Assembly (NCBI GenBank): GCA_963662285.2
Contig: CAXXMV010000008.1
Coordinates: 64,001 to 128,000 of the forward strand
Direction of reading: 5' to 3'
Source: a bacterium
GTDB taxonomy: Bacteria; Hinthialibacterota; Hinthialibacteria; Hinthialibacterales; Hinthialibacteraceae
Length of the DNA: 64,000 nucleotides
Shown here: positions 1-64,000 of the stretch, in pieces
How the letters are laid out: the number at the start of each line of letters is the position of its first letter
Position numbering within the stretch: the first letter of the stretch is position 1
Made by a program: the position numbers and the translations under genes
Notes under the pieces: model-generated
The model's input: the letters and a program-made list of their open reading frames with translations, nothing else
Databases searched by the model: none
What the model was told of the DNA's origin: nothing

Positions 1-1941
1 CGTATTGCTATTTTTTTCAGAATAAGCATTACGATCAGCGGTTTCATCATTATCACTTGATTCAGGTTCGGGTTTACTATCTTGCTCGGCGCCTTTTGCA
101 GAATCACGTTCACCCTTGATTTGTTCGACCAGATCATTCACCTGCTCGGCTCTCAACACTTCATGTTGCAGCAAAGCATTAGCTATACCATCGAGAATAT
201 CATGGTTTTCATCAAGTATGTTTTTAGCGCGGTGGTAGCATTCATCAACAATTTGACGAACTTCTTTATCAATTTCAAACTGAATTTCTTCGCTGTATTC
301 CCGGTCTTTGTAAAAATCCCGACCGAGAAAAACCTGGTTGTCATTCAATCCAAAAGTAAGAGGTCCAAGTTTTTCGCTCATACCAAAGCTGCATACCATG
401 CGGTGCGAAATATCCGTAACGCGCTCCAGATCGTTCTGGGCGCCGGTGGTTACATCATTAAAGACAATGTCTTCGGCAACCCGACCGCCCAGCAAAGTCG
501 TCATGCGAGAGTTCAGTTCCTTTTTGGAAGTCAGATAACGATCTTCCACCGGCAAATGCATGGTATAACCCAAGGCTTTGCCTCTGGGTAGAATAGATAC
601 TTTGTGAACTGGATCAATCTCATCCAAAAACAGGCCTACAACAGCATGACCGGATTCATGATAAGCAATAATTTTCTTCTCTTTATCAGTGATAGCACGG
701 CTTTTGCGCTCAGGGCCGGCGGTTACGCGTTCGATGGCTTCTTCAAAATCTTCCATCTCCACGCTGTCTTTCATTTTACGGGCCGCCATTAAAGCCGCTT
801 CGTTCACGGTGTTACAGAGGTCAGCGCCAGAAAATCCCGGAGTACGGCGGGCTATAACCTCATATTCAACCGCCTTGGAAACAACAACATTTTTAGTATG
901 AACTTCGACGATGCCCAGGCGTCCTTTCAGATCAGGCAAATCAATAATGATCTGACGGTCAAATCGACCGGGACGAAGCAAGGCCGGATCAAGTACGTCA
1001 GGGCGGTTAGTTGCGGCAATAAGAATTACTTCCTCATTGGTATTGAAACCGTCCATTTCAACCAGCAGTTGATTGAGGGTTTGTTCGCGTTCATCATGAC
1101 CGCCGCCCACGCCAGCGAAACGCTGACGCCCGACAGCATCGATTTCATCCATGAATATTATACATGGAGAGTGTTTCTTGCCTTGCTCAAACAGATCGCG
1201 GACGCGGGAGGCGCCCACGCCGACGAACATTTCGACAAAATCAGAACCGCTGATGCTGAAAAAGGGAACATTGGCTTCGCCTGCAACTGCACGCGCCAGC
1301 AATGTCTTACCGGTTCCCGGAGGACCATGAAGCAGAACGCCATGAGGAATCTTGCCGCCCAGTTTCTGAAAGCGTTTGGGATCTTTAAGAAATTCGACGA
1401 TCTCTTTCAGGTCTTCTTTTGCCTCGTCGCAGCCCGCGACATCCTCAAAAGTCACCTTGGTCTGACCTTCATTGTTCATACGGGCGCGGCTTTTGCCGAA
1501 TGACATGGCCTTGCTGCCGCCCATCTGCATTTGGCGCATAATGAATATCCAAACGCCTATCAGCAGCAATATGGGCAGTAAACTGGTCATTATACTGAAC
1601 ATCCAGTTACTGTCTAACTTGTTATCATACTTAAACGCATTGTTTACAGTATCTTTGTATTTCTTGCAGGACTTAGTCAGACCATCCACCTGTTCCTGAG
1701 TAGCCAATATGACCTTATACCCGTATTTTTTACCGGCTTCGGTGGTTTTTTCGTATTCACCTTCAATTTTACTAGCTGAAATTAGCGCATTAATCAATAC
1801 GATATCCGGCTTTTCGCCATTTAATATACTATCCAGCTCATCATAGCGTAGTTCAGTCTTCTGATCGGTCTGAATCGAAGCGACAACTAAGATGATTATG
1901 AGAAAAAGCAATCCATAAAATAAAACAGTTCTATTAAACAA
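1..1941 (-). CDS. ftsH: ATP-dependent zinc metalloprotease FtsH (3' end outside window)
   Basis: Absent from the ORF track because there is no stop in the window. Manual translation from TTG at 1941 (SD AGGGG): two TM helices, then [18 protein letters not shown], Walker A GPPGTGKT, Walker [31 protein letters not shown] and Zn motif HESGH. Confidence 0.97.
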
Positions 1942-1953
1942 TGCTTCAAACCC

Positions 1954-2109
1954 CTATTTGGTTTTATCTGTCTCGAAACGTCTATAAACTGTATTCCAAT
2001 ATGGAAACAGCAATACTGGCTTAAATTTACATAAAATCAGGCGAGAGAATGGAATAGAATTAACTATAGATACAACGCTTGTCTGCGTATACTTACGACT
2101 TTTACCCAC
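1954..2109 (-). CDS. possible 51-aa leader ORF upstream of ftsH
   Basis: AAGGAG 5 nt before GTG at 2109. Reads MGKSRKYTQTSVVSIVNSIPFSRLILCKFKPVLLFPYWNTVYRRFETDKTK. Its TAG stop overlaps the ftsH SD. Confidence 0.3.
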   Translation of the reverse strand: MGKSRKYTQTSVVSIVNSIPFSRLILCKFKPVLLFPYWNTVYRRFETDKTK

Positions 2110-2436
2110 ATACTCTCCTTAATTGTTAATGGTAAATCTTTTAACCCTGCTGTCAAGCAAACACAAGCTATTTAATCCCACTAAACAGGCAATATATCAT
2201 TATTAAATTGATCCATCCCATGCTTTTAACATTATTCAATCGAAACATTCTTCCAAAAGTGGATTTCTCCTTACCTGGAATTTTTCGTTTTATTTACTCT
2301 CTCCAATAACTAATATTATAATATAACGGATTATAAACTAATAAATTACAGATTATTTGTTCAGCTATTCATCCAGCATCAGGGAGTAGTGCGCTCATGC
2401 ACCTGCTTGGGTGGCTTTGGGCGCCCGCAAGAAGCG

Positions 2437-4155
2437 CTAATTAACTTGATCATTACAACTATTGAGAATTGTTTGAAGAGAATTTCGAGCGTCTTCTGTG
2501 GTAACTCCTTCTTTCAAAACCGACGAAAGAACTATATTTACCGTCCCTAACTTTTTGAGTTCCTGACAGAATTTATCCATATCAGACGGTTTATAGTTTT
2601 CCCCATCTGTTCCACCTACCGCTTGATTAAGCATATCTAAAGCAGGATAAGCCCGCAAATAAGCAGCGCGATAACTTCCCAAACGGGAAAATTCAGCGAT
2701 AAATATAGGTTGGTGATGAATTGTCTGGTGATATAAGTGAATCCCGCTCAATTTTGATGGAGTAAAAGGAATTTCCAATACTGGTTTTGACGCAGCCTTG
2801 TAATACTCAGCCGGCGCCTGGTAATCAATTATACGGGGCAACCGCCACCCCGTCTCGATCAGAAAAATGGCGCCCAGAGCCAGAGATGAGAATATCATCT
2901 TACGACTGGCGCAGTGTTTATCAAATAAGTTTTGCAATCCTAACAGGCCGAACAAAAGATATGCGGCCAAGCCGATGTATGCGAACCGTGCATAGACCCT
3001 GATAACAGTTAAGGCTGGAATTAACTCAAATATCCCCGCAGGTAGAAAAATGGGGACTCCCATTATGGTGACGGGATGTCCATTAAACATCAGCACCGGA
3101 CCTAGTGAGAAAACCATGAAAACAGCTGCTAGAGTTAATAAAATCCTGCGGTTCCAGCGGTCTTTTTCCGCTTTCCATCCCAACCATCCAAAGACTAAGG
3201 GTAACAGCATCATCACCAGTCCGGGATTGAGACGAAATTCCTCGCTCTGCTGTAAATGGGGCAAATCGTCCAGCAGCCACAGCGGCGCCGCCAGATGCAT
3301 CAGGTCGACTGACCAGAAGGCCGAGAATTTCAAGGCTACCGGGTCTACATAGTCCATTGGCTCTGATCCCAGGTGCAAATATGCATATACCGACATTCCA
3401 ATTACGGCCCCCGGCAATGCAACGCAGCGCAACGCCCAAAACAGGTTTGATATATTACATTTTTGGATCAAAAGCAGGAATGCGCGAATTGATAAATAGA
3501 AGCCTACGAATAAGCCGTAATACCAATCCGAAAAGAAAGCCAGCAGCCACGCCAGACCAATACCAACTGCATAACGCCACTTGCGGCTGGCAATGCTGCG
3601 TTCGCAATAATAAAATGATAGAAATAACCAGGCCGTGGAAAACAGGTTCAAGTGAATCTGATGCGCCCATCGATAAGGTCCGAAGGCCATAATCAGACCT
3701 ATCAAAACCGCAACCGTTCGCCGGGCGCCCAGACGCATGGCCCACATTGATGCAAAACAACCAGTCAACACCGTGTATATCACAAACAAAGCGTTGTAAG
3801 CCGCCACCGGGCCGAATATCGCCGTGATAGGAGACGCTATAATTCCATTAGTAATCGAAAGGGTATGAAAACGCAGGTCGCAACCCCACGGAATAAAGAT
3901 CATATCGCATCGCAGGGGTGATATGCCGCGCTCAAAAAGCGCATAATAAACCCACCATAAATTCCAAATATTGGCGCCTTTGTCTCCAAAAGGCATTACG
4001 GCGAGATGTCTGGTGAGATGCAACAGAACCGGGAAACAGGCCGCTAGCGACAAGACCGTAAAAATGCTTAAAAAAAAGAACCATTCACACTCTATCCAAC
4101 GCTCTAACCAACTGGCGGCGCTCTTTGTCTGTTTATTCTCGCTGACTGTATCCAT
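2437..4155 (-). CDS. polytopic membrane protein, GT-C-like (YfhO-like) glycosyltransferase
   Basis: 572 aa with many TM helices, GD..NIWNLWW after TM1, FSLGP and R..ARF motifs, LYHQTIH in the C-terminal soluble domain. Confidence 0.65.
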   Translation of the reverse strand: MDTVSENKQTKSAASWLERWIECEWFFFLSIFTVLSLAACFPVLLHLTRHLAVMPFGDKGANIWNLWWVYYALFERGISPLRCDMIFIPWGCDLRFHTLSITNGIIASPITAIFGPVAAYNALFVIYTVLTGCFASMWAMRLGARRTVAVLIGLIMAFGPYRWAHQIHLNLFSTAWLFLSFYYCERSIASRKWRYAVGIGLAWLLAFFSDWYYGLFVGFYLSIRAFLLLIQKCNISNLFWALRCVALPGAVIGMSVYAYLHLGSEPMDYVDPVALKFSAFWSVDLMHLAAPLWLLDDLPHLQQSEEFRLNPGLVMMLLPLVFGWLGWKAEKDRWNRRILLTLAAVFMVFSLGPVLMFNGHPVTIMGVPIFLPAGIFELIPALTVIRVYARFAYIGLAAYLLFGLLGLQNLFDKHCASRKMIFSSLALGAIFLIETGWRLPRIIDYQAPAEYYKAASKPVLEIPFTPSKLSGIHLYHQTIHHQPIFIAEFSRLGSYRAAYLRAYPALDMLNQAVGGTDGENYKPSDMDKFCQELKKLGTVNIVLSSVLKEGVTTEDARNSLQTILNSCNDQVN

Positions 4156-5851
4156 ATTTACGCTTCCCCAGGATTTGGTGTGGGGAGATTCTCCTGAACT
4201 GGCCGCTTGCGCCTGGATTCTGGGCGTACCGCATCCAACCGGTTACCCATTGTATATGTTAGCGGTGCATATATTTCAAGCGCTGCCCTTCGGTACAGTT
4301 ATATTTCGCGCACATTTGTTCTCTGCGTTATGCACGGCGGCGGCGTGTTCAGTATTGTTTTTATTCCTGCAAAAAATCTTGAGCGACGCCTTCACCAATA
4401 AACTCACATTAACCCTGTTGCCGACGTTGATATCCGTGACAGCATGGACATTGACTCCGGTGGTCTGGTCGCAAAGCCGTATTGCAGAGGTCTACGCTCT
4501 TTTCGCCTTGCAATTCACCCTGGCATTACTGGTGTTCTCTTATGCCATGAAGAATCCCCGGAAAGCGCTGCCTCTACTGGCATTTCTGTTCGGGTTGATG
4601 CTGATTCATCATAGACTGGCGATTTTCCTGATGGCTATGATTGGCTTGTTTATTTTACTACGGATTAATCCTGCAACATCATCTTATTTCTGCAATGATC
4701 ATGACCAGCCGCGCTTATCACTCAAAACGCTATTACTTTCGTTATGCATGCTGATCATTCCATGCCTGTTCTTGTTGTATTTTCCAATACGGGCGCTCTA
4801 TAATCCAGCCATCAACTGGTATGACCCAGATACGCTGGAGCGTTTTTATCAGCTGATCAGCGGTAAACTCTACTCCGGGATACTAACCAGTAATTTGGTG
4901 CAGGCTCTAGCCAATCCCTATGCGGCCTTTATGCGTTTAATTTATCTGATTGCCCTGCCCTTCTTATGCTTCAGCATAATCGCGGCGCTGATTCCCTGGG
5001 GATGGATATTGCTCTTCAAAAGAAAAAACTGGTGGGCGGTGTTCACCTTGCTATTATTCTTGATATATCAGACTTTTATTCTGTTATACACAGTAGGCGA
5101 CTGGCCGGTTTTTATGCTTCCGGGATTGATCCTGCTGACCATTCCCCTCTCTTTCGGCATTGCCGGGATATTCGATTTGATTCAAAAGCAGCAATTCAAG
5201 CATTCCATAGCAATGATTATCTACGCTTTCGTTATCACATTATCGGTAATGCCCTTTTGGGTGCGCTTCGACGACCAGGGCGGCCTGCTCAACCAATCGA
5301 TCTCATTATCAACATTTTCTTTCGATAACGGTGAGTTAAGAAACCGATTAAACAGCGTGCATGACCTATCGACCACTACCTACGCCAACCGAGTATGGAA
5401 CAAAGTCCCAAACGGCGCCCCTTTGATAACCGGATTGGAAGCGGCCACCGCCGATTATGAACTCTATCCCCTGCTCTACCAGCAAATTGTCGAACATCGC
5501 AGCGCATCATCGCCCTTAATCGGCGCAGGCTTCATTCATCTTGATTGGTATAGATCAGAAGTTTCCCGCAAGTTATCGATCTCTCTTGAAGCGCGTCATG
5601 GAGAAATTTATCAGAGCCGGGAGCAATGGCATAAAGAATTCTGGAGTGATATCATGGAGCCAGCCCTGGCGGTCGGGCCGGTATATACAACATCATTTTC
5701 AATCCTAAGCCCTGCGCCGCAGGATTGGAAGATTAAAGCCAATATGCAATACCTGGGCAAGATAGATTTCGACCGCTCCCGGACGCCATTGTTTTATCAG
5801 AATTACACGCCCAGCGGGGATATGTATCGGATTAGTAAAAATAATAATTAA
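4064..5851 (+). CDS. DUF2723 / TMEM260-like (GT117) membrane glycosyltransferase
   Basis: Signature GDSPEL...LGVPHPTGYPLY, AEVYAL and HH motif. ATG at 4064 preferred over TTG at 3971. Confidence 0.85.
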   Translation: MLKKKNHSHSIQRSNQLAALFVCLFSLTVSIFTLPQDLVWGDSPELAACAWILGVPHPTGYPLYMLAVHIFQALPFGTVIFRAHLFSALCTAAACSVLFLFLQKILSDAFTNKLTLTLLPTLISVTAWTLTPVVWSQSRIAEVYALFALQFTLALLVFSYAMKNPRKALPLLAFLFGLMLIHHRLAIFLMAMIGLFILLRINPATSSYFCNDHDQPRLSLKTLLLSLCMLIIPCLFLLYFPIRALYNPAINWYDPDTLERFYQLISGKLYSGILTSNLVQALANPYAAFMRLIYLIALPFLCFSIIAALIPWGWILLFKRKNWWAVFTLLLFLIYQTFILLYTVGDWPVFMLPGLILLTIPLSFGIAGIFDLIQKQQFKHSIAMIIYAFVITLSVMPFWVRFDDQGGLLNQSISLSTFSFDNGELRNRLNSVHDLSTTTYANRVWNKVPNGAPLITGLEAATADYELYPLLYQQIVEHRSASSPLIGAGFIHLDWYRSEVSRKLSISLEARHGEIYQSREQWHKEFWSDIMEPALAVGPVYTTSFSILSPAPQDWKIKANMQYLGKIDFDRSRTPLFYQNYTPSGDMYRISKNNN

Positions 5852-5865
5852 GCAAGATAATATCA

Positions 5866-7656
5866 ATGAACCAAAATCAATCATCACTACCCAAATGGGA
5901 TCGTATAATCGCCTTTATCATTCTGGCGGTTACTCCCTTGATCATAAGTCTCACTACCTATGATTCTTTTATTTTACCTAAAATATTCTGGCTGTCAGTC
6001 TGGGCTTCATTGTGGATGATAGTTATCGTATGGCAGCCTATCCGATGGACGCTATTTGCTTCTCCTCTGACCAAACCACTGGCCGCCTTGTTCGCCGCAT
6101 CGCTGTTATCGGTGCTGCTTAACTACCGCAGCCCGATTCAGCTGCATGGACTGATGAACCTGGCCATTTTCATCGCCCTCTATTTCGCTTTTCAACGTTT
6201 TTGGAATATGCGGCAAAGCCCTCACCGCGTGGCGCAAGCCTTGATGGCGTCGGCCTGCCTTATCGCGCTATATGGTTTATTGCAGGATTATGGATTCGAC
6301 TTCGCCAACGCCACTGGAGGCGTGCGCGACTGGCGCGCTAAAGTTATTTCCACCCTGGGCAATCCTAACTTTCTGGCTGGTTGGATAGCAATCTGTCTGC
6401 CGGTGGTTATCGGCTATGGCCTTAGAAAAAAGACCCGCTTTTTCGGCTTCCTATATACCGGGGTTACCGTGATGCTAATCGCGGCATGTCATTCGGTCAC
6501 CTTCAGCGTTGGCGCTGCGACTGGCTTAATCGCAGCTTTAATTACATCAATCAGCGGTTCGGTCTTCTTATTGCGCCGCATCCGCATTCCCGTCATTAGA
6601 AGCATCATCTTATGCGTCATCGCGGCCAGCGCCGTTGGTTGGTATATGCTGGAAAATCCATACAACAGTCATGGCCGCTCGCTCTACCGCGAAGCCTGGG
6701 AATCTCCCCACTGGTGGTCAGGCATGGGAGCGCGTCGCTTTATCTGGCAGACCACCCGCCTGATGATCGAAGACAAACCAGTGACCGGCATCGGCTTCAG
6801 CAACTATCTGACGGTTCACGAACACTATCAGGGCATGAATTATAAACGGCAATGGCACGCCCATGACCGCGACTATGTAGTTCCGGTAGACCAGCCTCAT
6901 TTTCAGTTACTGGAAACCGCCGCCGAACTGGGGCCGTTGGGCGTCTTCACATTACTATGGATAGCCATGGCCTGGCTCAAAGCCGCTGGGCGCACCCTGC
7001 GCCGCTCGCCCGACCCCTGGTTCGCCTGGGGAGCCTATGCGGGAGTCTGGGTGGCGGTGATGCACTCGTTCTCCAGTTTCCCCTTCCACCTCCCGGCCAA
7101 CGCTTTACTAGTGGTCGTGCTGGGGTCGTATATCACGGCATCGCCCCGACCGGACTCAAGCGAACCAGTCACGGCGCCGCTGTGGTCCAAGATCGCCTGC
7201 GTCGCTATCGCTCTGATAATATGCATTTCGGCTGGAGCGCAATATTTCGGCAGCCAGTACATGCGTTGGGGATTCGAAAGCAATGGCTTATCAGCCATCG
7301 ACAACCTGACCAAGTCGCGCAGTCTCAATCCATACTCGCACCAAACCCATTTCCTGTTGGGATTGCAATATAAAAACCAGGGCTGGTATGACCACGCGCT
7401 TGAATCATTCAAACGCGCCTTACGGTATCAGGAAGACATTCAATCCCATAAACAGATGGCGGAGATATATCTTTTGAAGAATGATATACCATCCGCCATC
7501 AAAGAGCTTGAACGCATTATCGAGATTAATCCCGTCTTCCCAGGGCATTACCGCGACTTGATCACCGTCTTGGGCGACAAAGCCTCCCCGCAGCGCATTA
7601 AAGAACTGACTACTCTGGCAGAGCAACTTGAGGCGCAACTTGATACTAGTGGATAG
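5866..7656 (+). CDS. O-antigen ligase (WaaL/PglL-like) family protein with C-terminal TPRs
   Basis: STLGNPNFLAG, R..IW, P.TGIG..NY, H...LE.AAELG..G and SFPFH motifs, followed by TPR helices. Confidence 0.85.
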   Translation: MNQNQSSLPKWDRIIAFIILAVTPLIISLTTYDSFILPKIFWLSVWASLWMIVIVWQPIRWTLFASPLTKPLAALFAASLLSVLLNYRSPIQLHGLMNLAIFIALYFAFQRFWNMRQSPHRVAQALMASACLIALYGLLQDYGFDFANATGGVRDWRAKVISTLGNPNFLAGWIAICLPVVIGYGLRKKTRFFGFLYTGVTVMLIAACHSVTFSVGAATGLIAALITSISGSVFLLRRIRIPVIRSIILCVIAASAVGWYMLENPYNSHGRSLYREAWESPHWWSGMGARRFIWQTTRLMIEDKPVTGIGFSNYLTVHEHYQGMNYKRQWHAHDRDYVVPVDQPHFQLLETAAELGPLGVFTLLWIAMAWLKAAGRTLRRSPDPWFAWGAYAGVWVAVMHSFSSFPFHLPANALLVVVLGSYITASPRPDSSEPVTAPLWSKIACVAIALIICISAGAQYFGSQYMRWGFESNGLSAIDNLTKSRSLNPYSHQTHFLLGLQYKNQGWYDHALESFKRALRYQEDIQSHKQMAEIYLLKNDIPSAIKELERIIEINPVFPGHYRDLITVLGDKASPQRIKELTTLAEQLEAQLDTSG

Positions 7657-7682
7657 TGATTGGTTTTCGTTGGTGGATTTTT

Positions 7683-7789
7683 GGTGGGTCGGTGAGGCTA
7701 ACACACCCTACGCGTAGGTGGGTAGATAGTCGGGAGTGGGGAGTGAGAAGGTGGGCGCCAAGGATAGTGTATTTTATGTCCTTGATTGA
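7683..7789. repeat. mosaic of REP-like palindromes (family A 7683-7712, family C 7752-7789)
   Basis: ggtgggtcggtgaggctaacacaccctacg resembles the copy at 27022. tgggcgccaaggatagtgtattttatgtccttgattga resembles the copy at 34696. Lies between convergent genes. Confidence 0.75.
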
Positions 7790-7798
7790 ATTCAACTT

Positions 7799-8692
7799 TT
7801 ATTTATTATGCACCATCACCGCATCCCATAACTTTACGCCGATGCGCTGGGCCACAACATCGCATTTGGCTTTCAGGATAAAGAAGATATTCTCTGAGCG
7901 CGAGCAGAGCGTTTCGTAATTGGCCTGTCCTTTGGAGATAATAATATCTGCGTTGAGAAAATCATCGCGCAATTGATTGGTCAGTTTCTCGATCATGGTT
8001 CCCAACTCGGCTTTGCCATTATCAATCACAGGAACCACTTTATCCAAACCCACCGCACGCGCATCTTCCATGGTCGCATCGTTTAATACCGTCGTACCGC
8101 GCACTACCGCCGTAATCTTAAACTCGGGATACTGGCGTTTCAACTCTTCGATAAACAGACGGTCGAACACAATCTCCCCAGCGTTGTCGCACAGATAAAG
8201 CAACCTGGCGGATTCACTCTTCTCATTGAGTTCATCACATTGCCGGACAAACTCAGCAAAATCATCGTGCATAAATCCTTCACGCAACACTTTTGCTATA
8301 GTGGCGTGAATGTCGAAATCATCATGCACGCCTAGATCTATGATGTTGCCGCAAGCCGCAAGTTGACATGCTAGATGGAGCGGAGCATCGCTGTTTTTAA
8401 TTTTGTCATTTAGTTCATCATATAACGCAAGAGCCATTTCGTTGTTCTGAACTTTGATATCCCTGAACGGATCATCCACCCCGGCGTGACGCTCAGCCAT
8501 ACGGATAGCGATCAGGGTTAATGCAGCTGGAGATATATCAGGATCAGCGTTATCGATCTTATCATTGAGTTCCAGATAAAAGGCTTCCGTTTCCGCTGCA
8601 GATGGCTGCTCTTCCAGTTGTTTAAGACTCAAATCATAAATTCTGGTTCCCTGACGTTTGGAACAATCAAGGCATTTTTCTATAAAGCGCAT
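7799..8692 (-). CDS. DUF89/ARMT1-like damage-control phosphatase
   Basis: N-terminal CxxC, DPF..K, GNIIDLG, DNAGEIVFD, NDAT and SKGQANYETL motifs. Confidence 0.9.
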   Translation of the reverse strand: MRFIEKCLDCSKRQGTRIYDLSLKQLEEQPSAAETEAFYLELNDKIDNADPDISPAALTLIAIRMAERHAGVDDPFRDIKVQNNEMALALYDELNDKIKNSDAPLHLACQLAACGNIIDLGVHDDFDIHATIAKVLREGFMHDDFAEFVRQCDELNEKSESARLLYLCDNAGEIVFDRLFIEELKRQYPEFKITAVVRGTTVLNDATMEDARAVGLDKVVPVIDNGKAELGTMIEKLTNQLRDDFLNADIIISKGQANYETLCSRSENIFFILKAKCDVVAQRIGVKLWDAVMVHNK

Positions 8693-8780
8693 TATGGTAA
8701 ATCCTTCTTGGTTTTTGATAATTGGTGATATGATATTTTAAGGACGCCTATTACATCGTTGGATACTGAATGAGGTCAAT

Positions 8781-10106
8781 ATGCAAAAGCACCATATCTT
8801 TTTTCTATCAATCGTATTATGTTTAGTCTTAATCCATCAAACCGGATTCGCCGGGAATGAACAGGTTAATCCTATTATATCCGCCCACCAAGTAAGCCAA
8901 ACTGTATCAAATGAAAAATTATCGCAATTGCAAGCATGGCTCGACGTACCCGAAAATGACCGGACGCCGATTGATCAAACCGGGTTCGCTGAACTCCCAT
9001 TAACCAAGGAAGAAGCCCGGCAAGCCCAGGACTTGCTATGGGATGATCACGTCAAATCGGTTAAAACCAACCGCACAACTGAATGGGAGCAAAAAAAATT
9101 CATCAGCGACAAGTATTCCATGAAATACGAGACCCTGCAATTCGGTCAAAAACCGGTTGACGGATGGAGTCTATATATCTCACTGCATGGCGGTGGAGGC
9201 GCTCCAGCGGAAGTAAATGAATCACAATGGAAAAACCAGATTGCCCTGGGTAAGCAATACAAACCGGATGAAGGCATATACCTGGCGCCCCGCGCCTCAA
9301 CCAATGAGTGGAACTTATGGCATCTGCCCCATATCGATGACCTGCTGGATCGCATCATTTCAACTTTGACCGTTTTGCAGGACGTCAATCCCAACCGGGT
9401 CTACGTGATGGGCTATTCGGCGGGAGGAGACGGCGTCTATCAGTTAGCGCCGCGCATGGCCGACCGCTGGGCCGCTGCATCAATGATGGCGGGTCACCCC
9501 AATGACGCCAAGCCCGATGGAGTGCGGAACATCGGCATGACGCTTCATGTCGGCGCCTTGGATTCAGCCTACAACCGTAACACTGTTATCCTTGAATGGA
9601 AAAAACAACTCGAAGAATTGCAAGCGAATGATCCCGAGGGATACCAACACGATGTGCAAGTTCATGAAGGCAAAGGCCATTGGATGGATATGGAAGATAG
9701 AGTCGCGGTTCCCTGGATGGCGAAATTCACCCGCAATCCATTACCCGACCGCATCGTCTGGCGGCAGGATGACGTCACCCATTTGCGGTTTTACTGGCTG
9801 GCGGTTGGTGAAAAAAACGCCAAGCCCAAGAGTGAAGTGATAGTCCAGAAAAAAGAGCAAACTTTTACTATTGAGAAAGCCAAGGATATCCAGAAACTGA
9901 TATTCCGCATTAATGACGATATGGTTGATATGGACGCCCCCATCACCATCCGTAATCAGGAACGCATCCTGTTTCAAGGCATCGTACCACGCACTATAAA
10001 AACCTTGCGCCAAACCATTCAGGAACGAGGGGATCACCAATCAATCTTTTGCGGGGAAATTGAATCATCTGTCACTACTGATGTTGAGAATTGGAGTATT
10101 AAATAA
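8781..10106 (+). CDS. secreted alpha/beta-hydrolase (esterase/peptidase-like)
   Basis: Signal peptide, LHGGGG oxyanion loop, nucleophile GYSAGG, candidate Asp (GALD) and His (KGHW). Confidence 0.75.
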   Translation: MQKHHIFFLSIVLCLVLIHQTGFAGNEQVNPIISAHQVSQTVSNEKLSQLQAWLDVPENDRTPIDQTGFAELPLTKEEARQAQDLLWDDHVKSVKTNRTTEWEQKKFISDKYSMKYETLQFGQKPVDGWSLYISLHGGGGAPAEVNESQWKNQIALGKQYKPDEGIYLAPRASTNEWNLWHLPHIDDLLDRIISTLTVLQDVNPNRVYVMGYSAGGDGVYQLAPRMADRWAAASMMAGHPNDAKPDGVRNIGMTLHVGALDSAYNRNTVILEWKKQLEELQANDPEGYQHDVQVHEGKGHWMDMEDRVAVPWMAKFTRNPLPDRIVWRQDDVTHLRFYWLAVGEKNAKPKSEVIVQKKEQTFTIEKAKDIQKLIFRINDDMVDMDAPITIRNQERILFQGIVPRTIKTLRQTIQERGDHQSIFCGEIESSVTTDVENWSIK

Positions 10107-10107
10107 T

Positions 10108-10189
10108 CACGTAGGGTGAATCGCGTTTTTTGACCCACCGAATCGAATTAATTATTATCGGTGGGTCGGTGGGGCGTGACCCACCCTAC
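10108..10189. repeat. REP doublet (REPIN-like, GTAG...CTAC), left copy
   Basis: Two inverted GTAGGGTG-hairpin REPs around the spacer aatcgaattaattattat. 78/82 nt identical to 10844-10925. Confidence 0.9.
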
Positions 10190-10193
10190 AAAA

Positions 10194-10583
10194 TCACTTT
10201 TTAATAGCCTTAAGCGCGGTTTCAGTCATGAATGCGGAACGGGATAGATTCTGTTTTTTCGCTGCGGCGTCGATAAGCTGTAATTGTCTTTCAGGAATGG
10301 TTATGTTAATCCGAACGGTTTTATCATTTTCTATAACAGGGATAACCGCCGTAGTCACCAGCCCCTGCCTGGTTGTGTTTTTCAGAACGAAATCAAGCCC
10401 CTTTGGTTCAGGGAATGGCTTGCCTAAATCGACTAGCGTCTCCATATAAAGAGCCAGCGCCTCTTCCGCTTCGGCGAGTACGCCATCAAGAGTATCGCAA
10501 ACCGCAGTACATCCCCCGACTTCAGGGAAACTTATACCATATCCAGTATCTTTATCCTTATGTACTACTGCAATATAATTCAT
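10194..10583 (-). CDS. hicB: HicB antitoxin with C-terminal ribbon-helix-helix
   Basis: YGISFPEVGGC..EAEEALAL partial RNase H fold and RINITIP..ID..A...SRSAF RHH. TGATG overlap with hicA. Confidence 0.92.
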   Translation of the reverse strand: MNYIAVVHKDKDTGYGISFPEVGGCTAVCDTLDGVLAEAEEALALYMETLVDLGKPFPEPKGLDFVLKNTTRQGLVTTAVIPVIENDKTVRINITIPERQLQLIDAAAKKQNLSRSAFMTETALKAIKK

Positions 10584-10795
10584 CAGTGCATATCTCTATC
10601 TGGAACTTTCTTCCATCCGGCGATTTTATAAATCTGGTGAACCGTACCCACTGGCATATCTTTATTTGGATGGGAAATGGTTATCAGTTCATCATGCTTT
10701 TCATGCTTAAAGATATGATGACCACCTTTAACACGGATTAATTCCAATCCCTCTTTCTGAAGACGTTTGATAATCTCCCTAGAGTTCCTTTGCAT
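10583..10795 (-). CDS. hicA: HicA mRNA interferase toxin
   Basis: 70 aa, with SREIIKRL..EG, KGGHHIFKH and HP.KD...GTV..I...AGW. Confidence 0.92.
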   Translation of the reverse strand: MQRNSREIIKRLQKEGLELIRVKGGHHIFKHEKHDELITISHPNKDMPVGTVHQIYKIAGWKKVPDRDMH

Positions 10796-10829
10796 GATAT
10801 CATTATACACACCAATACACACTTAGCAA
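10796..10829 (-). promoter_or_regulatory. sigma70-type promoter of hicAB with repeated GTGTGTAT candidate operator
   Basis: Minus strand reads TTGCTA-16nt-TATAAT-6nt-ATG. GTGTGTAT occurs twice across the spacer and -10. Confidence 0.6.
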
Positions 10830-10843
10830 GTCTATATTTCAAC

Positions 10844-10925
10844 CACGTAGGGTGGATCGCGTTTTTTGACCCACCGAATCGAATTAATTATTATCGGTGG
10901 GTCGGTAAAGCGTGACCCACCCTAC
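10844..10925. repeat. REP doublet (REPIN-like), right copy
   Basis: Direct repeat of 10108-10189 with 4 mismatches. Confidence 0.9.
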
Positions 10926-10929
10926 GTAA

Positions 10930-12270
10930 CTACAATTCCCACCCGGAACGGTAATGCGGCGTTAGATGAGCATTTGCTTTGGGGTTATTTTTGAACTGCA
11001 TCCCGGCTGCGTTCCACTCCAGTTTCTCTCCATCAAACACGGTAGCGATGACGCCCAGTAGAGCCATTTCGGTTAACGGGCCGCCGTATTCGAAAGTTGA
11101 ACTGGCAGGTTTGCCGTCTTTGCAGGCGCGAATCCAATCGTTGTGGTGTCCGTTTTTGATCCTTGGAATAATCTCGGCAGGTCTTTTATATTCATCACTG
11201 CGGGATTTAGGAAGAATCATGGCGCCGCCTCCGCCATGCGAGCCATGTAGGATCGTACCTTTTTCACCGATCAAAATGGCGCCCGCTTTGGCATTCCATT
11301 CACTCAATTCGATTCCTTGCAATTGGGGAAGATCAACTTTTTTACCATAGGTCCAGGTTACTTTGACCGGCGCCATATTTTCCCGCGCCGCAAATTGGTA
11401 TTCAATATCTGAACAAAGCGGAAACCGTTCGGGCGAATAGTCGCCGCAGCCGTTTTTGGCGATGATCGATTGAGGCGCCTGCAATTTCAGCGCCCAGAAA
11501 GTTGGATCGAGAATATGGCATACCCAATCGCCTAATACTCCGGTTCCGAAGTCAGCCCAACTGCGCCAGATGCCAGGCAGATAGCAGGGATTATAGGGGC
11601 GGTACGGCGCAGGTCCTAACCATAAATCCCAATCCAGCGTATCGGGAATCTTGGGCGTTTCGGTGGGACGGGGCTTACCGTTGCCATAAGGACTGGTGTA
11701 CCAGGCATGAACCTCTTTGACCTGACCGATAGCGCCATCCCATATCCATTCGCATATCTTGCGGATATCACCATCTGAATGCCCCTGGTTGCCCAGTTGA
11801 GTCTGCACCTTGTTTTCCCGCGCCGCTTTCATCAAAGCGCGGACTTCGTAGATGGTATGCGCCAGTGGCTTTTCGACGTAGACATGCTTGCCACGTTTGA
11901 TGGCGTTCATGGCGGCTACAGTGTGAAAGTGATCCGGCGTACTTACTATTACCGCGTCGATGTCTTTCTGTTTGTCGAGCATTACGCGGAAATCGTGATA
12001 CTTATTGGCTCGTTCATACTTTTGCAGCGACTTCTGCGCTCTATCTTGATCCACGTCGCACAAGGCCACGATATTTTGGTGATCCATTTTACTGAGGTTA
12101 TGCCCGCCGCGTCCCGCAATGCCAATTGCGGCGATATTCAATTTGTCGCTTGGCGCAGCTGAGGCGCCCCGGCCCAGAATTTCCGGACCAACTATCATAA
12201 AAGCGGATGACGCCAGCGCAGTTCGTTTTACAAAATCACGCCGGGTTACTTGCTGTTTCGTTTTTAACAT
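10930..12270 (-). CDS. Tat-exported Gfo/Idh/MocA oxidoreductase
   Basis: TRRDFVK, Rossmann IGIAGRG, TPDH.H, VEKPLAH and WDLWLGPAP motifs. Confidence 0.92.
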   Translation of the reverse strand: MLKTKQQVTRRDFVKRTALASSAFMIVGPEILGRGASAAPSDKLNIAAIGIAGRGGHNLSKMDHQNIVALCDVDQDRAQKSLQKYERANKYHDFRVMLDKQKDIDAVIVSTPDHFHTVAAMNAIKRGKHVYVEKPLAHTIYEVRALMKAARENKVQTQLGNQGHSDGDIRKICEWIWDGAIGQVKEVHAWYTSPYGNGKPRPTETPKIPDTLDWDLWLGPAPYRPYNPCYLPGIWRSWADFGTGVLGDWVCHILDPTFWALKLQAPQSIIAKNGCGDYSPERFPLCSDIEYQFAARENMAPVKVTWTYGKKVDLPQLQGIELSEWNAKAGAILIGEKGTILHGSHGGGGAMILPKSRSDEYKRPAEIIPRIKNGHHNDWIRACKDGKPASSTFEYGGPLTEMALLGVIATVFDGEKLEWNAAGMQFKNNPKANAHLTPHYRSGWEL

Positions 12271-12296
12271 TTCATTGCTCCTATTATGATGTACTA

Positions 12297-13778
12297 TTAG
12301 AAATATTTCTTAATAATCCAATCGGGCTGCCATTTATCCGGCTTACGTTCATGTCCGGTCAGGTCTATCTCTTTTTTATCTGGATTAGCGACGCCGAGAG
12401 GCAAGTCATCGCCGGATTCCTTCTGCCATTTCTTAAGCAGATTCATCATCTTTTCTACTTGCGCCGCATATTCGGGTTCATTGGCCAGGTTATACAATTC
12501 GTAAGGGTCATCTTTCAGATTGAATAACTGGGTATGGTTGATTCTAGGATAACGAATCAGTTTCCACTGATCGTCTCGGACTGCCCGTTGAATTTTGCAG
12601 TAAGAAGTAAAGACGGTATCGCGCACTTTTTTCTGCTTGCCTTGCCAAATTTGACTCAAATTCTTGCCATCAACATCACTTGGCGTATCAACTCCGGTCA
12701 TGGAGCATAAAGTCGGGAAGATATCCAGCAGATAAGAGAAAGCCTGAGTCGAGCCGCCTTTGGGGATGCCAGGGCCGGAAAATATCAGCGGACATCCCAT
12801 GCTGTGTTCATAGACATTCTGCTTGCCTAGAAGACCGTGGCTGCCGACCGCCAGACCATGATCGGCGGCGTAGACGATGATGGTGTTATCAGCCTGACCA
12901 GTGCGTTTCAGAGCGTCGAGTACGCGCCCGATCTGCACGTCCAAATGAGTAATCAGTCCGTAATACTCGGCCAACTGGTCGCGGATCATCTCTTCGGTGC
13001 GCGGCCAGGCGCCCAGGTTTTCGTCGCGCAATACCATCTGACCATTATCGAATGGATGCTGAGGCTTAAAATTAAAGGGCAGCGGGGGACGTTTTTTGTA
13101 ATACATCTCACGGTAATCCGTGGGTGGGTTGCGTGGATCATGGGGAGCGGTAAAAGCAACATAGGCGTAGAAAGGTTTTTCATTATCATGATTCTCGATA
13201 AACTCGATGGCCGAGTTGGCGAAGATTTCGCTGGAATAGCCATCGCCCGTGCGTTTGTTCACCACTTTTCCATCAGGAGAAAGGTCTACTACCGGAACTC
13301 TGGGATGATCCGACATCCCGCCGAACATGATAGTCTTACCTTTTTGGAAACCGCGCTTAAACGATTCCTGCTGATTATGCCATTTCCCGGTTCCAAAGGT
13401 GGTATACCCGTTCTCTTGGAAAATCTCCGGCATTATTCTGGTATCAGATAAATCATGCTTAATATTGAAATAGATTTTACCGCTGTTAATCATGGCCCGG
13501 CTGGGGATGCAAACCGCACCGCTATTTGAACCGAAGCAATAATTTCTGCGGAAACAGAATCCATTTTCAACCAGGCCATCAATATTGGGAGTATGAATAT
13601 AAGGATTGCCAAAAGCGCCGATTGAATCAGGCCGCTGATCATCCGCTAACAGAAAGAGAACATTCGGTCTCTTCTGTGATTTTGTCCTGGCAAAAGCCTG
13701 GCCGGGCAAGGCGGCGGCGCCAGCGCCCAGCGCGCATGTCTGTAGAAACCCCCGTCTTGAAACATTGTTTCGATTCAT
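12297..13778 (-). CDS. Tat-exported Cys-type sulfatase
   Basis: SRRGFL, PNVLFLLADD, CIPSRA, GKWH, DHG and GKQN motifs. Confidence 0.93.
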   Translation of the reverse strand: MNRNNVSRRGFLQTCALGAGAAALPGQAFARTKSQKRPNVLFLLADDQRPDSIGAFGNPYIHTPNIDGLVENGFCFRRNYCFGSNSGAVCIPSRAMINSGKIYFNIKHDLSDTRIMPEIFQENGYTTFGTGKWHNQQESFKRGFQKGKTIMFGGMSDHPRVPVVDLSPDGKVVNKRTGDGYSSEIFANSAIEFIENHDNEKPFYAYVAFTAPHDPRNPPTDYREMYYKKRPPLPFNFKPQHPFDNGQMVLRDENLGAWPRTEEMIRDQLAEYYGLITHLDVQIGRVLDALKRTGQADNTIIVYAADHGLAVGSHGLLGKQNVYEHSMGCPLIFSGPGIPKGGSTQAFSYLLDIFPTLCSMTGVDTPSDVDGKNLSQIWQGKQKKVRDTVFTSYCKIQRAVRDDQWKLIRYPRINHTQLFNLKDDPYELYNLANEPEYAAQVEKMMNLLKKWQKESGDDLPLGVANPDKKEIDLTGHERKPDKWQPDWIIKKYF

Positions 13779-14000
13779 AATAAAATCCCCTTATCCATAA
13801 TCGTGCTTTTTATAAAGGTTAAATCAAATAATTCTTATCCGATAGGGTAAAGGTAGGTGTGTTTATGGATCGTAAAGTATCAAAGCATTATACGATACAG
13901 AAATCATCTATTCGATTCTTTAGAATCATCTATTTAATCCCAGCAAGATCCGGGTTGCGGGGAGATATTTACTATCATCAAGAAAATATTAAAATTTTAC

Positions 14001-14051
14001 TTGCATTTTTTCTTATATTAGAATATACTTATATAAGCAATATGATATATA
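14001..14051 (+). promoter_or_regulatory. sigma70 promoter with overlapping AT-rich palindrome (candidate ArsR operator)
   Basis: TTGCAT (14001)-17nt-TATACT (14024), overlapped by the palindrome CTTATATAAG and the imperfect repeat TATAT..ATATA. Confidence 0.6.
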
Positions 14052-14082
14052 CTAAACGCCGCAAGAAATAAGGAGAATTGAA

Positions 14083-14283
14083 ATGTTAGATACAACGAAG
14101 GAAAAAATCGATTCTCAGGAACCTCTGGAACCTCACAAGCCAGCTCGACCGATGATGGTGGTAATGGACGATAAGGGAGAACGATGGTTGTGCGACAGCG
14201 ACCGCAGTATCAATCCCAAAAGTGATCTATCCAAGCAAGGATGTTGGAATTGCGGAGAATTGGCTTTCACCCGAAACGATTGA
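14083..14283 (+). CDS. small Cys-containing hypothetical protein (66 aa)
   Basis: SD AAGGAG. Contains WLCD and GCWNC (CxxC). Confidence 0.7.
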   Translation: MLDTTKEKIDSQEPLEPHKPARPMMVVMDDKGERWLCDSDRSINPKSDLSKQGCWNCGELAFTRND

Positions 14284-14374
14284 TGATGTGAGTAAGTGTT
14301 TGATTCAAAAGGATATCACACAACCAAATAAGTTGTGATATCAGACAATGAACGTTGCTTGAAGGAGAATTATC

Positions 14375-14539
14375 ATGAAAAAAATTACTATGACTCTAAT
14401 CTGTCTATCATTTGTTGTGGCTCTTGTAACCAGTTGCGCATCTACAGGAACAGGGCATAAAACAGCGAGGCTTTTGCAAATGGATCAAGGATCCAGAGTT
14501 CAAAGTATGGAAATTACCACCGAATCAATGATATACTGA
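14375..14539 (+). CDS. small lipoprotein (54 aa, below ORF-track cutoff)
   Basis: SD GAAGGAG. MKKITMTLICLSFVVALVTSC has a basic N-terminus, hydrophobic core and lipobox-like VTSC. TGA at 14537-14539. Confidence 0.6.
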   Translation: MKKITMTLICLSFVVALVTSCASTGTGHKTARLLQMDQGSRVQSMEITTESMIY

Positions 14540-14631
14540 AATGACGCATCAATGTATATTCTCAAATAGGTTTTACCGGTTTTCTGTTGTCATCGCTGCG
14601 TTTTCTTGTAGAATTTGTGCCAATTATAGAC

Positions 14632-14671
14632 TTGAAAGATAATCTACTTTTGGAAGTAGATTATCTTTCAA
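14632..14671. other. perfect 18-bp inverted repeat (hairpin or operator)
   Basis: ttgaaagataatctactt-ttgg-aagtagattatctttcaa. Confidence 0.85.
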
Positions 14672-14747
14672 TGTCGTAAATTGAAATTGGACATTTGTTT
14701 GTATACAGTTTTCACGAACATATTTTCTTTACAAATTAGGATGAATT

Positions 14748-15113
14748 ATGAAATCAATAATCGAACATCCGGATTGGGAAGTCATGGCGTCCGTGCTGCG
14801 TTCCATCAGCCATCCCATTCGCCTCATGATTTTGAACGAATTGGCGCAAGGCGCGAAATGCGTGCGCGACGTGCAAGAACTATTTGATATTTCTCAGCCA
14901 AATCTCTCGCAGCATTTGAACGCCTTAAAGAACGCCGGTTTAATCGGAAATCACTCGGACGGTTCTTTGAGGTGTTATTACCTGATCCGGCCCACGTTGG
15001 TTAAGACACTGTTGGAAGAATTTTCTAAACCCCATCCTGTTGAATTGAGGCCTAAAGAGACCGTTGTAAAGGAAGTACAGCAGAACCAAAAGAAAAAAGT
15101 TCTTTCCGCTTAA
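14748..15113 (+). CDS. ArsR/SmtB family transcriptional regulator
   Basis: SHPIRLMIL, KCVRD, SQPNLSQHL..LKNAGLI and RCYYL motifs. Confidence 0.92.
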   Translation: MKSIIEHPDWEVMASVLRSISHPIRLMILNELAQGAKCVRDVQELFDISQPNLSQHLNALKNAGLIGNHSDGSLRCYYLIRPTLVKTLLEEFSKPHPVELRPKETVVKEVQQNQKKKVLSA

Positions 15114-15141
15114 GATCACTATCTCTACAGAGGATAAAACC

Positions 15142-16062
15142 ATGAAACGCCGAACCATACTCAGCGTCGTAGGCGCCCTATTGCTTGGATCCAGAAAAGC
15201 CAAGGCGAACAAAGAAAAGAATGACTGTGAAAAAATCGATGAATACGGTTGCCTGGTGGATACAACTCTCTGCATCGGTTGTCGGGAATGCGAGAAAGCA
15301 TGCAATCTTTCGAATGAACTGACTCCTCAAACGACGGAGTTTTCAGATACCTCTGTTTTTGAAGCGCAGCGCAGACCAGACGCCAACCATTTTACAGTGG
15401 TCAACCGCCATTCCGGTTCACCGTCACCTTCACAGGGAAAACTCGCGGAGACCTTTATCAAGGTGCAATGCATGCATTGTCAGGAACCCGCCTGCGTGTC
15501 TGCTTGCATAGTCGGCGCATTACAAAAAACGTCACAAGGATCGGTGATATACGATGCGGACCGATGCATTGGGTGCCGTTATTGCATGGTAGCCTGTCCC
15601 TTTCAGATACCAGCCTACGAATATGACGATCCGATTGCTCCTCGCGTACGGAAATGCAATTTCTGTTTCGAGAGAGTTCAAGAAGGAGGAAAGCCCGCAT
15701 GTGTGGAAGCCTGTCCGAGAGAGGCGATTATCTTTGGCAAGCGCAGCGATTTGATCGCTCTTGCCAAAAAAAAGATTCGAGCCAAACCGGGTCGATATCT
15801 CGAACACATTTATGGAGAAAAAGAGGTAGGCGGGACATCGTGGTTATATCTGACCGGTCGTCCACCGGAAAAACTGGGGATGCCGGTATTTGATGAAAAA
15901 GCGCCCCCTCAATTAACCGAAAGCATCCAGCATGGAATATTCAAATACGGTTTGCCTCCGGTGGCTCTGTATGGATTTTTGGGAGGGATCATGTGGTTTA
16001 CCAATCGAAAGAATCACGCCGCGAACGAAGACGGCAACGCCCCATCGGAGGGACAAGAATGA
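15142..16062 (+). CDS. HybA/HmcB/PsrB-like 4x[4Fe-4S] ferredoxin subunit, Tat signal, C-terminal membrane anchor
   Basis: KRRTIL. Four Cys groups (CIGCRECEKAC, CMHCQEPACVSAC, CIGCRYCMVAC, CNFC..PACVEAC). IYGEKEVGGTSWLYL as in HybA. Confidence 0.92.
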   Translation: MKRRTILSVVGALLLGSRKAKANKEKNDCEKIDEYGCLVDTTLCIGCRECEKACNLSNELTPQTTEFSDTSVFEAQRRPDANHFTVVNRHSGSPSPSQGKLAETFIKVQCMHCQEPACVSACIVGALQKTSQGSVIYDADRCIGCRYCMVACPFQIPAYEYDDPIAPRVRKCNFCFERVQEGGKPACVEACPREAIIFGKRSDLIALAKKKIRAKPGRYLEHIYGEKEVGGTSWLYLTGRPPEKLGMPVFDEKAPPQLTESIQHGIFKYGLPPVALYGFLGGIMWFTNRKNHAANEDGNAPSEGQE

Positions 16063-19000
16063 ACGATGCATCTCTGCACGCACCTTTGAAACGCCCATTT
16101 TTCACTCCCGGAGTGTTAGTATTAATCACACTCATGACCATAGGAGCATGCTTCGCAGCAGCACGATTCTTCTTTGGATTAGGAGCGATAACCAACTTGG
16201 ATAACCAACATCCCTGGGGCATTTGGATCGCGATCGACGTAGCATCCGGCGTTGCGCTAGCGGCGGGAGGCTTCACGACAGCGGCTTTGGTCTACGTATT
16301 CAACCACAAGCACTTTCATCAGATCGTCCGTCCCGCTCTCTTGACAGCTTTTTTAGGTTATCTCTTCGTATCGATCGGTTTGATGGCAGACCTGGGAAAG
16401 TATTACAACATTTGGCATCCCATGGTTTTCTGGCAAGGCAACTCAGTGCTGTTTGAAGTTGGCATTTGCGTAATGACCTATTTAACCGTCTTATCGATTG
16501 AATTCTTACCGACTGTGTTGGAAAGTGTTCGCCATCACATTAATCAGGGAAGTGCTTTGAAGCCATTTTTAGAATCGATGAAAAAGCCCGCCGACGTTCT
16601 ACATCAGAAATTGGAAAAAGTAATGCCTGCTTTTATACTGGCGGGTGTAGTACTATCATGCATGCATCAGTCGTCCCTTGGCGCCCTAATGTTAATCGCG
16701 CCGTCCAAACTCAATCCATTATGGTTTACACCCATCCTTCCTCTTCTATTTTTAACATCAGCGGTGATGGTGGGATTTCCCATGGTAATTTTCGAATCCC
16801 TTATTGCATCTCGTTCATTTCGCCGTAAACCTGAAATGGATGTTCTTTCTCCCCTCGCCCGTTTCATTCCATATTTATTGGGGATCTATTTGATTTTGAA
16901 AATGGGCGATCTGCTCATTCGTCAACCATGGTCATCCTTGCGTCTCGATACGGATAGCGTATCTTTTATTGTTGAGATCGTTATAGGCGTCGCAGTTCCC
17001 CTGATTCTATTAGTCATTTCCAAAACATACAAATCAACCACAGGACTCTTCGTTGCGTCGTCATTGATTTTATTCGGCGTGGTTCTCAATCGCATCAACG
17101 TCTTTCTTGTGGGCTACAATCCCCCTTATGCGGAAAAATCGTATTTCCCTTCAATAGGTGAAATCGTAATTACGGCTGGATTGATTTCAGCTATTCTCTT
17201 CTTTTACCGGTTATTCGTTACCTTGTTCCCCGTACTTCCAGCGAATCAACCTTCCAGCGCAGGTTCAAATAAAACGGATCCTTCGAAAAAACAGCGAGCG
17301 GGCGTCTTCTCATCAAATACAAAAAGCATAGCACTTTCCACATTCTTGCTAGCTCTTCTTCACTCCCTCCCGCTCTCTGTTTTTTCCGATTCCATAGAAA
17401 AAATAGATTCCATGCCCTCGCTATTGATCCTTGACCATTCATCAAACGAATGGAATGAAGATAGTTATGGAACCGTTCGGTTCATGCATAAAAAACACGC
17501 AGTTCTGGAGAGCGGAGACTGTACGGTTTGCCATCACCGTGCGCCGGTATCAGTAAATGACTACGTTGGACAATCCATCTCTCGCAACGATCTCTCCCAC
17601 ATCGAACCAGTCGCGTGCCGAACTTGTCATTCATCTCCCGCTCAACCAGACGCGATCTTACGCCCCGGACTAAAAGGCGCATTGCATCAACGATGCATCG
17701 ACTGTCACGTCGAGAGAGATTCGGGACCGCAGACGTGTATGTCCTGTCACCGGCGCAACGTTCCCAACCACCAATCCCTTATTTCACTTACGGACGCAAC
17801 GAAGCCCCAAGAGATCACTGCTCAGTGCCTTTCGTGTCATCCGGCTGTCGGCGAATCGGTCTTGCATTCCGCTCATTGGAAATGGGCCGGACTTTCTCCC
17901 AATACGCACGGGCATGAACATCGAAACGATCTAGGGAAAAAACAGGTCATTAACAATTACTGCATTCACGTAGGTTCGAACCTGGAACGCTGCACGATGT
18001 GTCACATCGGGTACGGCTGGAAAGACGACTCGTTCGATTTCAGCGATGCGGGAAATATCGACTGCTTAATTTGTCACGATACGACAGGAATGTATAAAAA
18101 AGCGCCTCCCGGAGCCGGTTATCCCGTGGAAGGAATCGATTTGAACACTGTCGCCAAGAACGTCGGCCATCCCGATAGGGATAATTGCGGCGCATGCCAT
18201 TTTTACGGCGGGGGCGGCGACGGCGTCAAGCATGGCGACATGGATTCTTCGTTAAGCCATCCGTCACCCGAATTAGACGTTCACATGGGAAAACTAGGAT
18301 TTCTCTGTCAGGACTGTCATGTGACGGAAAGCCATCAGATCGCTGGCGCCTGCCAGGCAATACCGGCGCAGGAGGGTCGGGTTTCTTGCGAGAATTGCCA
18401 CACGTCTAAACCACACAATGGTTCGAATTGGTTAAATCAGCACTTAAACGATCATTCGGAATCGTTAGCCTGCCAAACCTGCCATATCCCCCAATTCGCC
18501 CGAGGAAATCCCACCAAGATGGAATGGGATTGGTCGCAAGCCGGACAGGATAGACCGGAAGAAAACGATTCGCTTGGGAAACCTGGTTTTGCGAAGATGA
18601 AAGGTTCTTTTATTTGGGGAAAAAACGTATCCCCTTCCTATATCTGGGATAACGGTAAAAACGAACGATACGTATTAGGTGATCGAATTGCGGAAAATAG
18701 TATTACGGTATTGAATCGGCCCCTTGGCGATATCAGTGATCCCAAGGCCAGGATCGCGCCTTTCAAGATTCACAAAGCCACGCAAATCAGCGACGCTGTT
18801 CACAAATACCTTATTGTTCCCAATCTATGGAAAGGCTATTGGAAACACTACGATTGGGATCAGGCGTCTAAAGACGGCATGAAAAGCGTTGGTTTGGAAT
18901 ACTCTGGCAAATATGAGTTCGTACAGACGTCTATGTACTGGAAAATCAACCACCAAGTTGCGCCGAAGGAAAAAGCCCTATCCTGCTATCAGTGTCACGA

Positions 19001-19229
19001 ATCGTCTTCAACCTGCTTTTCCTGCCATAATTCATTATCGAATGAGCGCAAAGAACAAATGCTCAAAGTAGACGACGAACTTCATCTGAACGCGCAACAG
19101 ATGATAGAATTTCCCTTTGAGAAGTTAGGCTACAAGGGCGATCCCATTCATTCCTGTTCCAGGTCCAAGAAATTTGAAAAAGAACCAATATCCTTGCAGT
19201 TACTTGATAAAAGCGGCTGGGAAGAATAA
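16059..19229 (+). CDS. fusion: NrfD/HybB membrane subunit + class III tetraheme cytochrome c + OTR-like octaheme cytochrome (13 CxxCH)
   Basis: ATGA overlap with the upstream gene. NrfD motifs PWGIWIAIDV, ALAAGGF, DLG, SVLFEV and MHQSSLG. c3 motifs F.HKKH, CTVCHH and LKGALHQRCIDCH. OTR motifs GK..INNYC, CHIGYG, CHFYGGGGDGVKHGD and CQTCHIP. Confidence 0.88.
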   Translation: MNDASLHAPLKRPFFTPGVLVLITLMTIGACFAAARFFFGLGAITNLDNQHPWGIWIAIDVASGVALAAGGFTTAALVYVFNHKHFHQIVRPALLTAFLGYLFVSIGLMADLGKYYNIWHPMVFWQGNSVLFEVGICVMTYLTVLSIEFLPTVLESVRHHINQGSALKPFLESMKKPADVLHQKLEKVMPAFILAGVVLSCMHQSSLGALMLIAPSKLNPLWFTPILPLLFLTSAVMVGFPMVIFESLIASRSFRRKPEMDVLSPLARFIPYLLGIYLILKMGDLLIRQPWSSLRLDTDSVSFIVEIVIGVAVPLILLVISKTYKSTTGLFVASSLILFGVVLNRINVFLVGYNPPYAEKSYFPSIGEIVITAGLISAILFFYRLFVTLFPVLPANQPSSAGSNKTDPSKKQRAGVFSSNTKSIALSTFLLALLHSLPLSVFSDSIEKIDSMPSLLILDHSSNEWNEDSYGTVRFMHKKHAVLESGDCTVCHHRAPVSVNDYVGQSISRNDLSHIEPVACRTCHSSPAQPDAILRPGLKGALHQRCIDCHVERDSGPQTCMSCHRRNVPNHQSLISLTDATKPQEITAQCLSCHPAVGESVLHSAHWKWAGLSPNTHGHEHRNDLGKKQVINNYCIHVGSNLERCTMCHIGYGWKDDSFDFSDAGNIDCLICHDTTGMYKKAPPGAGYPVEGIDLNTVAKNVGHPDRDNCGACHFYGGGGDGVKHGDMDSSLSHPSPELDVHMGKLGFLCQDCHVTESHQIAGACQAIPAQEGRVSCENCHTSKPHNGSNWLNQHLNDHSESLACQTCHIPQFARGNPTKMEWDWSQAGQDRPEENDSLGKPGFAKMKGSFIWGKNVSPSYIWDNGKNERYVLGDRIAENSITVLNRPLGDISDPKARIAPFKIHKATQISDAVHKYLIVPNLWKGYWKHYDWDQASKDGMKSVGLEYSGKYEFVQTSMYWKINHQVAPKEKALSCYQCHESSSTCFSCHNSLSNERKEQMLKVDDELHLNAQQMIEFPFEKLGYKGDPIHSCSRSKKFEKEPISLQLLDKSGWEE

Positions 19230-19245
19230 GAAAGGTTTATCAATC

Positions 19246-20409
19246 ATGAATCACATCGTCATTCTCGGAGGTGGATTTGCCGGAATCGAAGCCGCCATTC
19301 AATTAAGAAAAAAGAGTCAAAATGTAACGTTGATTTCAAATCGGGAATTTCTCTTCATTTATCCTCTTTCGATCTGGATTCCCGTGAAGCTTCAAAAATA
19401 TGAAAAAACCTGTCTATCTTTGCGTGATGTAGCGGCTAAATACCAGTTTAACTTTGTCATCGGGGACGTACAGAGTATCGACGCGAAAAATTCCAAGGTG
19501 ATGCTGAGAGATTCGGACTTATCATACGACTACTTAGTCATTGCTCTTGGGGGGAAAAAATACCCTATAAACGGCATCGAACACACCCATTCCATAGCCG
19601 ACGAACCTGAAAAAAGTCTCATTCTGCAACAAGGCATTGACCGATTGATTCAACAAGGACATGGACGAATAGCAGTCGGTTTCGGTGGAAATCCACATGA
19701 TTCGTCCGCTGTTCGCGGAGGTCCCGCTTTTGAATTGATATTCAATATTCATCGCTACTTAAAAAAGCGTAATCTACTCGATAAATTCGAGTTAACTTTC
19801 TTTGCTCCCATGCAGAATCCAGGTATTCGTTTGGGTGAAAAGGCATCGATAGAAGTCTTTCGTATGTTAAACCGCTTGAATATTACTTGCCACTTTGGGA
19901 ATAAGATCCATTCGTTCTCTGAAAAAACCATTCAATTCGACAATGGAAAGATATTGGAATTCGATCTCATCACCTTTATATCAGCACGCAACGGTCACCC
20001 GGTATTACAAAACTCGGATATACCGTTATCGGCTGCGGGATTTATAAAAATTGACGACCATTGCCAAGTTATTGGTTTTCCCCGCGTCTATGCAATCGGT
20101 GACACCGCCGATTTGCAGGGGCCGGATTGGAAAGCCAAGCAAGGTCACCTTGCCGAAGCCATGGCGAAAACAGCCGCCCATAATATTGTTGGTCAGATCA
20201 ATAACAACCCTAGAACGAAACAATATTTAGATGATATATCCATTATCTGTCTGATGGATATGGGAAATAGTGGGGCGCTGGTATATCGAAACCATCACCG
20301 CCAATGGCTGATTCCCCTGCCCATTATTGGCCACTGGTTTAAGCGTTTGTGGGGAAAATATTACGTTTACTCGAAATTAGGACGCATTCCCAGAATTCCA
20401 GGTTTATAA
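19246..20409 (+). CDS. sqr: sulfide:quinone oxidoreductase, type VI (SqrF)-like flavoprotein
   Basis: GGGFAG FAD motif, YP..IWIP, GFGGNP.DSSAVRGGPAFE, AIGD, GPDWKAKQGH, ICLMDMG and a C-terminal amphipathic helix. Confidence 0.8.
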   Translation: MNHIVILGGGFAGIEAAIQLRKKSQNVTLISNREFLFIYPLSIWIPVKLQKYEKTCLSLRDVAAKYQFNFVIGDVQSIDAKNSKVMLRDSDLSYDYLVIALGGKKYPINGIEHTHSIADEPEKSLILQQGIDRLIQQGHGRIAVGFGGNPHDSSAVRGGPAFELIFNIHRYLKKRNLLDKFELTFFAPMQNPGIRLGEKASIEVFRMLNRLNITCHFGNKIHSFSEKTIQFDNGKILEFDLITFISARNGHPVLQNSDIPLSAAGFIKIDDHCQVIGFPRVYAIGDTADLQGPDWKAKQGHLAEAMAKTAAHNIVGQINNNPRTKQYLDDISIICLMDMGNSGALVYRNHHRQWLIPLPIIGHWFKRLWGKYYVYSKLGRIPRIPGL

Positions 20410-20745
20410 CAAGATAAACGTATTCATGCTAAAATTAAATACTGACCGATTGGAATCCAACCCAAGTATCTCTAAAACAAAAGGCATTCCCCCGCAAAAT
20501 TCCATACTCAAAGTAAAAGGAGATGCGACTGTTGAGATTGTGGTGGAGAACTGGAAGGATTTGGTTGAGTAATAACGATACAGTTATATTCAAAAATCCA
20601 CTTCTCCTGATTCAGATCATCCGGGTTTTGTGAATTATCTAATATTTATTTTCAAAACCCTTTTTTTTATTTTAAATATCCCTCCACCCATTCACGTATC
20701 ATAATCATATATTAAATTTTTACCTAAAAAGGAGATGGAGAGAAA

Positions 20746-21429
20746 ATGTATAAATCAATAATTATTGGATGTTTAGCATTAGTAGTTGTTGCGACAGGCG
20801 CATTTGCCGGAGATTTATTGCTTCGCGGCGAGGTCGATATTCCCAATCAAGTGCAGATTGAATTCAGCATTCCTCTGGACGTGCTTGACGCAATCAAAAC
20901 CTCCGGCTTGAGCGCTATGGTAGATGATAAGGGCAAACTCAACCAACTGGTTGATTCCTTAATCGGAGACCTCGCCTCAATGAAAGGCCACAACCTTCTA
21001 GAAATCAACATGGATGGACATGGCATTGCGATTGCAGTGGATGAAGTGGATAAGGATAATCCCGAAGAAGCCAATTTCATCCAATTGAACATTGATCCAA
21101 CAGGAGATAACGAGCCGGAAATCAACCTTTGCATCCCTAAAGGAATCCTCTTCCTGGGCGCATTCATCGGCAACCAATTCGTCGAGAAGCATGGTGAAGA
21201 ATTCATGGACATGATCAAGCAGCAGATGATGATGAATTGCAAACCTCCCGCCGCTCCACAAGGCGGCATGGGTGAATGCAAAGATAAAAAATGCCCCAAA
21301 GATAATGACGATGGCGATGATGACGAAGATGACGATGATGATGAAATTCAGGAAAAGATTAAGAAAGATGTAAATCCCGAAAAAATCATCAAAGAAATCC
21401 TGCGCGAAGTCTTAAAAGAACTCAATTAA
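20746..21429 (+). CDS. secreted hypothetical protein with Asp-rich tract
   Basis: SD AGGAG/GGAG, signal peptide ending AFA, and DNDDGDDDEDDDDDE. Confidence 0.75.
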   Translation: MYKSIIIGCLALVVVATGAFAGDLLLRGEVDIPNQVQIEFSIPLDVLDAIKTSGLSAMVDDKGKLNQLVDSLIGDLASMKGHNLLEINMDGHGIAIAVDEVDKDNPEEANFIQLNIDPTGDNEPEINLCIPKGILFLGAFIGNQFVEKHGEEFMDMIKQQMMMNCKPPAAPQGGMGECKDKKCPKDNDDGDDDEDDDDDEIQEKIKKDVNPEKIIKEILREVLKELN

Positions 21430-21457
21430 GTCAAACACAATTGTATAACTGATTACT

Positions 21458-21505
21458 AATGAAGGATGAACCGGGTAACGCCTGGTTCATCCTTCATTTT
21501 GTTTT
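21458..21505 (+). terminator. intrinsic terminator between convergent genes
   Basis: Stem aatgaaggatgaaccggg / cctggttcatccttcatt followed by a T-rich tail. Confidence 0.8.
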
Positions 21506-21518
21506 GAAGAGACAATTA

Positions 21519-22058
21519 TTACGTTGTTCTGGATTGAATGAATCTTGAGCAGAAATACTTATACGATTGGTTCTTGCTGACGGCAATATCATCTTTGAAG
21601 CATTTTAATAGTTCCAACTTGAAATCTATAAGGGAATCATATTTTTTGGGCTTAATTTCCTTAAAAGTATCTTTGAAAATGTTATCTGTATTGTCAAAAA
21701 AAGGAATTTTATTTCTCTTTGAATCAGCTTGATTAATCCCCGCTAAATACCAACTCTCGATCTCTTTACAGACCACTATGATTCGATCAGACGTCAAATA
21801 ATCTTTCTTATTGATAATTTTATCTTTTTTACTGGTGATGCATGGTTCATAATCTAAATCAGCCAGGAAAAGATAATCAGCCTTCATTTTTTTTATAATT
21901 CTTATAAAAAATTCCTTTATCTTATCCTTTTTCATTTTACTATATTTTATGATAGAGATCGACTGATATCTCGATTCTAATTTATTTTTGATTATTCGAT
22001 CAACAAACCGCTCATCATCATCGCCTTCCACCCAGATAAAGAGTCGTTTTGAACTCAT
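21519..22058 (-). CDS. TOPRIM-fold protein (DUF4276/DUF4435-like)
   Basis: Starts MSSKRLFIWVEGDDDE 1 nt after the ATPase stop. Has D.D (LADLD) and EIESWYLA. AT-rich. Confidence 0.7.
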   Translation of the reverse strand: MSSKRLFIWVEGDDDERFVDRIIKNKLESRYQSISIIKYSKMKKDKIKEFFIRIIKKMKADYLFLADLDYEPCITSKKDKIINKKDYLTSDRIIVVCKEIESWYLAGINQADSKRNKIPFFDNTDNIFKDTFKEIKPKKYDSLIDFKLELLKCFKDDIAVSKNQSYKYFCSRFIQSRTT

Positions 22059-22059
22059 T

Positions 22060-23268
22060 CTACACCCCCCATAAATCATCAGTATGGATTTCTCCCAATC
22101 CGATATCATTTTCCAGGAAATGATGCAGGTCTTCAATTTCCGACGGACAAGTTACATTGCTATAACCATCCTTCCCCCTTGATACCAATAACAGATCATT
22201 GATATCGGCATATTTAACCAATTCAGGATTATGGGTTGTAATCAAAATCTGTTTGTTTTCAGATGCATCTTTCATAAAACTCATCAGTTTTGACATGAGT
22301 TTGGGATGCATATTCCGTTCAGGTTCTTCAATTACGGTAAAACCATTTTTGCTGAAATACAGCGCAACTATCAAAGCCGCTATATTTATTGTTCCATCAG
22401 AAACCAATGAAGCAGGCATAAATTCTTTCTTAAAATAGTTTTCCTTTAATGTAAACAACAGAGATTGGTCAGCAAATTTCTCAACCCCCACATCTTCAAC
22501 AAATGGTAAGATATCATTGATGAGATTAGAAAATTTACGTTTTTTCTCCTTATCTCCAAACAAATGTTTCATGACTAAAGCAATATTACTTCCATCTTCC
22601 TCTAAATCTATTTTCCCTGATATCGGCGCTGCCTTCTTAGGTAACTTTGGATCAATGTCATAAAATGAGATATTATTCAGAAAATCTACTGAACCCAATA
22701 TAAAAAGAGTAACTCTTAAGAAAGTATCAGGTGAATATATACTATTTAAAATATTGAAAGGTGGATAATCAGCAATTGGAATATCATTATCATTTGAATC
22801 TTTTATATCTGAATTTATTTTAATTTTTTTTGAATCAGGAATCAATTCAATATACCCTCTACCAAGGATATTTTTATCATTAGACCAACGTTCACAATTC
22901 AACTTAATAAATTCTTGTTGTATAAAACAGCCTTTTTTTGTGAATTTAATTGAAAGATTATACTCGCAACTTTTAATATGAATCCAAATATTTTTTACTT
23001 TTATGTTCTTTTCAAAAATATACTCAAAAGAAATATCCAAATTTTCACTTGCGCCGATATTTATACTTCTTAAATACTCCACCCCACCTTGCATAGAGAC
23101 AGCGTTTTCCAATCCATGATTTGTTAAATCACGCAGGAATTTAAATATCTGAATAAAATTTGTCTTACCAGAAGCATTAGCCCCTACCAGCATGTTAAAT
23201 TTATTGAGACGGATATCTATATCCTTAAAACTTTTGAAATTGGATGCTTTAATTCTGGTAACAACCAT
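22060..23268 (-). CDS. ABC-type AAA_21/AAA_15 ATPase
   Basis: NFKSF, Walker A GANASGKT, signature SDGT, Walker B/D-loop IEEPERNMHP and H-loop TTHN. AT-rich. Confidence 0.88.
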   Translation of the reverse strand: MVVTRIKASNFKSFKDIDIRLNKFNMLVGANASGKTNFIQIFKFLRDLTNHGLENAVSMQGGVEYLRSINIGASENLDISFEYIFEKNIKVKNIWIHIKSCEYNLSIKFTKKGCFIQQEFIKLNCERWSNDKNILGRGYIELIPDSKKIKINSDIKDSNDNDIPIADYPPFNILNSIYSPDTFLRVTLFILGSVDFLNNISFYDIDPKLPKKAAPISGKIDLEEDGSNIALVMKHLFGDKEKKRKFSNLINDILPFVEDVGVEKFADQSLLFTLKENYFKKEFMPASLVSDGTINIAALIVALYFSKNGFTVIEEPERNMHPKLMSKLMSFMKDASENKQILITTHNPELVKYADINDLLLVSRGKDGYSNVTCPSEIEDLHHFLENDIGLGEIHTDDLWGV

Positions 23269-23393
23269 GATATTTCCCCATAGTATTTATTATTGAACCA
23301 TTCTAAGTCATACATTATTTTAAGTCTACAGAAGGCGCCCACCCACCGTGCATTGGCTTGGTTGATTATGTATAATAGAGTGGGAGAAAAATT

Positions 23394-24950
23394 ATGACGC
23401 TAACTAAACATACCAAAAAAAACTTACTGAACCGGCGTGATGCGCTGAAGATGGGACTCGGCGCATCGGCTTTGACGGCGCTGCCGCTGCAATCAATCGC
23501 CAAGAGCGACCAGCAGGGCGGACGTCCTAATATCCTCTTTCTAATGGCTGATCAATTCCGCGGCGACTGCCTGGGGGCTGATGGTCATCCGGTTATCAAG
23601 ACTCCCAACCTGGACCGCATCGCCGCTCAGGGAGTGCGATTCCGCTGCGCTTATTCTTCTACGCCTTCCTGCACTCCAGCGCGGGCGGCGCTTTTGACCG
23701 GATTATCACCCTGGAACCATGGCATGTTGGGATATTCCAAAGTGGCTGAAGAGTATCCCTTCGAGAAGCCGCGCGTAATGGCTCAAGCCGGGTATCACAC
23801 CATGTGCATCGGAAAGAATCATTATCATCCCCAGCGCAATTATCATGGATACCAATCGGCTTTGCTGGATGAATCAGGCCGGGAGCAATCCGTCGATTTC
23901 CGCAGCGATTACCATTCATGGTTCTATTCAATGGCGCCCAATATGAATCCCGACGCTACCGGCATCGGTTGGAACGATTACCGCGCCAAACCTTACGCGC
24001 TGCCGGAGAATTTGCATCCCACCCATTGGACGGGTTCATGCGCCGTGCGCTTTCTTAATAACTATAATCAACCCAAGCCATTTATGCTCAAGGTATCTTT
24101 CGCCCGTCCCCACAGCCCCTACGATCCACCTGAGCGCTTTAATAAACTATACGAGAACGCCGATATCCCCGAAGCCCATGTCGGCAAGTGGGCGGAGCGT
24201 TACGCGGAACCGAGCGGCGACAATTTCACCATCTGGCATGGCGACAAAGGTAAAGAACAAGTACGCCGTTCGCGTCAAGCTTATTATGGTTCGATTTCGT
24301 TTATCGATGAGTGGATCGGTCATATCATGGGAGCATTGGAAGAGAATGGTTTCCTGGAAAACACCTTGGTCATCTTTCTGGCTGATCACGGCGATATGAC
24401 CGGCGATCATAATATGTGGAGAAAAACCTACGCCTACGAGCCATCCGCCCGCATTCCCATGCTGCTGCGCTGGCCCTCAAGCCTTCTCTCCGCTAAACGG
24501 GGACAGGTGCTGAGCCAGCCGGTTGAGTTGCGCGATGTTCTGCCGACATTCCTGGACGCCGCATCAATTCCCGCGCCGGATCATTTGGATGGCAAAAGCC
24601 TGCTGCAACTGGTGCGCGGCGAAACCAGCGATTGGCGTAAATACATAGATTTAGAACATGACCTCTGTTACAGTAAAACCAATCACTGGACGGGGCTGAC
24701 AGATGGACATCACAAATACATCTTTCACGCCTTCGATGGAGAGGAACAACTGTTTGATCTGGATAATGATCCACATGAACTCAATGATCTTTCTTCCGAT
24801 GCAGGCTCTCAAACCACGTTGCTTAAGTGGAGAAAACGGATGATCGATCATTTAGCAGTAAGAGGCGATAAATGGGTGAAAAACGGCAAGTTAGCACTAC
24901 GCCCCGATCGTATGCTGCATTCGCCGAATTATCCCCAAACAAAATCATAA
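23394..24950 (+). CDS. Tat-exported arylsulfatase
   Basis: NRRDAL, PNILFLMADQ, CTPARA, GKNH, PHSPYD and DHGD motifs. Confidence 0.93.
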   Translation: MTLTKHTKKNLLNRRDALKMGLGASALTALPLQSIAKSDQQGGRPNILFLMADQFRGDCLGADGHPVIKTPNLDRIAAQGVRFRCAYSSTPSCTPARAALLTGLSPWNHGMLGYSKVAEEYPFEKPRVMAQAGYHTMCIGKNHYHPQRNYHGYQSALLDESGREQSVDFRSDYHSWFYSMAPNMNPDATGIGWNDYRAKPYALPENLHPTHWTGSCAVRFLNNYNQPKPFMLKVSFARPHSPYDPPERFNKLYENADIPEAHVGKWAERYAEPSGDNFTIWHGDKGKEQVRRSRQAYYGSISFIDEWIGHIMGALEENGFLENTLVIFLADHGDMTGDHNMWRKTYAYEPSARIPMLLRWPSSLLSAKRGQVLSQPVELRDVLPTFLDAASIPAPDHLDGKSLLQLVRGETSDWRKYIDLEHDLCYSKTNHWTGLTDGHHKYIFHAFDGEEQLFDLDNDPHELNDLSSDAGSQTTLLKWRKRMIDHLAVRGDKWVKNGKLALRPDRMLHSPNYPQTKS

Positions 24951-24961
24951 GGATGACTGCG

Positions 24962-26842
24962 ATGAATAATCTACTGACCCGACGAAATTTCCTGGCGACC
25001 ACCACCGCCGTTTCAGCCAGCGCCTTGTTGTATCAACCCGCATCTGCGGCGCAGGATCGTCCCAACATTCTCTGGATCACCAGCGAAGACAACGGTCCCC
25101 AACTGGGCTGCTACGGCGACTTGTATGCTGACACGCCAAACATCGATAAGATCGCCGCCCAGGGGGTGAGATATCTCAACGCATGGTCCACCGCGCCAGT
25201 CTGCGCTCCAGCCAGAACCACCATTATCTCTGGAGTCTATCCGCCATGCACCGGATCAGAACACATGCGCAGCCTGACCAAACTGCCCGGTAACATGAAA
25301 ATGTTCCCGGTCTACCTGCGCCAGGCCGGTTACTACTGCACCAACAGATCAAAAGAAGATTACAACCTTGAAAAAACAGGTCAGGTGTGGGACGATTCCA
25401 GCAAGACCGCGCATTGGCGCAACCGTAAACCGGATCAACCGTTCTTCTCGGTTATAAATTTCACAACCACCCATGAAAGCCAGGTTCGCAAACGTCCTCA
25501 TACGCCCATACATGATCCAGCCAAAGTTCGCGTTCCCGCTTATCATCCGGACATACCAGAGGTACGACGCGATTGGGCGCAGTATTACGATAAGATCACC
25601 GAAATGGACGCTCAGGTCGGTCAGGTCATGCAGCAATTGGAAGAAGACGGTCTGACTGAGAATACTATCGTGTTTTACTATGGCGACCACGGCGCCGGGA
25701 TGCCGCGCAGCAAACGCTGGCCATATAATTCAGGGCTGCATGTTCCGATCATTGTTTCAATCCCCGAAAAGTTCAAACATCTCGCCAGCCCGGACTACAC
25801 AAAAGCAGGGCAAAGCGACCGCATCATCGGATTCATTGATCTGGCGCCAACCGTGCTGAGCATTGCGGGCATTAAACCTCCCGCTTACATGCAGGGTCAC
25901 GCATTCCAGGGCGAGTTTTGCGATGCAGCGCAACCATTCGGATATGGCTTCCGTGGACGCATGGATGAACGCTACGACATGGTTCGCACGGTGCGCGACA
26001 AACGATATATCTATATTCGCAATTACATGCCGCATAAAATTTACGGTCAGTATATTAACTATATGTTCCAGACGCCTACTACCTCCAAGTGGAAGGAACT
26101 GTACGACAAAGGCGAATTGAAACCGCCGCAAACCTACTTCTGGGAAACCAAGCCGCCTGAAGAAATTTATGACCTGGAGAAAGATCCTGATGAAGTCAAC
26201 AATCTGATCGATTCACCTGAGCATCAGGATATTATTCAAAAACTGCGCACTGCACAGCGGAAAAAAGCCTTTGATATCCGCGACGTAGGCTTCTTGCCAG
26301 AAAACGAAGTCCACTCACGCTCCAAAGGTTCAACGCCTTATGAAATGGGACACGATTCCTCCAAGTATCCCATGGAAAATATATTCGCAATGGCTGATGC
26401 CGCCTCTAACCTGAAAGAGCAGAACATCGACAAATGTCTATTAGGATTAAAAAATGAAGACAGTGCAGTACGTTATTGGGGAGCGATGGGCATTCTGATG
26501 CGTGAAGAAGCTGCGGTTAAAAATGCCGCCAATGTTCTCCGTAAATCCCTGAGTGATGAAGCGCCCGCCGTGCGCATAATCGCAGCGCAGGCCTTAGGAC
26601 AATACGGCGGCGATAAAGACGCTCAAAAAGCTTTACAAGTTCTGCTTGAACTGGCGCCGATTGATAAGAATGGCGTATGTTTATCGATGATGTCGCTGAA
26701 CGCTATTGATGCTATGGGAGACCGGGCTGAAAGCGCCAAAGATATCATCGCTGCATTTCCCGGACAAGCGCCTTCAACCGTTGGACGCATGAGAGGATAC
26801 GTGCCAAACCTGCTCAAAAAAATCAATGCGGATTTACAGTAG
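24962..26842 (+). CDS. Tat-exported sulfatase with C-terminal HEAT-like repeats
   Basis: TRRNFL, PNILWITSED, CAPART and GDHG. HEAT-like DSAVRYWG and DEAPAVRIIAAQALG. Confidence 0.92.
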   Translation: MNNLLTRRNFLATTTAVSASALLYQPASAAQDRPNILWITSEDNGPQLGCYGDLYADTPNIDKIAAQGVRYLNAWSTAPVCAPARTTIISGVYPPCTGSEHMRSLTKLPGNMKMFPVYLRQAGYYCTNRSKEDYNLEKTGQVWDDSSKTAHWRNRKPDQPFFSVINFTTTHESQVRKRPHTPIHDPAKVRVPAYHPDIPEVRRDWAQYYDKITEMDAQVGQVMQQLEEDGLTENTIVFYYGDHGAGMPRSKRWPYNSGLHVPIIVSIPEKFKHLASPDYTKAGQSDRIIGFIDLAPTVLSIAGIKPPAYMQGHAFQGEFCDAAQPFGYGFRGRMDERYDMVRTVRDKRYIYIRNYMPHKIYGQYINYMFQTPTTSKWKELYDKGELKPPQTYFWETKPPEEIYDLEKDPDEVNNLIDSPEHQDIIQKLRTAQRKKAFDIRDVGFLPENEVHSRSKGSTPYEMGHDSSKYPMENIFAMADAASNLKEQNIDKCLLGLKNEDSAVRYWGAMGILMREEAAVKNAANVLRKSLSDEAPAVRIIAAQALGQYGGDKDAQKALQVLLELAPIDKNGVCLSMMSLNAIDAMGDRAESAKDIIAAFPGQAPSTVGRMRGYVPNLLKKINADLQ

Positions 26843-26966
26843 TAGGATGTGCGTTATCACATTATTTTTATATCATTAACCGAATTCCTTATTCTAAATA
26901 AACGTCAGTTAGATTATGATTATAACGCCAATTGATAATTCTAAAGTCATAGGTAACAAACTGTGA

Positions 26967-27103
26967 ATTCTCACCCAGGCTTGGGGTAGAGGGATTTGGA
27001 TAGATAACAAGGAGTGTCTTTGGTGGGTCGGTGAGGCGCGACCCACCCTACGCTTGGGTGGTCATTCCTCTTCCAAGATTGGGAGAGGTCAGGGAGAGGG
27101 TTG
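26967..27103. repeat. mosaic of REP-like palindromes (family B pieces flanking a family A copy at 27022-27051)
   Basis: ggtgggtcggtgaggcgcgacccaccctac flanked by cccaggcttgggg and cctcttccaagattgggagagg hairpins. Confidence 0.75.
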
Positions 27104-27209
27104 ATATCGGTAATCTTCGTATAAGAATGACCAATAATAGTAAATTCATCTACTGAGTAAGATATTTTATTGGATTAGGGGTGAGTGTTTTTATTGATTA
27201 TCGCCCTCT

Positions 27210-29498
27210 TTACAGCCACTTGAAAGCGGTGGGATATTTTCCCCGGATCAGTGGAATTAGACGAAAGGATGTTGCAGGCAATTTGTTTATTTCTTCAAGG
27301 GTAATCGGGTAACGGGTGGGAAAAGCGCCATTGCCTATACCGGCTACAGCTGAGTTGATGCTGACCAGAGTTCCATCGGTTCCCTGCTCTATTGATACGT
27401 CGCCATCCAGCATCATAACGCCCAATCCATAACCCTGTTTATCCAGCAATGCCAAAGTACTTACACGGCTGCGGTTTCCCGGCGCCATTTCGCTTATGGG
27501 ATAATATTGATTTAATCCCCAGTTATTCAAAATCGATTGACCCGGATAAGATGGATATGGACCATCGCCCATCCAGGCGATTCGATCCAAGTTTGATGGA
27601 ACAATGAATGTCAGGCCAACCTCTTGCAGCACTTTATCATTATCACCGGGATGAACCTTAAACCGGATATCAGAAAAACCAAATGGAGATGATAAAATAT
27701 CAATATCAACCTTAACCGGATGATCGGCATCCAGAGGTTTACGCTCAATCATTGTAGTATGGAATTCAATATTCCTGCCGATCTTTTCCATGCTCTTTGA
27801 TTCCACCCACAAGTCATTAATTAATGGTGGTTGCAAACCAGGCGCTCCATCATGGCCATAATGCAACTGATCAGCTTTTGATCCGGGCCGCGCCAATCTA
27901 ATAAATGGACCGCCGCTAATCAGCCTTACATTATGCTCCTGAGTCCGCATAAACCAGCTGGTGGTAGCCAATTGAATATTGAAACAATAGTTTTTGTGTT
28001 CGATTCTTCCATCTAATGCGCTGCCGGATACTTTCCAGCCTTGATCCCATTTCAAATCACGCAATCGATTCAGTAATGACTTTTCCAGATCCCATGGACG
28101 TAAGTGGATTGATTGTTCATAAATCATGAGTCCTGAAGAATCATAAAACCGGTACAATAAATAATTGTTATAGTCGGCAAAATCTTCTGGCATCTCCAGA
28201 GCAGCGGCCAGTTCCATTTTGCTTCCCGGCTCAAGATCAATCCGTACGGTACTATGCGCGGCAACCTTGCCATCTCTCAGCAAAAACCTTTTACAAACAA
28301 TATCGCGAAGATTGGTAAAATTAAAATCATTGCGGAGAGTTAATTCAACCACCTGTTTGCCAGACTTAATCTTATGCTCAATTTCATCAATCCAGATAGG
28401 AGAAAAAGCCTTCTGAACCTGATGATAATCTATCTGATACGATTGATCAGCATTTGAAGATTGATCAGCGAATGGCTCAATCAATACGCCCGCCAGTTGA
28501 GGATGCTTTAGCTCCATACGCCGGAAATCTTCTAAACCTTCCATTGCATAATCTAATGTAGGGGAAAACGAAGTTGCAATAATGGGAAGACGCCTCTTTG
28601 ACAACTCGCGCATATCTTCAGGAATGATATTCTGCAGCGCCAATATATCCACCACATCCGGCAACGAAGCATCCGCAGTGCCAGCGATCAACAATGGTCG
28701 GGTTGCATCTAGTTCTTTAATATACTGAGCAGCCTCATTGATTTCCACATCTCCTTGCTGCTGCTTTCCGAGGTTCCATGCGATAAGAGACGCATGATTA
28801 GCGCAGCGGGTAATTTCCCGCTCAATATCCGCCTTCTCAGAATCGGGTAAATGAGCGATAACATACATCCCGGTTTTATCGCATTGTTCAAGGAAACGAG
28901 ATGCAGGATTTTGGTTGTTTATCAGCATGGCGTTGCAATTGGCTTGTTTCATCAATTGCAAATCGGCTTGCCATGCTCTTTCCTGCTGAGCAGCATCACC
29001 CGAAGTTGTATAATTATAGTTAACTCCACGAATAGTCAGCGGCGTTCTATTTAGTAATAATATTCCATTATCAATAGCAATCTCTCGAACTCCAATATCA
29101 ATTGAAATATCCTGGAGAGACTGTTCGGCAAGTTTGAGTGATGCTGATAAACGGTATAAACGGGGAGTTTCAGCAGTCCAATACTGGGGATGTTCAATTG
29201 GCAATATGGCGCGACCTATGGATATATCGCCTTGCGGTTCAAACCATGTAATGGTAGTCTGCGCCGTAGATTCTCCATCGGGAGAAGTTAAATTCAAGTC
29301 CAATACTACACCAGTTGCATCCTTGATACCCGACAGCGTCGATTTTATGTGAACCTTGGCTGATGTAGTGCGCTTGTCTAATTCGATGGTTGCCCTTAGA
29401 TCATCAATAGCATGATTCGCTTCATCACAAAAGACCACATCACAAAAAAATAGACCCACTAAAATACAACTAAAAATATTTAATAAAATATATTTCAT
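27210..29498 (-). CDS. GH2 (beta-galactosidase-like) protein with degenerate active site
   Basis: Signal peptide, WTAETPRLY, G.REI, RGVN, NHASLIAW and W.GDGPYPSYP. Catalytic Glu positions are substituted. Confidence 0.75.
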   Translation of the reverse strand: MKYILLNIFSCILVGLFFCDVVFCDEANHAIDDLRATIELDKRTTSAKVHIKSTLSGIKDATGVVLDLNLTSPDGESTAQTTITWFEPQGDISIGRAILPIEHPQYWTAETPRLYRLSASLKLAEQSLQDISIDIGVREIAIDNGILLLNRTPLTIRGVNYNYTTSGDAAQQERAWQADLQLMKQANCNAMLINNQNPASRFLEQCDKTGMYVIAHLPDSEKADIEREITRCANHASLIAWNLGKQQQGDVEINEAAQYIKELDATRPLLIAGTADASLPDVVDILALQNIIPEDMRELSKRRLPIIATSFSPTLDYAMEGLEDFRRMELKHPQLAGVLIEPFADQSSNADQSYQIDYHQVQKAFSPIWIDEIEHKIKSGKQVVELTLRNDFNFTNLRDIVCKRFLLRDGKVAAHSTVRIDLEPGSKMELAAALEMPEDFADYNNYLLYRFYDSSGLMIYEQSIHLRPWDLEKSLLNRLRDLKWDQGWKVSGSALDGRIEHKNYCFNIQLATTSWFMRTQEHNVRLISGGPFIRLARPGSKADQLHYGHDGAPGLQPPLINDLWVESKSMEKIGRNIEFHTTMIERKPLDADHPVKVDIDILSSPFGFSDIRFKVHPGDNDKVLQEVGLTFIVPSNLDRIAWMGDGPYPSYPGQSILNNWGLNQYYPISEMAPGNRSRVSTLALLDKQGYGLGVMMLDGDVSIEQGTDGTLVSINSAVAGIGNGAFPTRYPITLEEINKLPATSFRLIPLIRGKYPTAFKWL

Positions 29499-29549
29499 GG
29501 TATATAAGAGTTTAGCCTGTTAAAATATCTGCACCCTGCCCCAAGCCTA

Positions 29550-29858
29550 TTAATCATTAATAGAAAGTTTGAATTCATCCAATAAACGCTTGCCATGGAT
29601 AACGGCAATGATCAAGATTTGTTTGGGCTTTAGCTGATAAATAAGTCGATAACTATAAACGAATTTCTCTCGTATTTGCACATTGTTAAATTCGGTAACG
29701 ATACGACCTGTATATAGCATATCAGTTAATGATTTTGCAGTATAAAGAATTTTTTCTACTACAGCGCCGGCATAAGCAGCCGAATCACGTGAGATAAAAT
29801 CAGCAATTGATTCTACATCTTCGACTGCTCCAGGCGACCAGATTACTTTGATATCCAT
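29550..29858 (-). CDS. RelE/ParE family toxin
   Basis: VIWS..A..D...I.DFI..DS, GR...E, RE....YRLIY and IAVIHGKR. Confidence 0.9.
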   Translation of the reverse strand: MDIKVIWSPGAVEDVESIADFISRDSAAYAGAVVEKILYTAKSLTDMLYTGRIVTEFNNVQIREKFVYSYRLIYQLKPKQILIIAVIHGKRLLDEFKLSIND

Positions 29859-30031
29859 TTTTCAAGTTTCGCCTGAACATCTTCATGAGAAAGCGTTCCT
29901 TCCGAATCCGCGCGTTCAATTCCTCGTTTTACTTTTTCAACAACATAAAGATGGTACTGGATATCTTCCAGGGAACAATCATCCGGTAACTTTTTCAAGA
30001 GTGATTCCAATTCAACTTTGGCATTACTCAT
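29843..30031 (-). CDS. cognate antitoxin (62 aa)
   Basis: MSNAK..LPDDCSLEDIQYHLYV..KV.RG..G..SHE. Overlaps the toxin start. SD GGAG. Confidence 0.8.
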   Translation of the reverse strand: MSNAKVELESLLKKLPDDCSLEDIQYHLYVVEKVKRGIERADSEGTLSHEDVQAKLEKWISK

Positions 30032-30129
30032 CTTAATATCTCCAGAAATGATAAATTCATTATACCTCAGGAAAGAAGAACAACCACAGAGCAAATTGTC
30101 CAATAAGTTTCCATCATAGTATTAATAAC

Positions 30130-32460
30130 TCAATTCCCGATAATCTTATTAAACAAATTACCAACTGAACCAACGCCTTTTTTAACCATATTAACGCCCG
30201 ATTCAGCAATATCGACTGGTAATTTCAAAACATTACGCAGACCATTGTTAACATTGCTCCACAAAACAGATCCGATACCCAACCCCTGCTTAAATTTCGG
30301 ATCGCGAATATCACCAGTCCATTTGTTATTATTGAATGCAATAACGCCGTTTTTATCTTTCATACCATTCAAGGCCGTAATCACTGTCCGCTGATCGATT
30401 TTCAAAGGCCAACCACTTTTTACAGGCTTGAATACAGGATTAATCAGTTCAAGATCAATTATTCCATCAACCTGATCATCAACAATAGCCGCTTTTGCTT
30501 TTATACGCATGCCGCCATTTTCAATACGGACCGGTAAAGCTTTATCGCTGGTATATAAGTAAGGATGATATTTATCAATATTAACGATAAATAACATTCC
30601 TTCACCTTTCATATTAAATAATGGTCCAGAAGGCGAAACAGATCCGTTAAAGACCAGAGTCCCCGGCGACGGTTCCAGTAAAACAGCCGACATAATTAAT
30701 GGAGCAAGCGAAGCAGATTCTTTCCCAAAAATCAGATCAGACCATGTCGCATTAAAGTCGTCTAACCGATGCATTATGGGCTGTTCGATTGTGCGGTCTT
30801 CAATATTAAAGTTTGCGTTAACAATGCTCAGTTTTCCAATGGTTATAGGATTGGAGATTTCCTCCTCGCTAACCTTGGCGATTCCCTGAGAAACCCTCTT
30901 CCCCAACTGAATCCAATCTGAAGCAGAGTTAACCAGTTCAAATTGATCCGGCAGCCAGGCGCATTGCACACGAGCGTCATGGAAAACAGCTTGCTTCCAA
31001 CTCTTCCACTCCTGATCATCATTTCTTATGGCCGTAATGGAGTGAATATCAATGTTGGAATTGCGGGCGCCGCTTACCTTGCTCCATGAAATCCCTGATG
31101 CGCTCAAAACATTGGACTCTGCCCGATATTCAATGAAATCCGTTGTCATCCGCTGATCTTCAACGTTTGTTCGATGCAATGCCACCACGCTATCTTCAAA
31201 TGCCAGATATTTCAGTTCTTCAAGCGGAGCGGGTTTCATGGCGGTGGTTTTAGTAGACTTGGGCAGCAGTGATTCGATTACAGAGCGAATGCAATTCACC
31301 GCCCGTACTACATTCAACCCGCCTTGCTTATCTTCACGGATATCAAGCCGACCGCCCTTGGCAACAAGGCGTTCGACCGTTGTTTCACCTTTTACAACAC
31401 CGCCTAATACGATGCGGTTCAACAGAAGCAGCGACTTGCCATCTTCTTCAAGAACAGCGTTGCTTATAGTCAATTCATCTTTGATTCCATCATATTCAAC
31501 TTGATCAGCATTAAGAACTATTTCGCCGGATTCTTTCCCGGCGACGGAAGCGGGAAGAATTCTTATATTCGCATTGGTAACTTTAAGCATTACAACCGGG
31601 CTGCCTGAAACTTCTACAGCCGGTTTAGCGCCAAGCATCGAACTGCTTATTTCGCTGTATACCCGAAACCAAATTTCTCCAATATCATTATAATCGTATC
31701 TATCATTGCTTATCTGACGCCCGTCAAGCCGGACGCCATCTGCTTCAATAACCAGACAATTTTGCAGTTCCTTCATCATATTCTGAATATTCAGATTCTT
31801 AAACGAAAACAAGGCGTCTTCGCTTGTTGAATCAAAAACCCGTGAATTTTCAATCTTCATTTGTTGATTGTCAGGATAAAACTCAAGACGTCCAAGATTT
31901 ATAACAGTGGATTTTTTTTCTGCGTCAGCGGAATTCAGATAATTCAGATGAATATCTTCCAATTCAATAGATGGTATTTTGCTCAATGCATCATCTGGCG
32001 GCGCCGCTGGCTTCTTATCCGGTTTTTTAACATCCGCCAAGGCAATGATTTGACCATCATCTTTCTGCTTAACAACTCGTTCTATGGCCTTTGACCAATT
32101 CAATTTCCCATCCGCAGCAGGCGCCAAGTCCACTTGGATGGATTGCCCATTGATCTGCTTTACATCCACATTACCCCGAATGGCTTTGATTACATTGACG
32201 GATAAATCAACCTGCTTAGCCGCCCCCAACCTGATAGAAGGAGAGAAAGAAGCATCTCTCAATACCGGTCTCTCAATCGATAAATTACCAGGGAAGATAT
32301 CAAAATCGAACTTTTTATAATCCAGGGATAATCCATACTGCAAATCCATTGCCGATAGTAAAACTGATACGGCGATTGATCTCCAATAAAACAAAAATGG
32401 AGCTGCCAGAATCACCAAAACAATGGGAATTATAATTAGTAATTTTTTCTTCATTTTCAC
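30130..32460 (-). CDS. AsmA/DUF748-like protein with N-terminal membrane anchor
   Basis: N-terminal TM, DGKLNW repeats and C-terminal GDIRDPKF. Confidence 0.65.
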   Translation of the reverse strand: MKMKKKLLIIIPIVLVILAAPFLFYWRSIAVSVLLSAMDLQYGLSLDYKKFDFDIFPGNLSIERPVLRDASFSPSIRLGAAKQVDLSVNVIKAIRGNVDVKQINGQSIQVDLAPAADGKLNWSKAIERVVKQKDDGQIIALADVKKPDKKPAAPPDDALSKIPSIELEDIHLNYLNSADAEKKSTVINLGRLEFYPDNQQMKIENSRVFDSTSEDALFSFKNLNIQNMMKELQNCLVIEADGVRLDGRQISNDRYDYNDIGEIWFRVYSEISSSMLGAKPAVEVSGSPVVMLKVTNANIRILPASVAGKESGEIVLNADQVEYDGIKDELTISNAVLEEDGKSLLLLNRIVLGGVVKGETTVERLVAKGGRLDIREDKQGGLNVVRAVNCIRSVIESLLPKSTKTTAMKPAPLEELKYLAFEDSVVALHRTNVEDQRMTTDFIEYRAESNVLSASGISWSKVSGARNSNIDIHSITAIRNDDQEWKSWKQAVFHDARVQCAWLPDQFELVNSASDWIQLGKRVSQGIAKVSEEEISNPITIGKLSIVNANFNIEDRTIEQPIMHRLDDFNATWSDLIFGKESASLAPLIMSAVLLEPSPGTLVFNGSVSPSGPLFNMKGEGMLFIVNIDKYHPYLYTSDKALPVRIENGGMRIKAKAAIVDDQVDGIIDLELINPVFKPVKSGWPLKIDQRTVITALNGMKDKNGVIAFNNNKWTGDIRDPKFKQGLGIGSVLWSNVNNGLRNVLKLPVDIAESGVNMVKKGVGSVGNLFNKIIGN

Positions 32461-32727
32461 TTTAACTCACATAATATAACGGATAACAATCTAATTATAT
32501 CACGCATCTTTGTTCATTATTTTGATTTTCGATACTCTAATCGTAAAATTCCTGAACTCAAATATATTTTTATGCAATTAAACGATTCAAAGATTGACTT
32601 ATTCAATTATGGACATTGTACTCAACCACCATATAAATCAACAGTTAATCATACCCTTTTTGAGATAATATCAAACGCTATCATTTACTTGTAAGATTGT
32701 CATATTATCACATCAAGAAAGAAACCA

Positions 32728-34584
32728 ATGAACCTACTCGCTCTTCTATCAACCACAGTTATGCTCTGCGCCTTTGAACCGATAGGCGTATTCGATTTGA
32801 CCTACACCCTCAAATTTGACGCAAGCGACCAGGCTCAAGTCGCCGCCGCCTGGGATCATTGTCACGCCGCATCAACCCTACAAGGCAACGTCAACAGAAA
32901 ACAGCCGCTGCTCTATTTTCACTATGTTAACAACGGTGGAATCAATGTTGACGACTATTGGCTGGATAAAATGTCCGAACCGGGACAGTGGCTCGAACAA
33001 CGCGGCAGGAAGGAAATCCCGGACATCATCAGTCTTATCAAAGAGTACCGGCGCTTTATCAAAGGCGCCGTAGTCTATGATCCCAATGTGCCAGCCACCA
33101 GCAACCTGGCCTCAACCATCGCAGGCGTCGAAGATTTGATCGCCATACGCTACGACGCCTCGCCGGATTCGCTCTACTCCAAAGTTATCCTTCATGGCCT
33201 AAAATTGCCAGTCATTAAACGATTGATCAACCAGGACGGTTCATCGCTGTTCACCGGAAAAGGAACCATCCCCTCAACCGATATACCATCCACCGGAAGC
33301 GCCAAATGCGACGCTTACCTATGGCTCAAGCATAATTACATCGACAGTGGTAAAGTCGACGCAACTTACGCAGGTTATTACATCGACTCTTATTGGATGA
33401 AAAATCCAACCGCTGCAAATCCCAACCAACATACCCTTACCAATCATGATTATTTTGTAGCGAAACGCGGCTTCTTCTTCGACCTGGGATCAATCGGCGA
33501 CGAGAAACCGGTTGATGATATCCAGCAACCCATGGGTACCGACCTGAAAACCCTGCAAAGCCTGCTGCTCAGCGCTTATCATCACGGCGGTAAAGATAAA
33601 ATGATCCACATCGGCGGCTTCACGCCCTGGGCATACAAATACACCGATCACGGCAAGGCCGGAGGTAAGCATGGCGGAGTCCATGTTGAATGGGAATTCG
33701 GTAAAATCGCCAGCGCCTACAATGCCTATGTTGACGCTGACGCCATCGGATACGCGGCTATGGCCAACGCCTCGTTCTTCGCCCATTATCCATTGCAGAA
33801 AGAATATCCCCAGAAATGGGTAACACATGCTGAATTGAAGCAACGCGGCTACCTAACTGACGACGGCAAGGTGAATTTTGATGGACGCGATTTCATCATC
33901 TTCTATGTAGGCGATTACGATTCCGCCGCCTGGGTTTATCAAATGATGCCGTCTATCTGGGATAACCCGGATCATGGCAAAATCCCCATGATGTGGAGCA
34001 TCAGCCCGGTGCTGGACCGCCGCGCGGGTATGGCGCTGGATTATTTCCGGCGCACTGCTGGCCCGCTGGATCATTTCGCCGCCGCAGATAATGGCGCGGG
34101 ATACCTTAATCCGGGGATGCTTCAAGAACCCCGCCCGCTATCCGGATTGCCCAGCGGACTGGATGCATGGGCCGCGCATTGCAAACATTATTATGATAAG
34201 TGGGACATCACCATAACCGGATTCGTTATAGACGGCTACGCTCCGGGATTAACCAAAGAAGGTTTGGACTGTTACGCCAAATTCAGCCCCAACGGCATTG
34301 TCCCGCAAAAAATCCCCCCATCATTACTGCATGGCGACATGCCGGTAATCCGTTCGGATTATGATGTGAACCGGGGAGTTGAACAATCAGTCAATACCAT
34401 TTTAGCCAGAGTCAGGGATCGCGATCTGCCCTTCCACTGGTTTAGAAACATACTTAAATCCCCGACATGGTATTTGCAGGTTTCCGAAGGTCTCAAGAAG
34501 GCCAATCCAAAAATCGAACTACTCGACGCTCCGACTTTCTTCGAGTTATATCGCATTTACTTGAAAAACCAGGTTGCGAAATGA
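32728..34584 (+). CDS. GxGYxYP-domain putative glycoside hydrolase
   Basis: LQG.VNR.QP.LY, VGDYDS and the NGAGYLNP signature. Confidence 0.8.
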   Translation: MNLLALLSTTVMLCAFEPIGVFDLTYTLKFDASDQAQVAAAWDHCHAASTLQGNVNRKQPLLYFHYVNNGGINVDDYWLDKMSEPGQWLEQRGRKEIPDIISLIKEYRRFIKGAVVYDPNVPATSNLASTIAGVEDLIAIRYDASPDSLYSKVILHGLKLPVIKRLINQDGSSLFTGKGTIPSTDIPSTGSAKCDAYLWLKHNYIDSGKVDATYAGYYIDSYWMKNPTAANPNQHTLTNHDYFVAKRGFFFDLGSIGDEKPVDDIQQPMGTDLKTLQSLLLSAYHHGGKDKMIHIGGFTPWAYKYTDHGKAGGKHGGVHVEWEFGKIASAYNAYVDADAIGYAAMANASFFAHYPLQKEYPQKWVTHAELKQRGYLTDDGKVNFDGRDFIIFYVGDYDSAAWVYQMMPSIWDNPDHGKIPMMWSISPVLDRRAGMALDYFRRTAGPLDHFAAADNGAGYLNPGMLQEPRPLSGLPSGLDAWAAHCKHYYDKWDITITGFVIDGYAPGLTKEGLDCYAKFSPNGIVPQKIPPSLLHGDMPVIRSDYDVNRGVEQSVNTILARVRDRDLPFHWFRNILKSPTWYLQVSEGLKKANPKIELLDAPTFFELYRIYLKNQVAK

Positions 34585-34602
34585 TGGATAAGTGATGCCC
34601 AT

Positions 34603-34733
34603 ATTCTCCCCCCAAGTTGGGGGGAGTTAGAGGGGGGTTGCGTTTCAACCAATCAATCCCATCCTAGCCTTTCCTAAGTTGGGGGGGGATAGAAGTGGGT
34701 GCCAAGGGCAGTGTCCTTTCTGCCCTTGACTGA
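34603..34733. repeat. REP-like family B doublet (34603-34690) plus family C copy (34696-34733)
   Basis: attctccccccaagttggggggagttagaggggggttg is nearly identical to 47905 onward. Lies between convergent genes. Confidence 0.8.
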
Positions 34734-34942
34734 CAACCTCTGAAAAAAATTAACTTTAATTCTTGATAATCCATTTACAGGCGCAATATATTAGATTTGA
34801 TTCTGCTTTCATAGTGGATTTTTGATAAACCATGTAAACAAATGAAGTGAATTCAATCAAGGGCAGAAAATACACTGCCCTTGCCACCCAACTTATTTGA
34901 AAACTAAACATTAAACACAACAAACAAATTTTAAAAATCTCG

Positions 34943-36265
34943 CTATTCCGAAACCGCTTCAGCATGAGTAATCTTCAAAACCACCGGATTAGGCCATTTG
35001 CGGTCGTTATATAATCGCTGAGAACGGGTGGCGGATATATGCAGCCCGTCCGGTTTTTGATTCCATCTGGTTTCAGGATTATTGTCGGGTTGATACTCCA
35101 ATACTACGCCGTTATGCCCCAACACGCTGACCACGGTATCCGCTGTTGCTTTGACGGATTGCAACACAAACTCTTTGCGCTCGCCATATTTCCATTCGGT
35201 GCGCGTAACAAACGCATAGACCGTATCGGCATTCTTCTTTTTGGTGAACCAAATATCCCCTTGGTTAGTAATATGCCAGGGTTCGACGCAATGAACCGCT
35301 TCAGAGTTCACGAAATTCCACAGAGCCATCTCTCTCATGATGCTCTCCTGCTCAATGGGAATCTCACCATTCGGTTTGGGGCCGACGTTATAAAGCAGGT
35401 TGCCGCCTTTGGCGCGGGTTTCGATCAACATTTCGATGGCCCGCGTTCCGCTTTTGTAGTTTTCATTGGTCGGTTTGTACTGCCATTGCGTACCCATCGT
35501 GAGGCATGATTCCCAAGGCCCCGGAATCGGCTTGCCGGGAATATTCTGTTCTGGAGTCTCAATCACTCCACGGGTTACAATCATCTGCGGCTGCAATTCC
35601 CAGCAGATCTCGGTCAATCCCTGACAGGGGCCATCGATAAACATCATGTCGATGGGGCCATAGTTAGTCAGCAGTTCACGCATTTGAGCCAGATCATACT
35701 GCAATAATTCAGCATTCTCATGCACCGCGACTCCGGGACGCCTGCGACTGATTAATGCCCCCTGCTTATGCAGAAAATAAAAATCATCAGGCGAAAAATA
35801 GAATCCCACAGCGATGCCCTGCTTACGGAAGGCTTCAACGAATTGCGCCGTGATATCCTTGCCATAGGGCGTGTTCATAATATCAAAATCGGTCGTCTTT
35901 GAATCAAACATGCAGAAACCTGAATGATGTTTGGTAGTAAACACGGCGTATTTGAAACCCGCCAGTTTGGCCAGCACCGCCCATTCTTCAGGATCATAGC
36001 GTTTTGGATTAAAGGTCGTGGGCAACTGATTGATAAAACGATCCAGATAATCCTCTGAAGCCCCAACCATCGAATGACTTATCACCGATCCAAGTTGACT
36101 ATCCATACTCCAATGAATAAACAGCCCCAGCCCCTGCTCCATGAACCACTCAATGCGTTCCGGCTGATTCCTGGACGGCTGCAATTCTATTTGCGCATAA
36201 CAGGTTCCTTCCATCAACAGTACTGACGCAAACAAAATGCATAAAAACAGCGTTACTCTATTCAT
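34943..36265 (-). CDS. alpha-L-fucosidase, GH29
   Basis: GLFIHW, TTKHHSGF, YFSPDD, FIDG nucleophile region, WESCLT and GGNLL.NVGP. Confidence 0.9.
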   Translation of the reverse strand: MNRVTLFLCILFASVLLMEGTCYAQIELQPSRNQPERIEWFMEQGLGLFIHWSMDSQLGSVISHSMVGASEDYLDRFINQLPTTFNPKRYDPEEWAVLAKLAGFKYAVFTTKHHSGFCMFDSKTTDFDIMNTPYGKDITAQFVEAFRKQGIAVGFYFSPDDFYFLHKQGALISRRRPGVAVHENAELLQYDLAQMRELLTNYGPIDMMFIDGPCQGLTEICWELQPQMIVTRGVIETPEQNIPGKPIPGPWESCLTMGTQWQYKPTNENYKSGTRAIEMLIETRAKGGNLLYNVGPKPNGEIPIEQESIMREMALWNFVNSEAVHCVEPWHITNQGDIWFTKKKNADTVYAFVTRTEWKYGERKEFVLQSVKATADTVVSVLGHNGVVLEYQPDNNPETRWNQKPDGLHISATRSQRLYNDRKWPNPVVLKITHAEAVSE

Positions 36266-36437
36266 GATAAAAACCTTTCAAATTTTCCAGAATAAAACCA
36301 TCGATGCAAACGTATATTAAAAGAAAATGTTTCTTATTCCACCTGTGGAAATTAACCAACAGCGCATTGATTATCATAAAATATTATGCAATGATTCGGT
36401 AAATACAGGCGTTAACAAATATAAACATTAACTATCT

Positions 36438-38162
36438 ATGAATAACACACTGATTTCAACTATATTCAACAACCTACCCAGATTATTCAATAATCCAGTA
36501 ATTCTGCGCGAGATTATTGACCGCTTAAGAAAAAAGAGTTCTTTTATTTATCTCTCTATTTTTCTTGGCATCATAACCATATTGTTCTTCTGCCTACTCC
36601 CTTCATTAAAAGCAAACTATTACAGAAGCGGCAGTTCGCGTGAATTATTCATGATTTTCAATTGCATCCAGGGAATTATCATTCTGGTGCTGGTTCCACT
36701 TATCAGCGCAACTTGCATAAACATAGAACGTGAACGCTGCTCATGGGACCTTCTAATCACCACGCCGATCAGCATCCCCAGCATCCTTCTGGCCAAATTT
36801 CTTTCTCCCATTGTTTTAACTATCATAATGGCCAGTTCCCTGATTCCCATTTATGGACTCATCATCACCCTGGGCGGGGTCTCTCCGGGAGAAATAATTT
36901 TCACCTTCGCTATTTTTCTGGAATTGTCCATAACAGCGGCCTTGATCGGTCTCTATTGTTCGGTCAAATGGAAAAGCACAATTATCTCTATTTATTTCAC
37001 CTATCTCTTCCTGGTAATTTTGTATGTAATCCCGCCAATACTCATAATGGCAAATTTTAATCCATCCAACCAACCACTTGGATTATTAATTTTCTTTTCC
37101 CCCCTGATGATCGCCTTTCAGCTGGCTGGCGAGAGATTAGCATTATGTTCCAACTCAATAGCCATATTGATTCATGGATTCATAGTTTTAGTGATCGGTT
37201 TGATCATCGCCTACTTTTGCGTTAAGGCTTTAATGATCCAAACCATATATGGAAAATACACCAGCCGCAAACACCGGAAACACCCTCGCCGCATACCAGC
37301 ATTCATTAAACTAACAATATATTGGTTCAACCGCATTTTTCTATCATCTAGAAACCTGCTTGTAAAAAAGGAAATTATCGCGCATAACGGCGTATCCGGT
37401 TCGCGGGTAGCAATATCTCTATTGATATTACTGGGCATCAACATCAGCATCTTGTTACTGTTAATCATGTCAGGTGAAAGAAAACCGATAGATACCTATA
37501 TTGCCATCAGCATCCTGGTCGGTCTATTTCTGGTTCCATTTCTGATCATTCCCGGCGGAGTGAGTTGTTTCCGATCAGAATTCGACAAAGACTCCTGGAA
37601 CCTTCTCGCCACAACAAAACTTACGCCTCTTCAAATACTAAACGGGAAATACATAGCTGCTATTAATGTCTTCGTATATCAGGCAATCGCTTATTTTACG
37701 CTGCCTTTACTATTTTCATTTCTACATACTACAACAATGAATCGCCCCTTTGATTTCAACATAATAGAATTCTTAGTTCTCATGATCTGTCTATTCGTAG
37801 CCGCCAATTTTTATTTGATAATCAGCATTCTCATCTCGCTTAACGTCCGCGAAACGCTCACCGCTTATGGCATCAGTTTTTTCACTGTCTTTGCAACATT
37901 ATTGATACCAGTGGCCAGTTTAATAGTTCTTGGTGAAATGCATATTATTTCAGACCGTATTACCGAAAATAATTTGGCGATTTTATTATCAGCAATCTTT
38001 TCACCTTTCATGAATTGGATTCTTATTAATGAAAGAAATGATAATATTAACCAATTTACGATTTTCCTACCCTTAATTATGCAGATTTGTTCCCTGTTAC
38101 TCCTGACCTTCATCCTCAAAGTTTTCGCAATCAACCGCCTGAAAAAAATCATGAATCTTTGA
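36438..38162 (+). CDS. ABC-2 type permease with two tandem permease halves
   Basis: NPVILRE and ERERCSWDLLITTP..I...KF, echoed by N.LVKKE and EFDKDSWNLL.TT.L....I..GK. Confidence 0.75.
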   Translation: MNNTLISTIFNNLPRLFNNPVILREIIDRLRKKSSFIYLSIFLGIITILFFCLLPSLKANYYRSGSSRELFMIFNCIQGIIILVLVPLISATCINIERERCSWDLLITTPISIPSILLAKFLSPIVLTIIMASSLIPIYGLIITLGGVSPGEIIFTFAIFLELSITAALIGLYCSVKWKSTIISIYFTYLFLVILYVIPPILIMANFNPSNQPLGLLIFFSPLMIAFQLAGERLALCSNSIAILIHGFIVLVIGLIIAYFCVKALMIQTIYGKYTSRKHRKHPRRIPAFIKLTIYWFNRIFLSSRNLLVKKEIIAHNGVSGSRVAISLLILLGINISILLLLIMSGERKPIDTYIAISILVGLFLVPFLIIPGGVSCFRSEFDKDSWNLLATTKLTPLQILNGKYIAAINVFVYQAIAYFTLPLLFSFLHTTTMNRPFDFNIIEFLVLMICLFVAANFYLIISILISLNVRETLTAYGISFFTVFATLLIPVASLIVLGEMHIISDRITENNLAILLSAIFSPFMNWILINERNDNINQFTIFLPLIMQICSLLLLTFILKVFAINRLKKIMNL

Positions 38163-38246
38163 TATTAAACGCTACTCTTCAGGTGAGTTTTGCTTTTGGA
38201 TTTGCTATAGTAACTATAAATCTATCTTTATAAAAAGGTACAAACC

Positions 38247-40544
38247 ATGCGTATTCATCTACTCTTAATCATATTACTAAGTTGTTCATCAGTCTTTGCT
38301 GATCTCCCGGAAAGACGCCATAACCTTGAATTCAATCAACTTGCGCAGCGCTGGGATGAAGCCGTCCCCCTGGGCAATGGAATGCTCGGTTCCCTGGTAT
38401 GGGAAGAAGGCGCCACCCTGCGCTTCTCGCTGGATCGCGCCGACCTGTGGGATAGCAGACCTGTGCCTAATTTCCAAAAAGATAATTTTAATTTTGATTG
38501 GATATACCAAAACATCCTTGCTGGGAAGATTGAGCCGGTTCGTGAACTATGCGATAAGCCCTACGACTCTGATCCAGCGCCGACCAAGATTCCAGCTGGC
38601 CGCCTGGAATTCGACCAGTCAACTTTCGGAACAGTCCAGGGCGTCCGGCTTGATATCAGCCAGGCGCAATGCAACGTAATATGGAGCGAAGGCGTCCACC
38701 TCAAAACTTTCATTCACGCCACTCAACCAATCGGATGGTTCCATATCCGCAATGTCACATCGTCTCTTCGCCCGACTATCATTCCTCCACCATTCGGCGG
38801 CAGCGACGCGCAACGCACCAATGGCGCCGACTCTCTCAGCGGCCACGCCCTTAACACTCTGGGATATCCGGAACCAGAGATAGAAAACGGTGAGAACTAT
38901 ATCTCTTACATCCAAAAAGGCTGGGGAGATTTCGAATTCGCCATCTATTGCGCGTGGACATATCAAAATGAGAGTGATCTAATCGGCGCGTGGTCGATCC
39001 ACTCAAGTGAGACATCCAAAAATCCCCTTATCGACGCACGCGAATCCGTCGTCCGCGCCTTAAAGCGAACTTATAATGATGATTTCAAAACCCACGCCGC
39101 CTGGTGGAATGAATACTGGGATCAATCAGCGGTAAATTTACCCGATCAAACTCTCGAAGGTCAATGGTATCACGAACAGTATAAATTCGGCTCAGCCTCA
39201 CGCCGCGGCGCTCCCCCCATAACCTTGCAAGCGGTATGGACTGCCGACGAACGCCGCGTACCTCCCTGGAAAGGCGACTATCATAACGACCTAAACACCC
39301 AATTAAGTTACTGGCCCTGCTACAGCGGAAACCATCTTGAAGAAGGTCTCTCTTTCATTGAATGGCTATGGAAGATCAGACCTTACGTCAAAGATTGGAC
39401 CAAACGGTTCTATAAAATTGATGGCTTAAACGTCCCTGGAGTAACCGCCATTGACGGCGCCCCTATGGGAGGCTGGAACCAATACTCACTCTCGCCAACC
39501 ACATCCGCCTGGTTGTCGCACCATTTCTACCTGCACTGGCGCTACAGCATGGATCGAATATTCCTGCGCCGTTACGCCTACCCCTGGATAAGCGAAACAG
39601 CCCATTTTCTGCTTAAACACTCCATCCGTAGAGCAGACGGTAAACGAAAATTGCCGCTAAGTTCATCACCGGAGATCAACGACAATCGCTTAGAAGCATG
39701 GTTTAAAGAAACAACCAACTATGATCTTTCACTGATTCGCTGGACATTCCAAACCGCCGCTGAACTGGCTACCGAACTGCGCAATAAATCTGAAGCGAAT
39801 TTCTGGATCAAAATACTCAACGAATGGCCTGAATTGGCGCTCGCTAAAGATGATGGACGGCTGCTGGTGGCGCCCGATTATCCATTAGAAGCGTCCCACC
39901 GCCATTTCTCGCACCTCATGGCCATTCATCCGCTTGGTCTGGTCGATTTATCAAACGGAAAGAAAGACCAGCAGACCATCGAAGCTTCGCTAGCCGAATT
40001 AGAACGCCTCGGACCAGACTATTGGTGTGGATATTCGTATTCATGGCTGGCCAGTTTCTACGCCCGCGCCAACAATGGAGACAAAGCAGCCCAGGCGCTG
40101 CGCACCTTCGCTGAATGCTTCTGCTCCATCAACACCTTTCACCTTAACGGAGATCAGACCAAAAGCGGTAAATCAAAATTTCAATACCGGCCATTCACCT
40201 TGGAAGGCAATTTCGCTTTCGCCGCAGGTTTGCAGGAAATGCTCCTTCAAAGCCATAGTGGATTAATCCGCGTCTTCCCCGCTGTACCCGGATCATGGGA
40301 CGCAGCATCATTCAAAACATTACGAACCGAAGGCGCCTTCCTGGTCTCGGCTATGATGAAAAACAAAAAAGTGGACGCTATTGAAATAGAGTCTCTAAAC
40401 GGTGGAACCGCACGACTCGAAAATCCATTCGGTTCACGCAAATATAATTATTCTGGAGTAAGGAAATCTAATATCAAAGAAAACGGGAAAGTACTGGAGA
40501 TTAAGACGCATTCAGGGCAGAAAATTCTGTTGAAAAGACAATAA
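38247..40544 (+). CDS. GH95-family alpha-L-fucosidase-like glycoside hydrolase
   Basis: WDEAVPLGNG, LQAVW, WKGDYHNDLN, SSPE, HRHFSHL, EGNF and EMLLQSH motifs. Confidence 0.88.
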   Translation: MRIHLLLIILLSCSSVFADLPERRHNLEFNQLAQRWDEAVPLGNGMLGSLVWEEGATLRFSLDRADLWDSRPVPNFQKDNFNFDWIYQNILAGKIEPVRELCDKPYDSDPAPTKIPAGRLEFDQSTFGTVQGVRLDISQAQCNVIWSEGVHLKTFIHATQPIGWFHIRNVTSSLRPTIIPPPFGGSDAQRTNGADSLSGHALNTLGYPEPEIENGENYISYIQKGWGDFEFAIYCAWTYQNESDLIGAWSIHSSETSKNPLIDARESVVRALKRTYNDDFKTHAAWWNEYWDQSAVNLPDQTLEGQWYHEQYKFGSASRRGAPPITLQAVWTADERRVPPWKGDYHNDLNTQLSYWPCYSGNHLEEGLSFIEWLWKIRPYVKDWTKRFYKIDGLNVPGVTAIDGAPMGGWNQYSLSPTTSAWLSHHFYLHWRYSMDRIFLRRYAYPWISETAHFLLKHSIRRADGKRKLPLSSSPEINDNRLEAWFKETTNYDLSLIRWTFQTAAELATELRNKSEANFWIKILNEWPELALAKDDGRLLVAPDYPLEASHRHFSHLMAIHPLGLVDLSNGKKDQQTIEASLAELERLGPDYWCGYSYSWLASFYARANNGDKAAQALRTFAECFCSINTFHLNGDQTKSGKSKFQYRPFTLEGNFAFAAGLQEMLLQSHSGLIRVFPAVPGSWDAASFKTLRTEGAFLVSAMMKNKKVDAIEIESLNGGTARLENPFGSRKYNYSGVRKSNIKENGKVLEIKTHSGQKILLKRQ

Positions 40545-40779
40545 GTCATAACTATATAGAGCGATTCTCAAAATTTTATTCACTCATAATGAAAAGCGCT
40601 TTAGCGTGTCTTATCGAAATATTCTGCTAAACAACTGAAAACATATTTCCAGCTAATAATTAACATTAAGCAACATTATACTTGACATACTTTTATTATA
40701 TGTGATTGATTCACATATCAACTTTTGGGGATTTATTTGTTGTAATATATTTTTGCAATTAATTTCAAGGAGCAGGATA

Positions 40780-41453
40780 ATGAAAAAATGTTATTACTAT
40801 CATTAGCTTTACTCATTGCAGCGCCAGCAACATTCAGTTAATCCAAATACATCATTACTGATGCGCCCGAAATTGAAGTTGAAGGCAACTTGGGAGATTA
40901 TTTACGCGGTTCGGGTTACAACGTCACAGCAGACGCAGGCGACCCGGATCAAAATGCTGGCGGCAACAGCGCCTATTGCGATCCGTTAACCGATGAAGAC
41001 GTCGCTTTATTGGAAACATTTGATCTGATTATTTTTCATCGCTCCACCGATAGCAGTTCTTTTGATGAATCCCATCCGATTTTCAATTTTATTACTATCG
41101 ACCAGGGCGCTATTGAAATGTATACTCAAGAACAGGATATCAACGCCGTGGATACAGGCGGAAACGCCGGTAATGGCGATCTGTTGGCAGAAACGGAAAA
41201 TAATCTTTATACAATGTTGGTCGTCTGGGATACTCCTGGAGCATTTGAAGACGGTCGTCCTGAATCACATACCGAACGCCGGATATTCTTCCCGCTAATG
41301 CGCTATTTTGAAGACGACGGTTCAGGCGCGATCTCGTTCGAACAGTATTCTGAGTCCGGCCTACAACTTATCGCAAACATAGTCGAATACGCAATAACTG
41401 GCGATGTAAAAGGCAATCCTCCATTGAACGTAGTCAATTGGGATATATATTAG
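40780..41453 (+). pseudogene. disrupted secreted protein
   Basis: SD AAGGAG/AGGA, then ATG 40780 with an A-run one base short of MKKMLLLSLALLIAAPATFS. In-frame TAA at 40839-40841. The same frame continues into ORF 40890-41453. Confidence 0.7.
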
Positions 41454-41622
41454 TGAGTTCTGAATTTAGAGAGTGAATGTTTCGTTAATCTCGAATGCAA
41501 TTTTTATCCAATTTGCATCTCGTTTATAAATTGGCATCAGATCTATTTCTAGCGGATCAAGAGGTATAAAGTTAAGTAATATTATTAATGATTGATCACT
41601 AAGTCATTACAAAACAGACATA

Positions 41623-42798
41623 TTACTCCATTTCCTTCATGAATATTTTTGCTAAATCTGAGATATCCAATTCGGAAGATTCAGCCATTCTTTGAACCAG
41701 GTCTAAAGGATCTATCACAGGATCAAGATTCATAACAATTTCAACAAATTCACTAGTTGAGAATGATTCTGTGGACTCAACATGAATTTTCCGGTTGCTT
41801 GAGGTTAATTCTTCAGATTTAGCGTAATGGATTTGCCATTCATCTTCATTTTCTTTTTTGATTGAGACATATCTTTCCTGCGTCAATCCATTATCATCTT
41901 GGCCGGATACGGCGCCGATAATAACACCCTTCATTTTCTTGCTCAAAGTCAGTTCATAAAGTTTATAGAGCGATGGCAAGCGTAATTTGTTCCGAATCCC
42001 GCCTGGGACGGCGATGCCAATCGCATCATGTACAATTTTGTGAACCCGTTTGGCGTCAAGATCAGGCTGTTCTGTGATAATGCACTGCCCCGCCTGCTCT
42101 GTTTGTGCAATAAAGACCTTCCATTCGCCGCCGCAAGAACAGATCGAAATGGCTTTAATAGGAGAATCAACCACTGGATTTTTAATAACATATCCAGGTA
42201 GATAATCAATAATCTCTTGCATGGCGTCAAAAGATAACTGAAACAGAAAGCCATATTCATTTATAGAGAAGCCCAGGATGCGTAATTCATCCAGTATTTC
42301 TGATAGATCAAATGGGCCTGATGCATCGATCTGCGGTTCGGCCAGAAAATCTTCATCTTCAGCGACGATTCCGGTATAAAGGATGAATTTCCCCAGCGGC
42401 TTGATTTCAATCGAGTAATTAGTCTTCCACTCACCATCTGATTCAGCGCCTTCGGGAGCGCCGATCCATTGGCCGGGTAATTGCCGGGATAAGCGTTGAT
42501 CGAAAATATTGCTTCTTTCAGGGAGATGGAGAGTTTCCCGTTCCTGGTCTGTAAGTTCTGGAACATAACCGGATTGCTTAAACAATTGATCCAACAATCG
42601 ATATACGTCAAAAGCTGAAGCGGCGGAATATTTCTTGATAATCAGCTGGGCGCCGCTTTCATAGATAAAACGCACCGTCCATTCCGGTTCCAGCCGTTCT
42701 ATGGTTACCGCCATACCACAGCCTTCAGGCTGTTGATCATTAATATATAATCCAGGAGTATTTTGAATCGTTTGATTCCAGTTTATTTGCGTTGTCAT
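41623..42798 (-). CDS. hypothetical protein with internal duplication
   Basis: 391-aa ORF with ATGA overlap to the upstream gene. The two halves align. Confidence 0.75.
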   Translation of the reverse strand: MTTQINWNQTIQNTPGLYINDQQPEGCGMAVTIERLEPEWTVRFIYESGAQLIIKKYSAASAFDVYRLLDQLFKQSGYVPELTDQERETLHLPERSNIFDQRLSRQLPGQWIGAPEGAESDGEWKTNYSIEIKPLGKFILYTGIVAEDEDFLAEPQIDASGPFDLSEILDELRILGFSINEYGFLFQLSFDAMQEIIDYLPGYVIKNPVVDSPIKAISICSCGGEWKVFIAQTEQAGQCIITEQPDLDAKRVHKIVHDAIGIAVPGGIRNKLRLPSLYKLYELTLSKKMKGVIIGAVSGQDDNGLTQERYVSIKKENEDEWQIHYAKSEELTSSNRKIHVESTESFSTSEFVEIVMNLDPVIDPLDLVQRMAESSELDISDLAKIFMKEME

Positions 42799-45035
42799 AA
42801 CTCTAACTTACTTTTTCCTTGGCATATCCAATAATAGAACGAATCGTAATAGGAAAAGTTGAGCGATCCCTTATTAACGATTCTAATTGAGATATCAGTT
42901 TGATTGATCATATCACCGGGAATTGTAATCACCTTCTCATACCAATTCCAAGGCGTCCCCTGCATCTCGAACGAAGCAACGAAAAAACCATTGACATGCA
43001 AATCCATGCCATAATTAAACAGAGGATGCAGCCCACTGCATTCACAGCTTCGCATGATGAGAAAAGCGTCCCGCCCCGGTTCCAGGTTGCCTAGAGTAAA
43101 CGATTCATCCAGGTTAATCCGGCGTCCGCCATCAACAATATCGTATTGATTCAAGATGCCCTGCTGACGCATCACGGGAATTAAATATTCTTGTTCTTTT
43201 TCGATTCCAGGCCAACGCTCATCTATCTCTTCGTGATACCCGAAATTGCGCCTGAAGGGAGCGTAAATATCCGGAAAACGGTTATTGCGGTTGCGTAATA
43301 CATAATTATGCTGGTTTTCACTAGTCAGGTCGCCGATATCAATGCTATCTCTTATTTCCCACTCATCACGCATAGTCTGTTTTCGCGGCTGATCCTCCAT
43401 ACCTGCGTAACTCCAGTTAACGTGATAAACCGTTTTGCTGAATCCAGGATCAAAGGGATCGGGAAAGGTGACCAGGGGTTGATGGAAAATATCATAAATC
43501 TGGCTCATCTCCATAAACCATGAAGGAAAAACCGCCGCATACTGCGGACGTTTATTAAAGGGAATGCGCTCCATCCATTCGTATAATCCCCCTTCGCCCA
43601 GGCGGTATGGAACCGTTGAGCCATTAGTTACCAGACCCACTAAATCGGTGTTATGGAATTTTTTTTCTACTTTTATAACTTTGCCTTCAGGAGAATATTG
43701 GTCAATCTGTTTGCGCCCGAAATATACTAAAGCGCCTGCATCGTTTATGGCGATCTGTTCATTATCGGGTAAGCGATCCACCATCCATTTGGCGGCGCGG
43801 CGCTGTTTTTCAAAAATAGTGGTTGAGTTATCAGCAAAACGCGAAGCCCAGGTTGGCAGATGAACCACGCATATCAATACGGCCATAAGCGCTAATGCGT
43901 ATTGTAAAGTTCTGTCTTTATGGTTGATGCGGGAAACGATAAGTTCAATGCCCGCCATGCTGATCAATAACATCAGCGGGAAGAATGGCGTTATATACCT
44001 GTAATTATGCATAGGCCACACTTCCACGGTAGTCATAGCAGCGAACACAGCCGCCAATGATAATACCAACGCCAAAGCACGCCAGCGCCCTTCGACTCCT
44101 TGAAACACGCTGAATGAGATCAATCCGATTATGGTAAAAATCAAAAAGCCGGGTATGACGTATTCACCATACGATGATTGCATACCGCCAAGTAGGAAGA
44201 AACTTATCGAAACGATATTGCTGATTATAGACTCAACAATTTCAGTAGAGGTCATAGCCGGGTGATTCAATAGACTCTTAGCTAACAATCCATTGCCGCC
44301 CCAGCGCCCGATGGTCATCCGATAAAACAATGGAGGCCCCACAATAGCAAATGTATAAAGAAATAGAGATAAGACTTCGCTCCATGAACCAAGTAGACTG
44401 CGGAAATCCTTTCGGGTAGTTTTCTGTATAATCAAACATGACATCAGTACTACCGAAACGATAACGCCTTCCGGTCGGCTGAGCGCTAATAACGCCAGTA
44501 GGATATAAAAAGAATAATTCTGGAATTTTGATTGAAAGAACTGATTCAACGTCAATAGCAATATGGCGGAGAACAGAGCGATTTCCATCCCGCTCCAAAG
44601 CCCCCAAGCCATCAATCCTGAACAGAATGTTAGAACCACCGCCGCCCGTCCAGCCCATGCAACGCCGAGACGTTCACCTAACCGGACTAGTTGATAAAAA
44701 ATCAGCGTAACGCATCCCCAAGTGATCAGCACGACCCAGAAGGGAAACAATGCTCCGCGAAATCCAACCAGATAACCCAGTGCGAGTAAATGGATGTATA
44801 AGAAACTGGTAGCGCCGCCAGTCACTGGAGCGTCATCCTGATACTGAAGATAATCGCCGCAAGCTATTTGCCGCGCATATTGCAGGTGGATATAACTATC
44901 ATCCAACGGGAACGAATGAGCGCCGGTAATTGCGATTTGAGCGCCGACGAATACAATGCCCTGCGCCAGCGCCAATAATAAGCAGATTACAAATAACCGG
45001 GGATTGCTTAGACCAAAATATTTTAATAAATCCAT
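42795..45035 (-). CDS. GT-C superfamily membrane glycosyltransferase
   Basis: LDDSYIHLQYARQIA.G, GATS.LY, SGME..LF, RPEG, RY..P and DAGA..YF motifs. Confidence 0.8.
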   Translation of the reverse strand: MDLLKYFGLSNPRLFVICLLLALAQGIVFVGAQIAITGAHSFPLDDSYIHLQYARQIACGDYLQYQDDAPVTGGATSFLYIHLLALGYLVGFRGALFPFWVVLITWGCVTLIFYQLVRLGERLGVAWAGRAAVVLTFCSGLMAWGLWSGMEIALFSAILLLTLNQFFQSKFQNYSFYILLALLALSRPEGVIVSVVLMSCLIIQKTTRKDFRSLLGSWSEVLSLFLYTFAIVGPPLFYRMTIGRWGGNGLLAKSLLNHPAMTSTEIVESIISNIVSISFFLLGGMQSSYGEYVIPGFLIFTIIGLISFSVFQGVEGRWRALALVLSLAAVFAAMTTVEVWPMHNYRYITPFFPLMLLISMAGIELIVSRINHKDRTLQYALALMAVLICVVHLPTWASRFADNSTTIFEKQRRAAKWMVDRLPDNEQIAINDAGALVYFGRKQIDQYSPEGKVIKVEKKFHNTDLVGLVTNGSTVPYRLGEGGLYEWMERIPFNKRPQYAAVFPSWFMEMSQIYDIFHQPLVTFPDPFDPGFSKTVYHVNWSYAGMEDQPRKQTMRDEWEIRDSIDIGDLTSENQHNYVLRNRNNRFPDIYAPFRRNFGYHEEIDERWPGIEKEQEYLIPVMRQQGILNQYDIVDGGRRINLDESFTLGNLEPGRDAFLIMRSCECSGLHPLFNYGMDLHVNGFFVASFEMQGTPWNWYEKVITIPGDMINQTDISIRIVNKGSLNFSYYDSFYYWICQGKSKLEL

Positions 45036-45075
45036 AGAGAATATCCCACATTCAATTGTTCTATTCAGAAAAAGT

Positions 45076-45116
45076 TGGGCGCCAAGGGCAAGACCGCAAT
45101 GCGGTCAGCCCTTGAT
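45076..45116. repeat. REP-like family C palindrome
   Basis: The 34 nt caagggcaagaccgcaatgcggtcagcccttgat are identical at 45083 and 49511. Confidence 0.85.
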
Positions 45117-45215
45117 CAAGCCACCAACGATATGGTGAAATTCCATAACTTAATGACATTTGGGCCAGGGTGAGTGCGAAACATACAAGTAGCCTTACAT
45201 ACCAAAAACGTCGCC

Positions 45216-46013
45216 CTATTCAGAAAATGCAACGCGCAAACCACCGGTATTGCGCCGATTCTCAGGGGTAAACTTGCCCCGGTCAGCCGCGCGAATCCAG
45301 ATAGGACGAGCCATCCATGAACCGCCGCGGAAGACTTTTTCGGTTCCGGTCTCCGGCCCCTGAGGATCGGTTTGATCTCCGGCTTTATATGGGCCATACC
45401 AGTCGCTGCACCATTCCCACACGTTACCTAGAATATCATAGAGTCCCCAGGGATTGGATTTCAGGCTGCCGACAACGTGCAACTCGCCTTCTGAATTAGT
45501 GCGCAGCCAGGCGTGTTTTTCATATTCTTCGTCGGATGGATCGGCGCCGAAGTAGACCTTGGTTGAAGTCCCGGCGCGGCAGGCGTATTCGCGTTCCGCT
45601 TCAGTCGGCAAACGAAAACCTTTTTTTCCAGTTAGTTTATTGAGTTTCTTGATGAATTCCTGACAATCATTCCAACTGACGCGGTTTACCGGAAAATTGG
45701 CGTCCTCTTCAGTGGAAGGGTTCTTTTTCATCAGCGCCAGCCACTGTTCCTGAGTTATCTCATATTTACCCAGATAGAAATCTTTGGATATAGTAACCTT
45801 ATGCAGAGGCGCTTCATTCTCTTCATGGCCTTCTTCAGAAGCAGGGCTGCCCATCATGAATGAACCTGCGGGAATTTTCACCATAATTAACGGCTTGGCA
45901 TCCTCTTTCATGCCTGGAAGATCAACCTTCCACTCTTCCATCGAACATTCTGAAGAGAAACTAACTGATGCTGCCGCCACTATTAACATAGAAATTAAGA
46001 ATATTTTTTTCAT
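45216..46013 (-). CDS. secreted FGE/SUMF1-fold protein
   Basis: IPAGSFMMGS, YEITQ.QW, PV..VSW, RLPTEAE, GLYD..GNVWEW and RGGSW motifs. Signal peptide. Confidence 0.88.
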   Translation of the reverse strand: MKKIFLISMLIVAAASVSFSSECSMEEWKVDLPGMKEDAKPLIMVKIPAGSFMMGSPASEEGHEENEAPLHKVTISKDFYLGKYEITQEQWLALMKKNPSTEEDANFPVNRVSWNDCQEFIKKLNKLTGKKGFRLPTEAEREYACRAGTSTKVYFGADPSDEEYEKHAWLRTNSEGELHVVGSLKSNPWGLYDILGNVWEWCSDWYGPYKAGDQTDPQGPETGTEKVFRGGSWMARPIWIRAADRGKFTPENRRNTGGLRVAFSE

Positions 46014-46347
46014 TGATTCCACTCCTTAAATACCGTTTGACTATATTCTATACGTATTTTTATATCGCATGCAGCGCGGTGATGACTGAAATTTCTATAA
46101 AATGGGAGACATAGAATGATGAGTCGGCAAAAAGTGGATAAAAGACTAAACGCAAACAATATCCTGTATAAATTTCAATTAAAAATCTACCAAGTATTGT
46201 GGTCATAAAAAACAAGTTTTGACATTTCCCCTTTTAGTCATAGATGCTATATTCCTGTCAAAAAACCACTCTCAACCTTTTGGTCATAGTTCTATATGTT
46301 CTACAATCAAATATTGGATATTATTAAACATTAACGGGAGAATGGAA

Positions 46348-47892
46348 ATGAAACCTTCATATATGCCCCGACGTAGATTTATTAAATCGCTGGGCGTCGC
46401 TGCAACCGTCGCCGCTTGTCCCGGACGGCTTATGGCTTCGGAAGCCAAGAAACCTAACATTGTCCTAATCTATGCTGATGATCTGGGCTATGGCGACGTC
46501 AGTTGCTATGGCGCTTCTAAGATCAAGACGCCTAATATCGATAAACTGGCGTCGCAGGGCGTCCGCTTTACAAACGCCCATTCGTCTTCAGCCACCTGCA
46601 CTCCATCGCGTTATTCCATGCTGACCGGAGAGTACGCCTGGCGCAAAAAGGGCACCGGCGTGCTGCCCGGCAACGCTAAAATGATTATCGAACCGGGGCG
46701 CACTACCCTGCCCTCCATGCTGCAAGACGCTGGTTATAAAACTGGAGTAGTGGGTAAATGGCATCTCGGTTTAGGCGGCTCAGAGTTGGATTGGAACAAA
46801 GAGATCAAACCCTGCCCGCTGGATATCGGCTTCGATTATAGTTTCCTGATCCCCGCCACTGGCGACCGCGTACCATGCGTCTATGTGGAAAACCGCAAGG
46901 TAGTCGGGCTTGATCAAAGCGATCCCATTCAAGTCAGTTTCGGCAAACCTATCGGCGACGAACCGACTGGCAAAAAGAATCCCGAACTGCTCAAGATGCA
47001 TCCCAGCCACGGACATGACAACACCATAGTCAATGGCATCAGCCGCATTGGTTATATGAGCGGCGGCAAATCAGCCCGTTGGGTTGATGAGGATATGGCC
47101 GACGTCATAACTGATAAAGCCAAAAAGTTTATTTCCAAAAATAAGGAGAATCCATTTTTCCTATATTTCTCGACTCACGATATCCACGTGCCACGAGTTC
47201 CCCACTCACGCTTCGCCGGAAAAAGCGGTCTCGGCCCACGCGGCGACGCCATCCTGCAACTGGATTGGTGCACCGGAGAGATAATCAAAACACTGGAGAA
47301 CCTTAATCTTACGGATGACACCATAGTAATATTCACCAGCGATAATGGTCCGGTGGTTGACGATGGTTACAAAGACGATGCGGTCGAAAAGCTGAACGGC
47401 CATACTCCTTCAGGTCCATTGCGCGGCGGCAAATACAGCGCCTTCGATGCAGGCACCCGCATACCGTTCATCGTACGCTGGCCTAAAAAAGTGAAGCCCA
47501 GTGAATCAAACGCTCTGGCCTGTCAGATAGATTTCATGTCCTCTCTAGCCAGTTTAACCGGGCAGCAATTAAAGACCTCCGACGCCCCGGATAGTTTCAA
47601 TATCATGCCAGCCCTGCTGGGAAAAACCAAACAAGGCCGCGACCATTTAGTTGAACATTCCCGCGTCCTTTCGTTAATCAAAGGCGACTGGAAATACATC
47701 CACCCCGGCAAAGGCCCCAAGATAAACACAAACACAAACACCGAAATGGGAACCAGTCTGGAGCCTCAATTATATAATCTCAAAACTGATCTGGCTGAAA
47801 AGAATAACGCGGCGCTTCAACATCCGGCCAAAGTTAAAGAACTTGCTATGCTGCTTGAAAAGATAAAAAGTGATGGGCGCTCCAGACCTTAA
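46348..47892 (+). CDS. Tat-exported arylsulfatase
   Basis: PRRRFI, PNIVLIYADDLGYGD, CTPSRY, GKWHLG, SDNG and RGGKY motifs. Confidence 0.93.
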   Translation: MKPSYMPRRRFIKSLGVAATVAACPGRLMASEAKKPNIVLIYADDLGYGDVSCYGASKIKTPNIDKLASQGVRFTNAHSSSATCTPSRYSMLTGEYAWRKKGTGVLPGNAKMIIEPGRTTLPSMLQDAGYKTGVVGKWHLGLGGSELDWNKEIKPCPLDIGFDYSFLIPATGDRVPCVYVENRKVVGLDQSDPIQVSFGKPIGDEPTGKKNPELLKMHPSHGHDNTIVNGISRIGYMSGGKSARWVDEDMADVITDKAKKFISKNKENPFFLYFSTHDIHVPRVPHSRFAGKSGLGPRGDAILQLDWCTGEIIKTLENLNLTDDTIVIFTSDNGPVVDDGYKDDAVEKLNGHTPSGPLRGGKYSAFDAGTRIPFIVRWPKKVKPSESNALACQIDFMSSLASLTGQQLKTSDAPDSFNIMPALLGKTKQGRDHLVEHSRVLSLIKGDWKYIHPGKGPKINTNTNTEMGTSLEPQLYNLKTDLAEKNNAALQHPAKVKELAMLLEKIKSDGRSRP

Positions 47893-47904
47893 GGTAATGA
47901 TCAA

Positions 47905-47995
47905 ATTCTCCCCCCAAGTTTGGGGAGAGTTAGAGGGGGGTTGCCTTTCGACTAATCAACCCCCTCCTAACCTCCCCCAGGCTTGGGGGAGGAAT
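47905..47995. repeat. REP-like family B doublet
   Basis: Inverted pair ctccccccaagtttggggagagttagagggggg / cccctcctaacctcccccaggcttgggggagg. Confidence 0.85.
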
Positions 47996-48115
47996 CACCA
48001 ATCTGCGCTATTACGAGATGCCATCCCTTTAACAAGAGATTCGTTTATGAGAGAATTAACGTTAATCATTGTACCATGAATGGTACTTATAATTTGATCA
48101 GAAAAAGGGAGAATC

Positions 48116-49318
48116 ATGCGATACTACAAACTACTTATATGCATAATCGGGCTATCAATACTCTCAGGCTGCGCCGGCATTCAACGTCCTGCTACTGTTG
48201 ATCGGGTTGAACCAGCGGAACTTTGCGTTCCCATTGATATTCCAATATCTTCTAACGCGGTTATCAGTTCCAAGCCTATGATGCTTCATTCTATGAAAGA
48301 TGGCTTGAAAATCCCCATGCAGCTGAGCGGAACTTATAGCGCTGATGAATCATACGCTTCAGCGCTGGTTCCCAAGAGCCGTTTGGATAACGATAAATTC
48401 AAAATTGAGACCTTGAATGAAAGGCCTCCAATAGATTGCAGGCTGCACTGGGAAGATGATGATGAAGGAACTCTATCGCTATATGAAGATGACCGCCTGG
48501 TCTTCGATTATCACTATGGCAATGTCTCTGCACCCGAAGGCGTTCCCTCGCATCGCGCCCGTTCTTCTTATTTCCACCCACTGATGGGTTTGGACGGACA
48601 GACATACACTGACGATTTCCCCGGCGACCATTTCCATCACCGCGGCCTATTCTTCGGATGGCCTGGAGTCTTTGTTGACGGCCAACGGCATGACATGTGG
48701 CACATGCTGGGCATCCGCAGCATTTTCGAACGAGTTCTTTATAAAGAAATTGGCCCGGTCTTCGCCTTGATCACCATCGAAAACGGTTGGTACATCAAAG
48801 ACCAAAAAGTGATGGATGAGATCATGGAACTGAAAGTCTGGAACTCCGGTAAAGTCGGCCAGACTATGGATATCCGCTACACCTGGACGCCGCTTACTGA
48901 AATCAAAATCGGCCCCAAAGACTACAAAGGTTATGGCGGTCTCCAATTCCGCTTCAAGGATCGTAAAGGAACCGTGATCACCAATATCGACGGTAAACAG
49001 GAAACCAGCAACCAGGTGCAGTCGCCTTGGGCCGACCTGTCAGGCCGCTTTGAAGACCAACCATACATGTCCGGCGCGGCTATCATGAACAAACCTGATA
49101 ACCTGTCAGCCAACCCCGGATGGATTCTACGCTCCGCTGATGATTTCGGCGTAATCGGAGTCGCCTGGCCGGGCAATGACACGTTCACCTTTGATGCAGG
49201 TAAAAGATATTCCAACCACTACCGCCTATGGCTGCACCGCGGCGATGTCCAAAGCGGTTGCGTCAAAGATATCTTCGATTCCTACGTAAACTCGAAAACC
49301 GTAACCATCGAAAAATAA
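48116..49318 (+). CDS. lipoprotein of the PmoA-like (DUF6807) beta-sandwich family
   Basis: Lipobox LSGC, YFHP, T.DFP.DH.HHRGLF and YGGLQFR. No multi-TM core. Confidence 0.75.
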   Translation: MRYYKLLICIIGLSILSGCAGIQRPATVDRVEPAELCVPIDIPISSNAVISSKPMMLHSMKDGLKIPMQLSGTYSADESYASALVPKSRLDNDKFKIETLNERPPIDCRLHWEDDDEGTLSLYEDDRLVFDYHYGNVSAPEGVPSHRARSSYFHPLMGLDGQTYTDDFPGDHFHHRGLFFGWPGVFVDGQRHDMWHMLGIRSIFERVLYKEIGPVFALITIENGWYIKDQKVMDEIMELKVWNSGKVGQTMDIRYTWTPLTEIKIGPKDYKGYGGLQFRFKDRKGTVITNIDGKQETSNQVQSPWADLSGRFEDQPYMSGAAIMNKPDNLSANPGWILRSADDFGVIGVAWPGNDTFTFDAGKRYSNHYRLWLHRGDVQSGCVKDIFDSYVNSKTVTIEK

Positions 49319-49339
49319 ATCTCCACTGCATAAACAACC

Positions 49340-49374
49340 AAAAGGGGGCTGAAATCAATTCAGCCCCTTTTTTT
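49340..49374 (+). terminator. intrinsic terminator
   Basis: ggggctgaa-atcaa-ttcagcccc followed by a T run, 21 nt after the stop. Confidence 0.85.
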
Positions 49375-49504
49375 GTGTTATTTCAAAATATGATAACATC
49401 GATTGGCAATCTAACATCATTTCAATTCATTCCATCTACCTTTTCGATTCATCATATTTTCCTATCACTTAAATGTCTTTGGGAACCACAAACGCTGAAC
49501 AACC

Positions 49505-49544
49505 GGGTGGCAAGGGCAAGACCGCAATGCGGTCAGCCCTTGAT
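49505..49544. repeat. REP-like family C palindrome
   Basis: Copy of 45076-45116. Confidence 0.85.
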
Positions 49545-49572
49545 TCAATACCCTGATAATACACCTTCCCCC

Positions 49573-51000
49573 TTATACTTCCTTGGGAACCACAAATGGC
49601 GCCCGGTAATCGCGGGTCAACAATTTGTTGGCCGCGTCGTTGCCGATAAACTGTTCTTTATCTTTATCAAATTTCAGCAACGGACCCATCTGGTAATCGG
49701 TCTCATCTAAATTGACATTATTGGCTTTGAGGTGATCTTTCATGCGACCGAAGGCTTCGTTGGCGTCAGCGTCTGCGAAAGGCTTGTCGCCCGACTTGAA
49801 TGACGCCGGTTGACCGACACGGTATGAAATATTAGCCAAATGGCATAAAGCGGCGGAATAATGTCCATCGAGAATTTCTGCGTTTAGGTCAGTCTTCTTA
49901 TGGCTGCGCACGGCTGCGATAAAGTTGCTGAAATGGTCGCCGCCCGGCCCAAGTTTCACATCAACCTTTGGCAGATTCTCCGGATCGCCGCCGCCCTTGG
50001 GATAAAACTTGTTGCCCACCACATAACCGCCTTCAAAGTGCATGATATCTCCGGTTCCTGAACCTAGATAAGGCTTGGTCTCCAGACCGCGCACTTCAAA
50101 GATCAACTTGGTCTCGCCGAAGTCCATCAGCGCAACCTGGGTATTTGGAGTCTGACCCTGATCTTTATAACCTAAACGGCCGCCCAGACAGACGACGCTC
50201 TTGGGCAGCGTGGCGCCGGGGATCATCCAACGGGCGATATCCATCTGATGAACGCCCTGGTTGCCTATATCGCCATTGCCGAAATCCCAGAACCAATGCC
50301 AGTTATAATGCACCAGATTGGCGCTGTATTCTTGTTCCGGAGCTGGTCCCAGCCACAGGTCATAGTCCAAAGCTTTGGGAGGCTTGGCGAAAGGTTTGAA
50401 ACCGATGCTTACGCGGCGCTTATAAACCAGTCCGCGGGAAACCAGCAGTTTGCCATAGGTTCCCTTTTTGATAACTGCGGCCAGTTTATGCCAGCTGCTA
50501 TCGCTGCGGCTCTGCGTCCCGTGTTGAACGATGCGATCATATTTCCGGGCGGCCTTAACCAGTTGACGCCCTTCAAATACATTATGGCTGCAAGGCTTCT
50601 CGACATAGACATCCTTGCCCGCCTGACAAGCCCAGATGGCTGAAAGCGAATGCCAGTGATTAGTGGTCGCGATGCTCAATACATCCAGGTCTTTATCATC
50701 CAATGCTTTGCGGATGTCCTGAAAAGTTCTTGGTTCCTTACCGCCCTTATCAACTACCTCCTTGATTCGTTCCTTAAATGTACCGGAATCGGGATCAACC
50801 AGAGTGACCACTTCAACATTCTTCATTTCCTGGAAAGCGCGAATATGTGATCCGCCCCGTCCATGAATCCCTGTAACCGCAACGCGTATCGTATCATTGG
50901 CGCCGATAACCTTACCGGACGCCCGCGTCCCGCTGATCACGAATGCTGCGCCTGTTCCCAATGTTTGTTTGATAAAATGTCTTCGGTTTACCTGAGGCAT
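49573..51000 (-). CDS. Tat-exported Gfo/Idh/MocA oxidoreductase
   Basis: NRRHFI, GIHGRG, NHWH, VEKP, YDLWLGPAP and GDIGNQGVH motifs. Confidence 0.92.
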   Translation of the reverse strand: MPQVNRRHFIKQTLGTGAAFVISGTRASGKVIGANDTIRVAVTGIHGRGGSHIRAFQEMKNVEVVTLVDPDSGTFKERIKEVVDKGGKEPRTFQDIRKALDDKDLDVLSIATTNHWHSLSAIWACQAGKDVYVEKPCSHNVFEGRQLVKAARKYDRIVQHGTQSRSDSSWHKLAAVIKKGTYGKLLVSRGLVYKRRVSIGFKPFAKPPKALDYDLWLGPAPEQEYSANLVHYNWHWFWDFGNGDIGNQGVHQMDIARWMIPGATLPKSVVCLGGRLGYKDQGQTPNTQVALMDFGETKLIFEVRGLETKPYLGSGTGDIMHFEGGYVVGNKFYPKGGGDPENLPKVDVKLGPGGDHFSNFIAAVRSHKKTDLNAEILDGHYSAALCHLANISYRVGQPASFKSGDKPFADADANEAFGRMKDHLKANNVNLDETDYQMGPLLKFDKDKEQFIGNDAANKLLTRDYRAPFVVPKEV

Positions 51001-51193
51001 AATATACTCCTTTCAACCTTAGTTCTTCTATAAATCATACTAATCCTTCATTTCTATCAATCTCTACTTTAACATATAAAGTAGAACTGAAGTAACGGGA
51101 GTGCAAGAAATAAAAAAAGGTTTAGAGAACAAAAATCAACCATTGCGCAGGATTGCGGTAAAGCGTAACTGCATTACTTGAGGAGGCTCCCGC

Positions 51194-51415
51194 ATGAAAG
51201 TGAGCGATAGGTATCACAAATGGGTCGAATGGAGTGAGCAGGACAATGCGTACATTGGAAAATGTCCCGATTTAATCACCAGAATTCACGGAGACGATCC
51301 TCTAAAAGTTTACCGGGATTTATGCGAAGTTATTGATGATGTCATCACCCATTTCCAAACAGTAGAAAAACCCTTACCCGGATCCCGAATACGCCCTATG
51401 CGGGATCCGGGCTAA
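51194..51415 (+). CDS. stand-alone HicB-like protein
   Basis: SD GAGGAGG. Y...VEWSEQDNAYIGKCPDL...HGDD...KPLP. No HicA adjacent. Confidence 0.75.
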   Translation: MKVSDRYHKWVEWSEQDNAYIGKCPDLITRIHGDDPLKVYRDLCEVIDDVITHFQTVEKPLPGSRIRPMRDPG

Positions 51416-51530
51416 ATTGCGGGGACGTAGACAAAACGATGGGTCACGCTGTCATTTGTCTCATCCTACTTCACTGCTTTCTTCTAGAAACCAATTAAAA
51501 AATGCAATCTATGTGATAACTCTAATATAG

Positions 51531-54095
51531 TTATTTTTCTAGTAATTTATAAACAAATTCTCTTTCATAATTAGGTGATTTAGCTAAGTGATTATCAAGA
51601 TATTGTTGTGCAATATCTTTCTTATCTATTAAATGGTAATATAAAAAATACCATAAATTTATAAAAGGATTTTTGGGATTTTGTTTATGTACATTATCAA
51701 TTGAGTTCTTATAAATATTGAGAATATTATTATTTTCCTTATTTATTAAAAAATTTTGGTTGTTCAACATATAATATGATAAACCTTTGAAAATATATTC
51801 GGAACCATCATAATAGTCTAATTCACTTTGTTTATGCAAGCCGTGATATATAAATAAAATAGATTTATACTGATCATTAATATCATAGTTATTATTTTCT
51901 ATAATAGAATTAAGTAGATATTTTGATTGTTTATGATCGCCTAGATGATAATACGCGACAGATCTTTCAATATTTATTTCATCTATTAATATATCATTAT
52001 CTATTGATGTTGTTCTGTTAATAATATTCTCATACATCATATCACAGCGATATAACCTTAATAATAGCAAGAACGAGTGCTTAAGTGTTTCAATCTCTTG
52101 GTTTTTTTCTAATATTTCAAGAGCAACTTTTTTTTGCTTCAATTTTATTAAACATTCTGAGTAATTTAATATTAAAATATCTTTACTAATGATTTTACTG
52201 TAATTATCATATGCAATTGCAAAAAATTCTTTTGCTTCTTCATATTTTTCTGTTAAAAAATATGAATTACCAAGTAATACAATATTTTCATAATAAAATG
52301 TATTTTTATTTGGGTATTTTTCATATATTAATTTATAATATTTTATTAATTTTTCTAATGTGTGTTTATAACTATAGAATATATTATTTTTATAATAACC
52401 CTCCATATTTTTATATTTCCAAACAGTCTCTGACAGTAGATATGAAAAATGTATACATTTTTCTTTGTCTTCCATAGGCTTAAAAGAATCAATAAATTTA
52501 AGTCTTAAATCTATAATCTTTTTATTAATGAAATCATTTAATATTGAAATAGGATTTTTTTGTTTTCTAACAAAACTATTATATTGTTCTTGAGGAAAAT
52601 CATTTGATAGAAAAGAAAGAATTAATAGAACGACTAATAAATTAGATATTATTTTTGTAATGTAAGAAGTTATACTGAAAGGACGAATACTTTTAATTTT
52701 GTCTTGACCGGCATAGTGTATTATGATTTTGTTACGATAATACGCTTTCCATATGTTCATGTTAGTACATTTTGTTGGAAATATTAAATTAATATATTTA
52801 ATAAAATCATCATAATTATTTATGTTATTATATTCTTCATCGATCTCAAATTTTTTGTTGTAAAAAGATAATTGAATATTCCCATTTTGATGAAATTCAG
52901 AACAGACTAAATATATAAAAGCATACTTAAATAAATCTTCTTGATTCTTATTGAACCTATTAATCATTATTTTACCAACTTTATATTTACCAGTTAATAC
53001 ACAGATTGAGGTAATTTTGGAAATGGAATCTATTGAAAAACCATCAATCTTTAGTATTTCGTCACATGCATTTTCTATGTACATATTATTGATTTTATAA
53101 CTTTGTTTATATTTTTCATGATTGCGATATAAACTATAGATAGCAATTACGATAGGCGTTATTTCCAAAAAATAGTTTATTACTTGACTGCTAAAACTAA
53201 ATAGATTGAAATTATTACTTAAAAATAGGAATATAAAAACGATAAAACCTATAAGAATAATAGAGGATGAATTCCTTTGAGTAGGATTTTTAGCAATGTA
53301 TGTAACACAAATAATTAATGATACAACAGAAATCCAAACCATTTCTAAGGTTCCTCTATAATATATGTAAGTGATCTCTAAAGCTAATACTGAACATAAA
53401 ATTAGAAGGATATTTTGGGAAAATAAACTATGTGGATCAGATAAATTTAAATAAGATGAATTATAAAGATATCTTATTATAATTACAAAAATGAAGAATT
53501 GAAGAACAATAATTGGCAATAAATTAATGTCAGACTCATTAAGTAATATATTATAATCTCTATAATTATTAATTAACAATACAACACTGCATAAGATAAT
53601 CAAGCGATTACTTGATATAACGAATGCTAATGAACGGGCAATATAATTGTTATATTTGAATACACTATCACATAAAGTGAATAAAAAAAATAAAATCAAT
53701 GTTGTTAATGTCATAAATTGTGGGATAAAAGGAGTTCCATCTTGCATTATCGATGATACCACAATCATAATACCCAAAAAAACTGTACCACTAAATATAA
53801 AAGAAAATTCATATAACACGAGTTTATTATTAAGAATTAAAGAATTATATAAAAATAACATACCAGAAATAAAACTTATTAACCAGATTGCAAAGATTGA
53901 ACACGAGAGAAAAATATAAAAATATTTATCTGATAGAAAAGTAAGAGGTATAAGAAGAAGTAAAAAAGAGAAAAGTGATAAGAATAGCATTGATAATACG
54001 TAGGATCTATACTCACGTATTATAATATCTGAATCGATAACTTTCAACAAAGGATTTAATAAATGACGTTTTTTACCCATAATACCCATCCTCAT
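51531..54095 (-). CDS. very AT-rich multi-TM protein with C-terminal TPRs
   Basis: 854-aa open frame with about 10 N-terminal hydrophobic helices and TPR-like LGNSYF..EKYEEAKEFF and AYYHLGD. Confidence 0.75.
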   Translation of the reverse strand: MRMGIMGKKRHLLNPLLKVIDSDIIIREYRSYVLSMLFLSLFSFLLLLIPLTFLSDKYFYIFLSCSIFAIWLISFISGMLFLYNSLILNNKLVLYEFSFIFSGTVFLGIMIVVSSIMQDGTPFIPQFMTLTTLILFFLFTLCDSVFKYNNYIARSLAFVISSNRLIILCSVVLLINNYRDYNILLNESDINLLPIIVLQFFIFVIIIRYLYNSSYLNLSDPHSLFSQNILLILCSVLALEITYIYYRGTLEMVWISVVSLIICVTYIAKNPTQRNSSSIILIGFIVFIFLFLSNNFNLFSFSSQVINYFLEITPIVIAIYSLYRNHEKYKQSYKINNMYIENACDEILKIDGFSIDSISKITSICVLTGKYKVGKIMINRFNKNQEDLFKYAFIYLVCSEFHQNGNIQLSFYNKKFEIDEEYNNINNYDDFIKYINLIFPTKCTNMNIWKAYYRNKIIIHYAGQDKIKSIRPFSITSYITKIISNLLVVLLILSFLSNDFPQEQYNSFVRKQKNPISILNDFINKKIIDLRLKFIDSFKPMEDKEKCIHFSYLLSETVWKYKNMEGYYKNNIFYSYKHTLEKLIKYYKLIYEKYPNKNTFYYENIVLLGNSYFLTEKYEEAKEFFAIAYDNYSKIISKDILILNYSECLIKLKQKKVALEILEKNQEIETLKHSFLLLLRLYRCDMMYENIINRTTSIDNDILIDEINIERSVAYYHLGDHKQSKYLLNSIIENNNYDINDQYKSILFIYHGLHKQSELDYYDGSEYIFKGLSYYMLNNQNFLINKENNNILNIYKNSIDNVHKQNPKNPFINLWYFLYYHLIDKKDIAQQYLDNHLAKSPNYEREFVYKLLEK

Positions 54096-54154
54096 AAAAA
54101 ATTATTGAAAATGAATAAAAATAATAAATAAATGCTAATTATCCAATATTACCA

Positions 54155-54184
54155 TAGGATCGAAAAAGCGTAATCCAACCTACA
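54155..54184. repeat. degenerate family A REP
   Basis: taggatcgaaaaagcgtaatccaacctac matches 10897-10925 at 21/29 positions, with one compensatory stem change. Confidence 0.55.
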
Positions 54185-54192
54185 TGAATTGC

Positions 54193-56250
54193 CTATTCCC
54201 CTCCCCAAACATTAACTCCCATATCTTCAAACAAAGCGGCGGCGTTTAGGAAGTGGGCGGTTATCCAGAATACCGTCCAGGTTTCGTTGTAGCCTCCACG
54301 CAGGGCATAGATGTCATCTACGTTGCCGCGTTGGGCGTAGTTGGTGTGTTGCGGTTGCTCTCCCTGGCTGCCGTAGGGGTCGATCAGCTGGCCGCAGCTG
54401 CGGTACATTACCAGCGCTATTTTTTTGAGGTCTTCGCGTTTGGTATGGATTCCCACGCGATAAATATCGGGAGCGATCAACACTCCGAATACGTCTATAT
54501 GCTGGTTCTGGGGCGAGACCACCGTCCAGCCGCGGGTTTTGAAATTATGGTCGCGCAGGCGTCCCGGCGGCATATCGATATCCCAGGTTACAGTATAGGT
54601 CAGGGCGACGTCACAGGCATGTTGCGCCCACTTCAGGTATTCAGGATTATCAGTGGTCTCGTATAGTTCAATGAATCCCTGCAAAGCGGCGAAGGCGCCT
54701 TCTTTATCTTCACAACTGGCGTCCAGGGTTCCACCCCAGTATGGCTCCTGCATGGATACATGACGCTCAGCGTAATGCCGTCCTGCTTTTTCTGCTGCTG
54801 CCAGGAATTTTGCATCATCGAAAATTCGGTAAGCATAACACAAAGGCGCGATAAAGAATCCCTCGTCGGTTGATTTGGGACGCCAGTCATCTTTCAGGAT
54901 GCGCTCAGCGTGGAAATCGGCGGCTTTTTTAAGAAAGGTTATCCATTTAGAACAATCCCGCCCCCGTTGCTTGCCGATGGTGATAGCGCGAGCGAAACTC
55001 AACATGCCCTGCCCCTGCGAAAGCGGTTCGTGACGGCTCCATTCTTGGGTATCAGCATTATACCAGGTATGGAAGCCGCCCTCATAAAACTGCGCCGTCG
55101 ATAACTGATCCAACGAACCTTGAACCATCCGGGGGATGCGTTCGTCTTTTAATTCAGGTTCAAGCGCTTGCAGGGCGTAGCCCAAGGCCGCCGCCTGCCC
55201 GCACCAGCCGATGACGAAAAAGTTTTTGTCGGGATATTTTCTGAATCCACCTATGCCGTCCTTATCATACCATCGGGTAAGAGCGAACTTATACTTACTT
55301 TCTATGATCTCCCTGAAGCTTAGAAAATCGTCAGTCGAGTAGGGATTCATTATTTTCAACGATGTAGCCAGGGGACGTTGAAAAGCAGCGCCTTCCTGCT
55401 CGACCGGAAAAACCTCAAGATAAAAAGTCTTTTCGATCACGCCGCCGGGAGGGACATTAAGATAGACATTATTATAAGGAACAAAACCGGGCTGTAGGGC
55501 TTTTATAACGCTGCGCTTGCCATTGGAAGCGCATGGCCCGGATAGCAGAGTTAACTCAGCGCCTTCATCACGGGCCACGACGCCCATCGACCACCATTGA
55601 TCAGGCAACTCACCATAAGGCGCGGGAGATGGCATGGAATGCAGCGCGGCGCCCAGTATTTTGTTATTGTCCCGCCACTCCATTGAGGTGAAGGGCATGG
55701 GGAAGCGATGTTCTTCAAAGATGGATTCTTCGCCAACCGCTCCTGTATAGACCGGAACCCTGCCGCTTTTAGCGCCGGATGGATTGCCGTAATACAAAAT
55801 GCCGGGCATCAGAACGCCGTCGCCTTTACCGGGAGACTGGAAGCGAACCGACAGGGTGCATTTTTCCGCTGTTTTTTCGCCATGCCACTCAAAACGCCGG
55901 ATGCATTGCACTGCGTTATAACGCAAGCGGTAAGAGTCGGATAAACGCCAAACGCCCTGCGGGGTTTCTATCTCGCCCTTCAATATAGTCCACTCGCCAG
56001 AAGTCACTTGTGATGATGGATGAGCATGGCGCCATTGATCAGGCCAATCCTCCTTCCACCCCATAGCAACCGACCATAATCCCTGGTCTGGAGAATGCAG
56101 CAATATTTCATTTTCAGACCGTAATGCAATTCGATAGTTATCATTGACCTTATCAACGGAAAACTGAGTCTGGTTTATATCAGCGGATACGGTAAAGGCG
56201 CCAACGAACGCCCAAAAGAATACTATTACTACGTAGTGATATCGATTCAT
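54193..56250 (-). CDS. secreted protein, probable (alpha/alpha)-barrel glycoside hydrolase-like
   Basis: Signal peptide, beta-rich N-half and helical repeats (LYETT..PEYLKWA). Also GWCG and DASCEDKEG. Confidence 0.6.
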   Translation of the reverse strand: MNRYHYVVIVFFWAFVGAFTVSADINQTQFSVDKVNDNYRIALRSENEILLHSPDQGLWSVAMGWKEDWPDQWRHAHPSSQVTSGEWTILKGEIETPQGVWRLSDSYRLRYNAVQCIRRFEWHGEKTAEKCTLSVRFQSPGKGDGVLMPGILYYGNPSGAKSGRVPVYTGAVGEESIFEEHRFPMPFTSMEWRDNNKILGAALHSMPSPAPYGELPDQWWSMGVVARDEGAELTLLSGPCASNGKRSVIKALQPGFVPYNNVYLNVPPGGVIEKTFYLEVFPVEQEGAAFQRPLATSLKIMNPYSTDDFLSFREIIESKYKFALTRWYDKDGIGGFRKYPDKNFFVIGWCGQAAALGYALQALEPELKDERIPRMVQGSLDQLSTAQFYEGGFHTWYNADTQEWSRHEPLSQGQGMLSFARAITIGKQRGRDCSKWITFLKKAADFHAERILKDDWRPKSTDEGFFIAPLCYAYRIFDDAKFLAAAEKAGRHYAERHVSMQEPYWGGTLDASCEDKEGAFAALQGFIELYETTDNPEYLKWAQHACDVALTYTVTWDIDMPPGRLRDHNFKTRGWTVVSPQNQHIDVFGVLIAPDIYRVGIHTKREDLKKIALVMYRSCGQLIDPYGSQGEQPQHTNYAQRGNVDDIYALRGGYNETWTVFWITAHFLNAAALFEDMGVNVWGGE

Positions 56251-56261
56251 AGATTTACCCT

Positions 56262-56783
56262 TTATTTTTTAGATTTGCTTTGAAGCAGGATTTTATTGTC
56301 AATTTGTATCGCAACATCGCATGATTCAATCAGACCAACTGTCTTTTGAGATATATAAGCGTATTCAACATGCTTACCTAAGTCTTTGACCATATCTACC
56401 GCCGGGGCCAGGTCTGCGTCGTTACTCAACAGGATAGCTGTATCATAAACATCTTTATAAGCCAGAGAAACCATATCGATAGCCAGCATGACGTCAACGC
56501 CCTTTTCGACCTGGATGTTACCGCGAACCTCCAAACTACCAAATCTCAACTCAAGATATTGAGTATTCTTAAGATAAGACAAAAACTTCTGTTGGTCGTG
56601 ATAACTCTTCTGGTTCGGATCAACTGGAGGACAAACATAATAATAGGTGCGAATCAGTTTGCGCTCTTTCTCCGTCAATGCTTTGGATAGATTATAATAA
56701 TTGATTTTTATATTGGTTTCAGACTCTTTGAGTTGGTAATAGAGATTACTGCCATCTATAAAGATGCATACTCGATCCATCAT
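56262..56783 (-). CDS. NYN domain (LabA/DUF88) PIN-like protein
   Basis: FIDGSNLY, EKGVDV.LA.DM and S.DADL.P motifs. Confidence 0.9.
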   Translation of the reverse strand: MMDRVCIFIDGSNLYYQLKESETNIKINYYNLSKALTEKERKLIRTYYYVCPPVDPNQKSYHDQQKFLSYLKNTQYLELRFGSLEVRGNIQVEKGVDVMLAIDMVSLAYKDVYDTAILLSNDADLAPAVDMVKDLGKHVEYAYISQKTVGLIESCDVAIQIDNKILLQSKSKK

Positions 56784-57025
56784 GAGTTCTTCCTTTTAGA
56801 CATTAATTGCTTTATATATTAGGCAAATTTATGCAACTACCTAAACTATTCTGAGAATCGCATTTAGAAAATCAAGACCAATGCCTTTGTTAGATTTGCA
56901 TGAATGTTGATTTGTAATTATGATATGCCACATAAATTTAGTTGTATTTAATAAGGTAATTCATTTTATCCATTTTCAAACATCAAAACTACAGATAGTA
57001 TAACGAATTGGAGCAGGTGAATATA

Positions 57026-57478
57026 ATGAGAGTATCCGCAAAAGGAGAATATGCCATACAGGCAATTCTTGATCTATCAAAAGTTTACGAGAGTAATAAC
57101 GTCCGGACCATTGACGATATAGCCAACGAAGAATCTATTCCTCAGAAATTTTTGGTGCAGATATTACTAGAGTTAAAGCGGGCTGGCATTGTTGAAAGCA
57201 AGCGTGGGGTCGGGGGTGGATATCGATTGGCTCGGAATCCACGCGATATTACTTTAGGAGAGATTATCCGGATAATTGACGGTCCAATACTTCCTTTCAA
57301 GTGCGACGCAGCAGCAAATGAATATTATGATAATTCATGCGTACACAAGAATAATTGTATAATGTCGCCAATTTGGAATGATCTCAGAAGCGCTATTGAA
57401 ACTATCCTTGATAATATTACGTTTGAAGAATTATTAAGTAAGCGAATGAATAAAAACGCGCCCGTTTATCATATATAA
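57026..57478 (+). CDS. Rrf2 family transcriptional regulator with three C-terminal Cys
   Basis: YA, IP.KFL.QI, SKRGVGGGY.LA, I.LGEI and C-x11-C-x5-C. Confidence 0.92.
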   Translation: MRVSAKGEYAIQAILDLSKVYESNNVRTIDDIANEESIPQKFLVQILLELKRAGIVESKRGVGGGYRLARNPRDITLGEIIRIIDGPILPFKCDAAANEYYDNSCVHKNNCIMSPIWNDLRSAIETILDNITFEELLSKRMNKNAPVYHI

Positions 57479-57670
57479 ATACCGGATATTCATAATTTTA
57501 AATATATTATTGATCTTTATCTAGATACTATAAAAAAATATTCTGACTATATTCATATAATTAGTAATGTTTTATCTAGGTAAACTTGATTTTTTTATCA
57601 GTATATATAAAAATATAATATATTTGTTTCCCAAAAAGATTTTACAAATTAAAGTAAATTGAAGCATATC

Positions 57671-58249
57671 ATGTCAAACAAAAACGAAAACATAGAAAAT
57701 TCGCAGAACAAGTCTTGCTCATACAAAGGATTTACTTTGTGGTTCACTGGCTTTTCAGGTTCTGGCAAAAGCACCATCAGTGAGGTGATTGATAGAGAAT
57801 TTAATAAGAGAGGCATCAAACACGAAATCCTGGATGGCGATGTAGTACGTACCAACCTCAGCAAAGGTCTAGGATTCTCAAAGGCGGACCGGGATACCAA
57901 TATCCGCCGTATTGGTTTTGTATGTCATCTCTTAAGCCGTAATGGCGTTGTGGCTGTATCGGCCGCCATTTCTCCCTATCGCAATATCAGAGATGAAAAC
58001 CGGGCATTAATCGGCAATTTTGTCGAGGTATTCGTCAATGCTCCATTAGAAGAATGCGAGAAACGCGATCCCAAAGGTCTCTATAAGAAAGCGCGGGCGG
58101 GCGAAATTAAAGAATTTACCGGCGTTTCCGACCCTTATGAAGAACCTCTCAATCCTGAAGTTATCTGTTATACAGATAAAGAAACCGTCGAAGAGAGCGC
58201 AGCAAAGATTCTAGTGAAATTAAAAGATATGGGCTATATTGAGTGGTAG
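57671..58249 (+). CDS. cysC: adenylyl-sulfate kinase
   Basis: [34 protein letters not shown] and FTG..DPYE motifs. Confidence 0.95.
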
Positions 58250-58289
58250 GAATGCTTGATTTAGTTTTTTAAGAGCGCTCCATTTTCAT

Positions 58290-58333
58290 GCGGAACCTTG
58301 GCTTATCAGGCATATTGGTTCCGCTTGTTTTTT
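58290..58333 (+). terminator. possible intrinsic terminator after cysC
   Basis: 8-bp stem gcggaacc/ggttccgc with a long loop, then ttgtttttt. Confidence 0.45.
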
Positions 58334-58358
58334 AATAAGGATTTGATTTGAGATAAAT

Positions 58359-59225
58359 ATGACAAATACAGCAATCGATCTTCATACCCATACCCGTTGT
58401 TCTGATGGGATTTTATCTCCTACGGAACTGGTTCATGAAGCTGCTAAAAATGGACTCTCCGCCATGGCTATTACTGATCACGACACAATAGCTGGTGTTG
58501 AAGAGGCACAACTTGCAGGAGAAGAACTGTCTATTGAGATAATTGCCGGACTCGAAATAAGCGCCCAATCCGACAAAGGCGTTCTTCATATGCTGGGATA
58601 TTTTGTTGATCTGGAATGTGAAGAATTAAAGAGTGGATTACAGGATTATGTAAATGCCAGAAATATACGCAATCCCAAAATAATCAACCTCTTAAAGCAA
58701 CTTGGCTATCATCTGGATATGGAGGAAATTGCGTCTCTTTCTAACGGAGAAGTCATTAATCGACCTCATATAGCCCAGGCCATGGTGAACCGGGGATATG
58801 TGCATTCCACCCAGGAAGCCTTTGACCGTTTCTTGAAGAATGACGGTATGGCCTATGTTCCCAAAGAAATCTATTCAGTATCAAAAGCAGTTGATCTAAT
58901 TCATCGTGCAGGAGGTCTGGCTGTTCTGGCTCATCCGGCATTACTGAATGTGGGCGCCTTGCATCGGATTGGCGATGAAATCCGTCGTTTGCATCATCTA
59001 TCCAGTTTTGATGGAATTGAAGCCTATCATGGCGATTGCATCCGGGAGCACAGCCAGTATTATGCTGATATCGCTGATGAATTGGGATTATTCATAACTG
59101 GCGGCTCTGATTTTCACGGAGACTCTAAACACCAAAAACTAGGTCAAACCAGATGCCTGGATGCAATCCCTTACCAATTCCTGCAAGATATGAAACAACA
59201 AGCATCTATCATAAGCCCAATGTAA
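58359..59225 (+). CDS. PHP domain metal-dependent phosphoesterase
   Basis: DLHTHT..SDG, ITDHD, G.EIS, RPHIA, AHP and GGSDFHG motifs. Confidence 0.92.
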   Translation: MTNTAIDLHTHTRCSDGILSPTELVHEAAKNGLSAMAITDHDTIAGVEEAQLAGEELSIEIIAGLEISAQSDKGVLHMLGYFVDLECEELKSGLQDYVNARNIRNPKIINLLKQLGYHLDMEEIASLSNGEVINRPHIAQAMVNRGYVHSTQEAFDRFLKNDGMAYVPKEIYSVSKAVDLIHRAGGLAVLAHPALLNVGALHRIGDEIRRLHHLSSFDGIEAYHGDCIREHSQYYADIADELGLFITGGSDFHGDSKHQKLGQTRCLDAIPYQFLQDMKQQASIISPM

Positions 59226-59284
59226 TAAGCCTGTTGTTTCAATGATTGATCCATCTTAATTGATCTATCTTAAACGCATATATC

Positions 59285-61132
59285 CTACCATTTCTCAAGA
59301 ACAGTGCAATTTCTTTTGAAATTATCCGGTTTTTGATCATTTTCATAAGGCGTAAGCAGAACAGTCAGGGTCAAAGATTTAACTTTGTCCGGCGTTCGAA
59401 TTATCAGTTTTTTCATTCCCTCATTTTGCTTCTGCGGTTTTGGAGGTTGAGCGGATTCAATATCGAACCGTACGTTTTCTGGAGATATAATCTGCGCTTG
59501 CAGATGCTTCTCTCCGATAGAAAGAGTAGCCGTATTGCCTGATAGTTTGATATCCGCTCCAGTCATCATACCCCACTTGACCTCAACGGATTTATCAGAC
59601 TCAATCTCATCCTGCACTAGAATGGATTCATCAGCATTCCGCATTATGCCGCGATGGGCGCGTTTAACTCCATAGGCCTCACTTAGATCAGCTATTGCAA
59701 ATGCTCCATTGTTGGTGGTTTTCATGGAGATAATGGGCGCCGCTGCTTTGGGATTCTGATTCGCGCCATCTATAACCAGCGTGTTATGACTTTCATTAAT
59801 CAACCTGTAATAGGTCCATCTATTGTCGCCGAAGTATCCGGGCATATTGTAATTATCCGAACCGAGATCGGTGGCCCAACGCTCGCCCAAGGCATCGAAA
59901 ACAAAACTGCCTAAGTCAAGATGGCTGTGGTTGGCTTTATTATCGCCCCCTTTGAATCCTACAAAGATGGCGTTGGGATCAGTCCATGATGATCTCAAAA
60001 AGACCACATCGATGCCTTTATAATGAATATCAAGCGGTAATCCCGCAGTGACCGGGTCGCCCCCTTCAGCTGAATACCAGATTAAATCAAGAGGATGAGC
60101 GCTGCTGGCGTCCTGTCTTTGGAACCAGGCGTATTCAGGCCGGGTGTATCTTTGCGCCATCCAATACATTTCATGCGTACCGCGCACCCGGCTGCCTGCA
60201 TCGGCGTAATTGAACGAGGCGCCCGTTGGTCCTTCGAAATGCATACGGAATTGACCTGCGTTATCCAGACCGGGGTAATCCGATAATCCGAAGTCATTGT
60301 TCAAGGCGGTTTGTAGAGCGGCCAAAAAGTAAACCGTATACCGGCTGGCGTAATGCCAATAACCCGGACCTTCATTCCACCCGCCATCGGGAGCGTAATG
60401 CTGCAAAGCCAGGGGCATGTGGTTGATGCATATAGATAGTACCTTTTCAGCCAATTCAGGCGCCTCGTCCGCTATCGCTAAAGCGCCGGTTCCGATTCCG
60501 CCATTGCAGACCTGGTTCCAGTTATGTTGACAGCGAACATACCAACTCTTGTGCGTATCCTTATCTGCCAGTCGATCCAGATAAACCTGCAAGCCTTTAT
60601 CAATTATTGCGCTCCGGATAAAGGTTTTCTCTTCCTGGTTTAATCCAGCATAAAGCCAGTCATAACCGATGGCGAAAGCATGGGTCATTTCGGCGGTATC
60701 GAGAAAATGGGATGGATTCCAGTCAGGGAAATTAGCGGCGGCGCGTAACTCTATGACGGCGCGCTTCAGATATTTCTGATCATTTTCTATCAGATAAACC
60801 AAAGATAATGTATAGACTTTATCCAGACAACGACGGCTTTGAGTCAATAAACGGGGGCCGACGATTTTATACTCAACTGTTTCCTGATTCAGGATTTTAT
60901 CTGCCTCTTTTTTTATATTGTCGTAAATCGCCTTAGCGGTCTTATCGTCTTTTATTAATTGTCTGATGCGTGGTATATCCTTCTCTTGAATAATCAAGCG
61001 TGGATGATCCTGTTTTAAGGTTTTTAATATCTCGCCCTCTGGGGCGATGATTTCCGGTATTGATAAGCCGAATGAATTAATTGTAAAAATGGCGACTATG
61101 AGAATTGACCAGAAACTTTTTATCATGATCAT
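59285..61132 (-). CDS. heparinase II/III-like (DUF4962-type) polysaccharide lyase
   Basis: HPRL, WNPSHFLD, NWNQVCNGG, EGPGYW.Y, HSHLDLGSF and HNT motifs. Confidence 0.85.
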   Translation of the reverse strand: MIMIKSFWSILIVAIFTINSFGLSIPEIIAPEGEILKTLKQDHPRLIIQEKDIPRIRQLIKDDKTAKAIYDNIKKEADKILNQETVEYKIVGPRLLTQSRRCLDKVYTLSLVYLIENDQKYLKRAVIELRAAANFPDWNPSHFLDTAEMTHAFAIGYDWLYAGLNQEEKTFIRSAIIDKGLQVYLDRLADKDTHKSWYVRCQHNWNQVCNGGIGTGALAIADEAPELAEKVLSICINHMPLALQHYAPDGGWNEGPGYWHYASRYTVYFLAALQTALNNDFGLSDYPGLDNAGQFRMHFEGPTGASFNYADAGSRVRGTHEMYWMAQRYTRPEYAWFQRQDASSAHPLDLIWYSAEGGDPVTAGLPLDIHYKGIDVVFLRSSWTDPNAIFVGFKGGDNKANHSHLDLGSFVFDALGERWATDLGSDNYNMPGYFGDNRWTYYRLINESHNTLVIDGANQNPKAAAPIISMKTTNNGAFAIADLSEAYGVKRAHRGIMRNADESILVQDEIESDKSVEVKWGMMTGADIKLSGNTATLSIGEKHLQAQIISPENVRFDIESAQPPKPQKQNEGMKKLIIRTPDKVKSLTLTVLLTPYENDQKPDNFKRNCTVLEKW

Positions 61133-61315
61133 CTATCCTTTGCTTTATCTCGTGAATAATGAAATTGTGATATAGTGTGGTTGTCATAATAAACGAACAT
61201 AATTTTGATCACCACTCTAGTAACAATACAAATAAAATCATGATAAGTTAAGTTGACAGTCGACATTATTCTTCAATAGGCTCTTCCAGAAAATTTTATG
61301 TAAAGGTGTTGAAAT

Positions 61316-62323
61316 ATGCAAACAGAATCCCCCGGACAAAGTAAATCGCAGGAAAAAGTGTGGGTAAAAGATATTGTTTCCGGTCAAACCATTCAGTCGC
61401 TGTTTCAGATTACCCGGATTGGACTTCGTGAGTTTGACCGGGGTAAATTTTTATTATTACGCCTGGGAGACAAAACAGGCAAAGTTTCTGCGGTTATGTG
61501 GGAGCAAGCCGAAGAAGCCAGCAAGGCTATTGATGAAGGCGACCTGGTTATCGTTCAAGGACGGGCGGGCATCTATCAAGATGAAATGCAGATAAAAATT
61601 AAAACTATTGCAAAATTAGAAGACCTGTCCCAGATAGATATTACTGATTATTTACCTTCATCAACCACTCCGGTTGAAGAACTGATTGCAGATTTTGATG
61701 AAATCATCGAGACAATTTCTGATGAAGATTATAAAGAATTGTTGATATCATTTCGTTGTGATGAGAATTTGTGGAATCGTTTTGCGACCGCGCCCGGCGC
61801 TAAACGCTGGCATCATCCCTATATTCATGGTTTATTGGATCATACGCTAAGCGTTGTAAAAATATGCCGCTTGATTGCTCCATTTTATCCGGAAATTAAT
61901 CCTGACCTTCTCCTTACCGGGGCGGTTTTTCATGATTGCGGAAAATTGGATGAATACATATATGATACCAAGATCGATTTCAGCACTGAGGGACGGCTTA
62001 TCGGACATCTGTTTCAAGGCTCATTTATTGTCGAACGGTTAATTACTCAAATCGATGGATTTCCCAAGGAGAAGAGAACTTTACTGTTACACATGATGGC
62101 TTCACATCATGGCGAAATAGAGAGGTCGCCAGTCTTTCCCATGACTATTGAAGCCTGTTTGCTGCATCATATTGAGAATATGGACGCCCAAATGACCGCG
62201 ATAAGAAGAGAAATGAATATCGCGCAAAAGGAAAATAAATCCTGGACCAGGTATATCAATTTGATGGGACGTGCGTTATATCTTGGAGAAAACCAAGCTC
62301 CAAGCCACAATACGGATGAATAA
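61316..62323 (+). CDS. OB-fold + HD domain protein (YhaM-like 3'-5' exoribonuclease)
   Basis: L.DKTG OB fold, APGA..HH...GLL.H, HDCGK, GRLIGH and SHHG motifs. Confidence 0.88.
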   Translation: MQTESPGQSKSQEKVWVKDIVSGQTIQSLFQITRIGLREFDRGKFLLLRLGDKTGKVSAVMWEQAEEASKAIDEGDLVIVQGRAGIYQDEMQIKIKTIAKLEDLSQIDITDYLPSSTTPVEELIADFDEIIETISDEDYKELLISFRCDENLWNRFATAPGAKRWHHPYIHGLLDHTLSVVKICRLIAPFYPEINPDLLLTGAVFHDCGKLDEYIYDTKIDFSTEGRLIGHLFQGSFIVERLITQIDGFPKEKRTLLLHMMASHHGEIERSPVFPMTIEACLLHHIENMDAQMTAIRREMNIAQKENKSWTRYINLMGRALYLGENQAPSHNTDE

Positions 62324-62345
62324 ATACATATACTGAGGAAAAACA

Positions 62346-64000
62346 GTGCAAAACAGCCGTTGGCGTAGTTTACGTTGGATACATCGTCTCTATAGAAAAC
62401 ATATTATCCGGCGATTTATTGGTTTCATCAGCCTGGGCGCCGCTTTAGGCGTTCTGGCATTTCAATTATTGCTGCTCGCCGCAAGCATGTTTAATTTAAA
62501 GCATGGCGGCGTAAATGTTTTATTTACAACTATTTGCGTGGTTATGTTATGGTTTATCATCCAGTATCTGCGTGGATGGGGATCAGAAGGTTTCCTGATA
62601 AAGACATTTTTCAAGAACCTTGAGAAAGAAAATTCCGACATAGCCAACCGGGCGTCGCTGCTGGTTTATACAGAAACGCAACCTGAAGAGATTGAACGTC
62701 TGGGCTACTCAAAAGAATTGATAGATCAAGATGATAAATGGCTCGATCAGTATATTTCATCCAGCATCAAGCATAGCGCCAGCGCCATTCCGATTGCCAG
62801 CCTGATTGTACTTGGTTTAGTATTACTACCATCAATTGCTTTATGGCGTATTAATCCTGGATTGGTCCAAGGGCAATTATCAACAATTTCTGATGAACTA
62901 TGGATCAGTAACACGCCGCAATTAACTGCATCTATATCAACAGCTAACCATGTCTCAGCCGCACGGGGCGCTGCCACGGCGCTTAGAGCGGACTGGATCA
63001 ATCCTGATTTATCATTGGATGCATCGATCCATTTCCGCACCCGCAACACCTGGAACAAACAACCAGTTCACTTTGAAGGAAACCAACTGGTATTCCGCAT
63101 TCCCTCAGTGAACCGCGCAATGGAGTACTACTTCTCAGCGGGAAACATTCTTTCAAATAAAGGCATCCTGACTCCTATCGATCCACCGGCCATTGCCAGC
63201 GGTGAAATAATCATTACGCCTCCTGTATATACCGGCTTGAAAGTAGAGACTTTAGATAGATTAAGGCCGGCATCATTTCCGGAAGGAAGCAAACTGACAA
63301 TTACCGCTGAAGCCACTACCAAACTTGCTTCAGCCACGGTTTTTTACAACGATAAGCCTTATAAAACGTTATTTGACCAATACGCAGTCTTTTCATCCCT
63401 GATTATTGAGGAATCAGGAGACTTGTATTTTCTGTTGGAAGATGAAAATGGTTTGAAGAATAAAAGCCCCAAATATAGAATGACGGCTATTGAGGATGCG
63501 ACGCCTACCCTGGATGTATCCAGTCCAAAAACCATCTCAATTATGCCCAACAATTTTCAGTTAACAGTAAAACTGCACGCTCAAGATGATTATATTCTGC
63601 AACTACTACATAAACACATCAAAATCAATGGAGAAAAAACAGAAAATTCTTCGTATCTGGTGTGGGAGAATAAAGCGATAAAATCAGCCGCCGGAGTAGT
63701 CTATGAAGTTACCTCCGATCTATTTGTGACTTATGATTGGAGTCTGCTGGATTACAAACTCTTCCCCGGGGATGAGATAAGTTTCTCCCTGGAAGTATGG
63801 GATAACGATGTCATACATGGCCCCAAATCCGCCCGTTCGCAAACCTTTACCGTCAAATATCCTACCCTGGTTGACCTGTTATCCCAATTGGATCAACAGG
63901 AAGAATCTCAGATCACTGATTTAAGCGAACTGGTTGAAGAGCAGACTAAGATTACTGAGGAAGCGCGCAAGACGCTCGAGAAAATTGCTGAAAAAATGGA
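62346..64000 (+). CDS. DUF4175-like membrane-anchored protein (runs off window)
   Basis: Not in the ORF track. GTG at 62346 after GAGG, N-terminal TM helices, GYSKELI, LFPGDEISFSLEVWDND...GPKSARS, then coiled coil. Confidence 0.75.
   Translation, partial: MQNSRWRSLRWIHRLYRKHIIRRFIGFISLGAALGVLAFQLLLLAASMFNLKHGGVNVLFTTICVVMLWFIIQYLRGWGSEGFLIKTFFKNLEKENSDIANRASLLVYTETQPEEIERLGYSKELIDQDDKWLDQYISSSIKHSASAIPIASLIVLGLVLLPSIALWRINPGLVQGQLSTISDELWISNTPQLTASISTANHVSAARGAATALRADWINPDLSLDASIHFRTRNTWNKQPVHFEGNQLVFRIPSVNRAMEYYFSAGNILSNKGILTPIDPPAIASGEIIITPPVYTGLKVETLDRLRPASFPEGSKLTITAEATTKLASATVFYNDKPYKTLFDQYAVFSSLIIEESGDLYFLLEDENGLKNKSPKYRMTAIEDATPTLDVSSPKTISIMPNNFQLTVKLHAQDDYILQLLHKHIKINGEKTENSSYLVWENKAIKSAAGVVYEVTSDLFVTYDWSLLDYKLFPGDEISFSLEVWDNDVIHGPKSARSQTFTVKYPTLVDLLSQLDQQEESQITDLSELVEEQTKITEEARKTLEKIAEKM

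Follow-up and report, generated by a model that had tools for sequence, protein, structure and literature searches.

An NrfD-c3-OTR fusion protein with a Fe-S partner: a candidate quinone-linked multiheme complex beside ArsR and SQR-like genes

OTR of Shewanella oneidensis is described as a soluble periplasmic protein with a debated electron donor (PMC12949373). The window analysed here, a stretch of 64,000 nucleotides, contains a locus in which an OTR-type module is part of a membrane protein, showing how this puzzling type of enzyme is wired to the membrane. The locus also encodes an ArsR-family regulator and an SQR-like flavoprotein. Which reaction does the encoded complex carry out, and do its neighbours take part in it?

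The locus and its two-subunit module

Six co-oriented genes occupy positions 14083-20409, all on the + strand, and include every gene named in a preliminary description of this DNA. Its gap figures of 28, -4 (an ATGA overlap) and 16 nt from arsR over the Fe-S and fusion genes to sqr agree with the ORF coordinates, based on ATG starts backed by homologue alignments. Intergenic stretches of 28 and 16 nt hardly allow separate control. Judged by spacing alone, the genes are probably co-transcribed. As stated before, the locus harbours neither a NiFe hydrogenase nor a molybdopterin gene. In the whole genome (assembly 92.5% complete) the sole NiFe large subunit is part of a cytoplasmic cluster of the HoxEFUYH type, located on a different contig, and both molybdopterin matches lie on other contigs as well. 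Neither a periplasmic hydrogenase nor a formate dehydrogenase able to feed the complex was found in this genome, while cytochrome c synthase is encoded. The earlier view of a two-subunit quinone-linked module (Fe-S plus NrfD-c3-OTR) is supported, and this genome has no hydrogenase or molybdoenzyme partner for it.

The Fe-S subunit (306 aa, 15142..16062, + strand) is of the periplasmic four-cluster type and HmcB/HybA-like according to Fer4_11 and the HmcB and HybA models (335.9 bits, cut-off 420, and 262.7 bits, cut-off 263, respectively). It shows a twin-arginine signal (MKRRTILS), 18 Cys and a hydrophobic C-terminal tail. In 28 of 30 related loci the gene immediately before the fusion is a homologue; the two remaining contigs start at the fusion.

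The fusion protein (1056 aa, 16059-19229, + strand) matches PF03916 (82 bits), TIGR04315 (539.9 bits, cut-off 375) and c3/c7 domains. Residues 1-387 (16059..17219) form a 10-helix NrfD domain of the HybB/HmcC type, which includes a quinone site, as judged by PF03916 and hydropathy. The HybB model scores 358 bits (cut-off 450) and the HmcC model 304 (cut-off 550); the NrfD and NrfC models reach just 23.6 and 101.6 bits at the locus. E. coli HybB, likewise with 10 helices, is 31-38% identical to the NrfD domains of six aligned fusion proteins. D58, D109, S129, E133 and R329 are kept in common with HybA-HybB of hydrogenase 2. In the same alignment four of the six HybB quinone-site residues (list taken from PMC8076601) and the mid-membrane Arg329 are invariant. 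Much of the cytoplasm-side proton path is retained too, with 8 of 13 residues kept (R89, Y99, Y141, E148, E155, H184, S186, S187). In contrast to hydrogenase 2, there is no HybO/HybC and the fused cytochrome is the redox partner.

An eleventh transmembrane helix (residues 424-442, 17328..17384) is predicted by hydropathy and preceded by a K/R-rich loop (residues 388-423; 5 K+R). A helix at 419-436 is also present in a low-confidence structure model. At this position aligned fusion homologues show a Met followed by a signal-peptide-like stretch. Helix 11 thus resembles a retained signal anchor, and in the topology that we infer it would bring the cytochrome part to the periplasm. There follows a tetraheme c3-like module (residues ~465-566, 17451..17756; CxxCH at 488, 520, 546 and 560) that matches the C-terminal c3 domain of HmcA/TmcA and the structures 1z1n, 1h29 and 3cao.

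The OTR-family octaheme module spans residues 578-983 (17790..19007; TIGR04315), with CxxCH at 590, 645, 669, 710, 750, 777, 805 and 976. Residues 581-983 align to 13-418 of the 443-residue S. oneidensis chain (1SP3; 5e-136), whereby 8/8 heme motifs are paired. Lys627 aligns with the Lys56 ligand, a GKK being opposite residues 55-57. A thirteenth CxxCH (residues 986-990, 19014..19028) is located outside this alignment. Across 18 of 18 diverse fusion proteins neither K627 nor any of the 13 CxxCH varies. Unlike S. oneidensis OTR, the module makes up the C-terminal portion of a membrane protein, with the c3 tetraheme before it, a ninth CxxCH after it and a dedicated Fe-S partner.

The best NCBIfam matches of the membrane module (HmcB, HmcC, HybB) resemble the Hmc/Nhc/Ohc complexes of sulfate reducers; Ohc, likened here by its description in PMC4641369, comprises an octaheme cytochrome, a Fe-S and a membrane subunit. 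Every score nevertheless stays under its equivalog cut-off. Moreover, cytochrome and membrane subunit form a single polypeptide, the head is OTR-type with an open lysine-ligated heme rather than a pure c3-type wire, and HmcD/E/F-like genes are missing. The logic is that of NrfABCD and MccACD, both listed among NrfD-containing complexes (PMC8076601): a subunit of the NrfD family works with a four-cluster Fe-S protein in the periplasm and with a catalytic multiheme cytochrome that has a special active-site heme. According to PMC12949373, OTR and MccA have superimposable sets of eight hemes. Those complexes, however, consist of separate polypeptides with an 8-helix NrfD/MccD, whereas the 10-helix HybB/HmcC-type domain is fused here.

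Upstream region, regulator and flavoprotein

A promoter-like site (TTTACT-17-TAGAAT, 13996-14024) and an overlapping AT-rich palindrome (14009-14040; 16-nt arms, 81% complementary) constitute a candidate operator upstream of orfA (13996..14040, + strand). The "consensus promoter" described earlier exists as this 9/12 match, but such sites are no commoner than chance in the region (13 in 13700-20900 vs 14.7 +/- 4.1 in shuffles). A related core, CTTATAT(A/T)A, is found upstream of orfA in the related loci L001 and L075. This recurrence lends some independent support to a putative control site. Upstream of arsR, a second promoter-like site (TTGTCA-16-TAGAAT, 10/12) is followed by a perfect 18-nt inverted repeat (14587..14671, + strand; arms 14632-14649 and 14654-14671), which was not found at the corresponding place in L001.

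The two small ORFs reported ahead of the operon are confirmed and probably real genes, since both recur in relatives. orfA (66 aa, 14083..14283, + strand) contains three Cys and a conserved C-terminal motif, RWLCD...CWNCGE(L/M)AFTRND; tblastn homologues are 68% identical in L001 and 58% in L075. orfB (54 aa, 14375..14539, + strand) encodes a small putative lipoprotein with a signal peptide and a lipobox-like ...VTSC, read from the sequence; its L075 homologue is 51% identical. Neither has a match in Pfam or NCBIfam.

The ArsR/SmtB-family regulator (121 aa, 14748..15113, + strand) is assigned by HTH_5 (2e-14) and NF033788 (71 bits, cut-off 55). The nearest solved structures are 8qkf (2.9e-10), BigR 3pqj (1.5e-8) and SqrR 6o8k (7e-6). 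It shares the winged-helix fold family with the sulfane-sulfur sensors BigR, SqrR and SoxR/sHdrR, likewise heads a putative sulfur-redox operon and has two cysteines, Cys38 and Cys76, which are invariant in three close homologues only. Yet it scores far under the BigR model cut-off (46.3 vs 155 bits), BigR has Ser in the Cys38 column, and a cysteine in the C-terminal helix 5, as in BigR/SqrR, is missing. On these sequence grounds it is a generic family member, which may or may not sense persulfide.

The flavoprotein (387 aa, 19246..20409, + strand) belongs to the SQR superfamily (Pyr_redox_2), its nearest solved relatives being SQRs. Its predicted model (pLDDT 92.8) matches Aquifex SQR with a TM of 0.88 and NDH-2 with 0.79 in Foldseek. 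It has no signal peptide and a single C-terminal helix, Cys273, Cys335 and Arg157. We compared it with the studied type VI enzyme TrSqrF of Thiocapsa roseopersicina through published features alone (PMC9666304). Both have a short single C-terminal helix and a Cys between branched apolar residues (I334-C335-L336 here, V331-C332-I333 in TrSqrF). The type VI feature of an aromatic residue on this helix is present together with Trp369, and the Cys at position ~160 that other SQR types use is missing as in type VI. In TrSqrF, FAD is covalently bound via Cys121 according to that paper; here Ala118 replaces the FAD-binding Cys. At this position 19 of 22 family members have Cys, Ala being present here and in the closest relative. 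The earlier guess of SqrF is reasonable as to type VI resemblance, but owing to Ala118 sulfide oxidation by this protein is putative.

Occurrence and neighbourhoods in relatives

The fusion architecture is common to 119 of the best 120 database relatives. The idea of a rare or local invention is thus not borne out; fusion and Fe-S partner are widespread. We regard the locus as genuine, encoding an uncharacterised variant among quinone-linked multiheme complexes with a common but unstudied fusion. Ordinary relatives in the phylum are pairs of HmcB and NrfD, in part fused, whose 13-heme cytochrome is a separate protein.

Conservation of sqr and arsR with the complex holds for the closest relatives (74-80% identity) and fails elsewhere, which counts in part against the earlier proposal that ties them to it. 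A 60%-identical relative of the same phylum has neither gene, so neither is needed by the complex. Among other fusion loci whose contigs extend far enough, an SQR-like gene occurs in 1 of 29 on the downstream side and an ArsR gene in 1 of 22 on the upstream side; one truncated contig also has an ArsR gene. A second genus (L001, genome G012) shows the same order of the four genes, again tightly spaced, with ORF gaps of 27 nt from arsR to Fe-S and -4 nt from Fe-S to fusion; the SQR-like tblastn match starts 4 nt past the fusion stop.

A different context is seen in 17 of 29 loci. There the genes after the fusion encode a molybdoenzyme resembling PhsA (566 bits with that model, cut-off 694), a Fe-S protein similar to TtrB/NrfC, as many as three rhodaneses and a chaperone of the TorD kind. 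The molybdoenzyme has no membrane anchor of its own in these loci. As they all belong to one clade of kin, they count as one lineage, not 17. Among 21 stand-alone OTR loci, drawn from several phyla, 12 have YeeE-type sulfur transporter genes, some rhodanese-fused, within 2.6 kb. In the clade of the locus studied, neither PhsA nor rhodanese nor YeeE genes are found at the locus.

Direction, substrate and alternative readings

We consider it somewhat better than an even chance that the two subunits form a menaquinone-coupled periplasmic multiheme oxidoreductase, most likely a quinol-driven reducer of an oxidised sulfur anion. For substrate, electron direction, regulation and SQR coupling we infer the following scheme. 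The HybB/HmcC-type NrfD domain would exchange electrons with the quinone pool, and the Tat-exported, tail-anchored Fe-S protein would then pass them along. The c3 tetraheme, tethered by the eleventh helix, would relay them to the octaheme head, whose lysine-ligated heme would turn over a small inorganic substrate. Tetrathionate would be the first candidate, sulfite or another S-oxyanion the alternatives. ArsR, encoded directly upstream, would most likely repress the operon. ArsR genes at the head of 3 of 21 stand-alone OTR loci speak for such a role, whereas their products' identity of 19-27% to the ArsR here, with no shared Cys, speaks against it. The SqrF-like flavoprotein would sit on the cytoplasmic face, sharing only the quinone pool with the complex, and would be a lineage accessory like orfA and orfB.

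A sulfur substrate, suggested before, is the better-supported guess from the contexts of relatives, but the locus itself gives no basis for it. The PhsA-like/rhodanese and YeeE contexts favour it, and the SQR-superfamily partner is counted in the same direction. Acidobacterial otr was reported to be up 36-fold with tetrathionate in sediment microcosms (PMC8528874). Against this stands the unsettled physiological role of OTR: deletion of otr in Shewanella sp. ANA-3 is described as giving no tetrathionate phenotype, and the authors suggest sulfite reduction (PMC12949373). Nitrite and hydroxylamine are indeed reduced better than tetrathionate in vitro (PMC12949373; PMC4911364). Hence the same complex could run in the same direction as a fused analogue of NrfABCD, for detoxification or ammonifying respiration. 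Otr has been put forward in several genome papers as the enzyme that reduces nitrite in ammonifiers without NrfA (PMC5276818; PMC6896113), and a lysine-ligated heme is common to OTR and NrfA-type enzymes (as stated in PMC12285233). We hold this to be unlikely, given that nitrogen-cycle genes are absent from the locus and the 30 related fusion loci examined, that the recurrent neighbours are sulfur-related and that otr responded to tetrathionate in the microcosms.

Electrons might instead flow as in Hmc/Nhc/Qrc and hydrogenase 2, from a low-potential periplasmic donor over the hemes to menaquinone in an electrogenic manner. The donor could be sulfide or polysulfide, oxidised at the OTR heme, or else a soluble cytochrome for which the conserved thirteenth heme could be the docking point. 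In that case the SqrF-like enzyme would offer a parallel second path from sulfide to quinone, controlled by the same regulator, and sulfide as a single signal would be enough. The eight proton-path residues and the 10-helix type of the NrfD domain count for this and against quinol oxidation. For the HybB/HmcC group quinone reduction has been proposed as the preferred direction, and the closest studied kin of the domain (QrcD, HybB) are quinone reducers that would spend proton-motive force if reversed (PMC6303296). OTR-type lysine-ligated hemes, by contrast, are known as reductases (PMC4911364; PMC12949373). Moreover the genome offers no feeding periplasmic hydrogenase or formate dehydrogenase and the flavoprotein lacks the FAD-linking Cys. 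Menaquinone has a potential of about -74 mV. With the tetrathionate/thiosulfate couple at +198 mV (quoted in PMC8528874), thiosulfate oxidation is unable to reduce it. The reverse direction thus seems improbable, to about the same degree as nitrite.

Slightly less doubtful, though still a minority view, is the strong form of the loop suggested earlier, a dedicated sulfide-detoxifying or sulfur-respiring circuit. In it SQR would reduce quinone with electrons from sulfide, the OTR complex would pass the electrons of the quinol on to an S-S compound in the periplasm, and an ArsR sensing persulfide would switch on both. The tightly spaced block recurs in the second genus, both phylum genomes with an SQR-like gene (35 searched) carry it beside the fusion, and the SQR fold shows type VI hallmarks. 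Sulfane-sulfur-responsive ArsR-type repressors are described (PMC12423496, PMC10451225). However, the linkage is restricted to close kin, Ala118 stands where TrSqrF uses Cys121, and the regulator is not BigR/SqrR-like by score. In 30 other loci the flavoprotein family lies beside either OsmC-like, DUF134 and methyltransferase genes or central-metabolism genes, never OTR. Sulfide and tetrathionate also react abiotically and hence rarely coexist, which speaks against such a circuit.

Least probable, in our view, is that ArsR, orfA, orfB and the SQR-like gene are mere neighbours that two close genera have inherited jointly, functionally unconnected to the complex. None of the four occurs in the 60% relative or in any more distant fusion locus, and L075 has a different order (arsR-orfA-orfB-FeS). 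Yet this rearrangement has left orfA and arsR together with the Fe-S and fusion genes, the 28- and 16-nt gaps are too small for much separate control, and elsewhere in the phylum the SQR-like gene is absent. ArsR genes moreover recur at unrelated OTR loci.

Genes of the locus and their flanks

Six genes on the + strand make up the locus. orfA (14083-14283, 66 aa) and orfB (14375-14539, 54 aa) are followed by an ArsR-family gene (14748-15113; HTH_5, NF033788) and an Fe-S protein gene (15142-16062; HmcB/HybA models). Downstream of these lie the NrfD-c3-OTR fusion gene (16059-19229, 1056 aa; OTR, octaheme tetrathionate reductase) and a flavoprotein gene (19246-20409, 387 aa). The starts of the fusion and flavoprotein genes were set at the ATGs where their homologues begin (16059 and 19246; alignments A1 of 18 fusions and A2 of 22 flavoproteins), resulting in gaps of 28, -4 and 16 nt from the ArsR gene onwards. 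Together with the Pfam and NCBIfam matches this confirms the genes and the spacing given in a preliminary description. For orfA no family was found in Pfam or NCBIfam, and the clusters reached by an atlas search were all unnamed (0.90, low recognition).

The weak point of that description is its consensus promoter. A candidate site is present, but promoter-like sites in the region occur at chance level (13 vs 14.7 +/- 4.1). An AT-rich palindrome overlaps the promoter-like site 5’ of orfA and is also found in L001, the locus of a relative from a second genus (G012), and in L075, a truncated 74%-identical contig. A perfect inverted repeat (18-nt arms, 4-nt spacer) is located at 14632-14671, downstream of a second promoter-like site and ahead of arsR. 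It is present in the window only, not at the equivalent place in L001, and could be an operator or a 5’ leader hairpin. An Rfam search of 13700-20800 with E-values up to 0.1 returned no RNA family, and no intrinsic terminator was found after the flavoprotein gene, the last of the locus. A search for sequencing runs that contain this DNA gave contig-level DNA entries from a single study and no RNA run. Of 20 related loci that extend far enough upstream, 10 have a divergent sigma-54 activator gene. Sigma-54 control is not carried over to the window locus, since a scan for the -24/-12 pattern found no + strand site in 13780-15150; the window-wide count of such sites is at chance as well.

Further downstream, 20746-21429 (+) encodes a protein of 227 aa that has a signal peptide and whose C-terminal third is very acidic, with D/E runs. 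No Pfam or NCBIfam family was found for it, and it is not kept 3’ of the flavoprotein gene in L001. Two overlapping ORFs of 205 and 402 aa follow at 21519-23268 (-) with a G+C content of 27-29% compared to 39-55% around them. The larger one starts P-loop ATPase-like (GANASGKTN). The pair has the look of a two-gene cassette gained by horizontal transfer, perhaps for defence.

The NrfD-c3-OTR fusion and its Fe-S partner

The OTR family model TIGR04315 matches residues 578-983 of the fusion with 539.9 bits (cut-off 375). The protein contains 13 CxxCH motifs, four in a c3-like module, eight in the OTR module and one ten residues beyond; no CxxCK motif was found in it. The c3-like module matches the last domain of HmcA/TmcA, with c3/c7 domains matched in Pfam and NCBIfam. 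The eight motifs of the OTR module (positions 590-976) align one-to-one with those of Shewanella OTR (structure 1sp3, 5e-136), and the GKK of 1sp3 (residues 55-57, counted in the printed alignment) is placed opposite G626-K627-K628. Lys56 of 1sp3 is the ligand of the active-site heme according to PMC12285233. K627 and all 13 CxxCH are invariant in 18/18 diverse fusions (A1). Family score, eight heme motifs and active-site lysine are common to this module and OTR. In contrast, OTR is soluble in the periplasm and has a signal peptide of its own, whereas the module here is part of a 1056-aa protein with 11 predicted membrane helices.

The NrfD part is recognized by PF03916 (82 bits, cut-off 25.8) and stays below the cut-offs of the HybB (358.2 vs 450 bits) and HmcC models (304.1 vs 550). 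Hydropathy, evaluated on a simple scale and not with a trained predictor, indicates ten transmembrane helices in residues 19-387, followed by a K/R-rich loop (388-423) and an eleventh helix (424-442). The full-length model of the fusion has a mean pLDDT of 53, with the heme part below 50, and was drawn on only for a helix at 419-436. In distant homologues the eleventh segment reads as Met plus signal peptide (A1). This suggests that a cytochrome gene was joined to an NrfD gene with its signal anchor kept, and the heme part should be located on the periplasmic side according to the predicted topology.

The quinone site of HybB consists of Asp58, Ser105, Asp109, Ser129, Glu133 and Ser190, with Arg329 in the middle of the membrane (PMC8076601). 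Aligned with E. coli HybB, the NrfD domain keeps four of these six residues as well as R329. D58, D109, S129, E133 and R329 (HybB numbering) are invariant in 7/7 sequences (A5, NrfD domains plus E. coli HybB), the Ser105 column holds Gly and the Ser190 column Ala, Thr or Ser. Of the cytoplasm-side proton path of HybB, 8/13 residues are kept.

The upstream gene encodes an Fe-S protein with a twin-arginine signal, 18 Cys and a hydrophobic tail, scoring 335.9 bits with the HmcB model (cut-off 420) and 262.7 with HybA (cut-off 263). Fe-S and NrfD subunits are a textbook pair. A cytochrome c synthase gene is present in the same genome.

Among known complexes, hydrogenase 2 (HybOCAB) differs by its NiFe partner subunits, of which the window locus has none. 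A genome-wide PF00374 search for a periplasmic NiFe hydrogenase (genome 92.5% complete) found a single gene, which belongs to a HoxE/F/U-type cytoplasmic cluster. HmcB-like (though below cut-off) and HmcC-like parts are shared with Hmc, Nhc and Ohc. Those complexes, however, have a separate c3-family multiheme cytochrome, whereas here the cytochrome is fused to the HmcC-like part and its head is OTR-type. The name Ohc reportedly goes back to Pereira et al. 2011. In its proposed logic the core of the locus parallels Nrf and Mcc, with parts of the Hmc/Hyb type.

OTR-type octaheme cytochromes are labelled “tetrathionate reductases” in many environmental genomes. A genetic study of 2026 found neither a physiological role for OTR nor an agreed electron donor (PMC12949373). 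In the fused form the architecture itself points to the donor, since enzyme and NrfD quinone module are covalently linked and an Fe-S partner always accompanies them. Our literature search found no description of an NrfD-c3-OTR fusion; the words ‘fused’ and ‘fusion’ are absent from an NrfD review (PMC8076601), and the Otr of Thermosulfurimonas has an adjoining, unfused membrane subunit (PMC4911364). Parts and logic are known, and databases contain many automatically named examples of covalent NrfD-c3-OTR paired with an HmcB-like protein. Fe-S protein and fusion offer a compact two-gene target for heterologous expression.

Distribution and neighbours of the fusion

A word-indexed search retrieved 934 relatives of the fusion. 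Among the best 120 of these 934, 119 possess NrfD and OTR-C-terminal Pfam domains at lengths of ~900-1120 aa, and their labels comprise Desulfobacterales, Desulfarculaceae, Acidobacteriota, Krumholzibacteriia and a Hinthialibacter-like MAG. Within the phylum of the window (35 genomes) the OTR fusion is restricted to its own genome, G012 (80% identity) and G005 (60%). In most other genomes of the phylum an HmcB-like protein is paired with NrfD, in some cases as a fusion of the two, and a separate 13-heme cytochrome of ~385 aa comes next. The OTR fusion is widespread and not unique, and its copy in the window belongs to this family with accessory genes specific to its lineage.

Fused HmcB-NrfD proteins in the phylum measure 704-720 aa and carry a Tat signal (L048:583-3887, L050:305-3642, L053:339-3660, L065:319-3618); each precedes a separate ~385-aa cytochrome with 13 CxxCH. 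In L049 and L052 the HmcB-like protein, NrfD and the 13-CxxCH cytochrome are encoded by three separate genes.

Gene context was compared over 30 loci other than the window's own with a fused or split NrfD+OTR gene, two from the genome collection and 28 from metagenomes. The Fe-S gene is located directly upstream of the fusion in 28/30, the other two contigs beginning at the fusion. Where 1300 nt or more are available downstream, the flavoprotein gene is found in only one of 29 loci, and where 600 nt or more are available upstream, ArsR is found in one of 22. When all loci were scanned with a profile of the flavoprotein family, it matched only the window copies and L001/G012. Within the phylum the flavoprotein gene occurs in 2/35 genomes, adjoining the fusion both times, and L001 keeps the tight spacing. 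The proposed conservation of sqr and arsR with the complex thus holds among the closest kin but not across the family. Their putative coupling to the complex is narrow, and the function proposed for the system is inferred. L075 shows the order divergent PAS/sigma-54 activator fragment, arsR, orfA, orfB, Fe-S gene, fusion. G005 (locus L002) has a TrmO-like gene upstream and a sulfatase gene downstream; ArsR and flavoprotein are absent.

In 17/29 loci the fusion is followed by genes for a small monoheme cytochrome, a PhsA-like molybdoenzyme, a TtrB/NrfC-like Fe-S protein, up to three rhodaneses and a TorD-like chaperone (L093:9305-14985; likewise L083, L090, L096, L106, L112, L134, L150, L154 and others). 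The molybdoenzyme has a Tat signal and is closest to thiosulfate reductase PhsA (566 bits vs cut-off 694; next best 252). No membrane anchor for it was found in the fusion loci carrying this enzyme, and the NrfD fusion may serve as shared anchor in L093-type loci. In a tree of 25 full-length fusions all 17 PhsA-type members fall into one clade, so that the PhsA link is the habit of one lineage and not 17 independent cases. L001 and L002 group with the window in a clade of their own (support 100/99).

Five loci (L101, L117, L123, L137, L144; e.g. L117:502-6734) show the gene split into NrfD (388 aa) and c3-OTR (~690-776 aa), beside a RACo-like gene. The product of the latter is ~699 aa long and combines 2Fe-2S and RACo domains (RACo, reductive activator of corrinoid enzymes), which makes it an unusual companion for cytochromes in the periplasm.

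Stand-alone OTR loci (n=21, several phyla) were obtained from a single-protein genome scan yielding mostly stand-alone OTR or NrfD genes. YeeE-type sulfur-transporter genes, some fused to rhodanese, are found within 2.6 kb in 12 of them. Five adjoin a cytochrome b561-domain gene, four of these fused to a multiheme cytochrome c, and three have an ArsR gene directly upstream. These ArsR proteins show 19-27% identity to the window ArsR and no Cys in common with it. For the fused form, the neighbouring genes vary but mostly have to do with sulfur, which narrows the substrate search. On another contig of the window's genome (G000:C5:18850-19918) a split YeeE-type transporter is encoded, with a 180-aa half and a half inside a 668-aa frame. 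It resembles those beside stand-alone OTR genes and is unlinked to the OTR fusion.

The window ArsR scores 71.2 bits with the generic subfamily model NF033788 (cut-off 55) and 46.3 with the BigR model NF040642 (cut-off 155). BigR and SqrR are among its relatives of known structure, with modest E-values. The conservation of Cys38 and Cys76 does not extend beyond three close homologues, and BigR has Ser in the column of Cys38. Neither score nor Cys pair fits a BigR/SqrR sensor; by sequence the protein is a generic family member.

The flavoprotein and the direction of electron flow

The best solved relatives of the flavoprotein by sequence are sulfide:quinone oxidoreductases (SQRs; Acidianus 2e-24, Aquifex 1.6e-22, phmmer range 2e-24 to 1e-17). 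Its model (pLDDT 92.8) has the FAD-binding SQR fold with an N-terminal Rossmann motif, and in Foldseek resembles bacterial SQRs (TM 0.87-0.88) more than NDH-2 (0.79-0.80). The ~160 Cys of most SQR types is replaced by Arg157, invariant in 22/22 family members (A2). SQR types I-V use a catalytic Cys pair at ~160 and ~350, in type III Cys159/Cys339 (PMC13047784), and the window protein has Cys335 at the second position; the SQR_III_seleno model gives 93.5 bits (cut-off 525). We considered that such a protein is not an SQR, and dropped this reading because an unusual cysteine pattern is reported for type VI, in which Cys121 binds FAD covalently, the branched apolar residues Val331 and Ile333 flank Cys332, and one short C-terminal helix bears aromatic residues (PMC9666304). 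I334-C335-L336 and W369, both invariant (A2), and one C-terminal helix at 361-377 in the model fit type VI (SqrF). In place of the FAD-binding Cys121 of TrSqrF, the type VI enzyme of Thiocapsa roseopersicina, the window protein has Ala118. This column, which aligns with the SVCEPE Cys of the Acidianus SQR, holds Ala in L001 too, Ser in one member and Cys in 19/22 (A2). Duzs et al. 2021 are said to have found Cys121 crucial for activity.

In another phylum the flavoprotein family is present in 32/301 sampled genomes, and was never found next to OTR or ArsR there (30 loci). Its neighbours are OsmC-like (12/30 loci), DUF134 and methyltransferase genes, or central-metabolism genes. A four-gene unit of OsmC-like gene, flavoprotein, DUF134 and SAM methyltransferase is seen at L172:1069-3841, L176, L177, L179 and L184-L188; elsewhere the flavoprotein adjoins genes of ATP-citrate-lyase-like proteins, pyruvate:ferredoxin oxidoreductase or phosphotransacetylase.

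No signal peptide was found on the window flavoprotein. It should thus reside on the cytoplasmic face, where the quinone pool is all that it can have in common with the hemes of the periplasm. The core of the locus would be a quinone-coupled periplasmic oxidoreductase, in which electrons would pass from the NrfD quinone site via Fe-S clusters, c3 hemes and OTR hemes to the lysine-ligated heme. We favour this direction, from quinol to substrate, because OTR-type hemes act as reductases in vitro (PMC4911364, PMC12949373), tetrathionate is a high-potential acceptor (+198 mV, PMC8528874), and neither a periplasmic hydrogenase nor a formate dehydrogenase was found in the genome as feeder. However, members of the HybB/HmcC/QrcD branch are thought to be quinone reducers that take protons from the cytoplasm (PMC6303296), and the residues of this proton path are largely kept in the fusion. 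Moreover, the natural substrate of OTR is described as unsettled (PMC12949373). A sulfur substrate is favoured since sulfur-handling neighbours recur at fused and stand-alone OTR genes, and by a microcosm result (PMC8528874); nitrite or hydroxylamine is possible.

A more far-reaching reading, which we regard as rather unlikely in all its parts together, is that Fe-S protein and NrfD-c3-OTR(+1 heme) fusion are the native quinone-wired form of OTR in many anaerobes and a shared membrane hub for sulfur-redox partners. In one large clade the fusion would anchor and feed the anchor-less PhsA-like thiosulfate/polysulfide reductase with its rhodaneses, and tetrathionate could be reduced step by step as far as sulfide with a single quinol dehydrogenase. 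The window lineage would have replaced the PhsA-like partner by a Cys-poor SqrF-like flavoprotein and two tiny proteins (Cys-bearing/lipid-anchored), all under an ArsR-type sensor. A polysaccharide degrader rich in sulfatases would thereby possess a sulfur redox loop that is regulated and complete in itself.

The locus would equip a genome that otherwise resembles a glycan/sulfatase specialist for inorganic redox reactions linked to quinone. Sulfatase and GFO/IDH/MocA oxidoreductase genes surround the redox locus (10930-13778, -), and in G005 the sulfatase gene is located directly 3’ of the fusion (L002:9252-10715).

Follow-up and report, generated by a model that had tools for sequence, protein, structure and literature searches.

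Described relatives of the parts

Shewanella oneidensis OTR (PDB 1SP3; family model TIGR04315) is a soluble periplasmic protein of ~450 aa that stands by itself; no quinol dehydrogenase dedicated to it is known. Its active-site heme is lysine-ligated, as is that of NrfA (PMC12285233). According to PMC12949373 no OTR has a settled physiological substrate, the reported activities are all reductions, nitrite and hydroxylamine give the best activities in vitro, and tetrathionate respiration by Shewanella sp. ANA-3 is unaffected by deletion of otr. In a marine acidobacterium otr transcripts, which may or may not be of the fused type dealt with here, are up 36-fold with tetrathionate (PMC8528874).

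In the quinol:sulfite and quinol:nitrite systems, MccACD and NrfABCD, the logic is that of an NrfD-like subunit followed by a four-cluster Fe-S protein, a multiheme relay and a periplasmic catalytic cytochrome (PMC8076601). MccD and NrfD, each of 8 helices, are polypeptides in their own right, MccA and NrfA belong to cytochrome families other than OTR, and that source, in which the word 'fusion' does not occur, describes no fusion of Mcc or Nrf parts. NhcABCD and HmcABC(DEF) of Desulfovibrio also have an HmcB/NhcB Fe-S protein, a 10-helix heme-free HmcC/NhcC and a class III multiheme cytochrome (PMC8076601), but their cytochrome is a separate, non-catalytic electron collector.

The locus described here shares the logic of Mcc and Nrf, but its membrane domain is a ten-helix one fused to what follows and, in contrast to Nhc and Hmc, the head of its chain is a catalytic OTR and its operon has no HmcD/E/F or NhcD gene. 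With Shewanella OTR it has in common the eight CxxCH motifs and the heme-ligating lysine, to which it adds an N-terminal tetraheme module, a 13th, C-terminal heme and a HybB-type domain in the same chain.

One frame and its distribution

The window, i.e., the whole 64,000-nucleotide stretch of DNA analysed, contains:

16059..19229, + strand, fused gene, 1056 aa and stop, frame without interruption

Translation gives 1056 aa with no internal stop, as the initial annotation had it. The ATG at 16059 has GGAGGG 5′ of it and lies in a 4-nt overlap with the upstream gene's stop; a GTG start at 15993, giving a longer frame, is possible. Ten N-terminal hydrophobic helices, up to residue 397, are followed by an extra one at 423–444, and there are exactly 13 CxxCH motifs in the 4 + 8 + 1 order (c3, OTR and one more) that had been proposed. 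Neither these 13 nor K627 vary across 26 aligned full-length homologues. The domain make-up, its conservation and the upstream partner gene are matters of direct observation. The reading we favour, with a probability of about 0.7, is that of a periplasmic oxidoreductase linked to the quinone pool, whose membrane subunit and catalytic cytochrome are both encoded in this one reading frame.

The expectation that such domains are usually separate proteins does not hold in this OTR lineage. At least 117 full-length homologue clusters, 47–81% identical, have the same architecture; the best 120 listed homologues all have NrfD and cytochrome Pfam domains, 117 of the 120 being at least 1000 aa long, and 80 related genome loci include 28 complete fused ORFs and 4 more cut by contig ends. 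Carriers are Desulfobacterales, Desulfarculaceae, Acidobacteriota, Myxococcota and others, including the cultured Desulfocarbo indianensis. Among the best 150 OTR-family representatives, only 4 have the HybB-c3-OTR placement. From the architectures of the listed homologues and the invariance of the heme motifs and K627, we take the fusion to be real and under selection. The suggestion that no protein of this architecture has been characterised agrees with the literature searched, where no description of a HybB-c3-OTR fusion was found.

In split forms hybB is accompanied by a distinct c3-OTR gene (692 aa) that encodes a signal peptide; at two loci (L065 and L077) hybA, hybB and the 13-heme c3-OTR are separate genes, the last with a signal peptide and an ATGA overlap. 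Trees suggest that fusion or fission occurred more than once. Rather than as three parts brought together, as initially envisaged, the protein is better seen as HybB joined to a pre-existing 13-heme c3-OTR cytochrome.

The membrane domain

16059..17249, + strand, NrfD/HybB-type 10-helix quinone-interacting membrane domain, residues 1–397 (PF03916)

The ~395 aa of NrfD domain recognised at the outset correspond to a Pfam NrfD match over 46–353 (82 bits, cut-off 25.8) and an NCBIfam HybB match over 9–395, whose score of 358 is under the model's cut-off of 450. E. coli hydrogenase-2 is similar over full length in both its HybA and HybB subunits, HybB residues 7–391 being 32% identical to this domain (E 2e-62). 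All seven functionally probed or conserved residues of E. coli HybB are kept: R91, Y101, D111, S129, E148, H203 and R345 are the equivalents of HybB R89, Y99, D109, S129, E148, H184 and R329. Across the 26 aligned homologues D111 is conserved to at least 90% and the other six do not vary, so that to judge by sequence the quinone module looks functional. Hmc equivalog scores are also below cut-off (HmcB 336 against 420, HmcC 304 against 550), and since the HybB and HmcC scores both fall short, nothing on direction or coupling is transferable from Hyd-2 or Hmc. Unlike hydrogenase-2, the fusion locus has no adjoining hydrogenase genes; for this reason, and because of the HybB score, the NCBI name of the homologues, 'Ni/Fe-hydrogenase cytochrome b subunit', is misleading.

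The heme domains

17451..17783, + strand, tetraheme cytochrome c3-like module, residues 465–575, CxxCH at 488, 520, 546, 560
17790..19007, + strand, OTR-family octaheme domain, residues 578–983, CxxCH at 590, 645, 669, 710, 750, 777, 805, 976
17937..17939, + strand, codon of K627, which aligns with the lysine at 1sp3 chain position 56
19008..19229, + strand, C-terminal extension with the 13th heme motif (CxxCH at 986) and a Y1025/D1028/P1029/R1035 motif

By sequence comparison the c3 module is nearest to the C-terminal tetraheme domain of HmcA/NhcA: NCBIfam c3 models match over 465–566 (TmcA, E 1.4e-12; HmcA C-terminal, E 3.8e-12), as do residues 440–555 of the 16-heme HmcA in PDB 1z1n (E 5.9e-11), with further matches to 1duw, 1h29, 1gws and 3cao. 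For the OTR domain the evidence is TIGR04315 over 578–983 (539.9 bits, cut-off 375) and residues 13–418 of the 1sp3 chain against 581–983 (E 5e-136), with 8/8 motifs aligned. The GK..INNYC segment pointed out earlier is present, its K627 aligned to the 1SP3 lysine, and the motif GK..NN[YF]C is found in 115 of 117 full-length homologues; K627 is by alignment the equivalent of the active-site heme-ligating lysine of Shewanella OTR. The 1sp3 match stops short of the C-terminal extension, of which C986, C989, H990, Y1025, D1028, P1029 and R1035 are invariant in the 26 aligned homologues.

An internal signal peptide?

17250..17324, + strand, basic, predicted cytoplasmic linker, residues 398–422, equivalent of a signal-peptide n-region
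17325..17390, + strand, 11th hydrophobic helix (hydropathy), putative internal signal-peptide h-region, residues 423–444

HybB-type, NrfD-like ten-helix subunits have both termini on the cytoplasmic (N-) side (PMC8076601). The HybB-type domain of the fusion would likewise sit in the membrane with both ends cytoplasmic, and the short basic linker and 11th helix would carry the rest of the chain across, so that 13 hemes would be attached on the periplasmic side: a c3-like tetraheme relay, an OTR octaheme with Lys-ligated second heme, and one extra. The charge pattern supports this topology, with 20 K+R in predicted inside loops against 3 outside, 5 K/R against 1 D/E in the linker, and 7 D/E with 1 K/R in the 25 residues C-terminal of helix 11. 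Among the 117 homologues the n-region is net positive in 104, and all have a hydrophobic 13-mer with a score of 1.6 or more at the 11th-helix position. AlphaFold places a helix at 419–435, in a poor model (mean pLDDT 63.1, pTM 0.42; linker pLDDT <50) that gives no heme-chain geometry. Free 13-heme c3-OTR relatives have, at the corresponding point, an ordinary N-terminal signal peptide. The 11th helix therefore looks like a relic Sec signal peptide putting the hemes in the periplasm, much as the initial annotation had it, except that AxA motifs in relatives call in question whether it is always 'retained'.

Is the chain then cut? Signal peptidase I might remove the internal signal peptide after export and yield two proteins at 1:1, an 11-helix HybB-like subunit and a free or peripheral 13-heme c3-OTR of ~610 aa that would dock on HybA. 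We give this rather less than an even chance. All three regions of a Sec signal peptide (n, h and c) can be recognised in the linker, and a strict AxA, though a crude proxy for a signal-peptidase site, follows the h-region in 68 of 117 homologues against 23.1 expected from shuffles and 18% (158/879) after control helices of the same proteins; in most it ends 55–58 residues ahead of the first heme Cys. The homologues close to the window protein show AHA, AYA or SHA in front of an acidic or polar residue, Desulfobacterales forms keep 'PKKMS' with a relic start methionine, and c3-OTR also occurs as a free protein that functions alongside a hybB encoded separately. The window protein itself, however, has only V-F-S before D-S, a possible but weaker site, and AxA is a feature of the short-linker proteins (67/103), not of the long-linker class (1/14), whose conserved, longer 11th helix suggests a permanent anchor at least there. 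Besides, cleavage as a rule would leave stoichiometry as the sole advantage of repeated fusion. There is a precedent in FbcH, the cytochrome b-c1 precursor of Bradyrhizobium, in which one gene encodes a c-type cytochrome joined to a membrane redox subunit by an internal signal peptide; its families are unrelated to those of the fusion, and cleavage is shown for FbcH but only a possible deduction for the fusion. A cleaved product would be a variant of the favoured explanation, with the same electron path and no difference in function.

Partner gene, electron path and direction

14748..15113, + strand, ArsR/SmtB-family regulator, 121 aa (Pfam HTH_5, 53.6 bits)
15142..16062, + strand, HybA/HmcB-like periplasmic 4x[4Fe-4S]-type protein, 306 aa, twin-arginine signal, C-terminal membrane tail
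19246..20409, + strand, pyridine-nucleotide-disulfide oxidoreductase, 387 aa, SQR/NDH-2-like (PF07992, 80.6 bits), ATG at 19246
20746..21429, + strand, 227-aa ORF, possibly the last gene of the unit

The regulator gene, probably the first of an operon with the fusion, is 28 nt from the HybA-like gene; it matches NCBIfam HTH_metalloreg (71.2 bits, cut-off 55) and, weakly, BigR (46.3, cut-off 155) and TsoR (34.5, cut-off 115). The HybA-like protein has an N-terminal KRR motif, 18 Cys and a hydrophobic C-terminal stretch, is 37% identical to E. coli HybA over full length (E 4e-64), scores 335.9 bits with HmcB (cut-off 420) and 262.7 with HybA (cut-off 263), and has a homologue upstream in 78 of 80 related loci. 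The flavoprotein gene, 16 nt after the fusion's stop, encodes no signal peptide, has type III SQR as its best NCBIfam match (only 93 bits, cut-off 525) and is common, among the 80 related loci, only to the closest (L001). The 227-aa ORF has no Pfam or NCBIfam match; 3′ of it, at 21458–21498, is a terminator-like 19-bp hairpin.

Menaquinol would be oxidised at a periplasm-side site of the HybB domain, electrons passing via the HybA-like protein (Tat-exported, tail-anchored and with four Fe-S clusters) to the c3 hemes and on to the OTR active site. This is the wiring originally envisaged, and the near-constant HybA-like gene and the seven kept HybB residues fit it. Prediction of the HybA-like × c3 complex scored 0.50 (runs 0.50, 0.54, 0.50; best of three controls 0.00), with at least 88% of contacts agreeing between runs and partner pLDDT of at least 71. 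In calibration, 116 of 157 solved complexes attained this mark, as did 2 of 215 mismatches, but only 18 of the 157, and both mismatches, did so at 0.60 or under; the HybA–c3 contact thus gains weak support from modelling, of the heme chain's geometry AlphaFold giving nothing. HybA and the fusion together are best read, by analogy, as a quinol:acceptor oxidoreductase comparable to NrfABCD, MccACD and NhcABCD, and flow from quinol to acceptor is argued from that analogy and from redox potentials only.

The opposite direction, with a periplasmic substrate oxidised and menaquinone reduced as in Hyd-2, Qrc and Nhc, seems unlikely. The donor would be thiosulfate, sulfide/polysulfide or hydroxylamine, or a soluble cytochrome c3/hydrogenase. 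The nearest subunits, HybB/HybA and HmcC/HmcB, do serve quinone reduction or inward electron flow (PMC8076601), the c3 module resembles an HmcA/NhcA domain, HybB proton-path residues needed for coupled H2 oxidation are retained, and an SQR-like flavoprotein is co-encoded. Nevertheless the head is a catalytic OTR, whose lysine-ligated heme 115 of 117 homologues have kept, and OTR activities as reported in PMC12949373 are reductions. There is no hydrogenase or formate dehydrogenase gene next to the fusion, the genome's sole [NiFe] hydrogenase match being on another contig, and as the tetrathionate/thiosulfate couple (+198 mV, quoted in PMC8528874) is far above menaquinone, thiosulfate oxidation to quinone is uphill.

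The acceptor

For a quinol:acceptor oxidoreductase the substrate is probably an inorganic sulfur compound or oxyanion, e.g. tetrathionate, sulfite, thiosulfate or polysulfide, though of all that is proposed this is least certain. It is deduced from the neighbours: a PhsAB-like enzyme, rhodanese, BigR-like ArsR and an SQR-like flavoprotein. Downstream of the fusion, 5/5 Desulfobacterales-type loci tested encode a monoheme cytochrome c as well as a PhsA-like molybdoenzyme (551–573 bits, cut-off 694) and its TtrB-like Fe-S subunit, a pair for which no NrfD-type subunit of its own was seen in those five; a periplasmic lipoprotein rhodanese is present in 2/2 tested for it. The BigR-like ArsR is found in the window and at L001 and L006, a rhodanese gene at L062 and a rhodanese/MBL gene at L065; at L002 (60% identity) no sulfur-related neighbour was seen. 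The window genome carries dsrAB, and the response of the acidobacterial otr to tetrathionate also speaks for sulfur; the ANA-3 deletion result and the variation of sulfur-related neighbours between lineages speak against it.

Nitrite or hydroxylamine is the alternative, the complex then being a nitrogen-cycle or detoxifying quinol:nitrite or quinol:hydroxylamine reductase in place of NrfA. We consider this improbable. Its appeal lies in the in vitro preferences of purified OTR (PMC12949373), in the role proposed for Otr in NrfA-less ammonifiers in genome papers (PMC5276818, PMC6896113) and in an architecture that mirrors NrfABCD. Yet the neighbours tested (54 ORFs at 13 loci, and the window genes) yielded no nitrogen-cycle gene, the recurring neighbours are sulfur-related, and carriers are mostly sulfate or sulfite reducers.

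The junction and its meaning

That two genes were joined by mis-assembly or a frameshift can hardly be entertained: one low-depth contig (3.44) from a second run on the same sample carries one T too many in the T6 run at 17380–17385, so that the frame would stop at residue 459, but this version would strip the cytochrome of any export signal, a public contig, possibly of the source assembly, has 0 differences over 16900–17800, and the junction is in frame in at least 117 independent homologue clusters and 28 complete loci from several phyla. A 183-nt piece from a third run, of another study (17397–17579), is also identical. For the family as a whole an assembly artefact is rejected, as the same junction recurs across homologue clusters and phyla.

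The HybB-OTR arrangement is widespread, yet unstudied, and it shows how the puzzling OTR enzyme family gets wired into respiration.

One reading frame, three kinds of domain

An open frame at 16059-19229 on the + strand, without an internal stop, encodes 1056 aa, and in it were found all the features that the initial annotation had reported from the sequence alone: the frame itself, the domains, hemes in the order 4 + 8 + 1 and an extra helix. Its ATG at 16059 is in a four-base overlap with the stop of the upstream gene, with GGAGGG in front. Translation of this frame and domain searches, which give NrfD, class III cytochrome and TIGR04315 (the octaheme tetrathionate reductase family, OTR), bear out the uninterrupted triple fusion that had been proposed, and by every sequence criterion tested the product is a member of both the OTR family and the NrfD-like family.

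Domains of the fusion protein
Residues 46-353, + strand: NrfD family domain (PF03916, 82 bits, cut-off 25.8)
N-terminal part, + strand: full-length match to the HybB model (358.2 bits, cut-off 450)
N-terminal part, + strand: full-length match to the HmcC model (304.1 bits, cut-off 550)
Residues 465-566, + strand: class III cytochrome (TmcA, E 1.4e-12; HmcA C-terminus, E 3.8e-12)
Residues 578-983, + strand: OTR family, TIGR04315 (539.9 bits, curated cut-off 375)

The CxxCH motifs number 13, the last of them in a C-terminal extension that also has a conserved Y/D/P/R motif. A full-length AlphaFold2 model, with a mean pLDDT of 63.1, a pTM of 0.42 and values below 50 for the linker and much of the heme domains, was used for helix positions only.

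Could so composite a frame be an artefact of assembly? A length-restricted search of 5.8 billion proteins gave 934 hits, and among the best 120 of these, which were examined, NrfD and cytochrome Pfam domains are present in all 120, with 117 being 1037-1123 aa long and 47-76% identical to the fusion. In an alignment of 26 full-length homologues the 13 heme motifs and the lysine K627 are invariant. As to the junction, for which the initial annotation had wanted sequence support, public contigs agree with the window there, with the single exception of one from the same sample (depth 3.44) that has an extra T in the T6 run at window 17380-17385. With seven Ts the frame would end at residue 459 and leave the cytochrome stranded without an export signal; from the contigs, we read the variant as a homopolymer error. 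The T6 run falls within the signal-peptidase-site region of the fusion. With the same architecture in homologue clusters and genome loci, invariant motifs and contigs that agree across the junction, an assembly artefact is rejected.

A quinone-site subunit outside hydrogenase

NrfD-like subunits are heme-free and consist of two four-helix bundles; they have eight helices, or ten if they are of the HybB/NhcC/QrcD kind. In the fusion ten hydrophobic helices precede residue 397, and residues 423-444 form an eleventh. Its membrane domain aligns with residues 7-391 of E. coli HybB (32% identity, E 2e-62), and as the alignment reaches HybB residue 391, the fusion point is the natural end of HybB. 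In the printed pairwise alignment S129, D111 and R345 of the fusion correspond to HybB Ser129, the conserved quinone-pocket serine, Asp109, the helix 2 protonatable residue, and Arg329, the mid-membrane arginine (PMC8076601, Calisto and Pereira), while R91, Y101, E148 and H203 correspond to Arg89, Tyr99, Glu148 and His184, replacement of which impaired H2 oxidation (PMC8076601). Six of these seven are invariant in the family alignment of 26 homologues, and D111 is at least 90% conserved. The marks of an NrfD-like protein as in PF03916, namely HMM score, ten helices and the trio of pocket serine, helix 2 acid and helix 8 arginine, are all present.

HybB proper, i.e., the hydrogenase-2 equivalog NF008133, is rejected at 358.2 bits against a cut-off of 450 and with no hydrogenase gene in the operon, and a hydrogenase subunit is rejected on the below-cut-off score, the absence of hydrogenase neighbours and the location of the genome's only PF00374 match on another contig, C2. 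Membership of an Hmc/Nhc complex is rejected as well (HmcB 335.9 against 420, HmcC 304.1 against 550, HmcA 45.6 against 400), the neighbours of the fusion being an ArsR regulator and a flavoprotein, not HmcD-F/NhcD. Judged by these comparisons, the fusion is neither an equivalog of HybB or HmcC nor a component of a hydrogenase.

The tetraheme module is closest to the C-terminal domain of the 16-heme HmcA (1z1n residues 440-555, E 5.9e-11) and to that of the nine-heme cytochrome. Against the Shewanella OTR structure 1sp3 (E 5e-136) the eight CxxCH motifs of the OTR domain are in register, and K627, which lies outside any CxxCK motif, stands opposite the lysine at 1sp3 chain position 56 and is predicted to be a ligand of the active-site heme. 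By regular expression the lysine motif GK..NN[YF]C is present in 115 of the 117 full-length homologues, and was not found in 6 of 29 ORFs from related genome loci, which are of an Acidobacteriota-type subclade (L021, L033, L048 and L075, from Acidobacteriota/Holophagales/Thermoanaerobaculia, plus L056 and L057; four carry 14 heme motifs); one further locus, L014, deviates. From these sequences, the OTR head of the motif-less subclade may have a lost or changed active site.

Elsewhere in the window's genome the only Cytochrom_C_asm match (contig C6:692464-693057) is inside an open frame of 1042 aa, which from its length we guess to be a fused ResB/CcsA-type (System II) cytochrome c synthase; if so, it would have to load all 13 hemes.

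The eleventh helix and possible cleavage

Both termini of ActC and ActF are on the N-side, and the 10-helix members (HybB, NhcC, QrcD and others) have equivalents of the two extra helices of ActC (PMC8076601), from which both ends of the HybB domain would be cytoplasmic. The predicted loops of the fusion have 20 K+R inside and 3 outside. With the chain cytoplasmic after helix 10, one further membrane crossing is needed for export of the heme domains. Residues 398-422 are basic (5 K/R), 423-444 are hydrophobic and the following 25 residues are acidic (7 D/E, 1 K/R). A hydrophobic 13-mer is present in the linker of all 117 full-length homologues and the segment preceding it is net positive in 104, so that this layout of n-region and h-region between two mature parts, found in 117/117, upholds the earlier proposal that the extra helix is a retained signal peptide. 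That it derives from a signal peptide kept inside the protein is, on sequence grounds, well supported.

Is it merely kept, or is it also cut? A polyprotein of the FbcH-like kind, whose internal Sec signal peptide is cleavable, needs small residues at -3 and -1. A strict AxA follows the hydrophobic core in 68/117 homologues, against 23.1 expected from shuffles and a rate of 18% after control helices of the same proteins. It is concentrated in the short-linker class (67/103), against 1/14 for the long-linker class, in which the conserved helix is longer. The Desulfobacterales-type linker resembles a complete Sec signal, with PKKMS at its start and AxA at its end, and in PKKMS a start codon seems to survive from what was once a separate gene. 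In the nearest relatives of the fusion the site is AHA, AYA or SHA, and in the fusion itself only V-F-S precedes D-S at the candidate position. The conserved peptidase site makes cleavage into two subunits a serious possibility, and for the fusion itself we put cleavage at the predicted internal site at somewhat short of an even chance.

The partner and the neighbourhood

The upstream gene at 15142-16062 is HybA/HmcB-like. It scores 335.9 bits for HmcB (cut-off 420) and 262.7 for HybA (cut-off 263), and its product aligns along the full length with E. coli HybA at 37% identity. The protein carries a twin-arginine signal (KRR) and ends in a hydrophobic tail. Of the 80 related loci, 78 have a homologue of it. 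A four-cluster Fe-S partner, exported by Tat and encoded next door, is a further mark of NrfD-like subunits, and this gene supplies it. A prediction of HybA and the c3 module as two chains scored 0.50, the best of 3 controls being 0.00. In the benchmark this mark was reached by 116/157 solved complexes and 2/215 mismatches; only 18 of the 157 complexes, but both of the mismatches, did so at 0.60 or under. At least 88% of the contacts recur between runs, and the partner's pLDDT is at least 71. Contact between the HybA-like protein and the c3 module is thereby weakly supported.

The unit runs arsR, hybA, fusion and SQR/NDH-2-like flavoprotein (ATG at 19246), with gaps of 28, -4 and 16 nt, and a strong terminator-like hairpin is at 21458-21498; a 227-aa ORF without family may be a further member. 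A promoter scan gave 14 sites against 15.5 expected and is uninformative. Among the 80 loci the ArsR and flavoprotein genes are common only to the window and its closest locus, L001 (80% identity). Upstream of the unit, at 10930-13778 on the minus strand, are genes for a sulfatase (493 aa) and a GFO/IDH/MocA oxidoreductase (446 aa); a sulfatase is also beside the fusion gene in the related locus L002. The pair is probably lineage background of a polysaccharide-degrading lifestyle, outside the unit.

The Desulfobacterales-type loci have other company. Behind the fusion, all of those tested (5/5) carry genes for a monoheme cytochrome c, for a molybdoenzyme similar to PhsA (551-573 bits, cut-off 694) and for an Fe-S subunit similar to TtrB, and among the ORFs tested in these five loci no NrfD-type subunit belonging to the PhsA-like/TtrB-like genes was seen. 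A lipoprotein rhodanese is also present in both of the Desulfobacterales-type loci tested for it. In two Desulfobacteraceae/Desulfobacterales MAGs (L040:13672-14799 and L047:13823 onward) such a gene lies downstream of PhsAB-like genes and reads through in-frame TGA codons, with conserved sequence beyond. The L040 read-through product comprises 375 aa with three domains of rhodanese type, and two selenocysteines are predicted in it, within a YCxGxTU motif. In NCBIfam the best matches are to TsoB, at 115 bits against a cut-off of 805, and to a rhodanese-related selenoprotein, at 75 bits against 115. TsoR and TsoB are listed among selenoproteins in a review (PMC13188914), and a tie to these NCBI 'Tso' families was dropped as an explanation, the scores (TsoR 34.5 against 115 for the window's ArsR regulator, TsoB 115 against 805) being far under the cut-offs.

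Occurrence and origin of the fusion

A scan of one genome per prokaryotic species gave 588 relatives of the HybB part, from which 80 loci were kept. The complete fused ORF is in 28 of these, and 4 more are fused and cut by a contig end; they belong to Desulfobacterales, Desulfosarcinaceae, Desulfarculaceae, Acidobacteriota/Thermoanaerobaculia/Holophagales and Myxococcota, with Desulfocarbo indianensis SCBM as a cultured carrier. Sequence databases contain many proteins of this architecture, labelled with generic names. A full-text literature search, with subscription journals outside its reach, found no description of an NrfD/HybB-c3-OTR fusion. Within the window's own family it is patchy, being complete in 2 of 19 other genomes.

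The split form, hybA, a hybB of 387-389 aa and a c3-OTR gene, is present in two loci, L065 and L077. In L065 the c3-OTR gene encodes 692 aa with 13 hemes and its own signal peptide, and has an ATGA overlap with hybB; loss of the stop of such a hybB would, from the sequence, yield the fusion. In Thermosulfurimonas the Otr gene adjoins a multi-helix 'cytochrome b' gene (PMC4911364), a pair that, from that paper's description, we take to be the split arrangement. Elsewhere hybA-hybB is beside a dense 13-heme protein of ~380 aa (Ignavibacteria, Planctomycetota, Zixibacteria, Hydrogenedentota), and among the loci HybB is also found joined to just four hemes, or to that same dense 13-heme protein. 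A single ORF of about 710-760 aa combines HybA and HybB in L003 and L004 (Phycisphaeraceae), in L038 and in five genomes of the window's family (G002, G003, G012, G015, G018); in L003 a 1119-aa cytochrome with 23 heme motifs follows. At L038:8163-10291, from a 'delta proteobacterium' MAG, the c3-OTR part behind the HybA-HybB fusion is in at least 5 short ORFs, which is a decayed copy or poor assembly.

NrfD-cytochrome fusions recur in the window's genome. A second locus on the minus strand (C8:1460622-1464707) has a HybA-like gene (286 aa) and then a 617-aa fusion with an NrfD domain at 34-324 and a class III cytochrome c domain at 453-545, without the OTR part.

Two quick maximum-likelihood trees were made, one of HybB parts with 54 rows and one of cytochrome parts with 58, with a very long E. 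coli outgroup branch. Both divide the fused proteins into two well-supported clades, clade A being of the Desulfobacterales type and clade B comprising the window's protein together with those of Acidobacteriota, Myxococcota and further groups. Clade B joins unfused HybBs in the HybB tree (support 92), and clade A joins split and free 13-heme forms in the cytochrome tree (support 99). The branches starred in the trees force at least 2 state changes, which with these placements points, as far as quick trees go, to fusion or fission having occurred more than once.

The probable function

For the membrane module and c3 domain the closest systems are Nhc/Hmc, and for working logic MccACD/NrfABCD. 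The latter are among the NrfD-like complexes of PMC8076601, where no fusion is mentioned, and differ from the present case in that here membrane subunit and catalytic cytochrome share one reading frame. By analogy with them, the parts most likely add up to a quinol:acceptor oxidoreductase, in which electrons would pass from menaquinol to HybA, to the c3 hemes and to the lysine-ligated heme.

The substrate is the weakest point of this functional reading. Sulfur chemistry is suggested by context: PhsA-like and TtrB-like genes and rhodaneses (the last also in L062 and L065), BigR-like ArsR regulators (window, L001, L006) and dsrAB in the window's genome. It is also suggested by the response of an otr from an acidobacterium, which tetrathionate raised 36-fold in sediment microcosms (PMC8528874). 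Should the OTR head then simply be labelled a tetrathionate reductase? Otr has no part in tetrathionate respiration of Shewanella sp. ANA-3, where the authors propose sulfite reduction instead, and the best in-vitro OTR activities are with nitrite and hydroxylamine (PMC12949373). We argue against the simple label. To see whether the tetrathionate-induced otr of Ca. Sulfomarinibacter (PMC8528874) is of the fused type, its two published qPCR primers were compared with 88 loci, in which neither has a match; when a metagenome was scanned for the forward primer, 23 loci came up, in none of which was the reverse primer found, and only two have OTR-like matches, weak ones (32-34% identity).

The quinol:acceptor oxidoreductase can be taken further. 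The fusion would be a polyprotein whose conserved internal signal peptide is cleaved, the released 13-heme c3-OTR docking on a shared HybA/HybB quinol dehydrogenase, and in Desulfobacterales the same module would serve the co-encoded, anchorless PhsAB-like molybdoenzyme, monoheme cytochrome c and (seleno)rhodanese, giving a complete periplasmic chain from tetrathionate to thiosulfate to sulfite/sulfide that feeds Dsr. We give this whole roughly one chance in four. If true, it would answer two questions of long standing, what OTR-family enzymes do physiologically and which donor supplies their electrons.

Significance

OTR-family octaheme cytochromes are widespread, with 1384 representative clusters at E 0.001 or better, yet two decades on from the Shewanella structure it is still disputed which substrate and which electron donor they use in nature (PMC12949373). 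The database name 'Ni/Fe-hydrogenase cytochrome b subunit' is misleading for proteins such as the fusion, and so affects metabolic reconstructions from metagenomes. The fusion may, in addition, be a clear example of a respiratory enzyme with a signal peptide inside the chain. With HybA it is a defined complex to purify, with at least one cultured carrier. It allows a direct test of what OTR enzymes do and where their electrons come from, both of which are disputed. Accompanied by a HybA-type Fe-S protein and often by thiosulfate/polysulfide-type genes, a form covalently tied to a quinone-handling membrane domain is direct genetic evidence for OTR as a terminal branch of the menaquinone pool, in sulfate/sulfite reducers and in several other anaerobic phyla.
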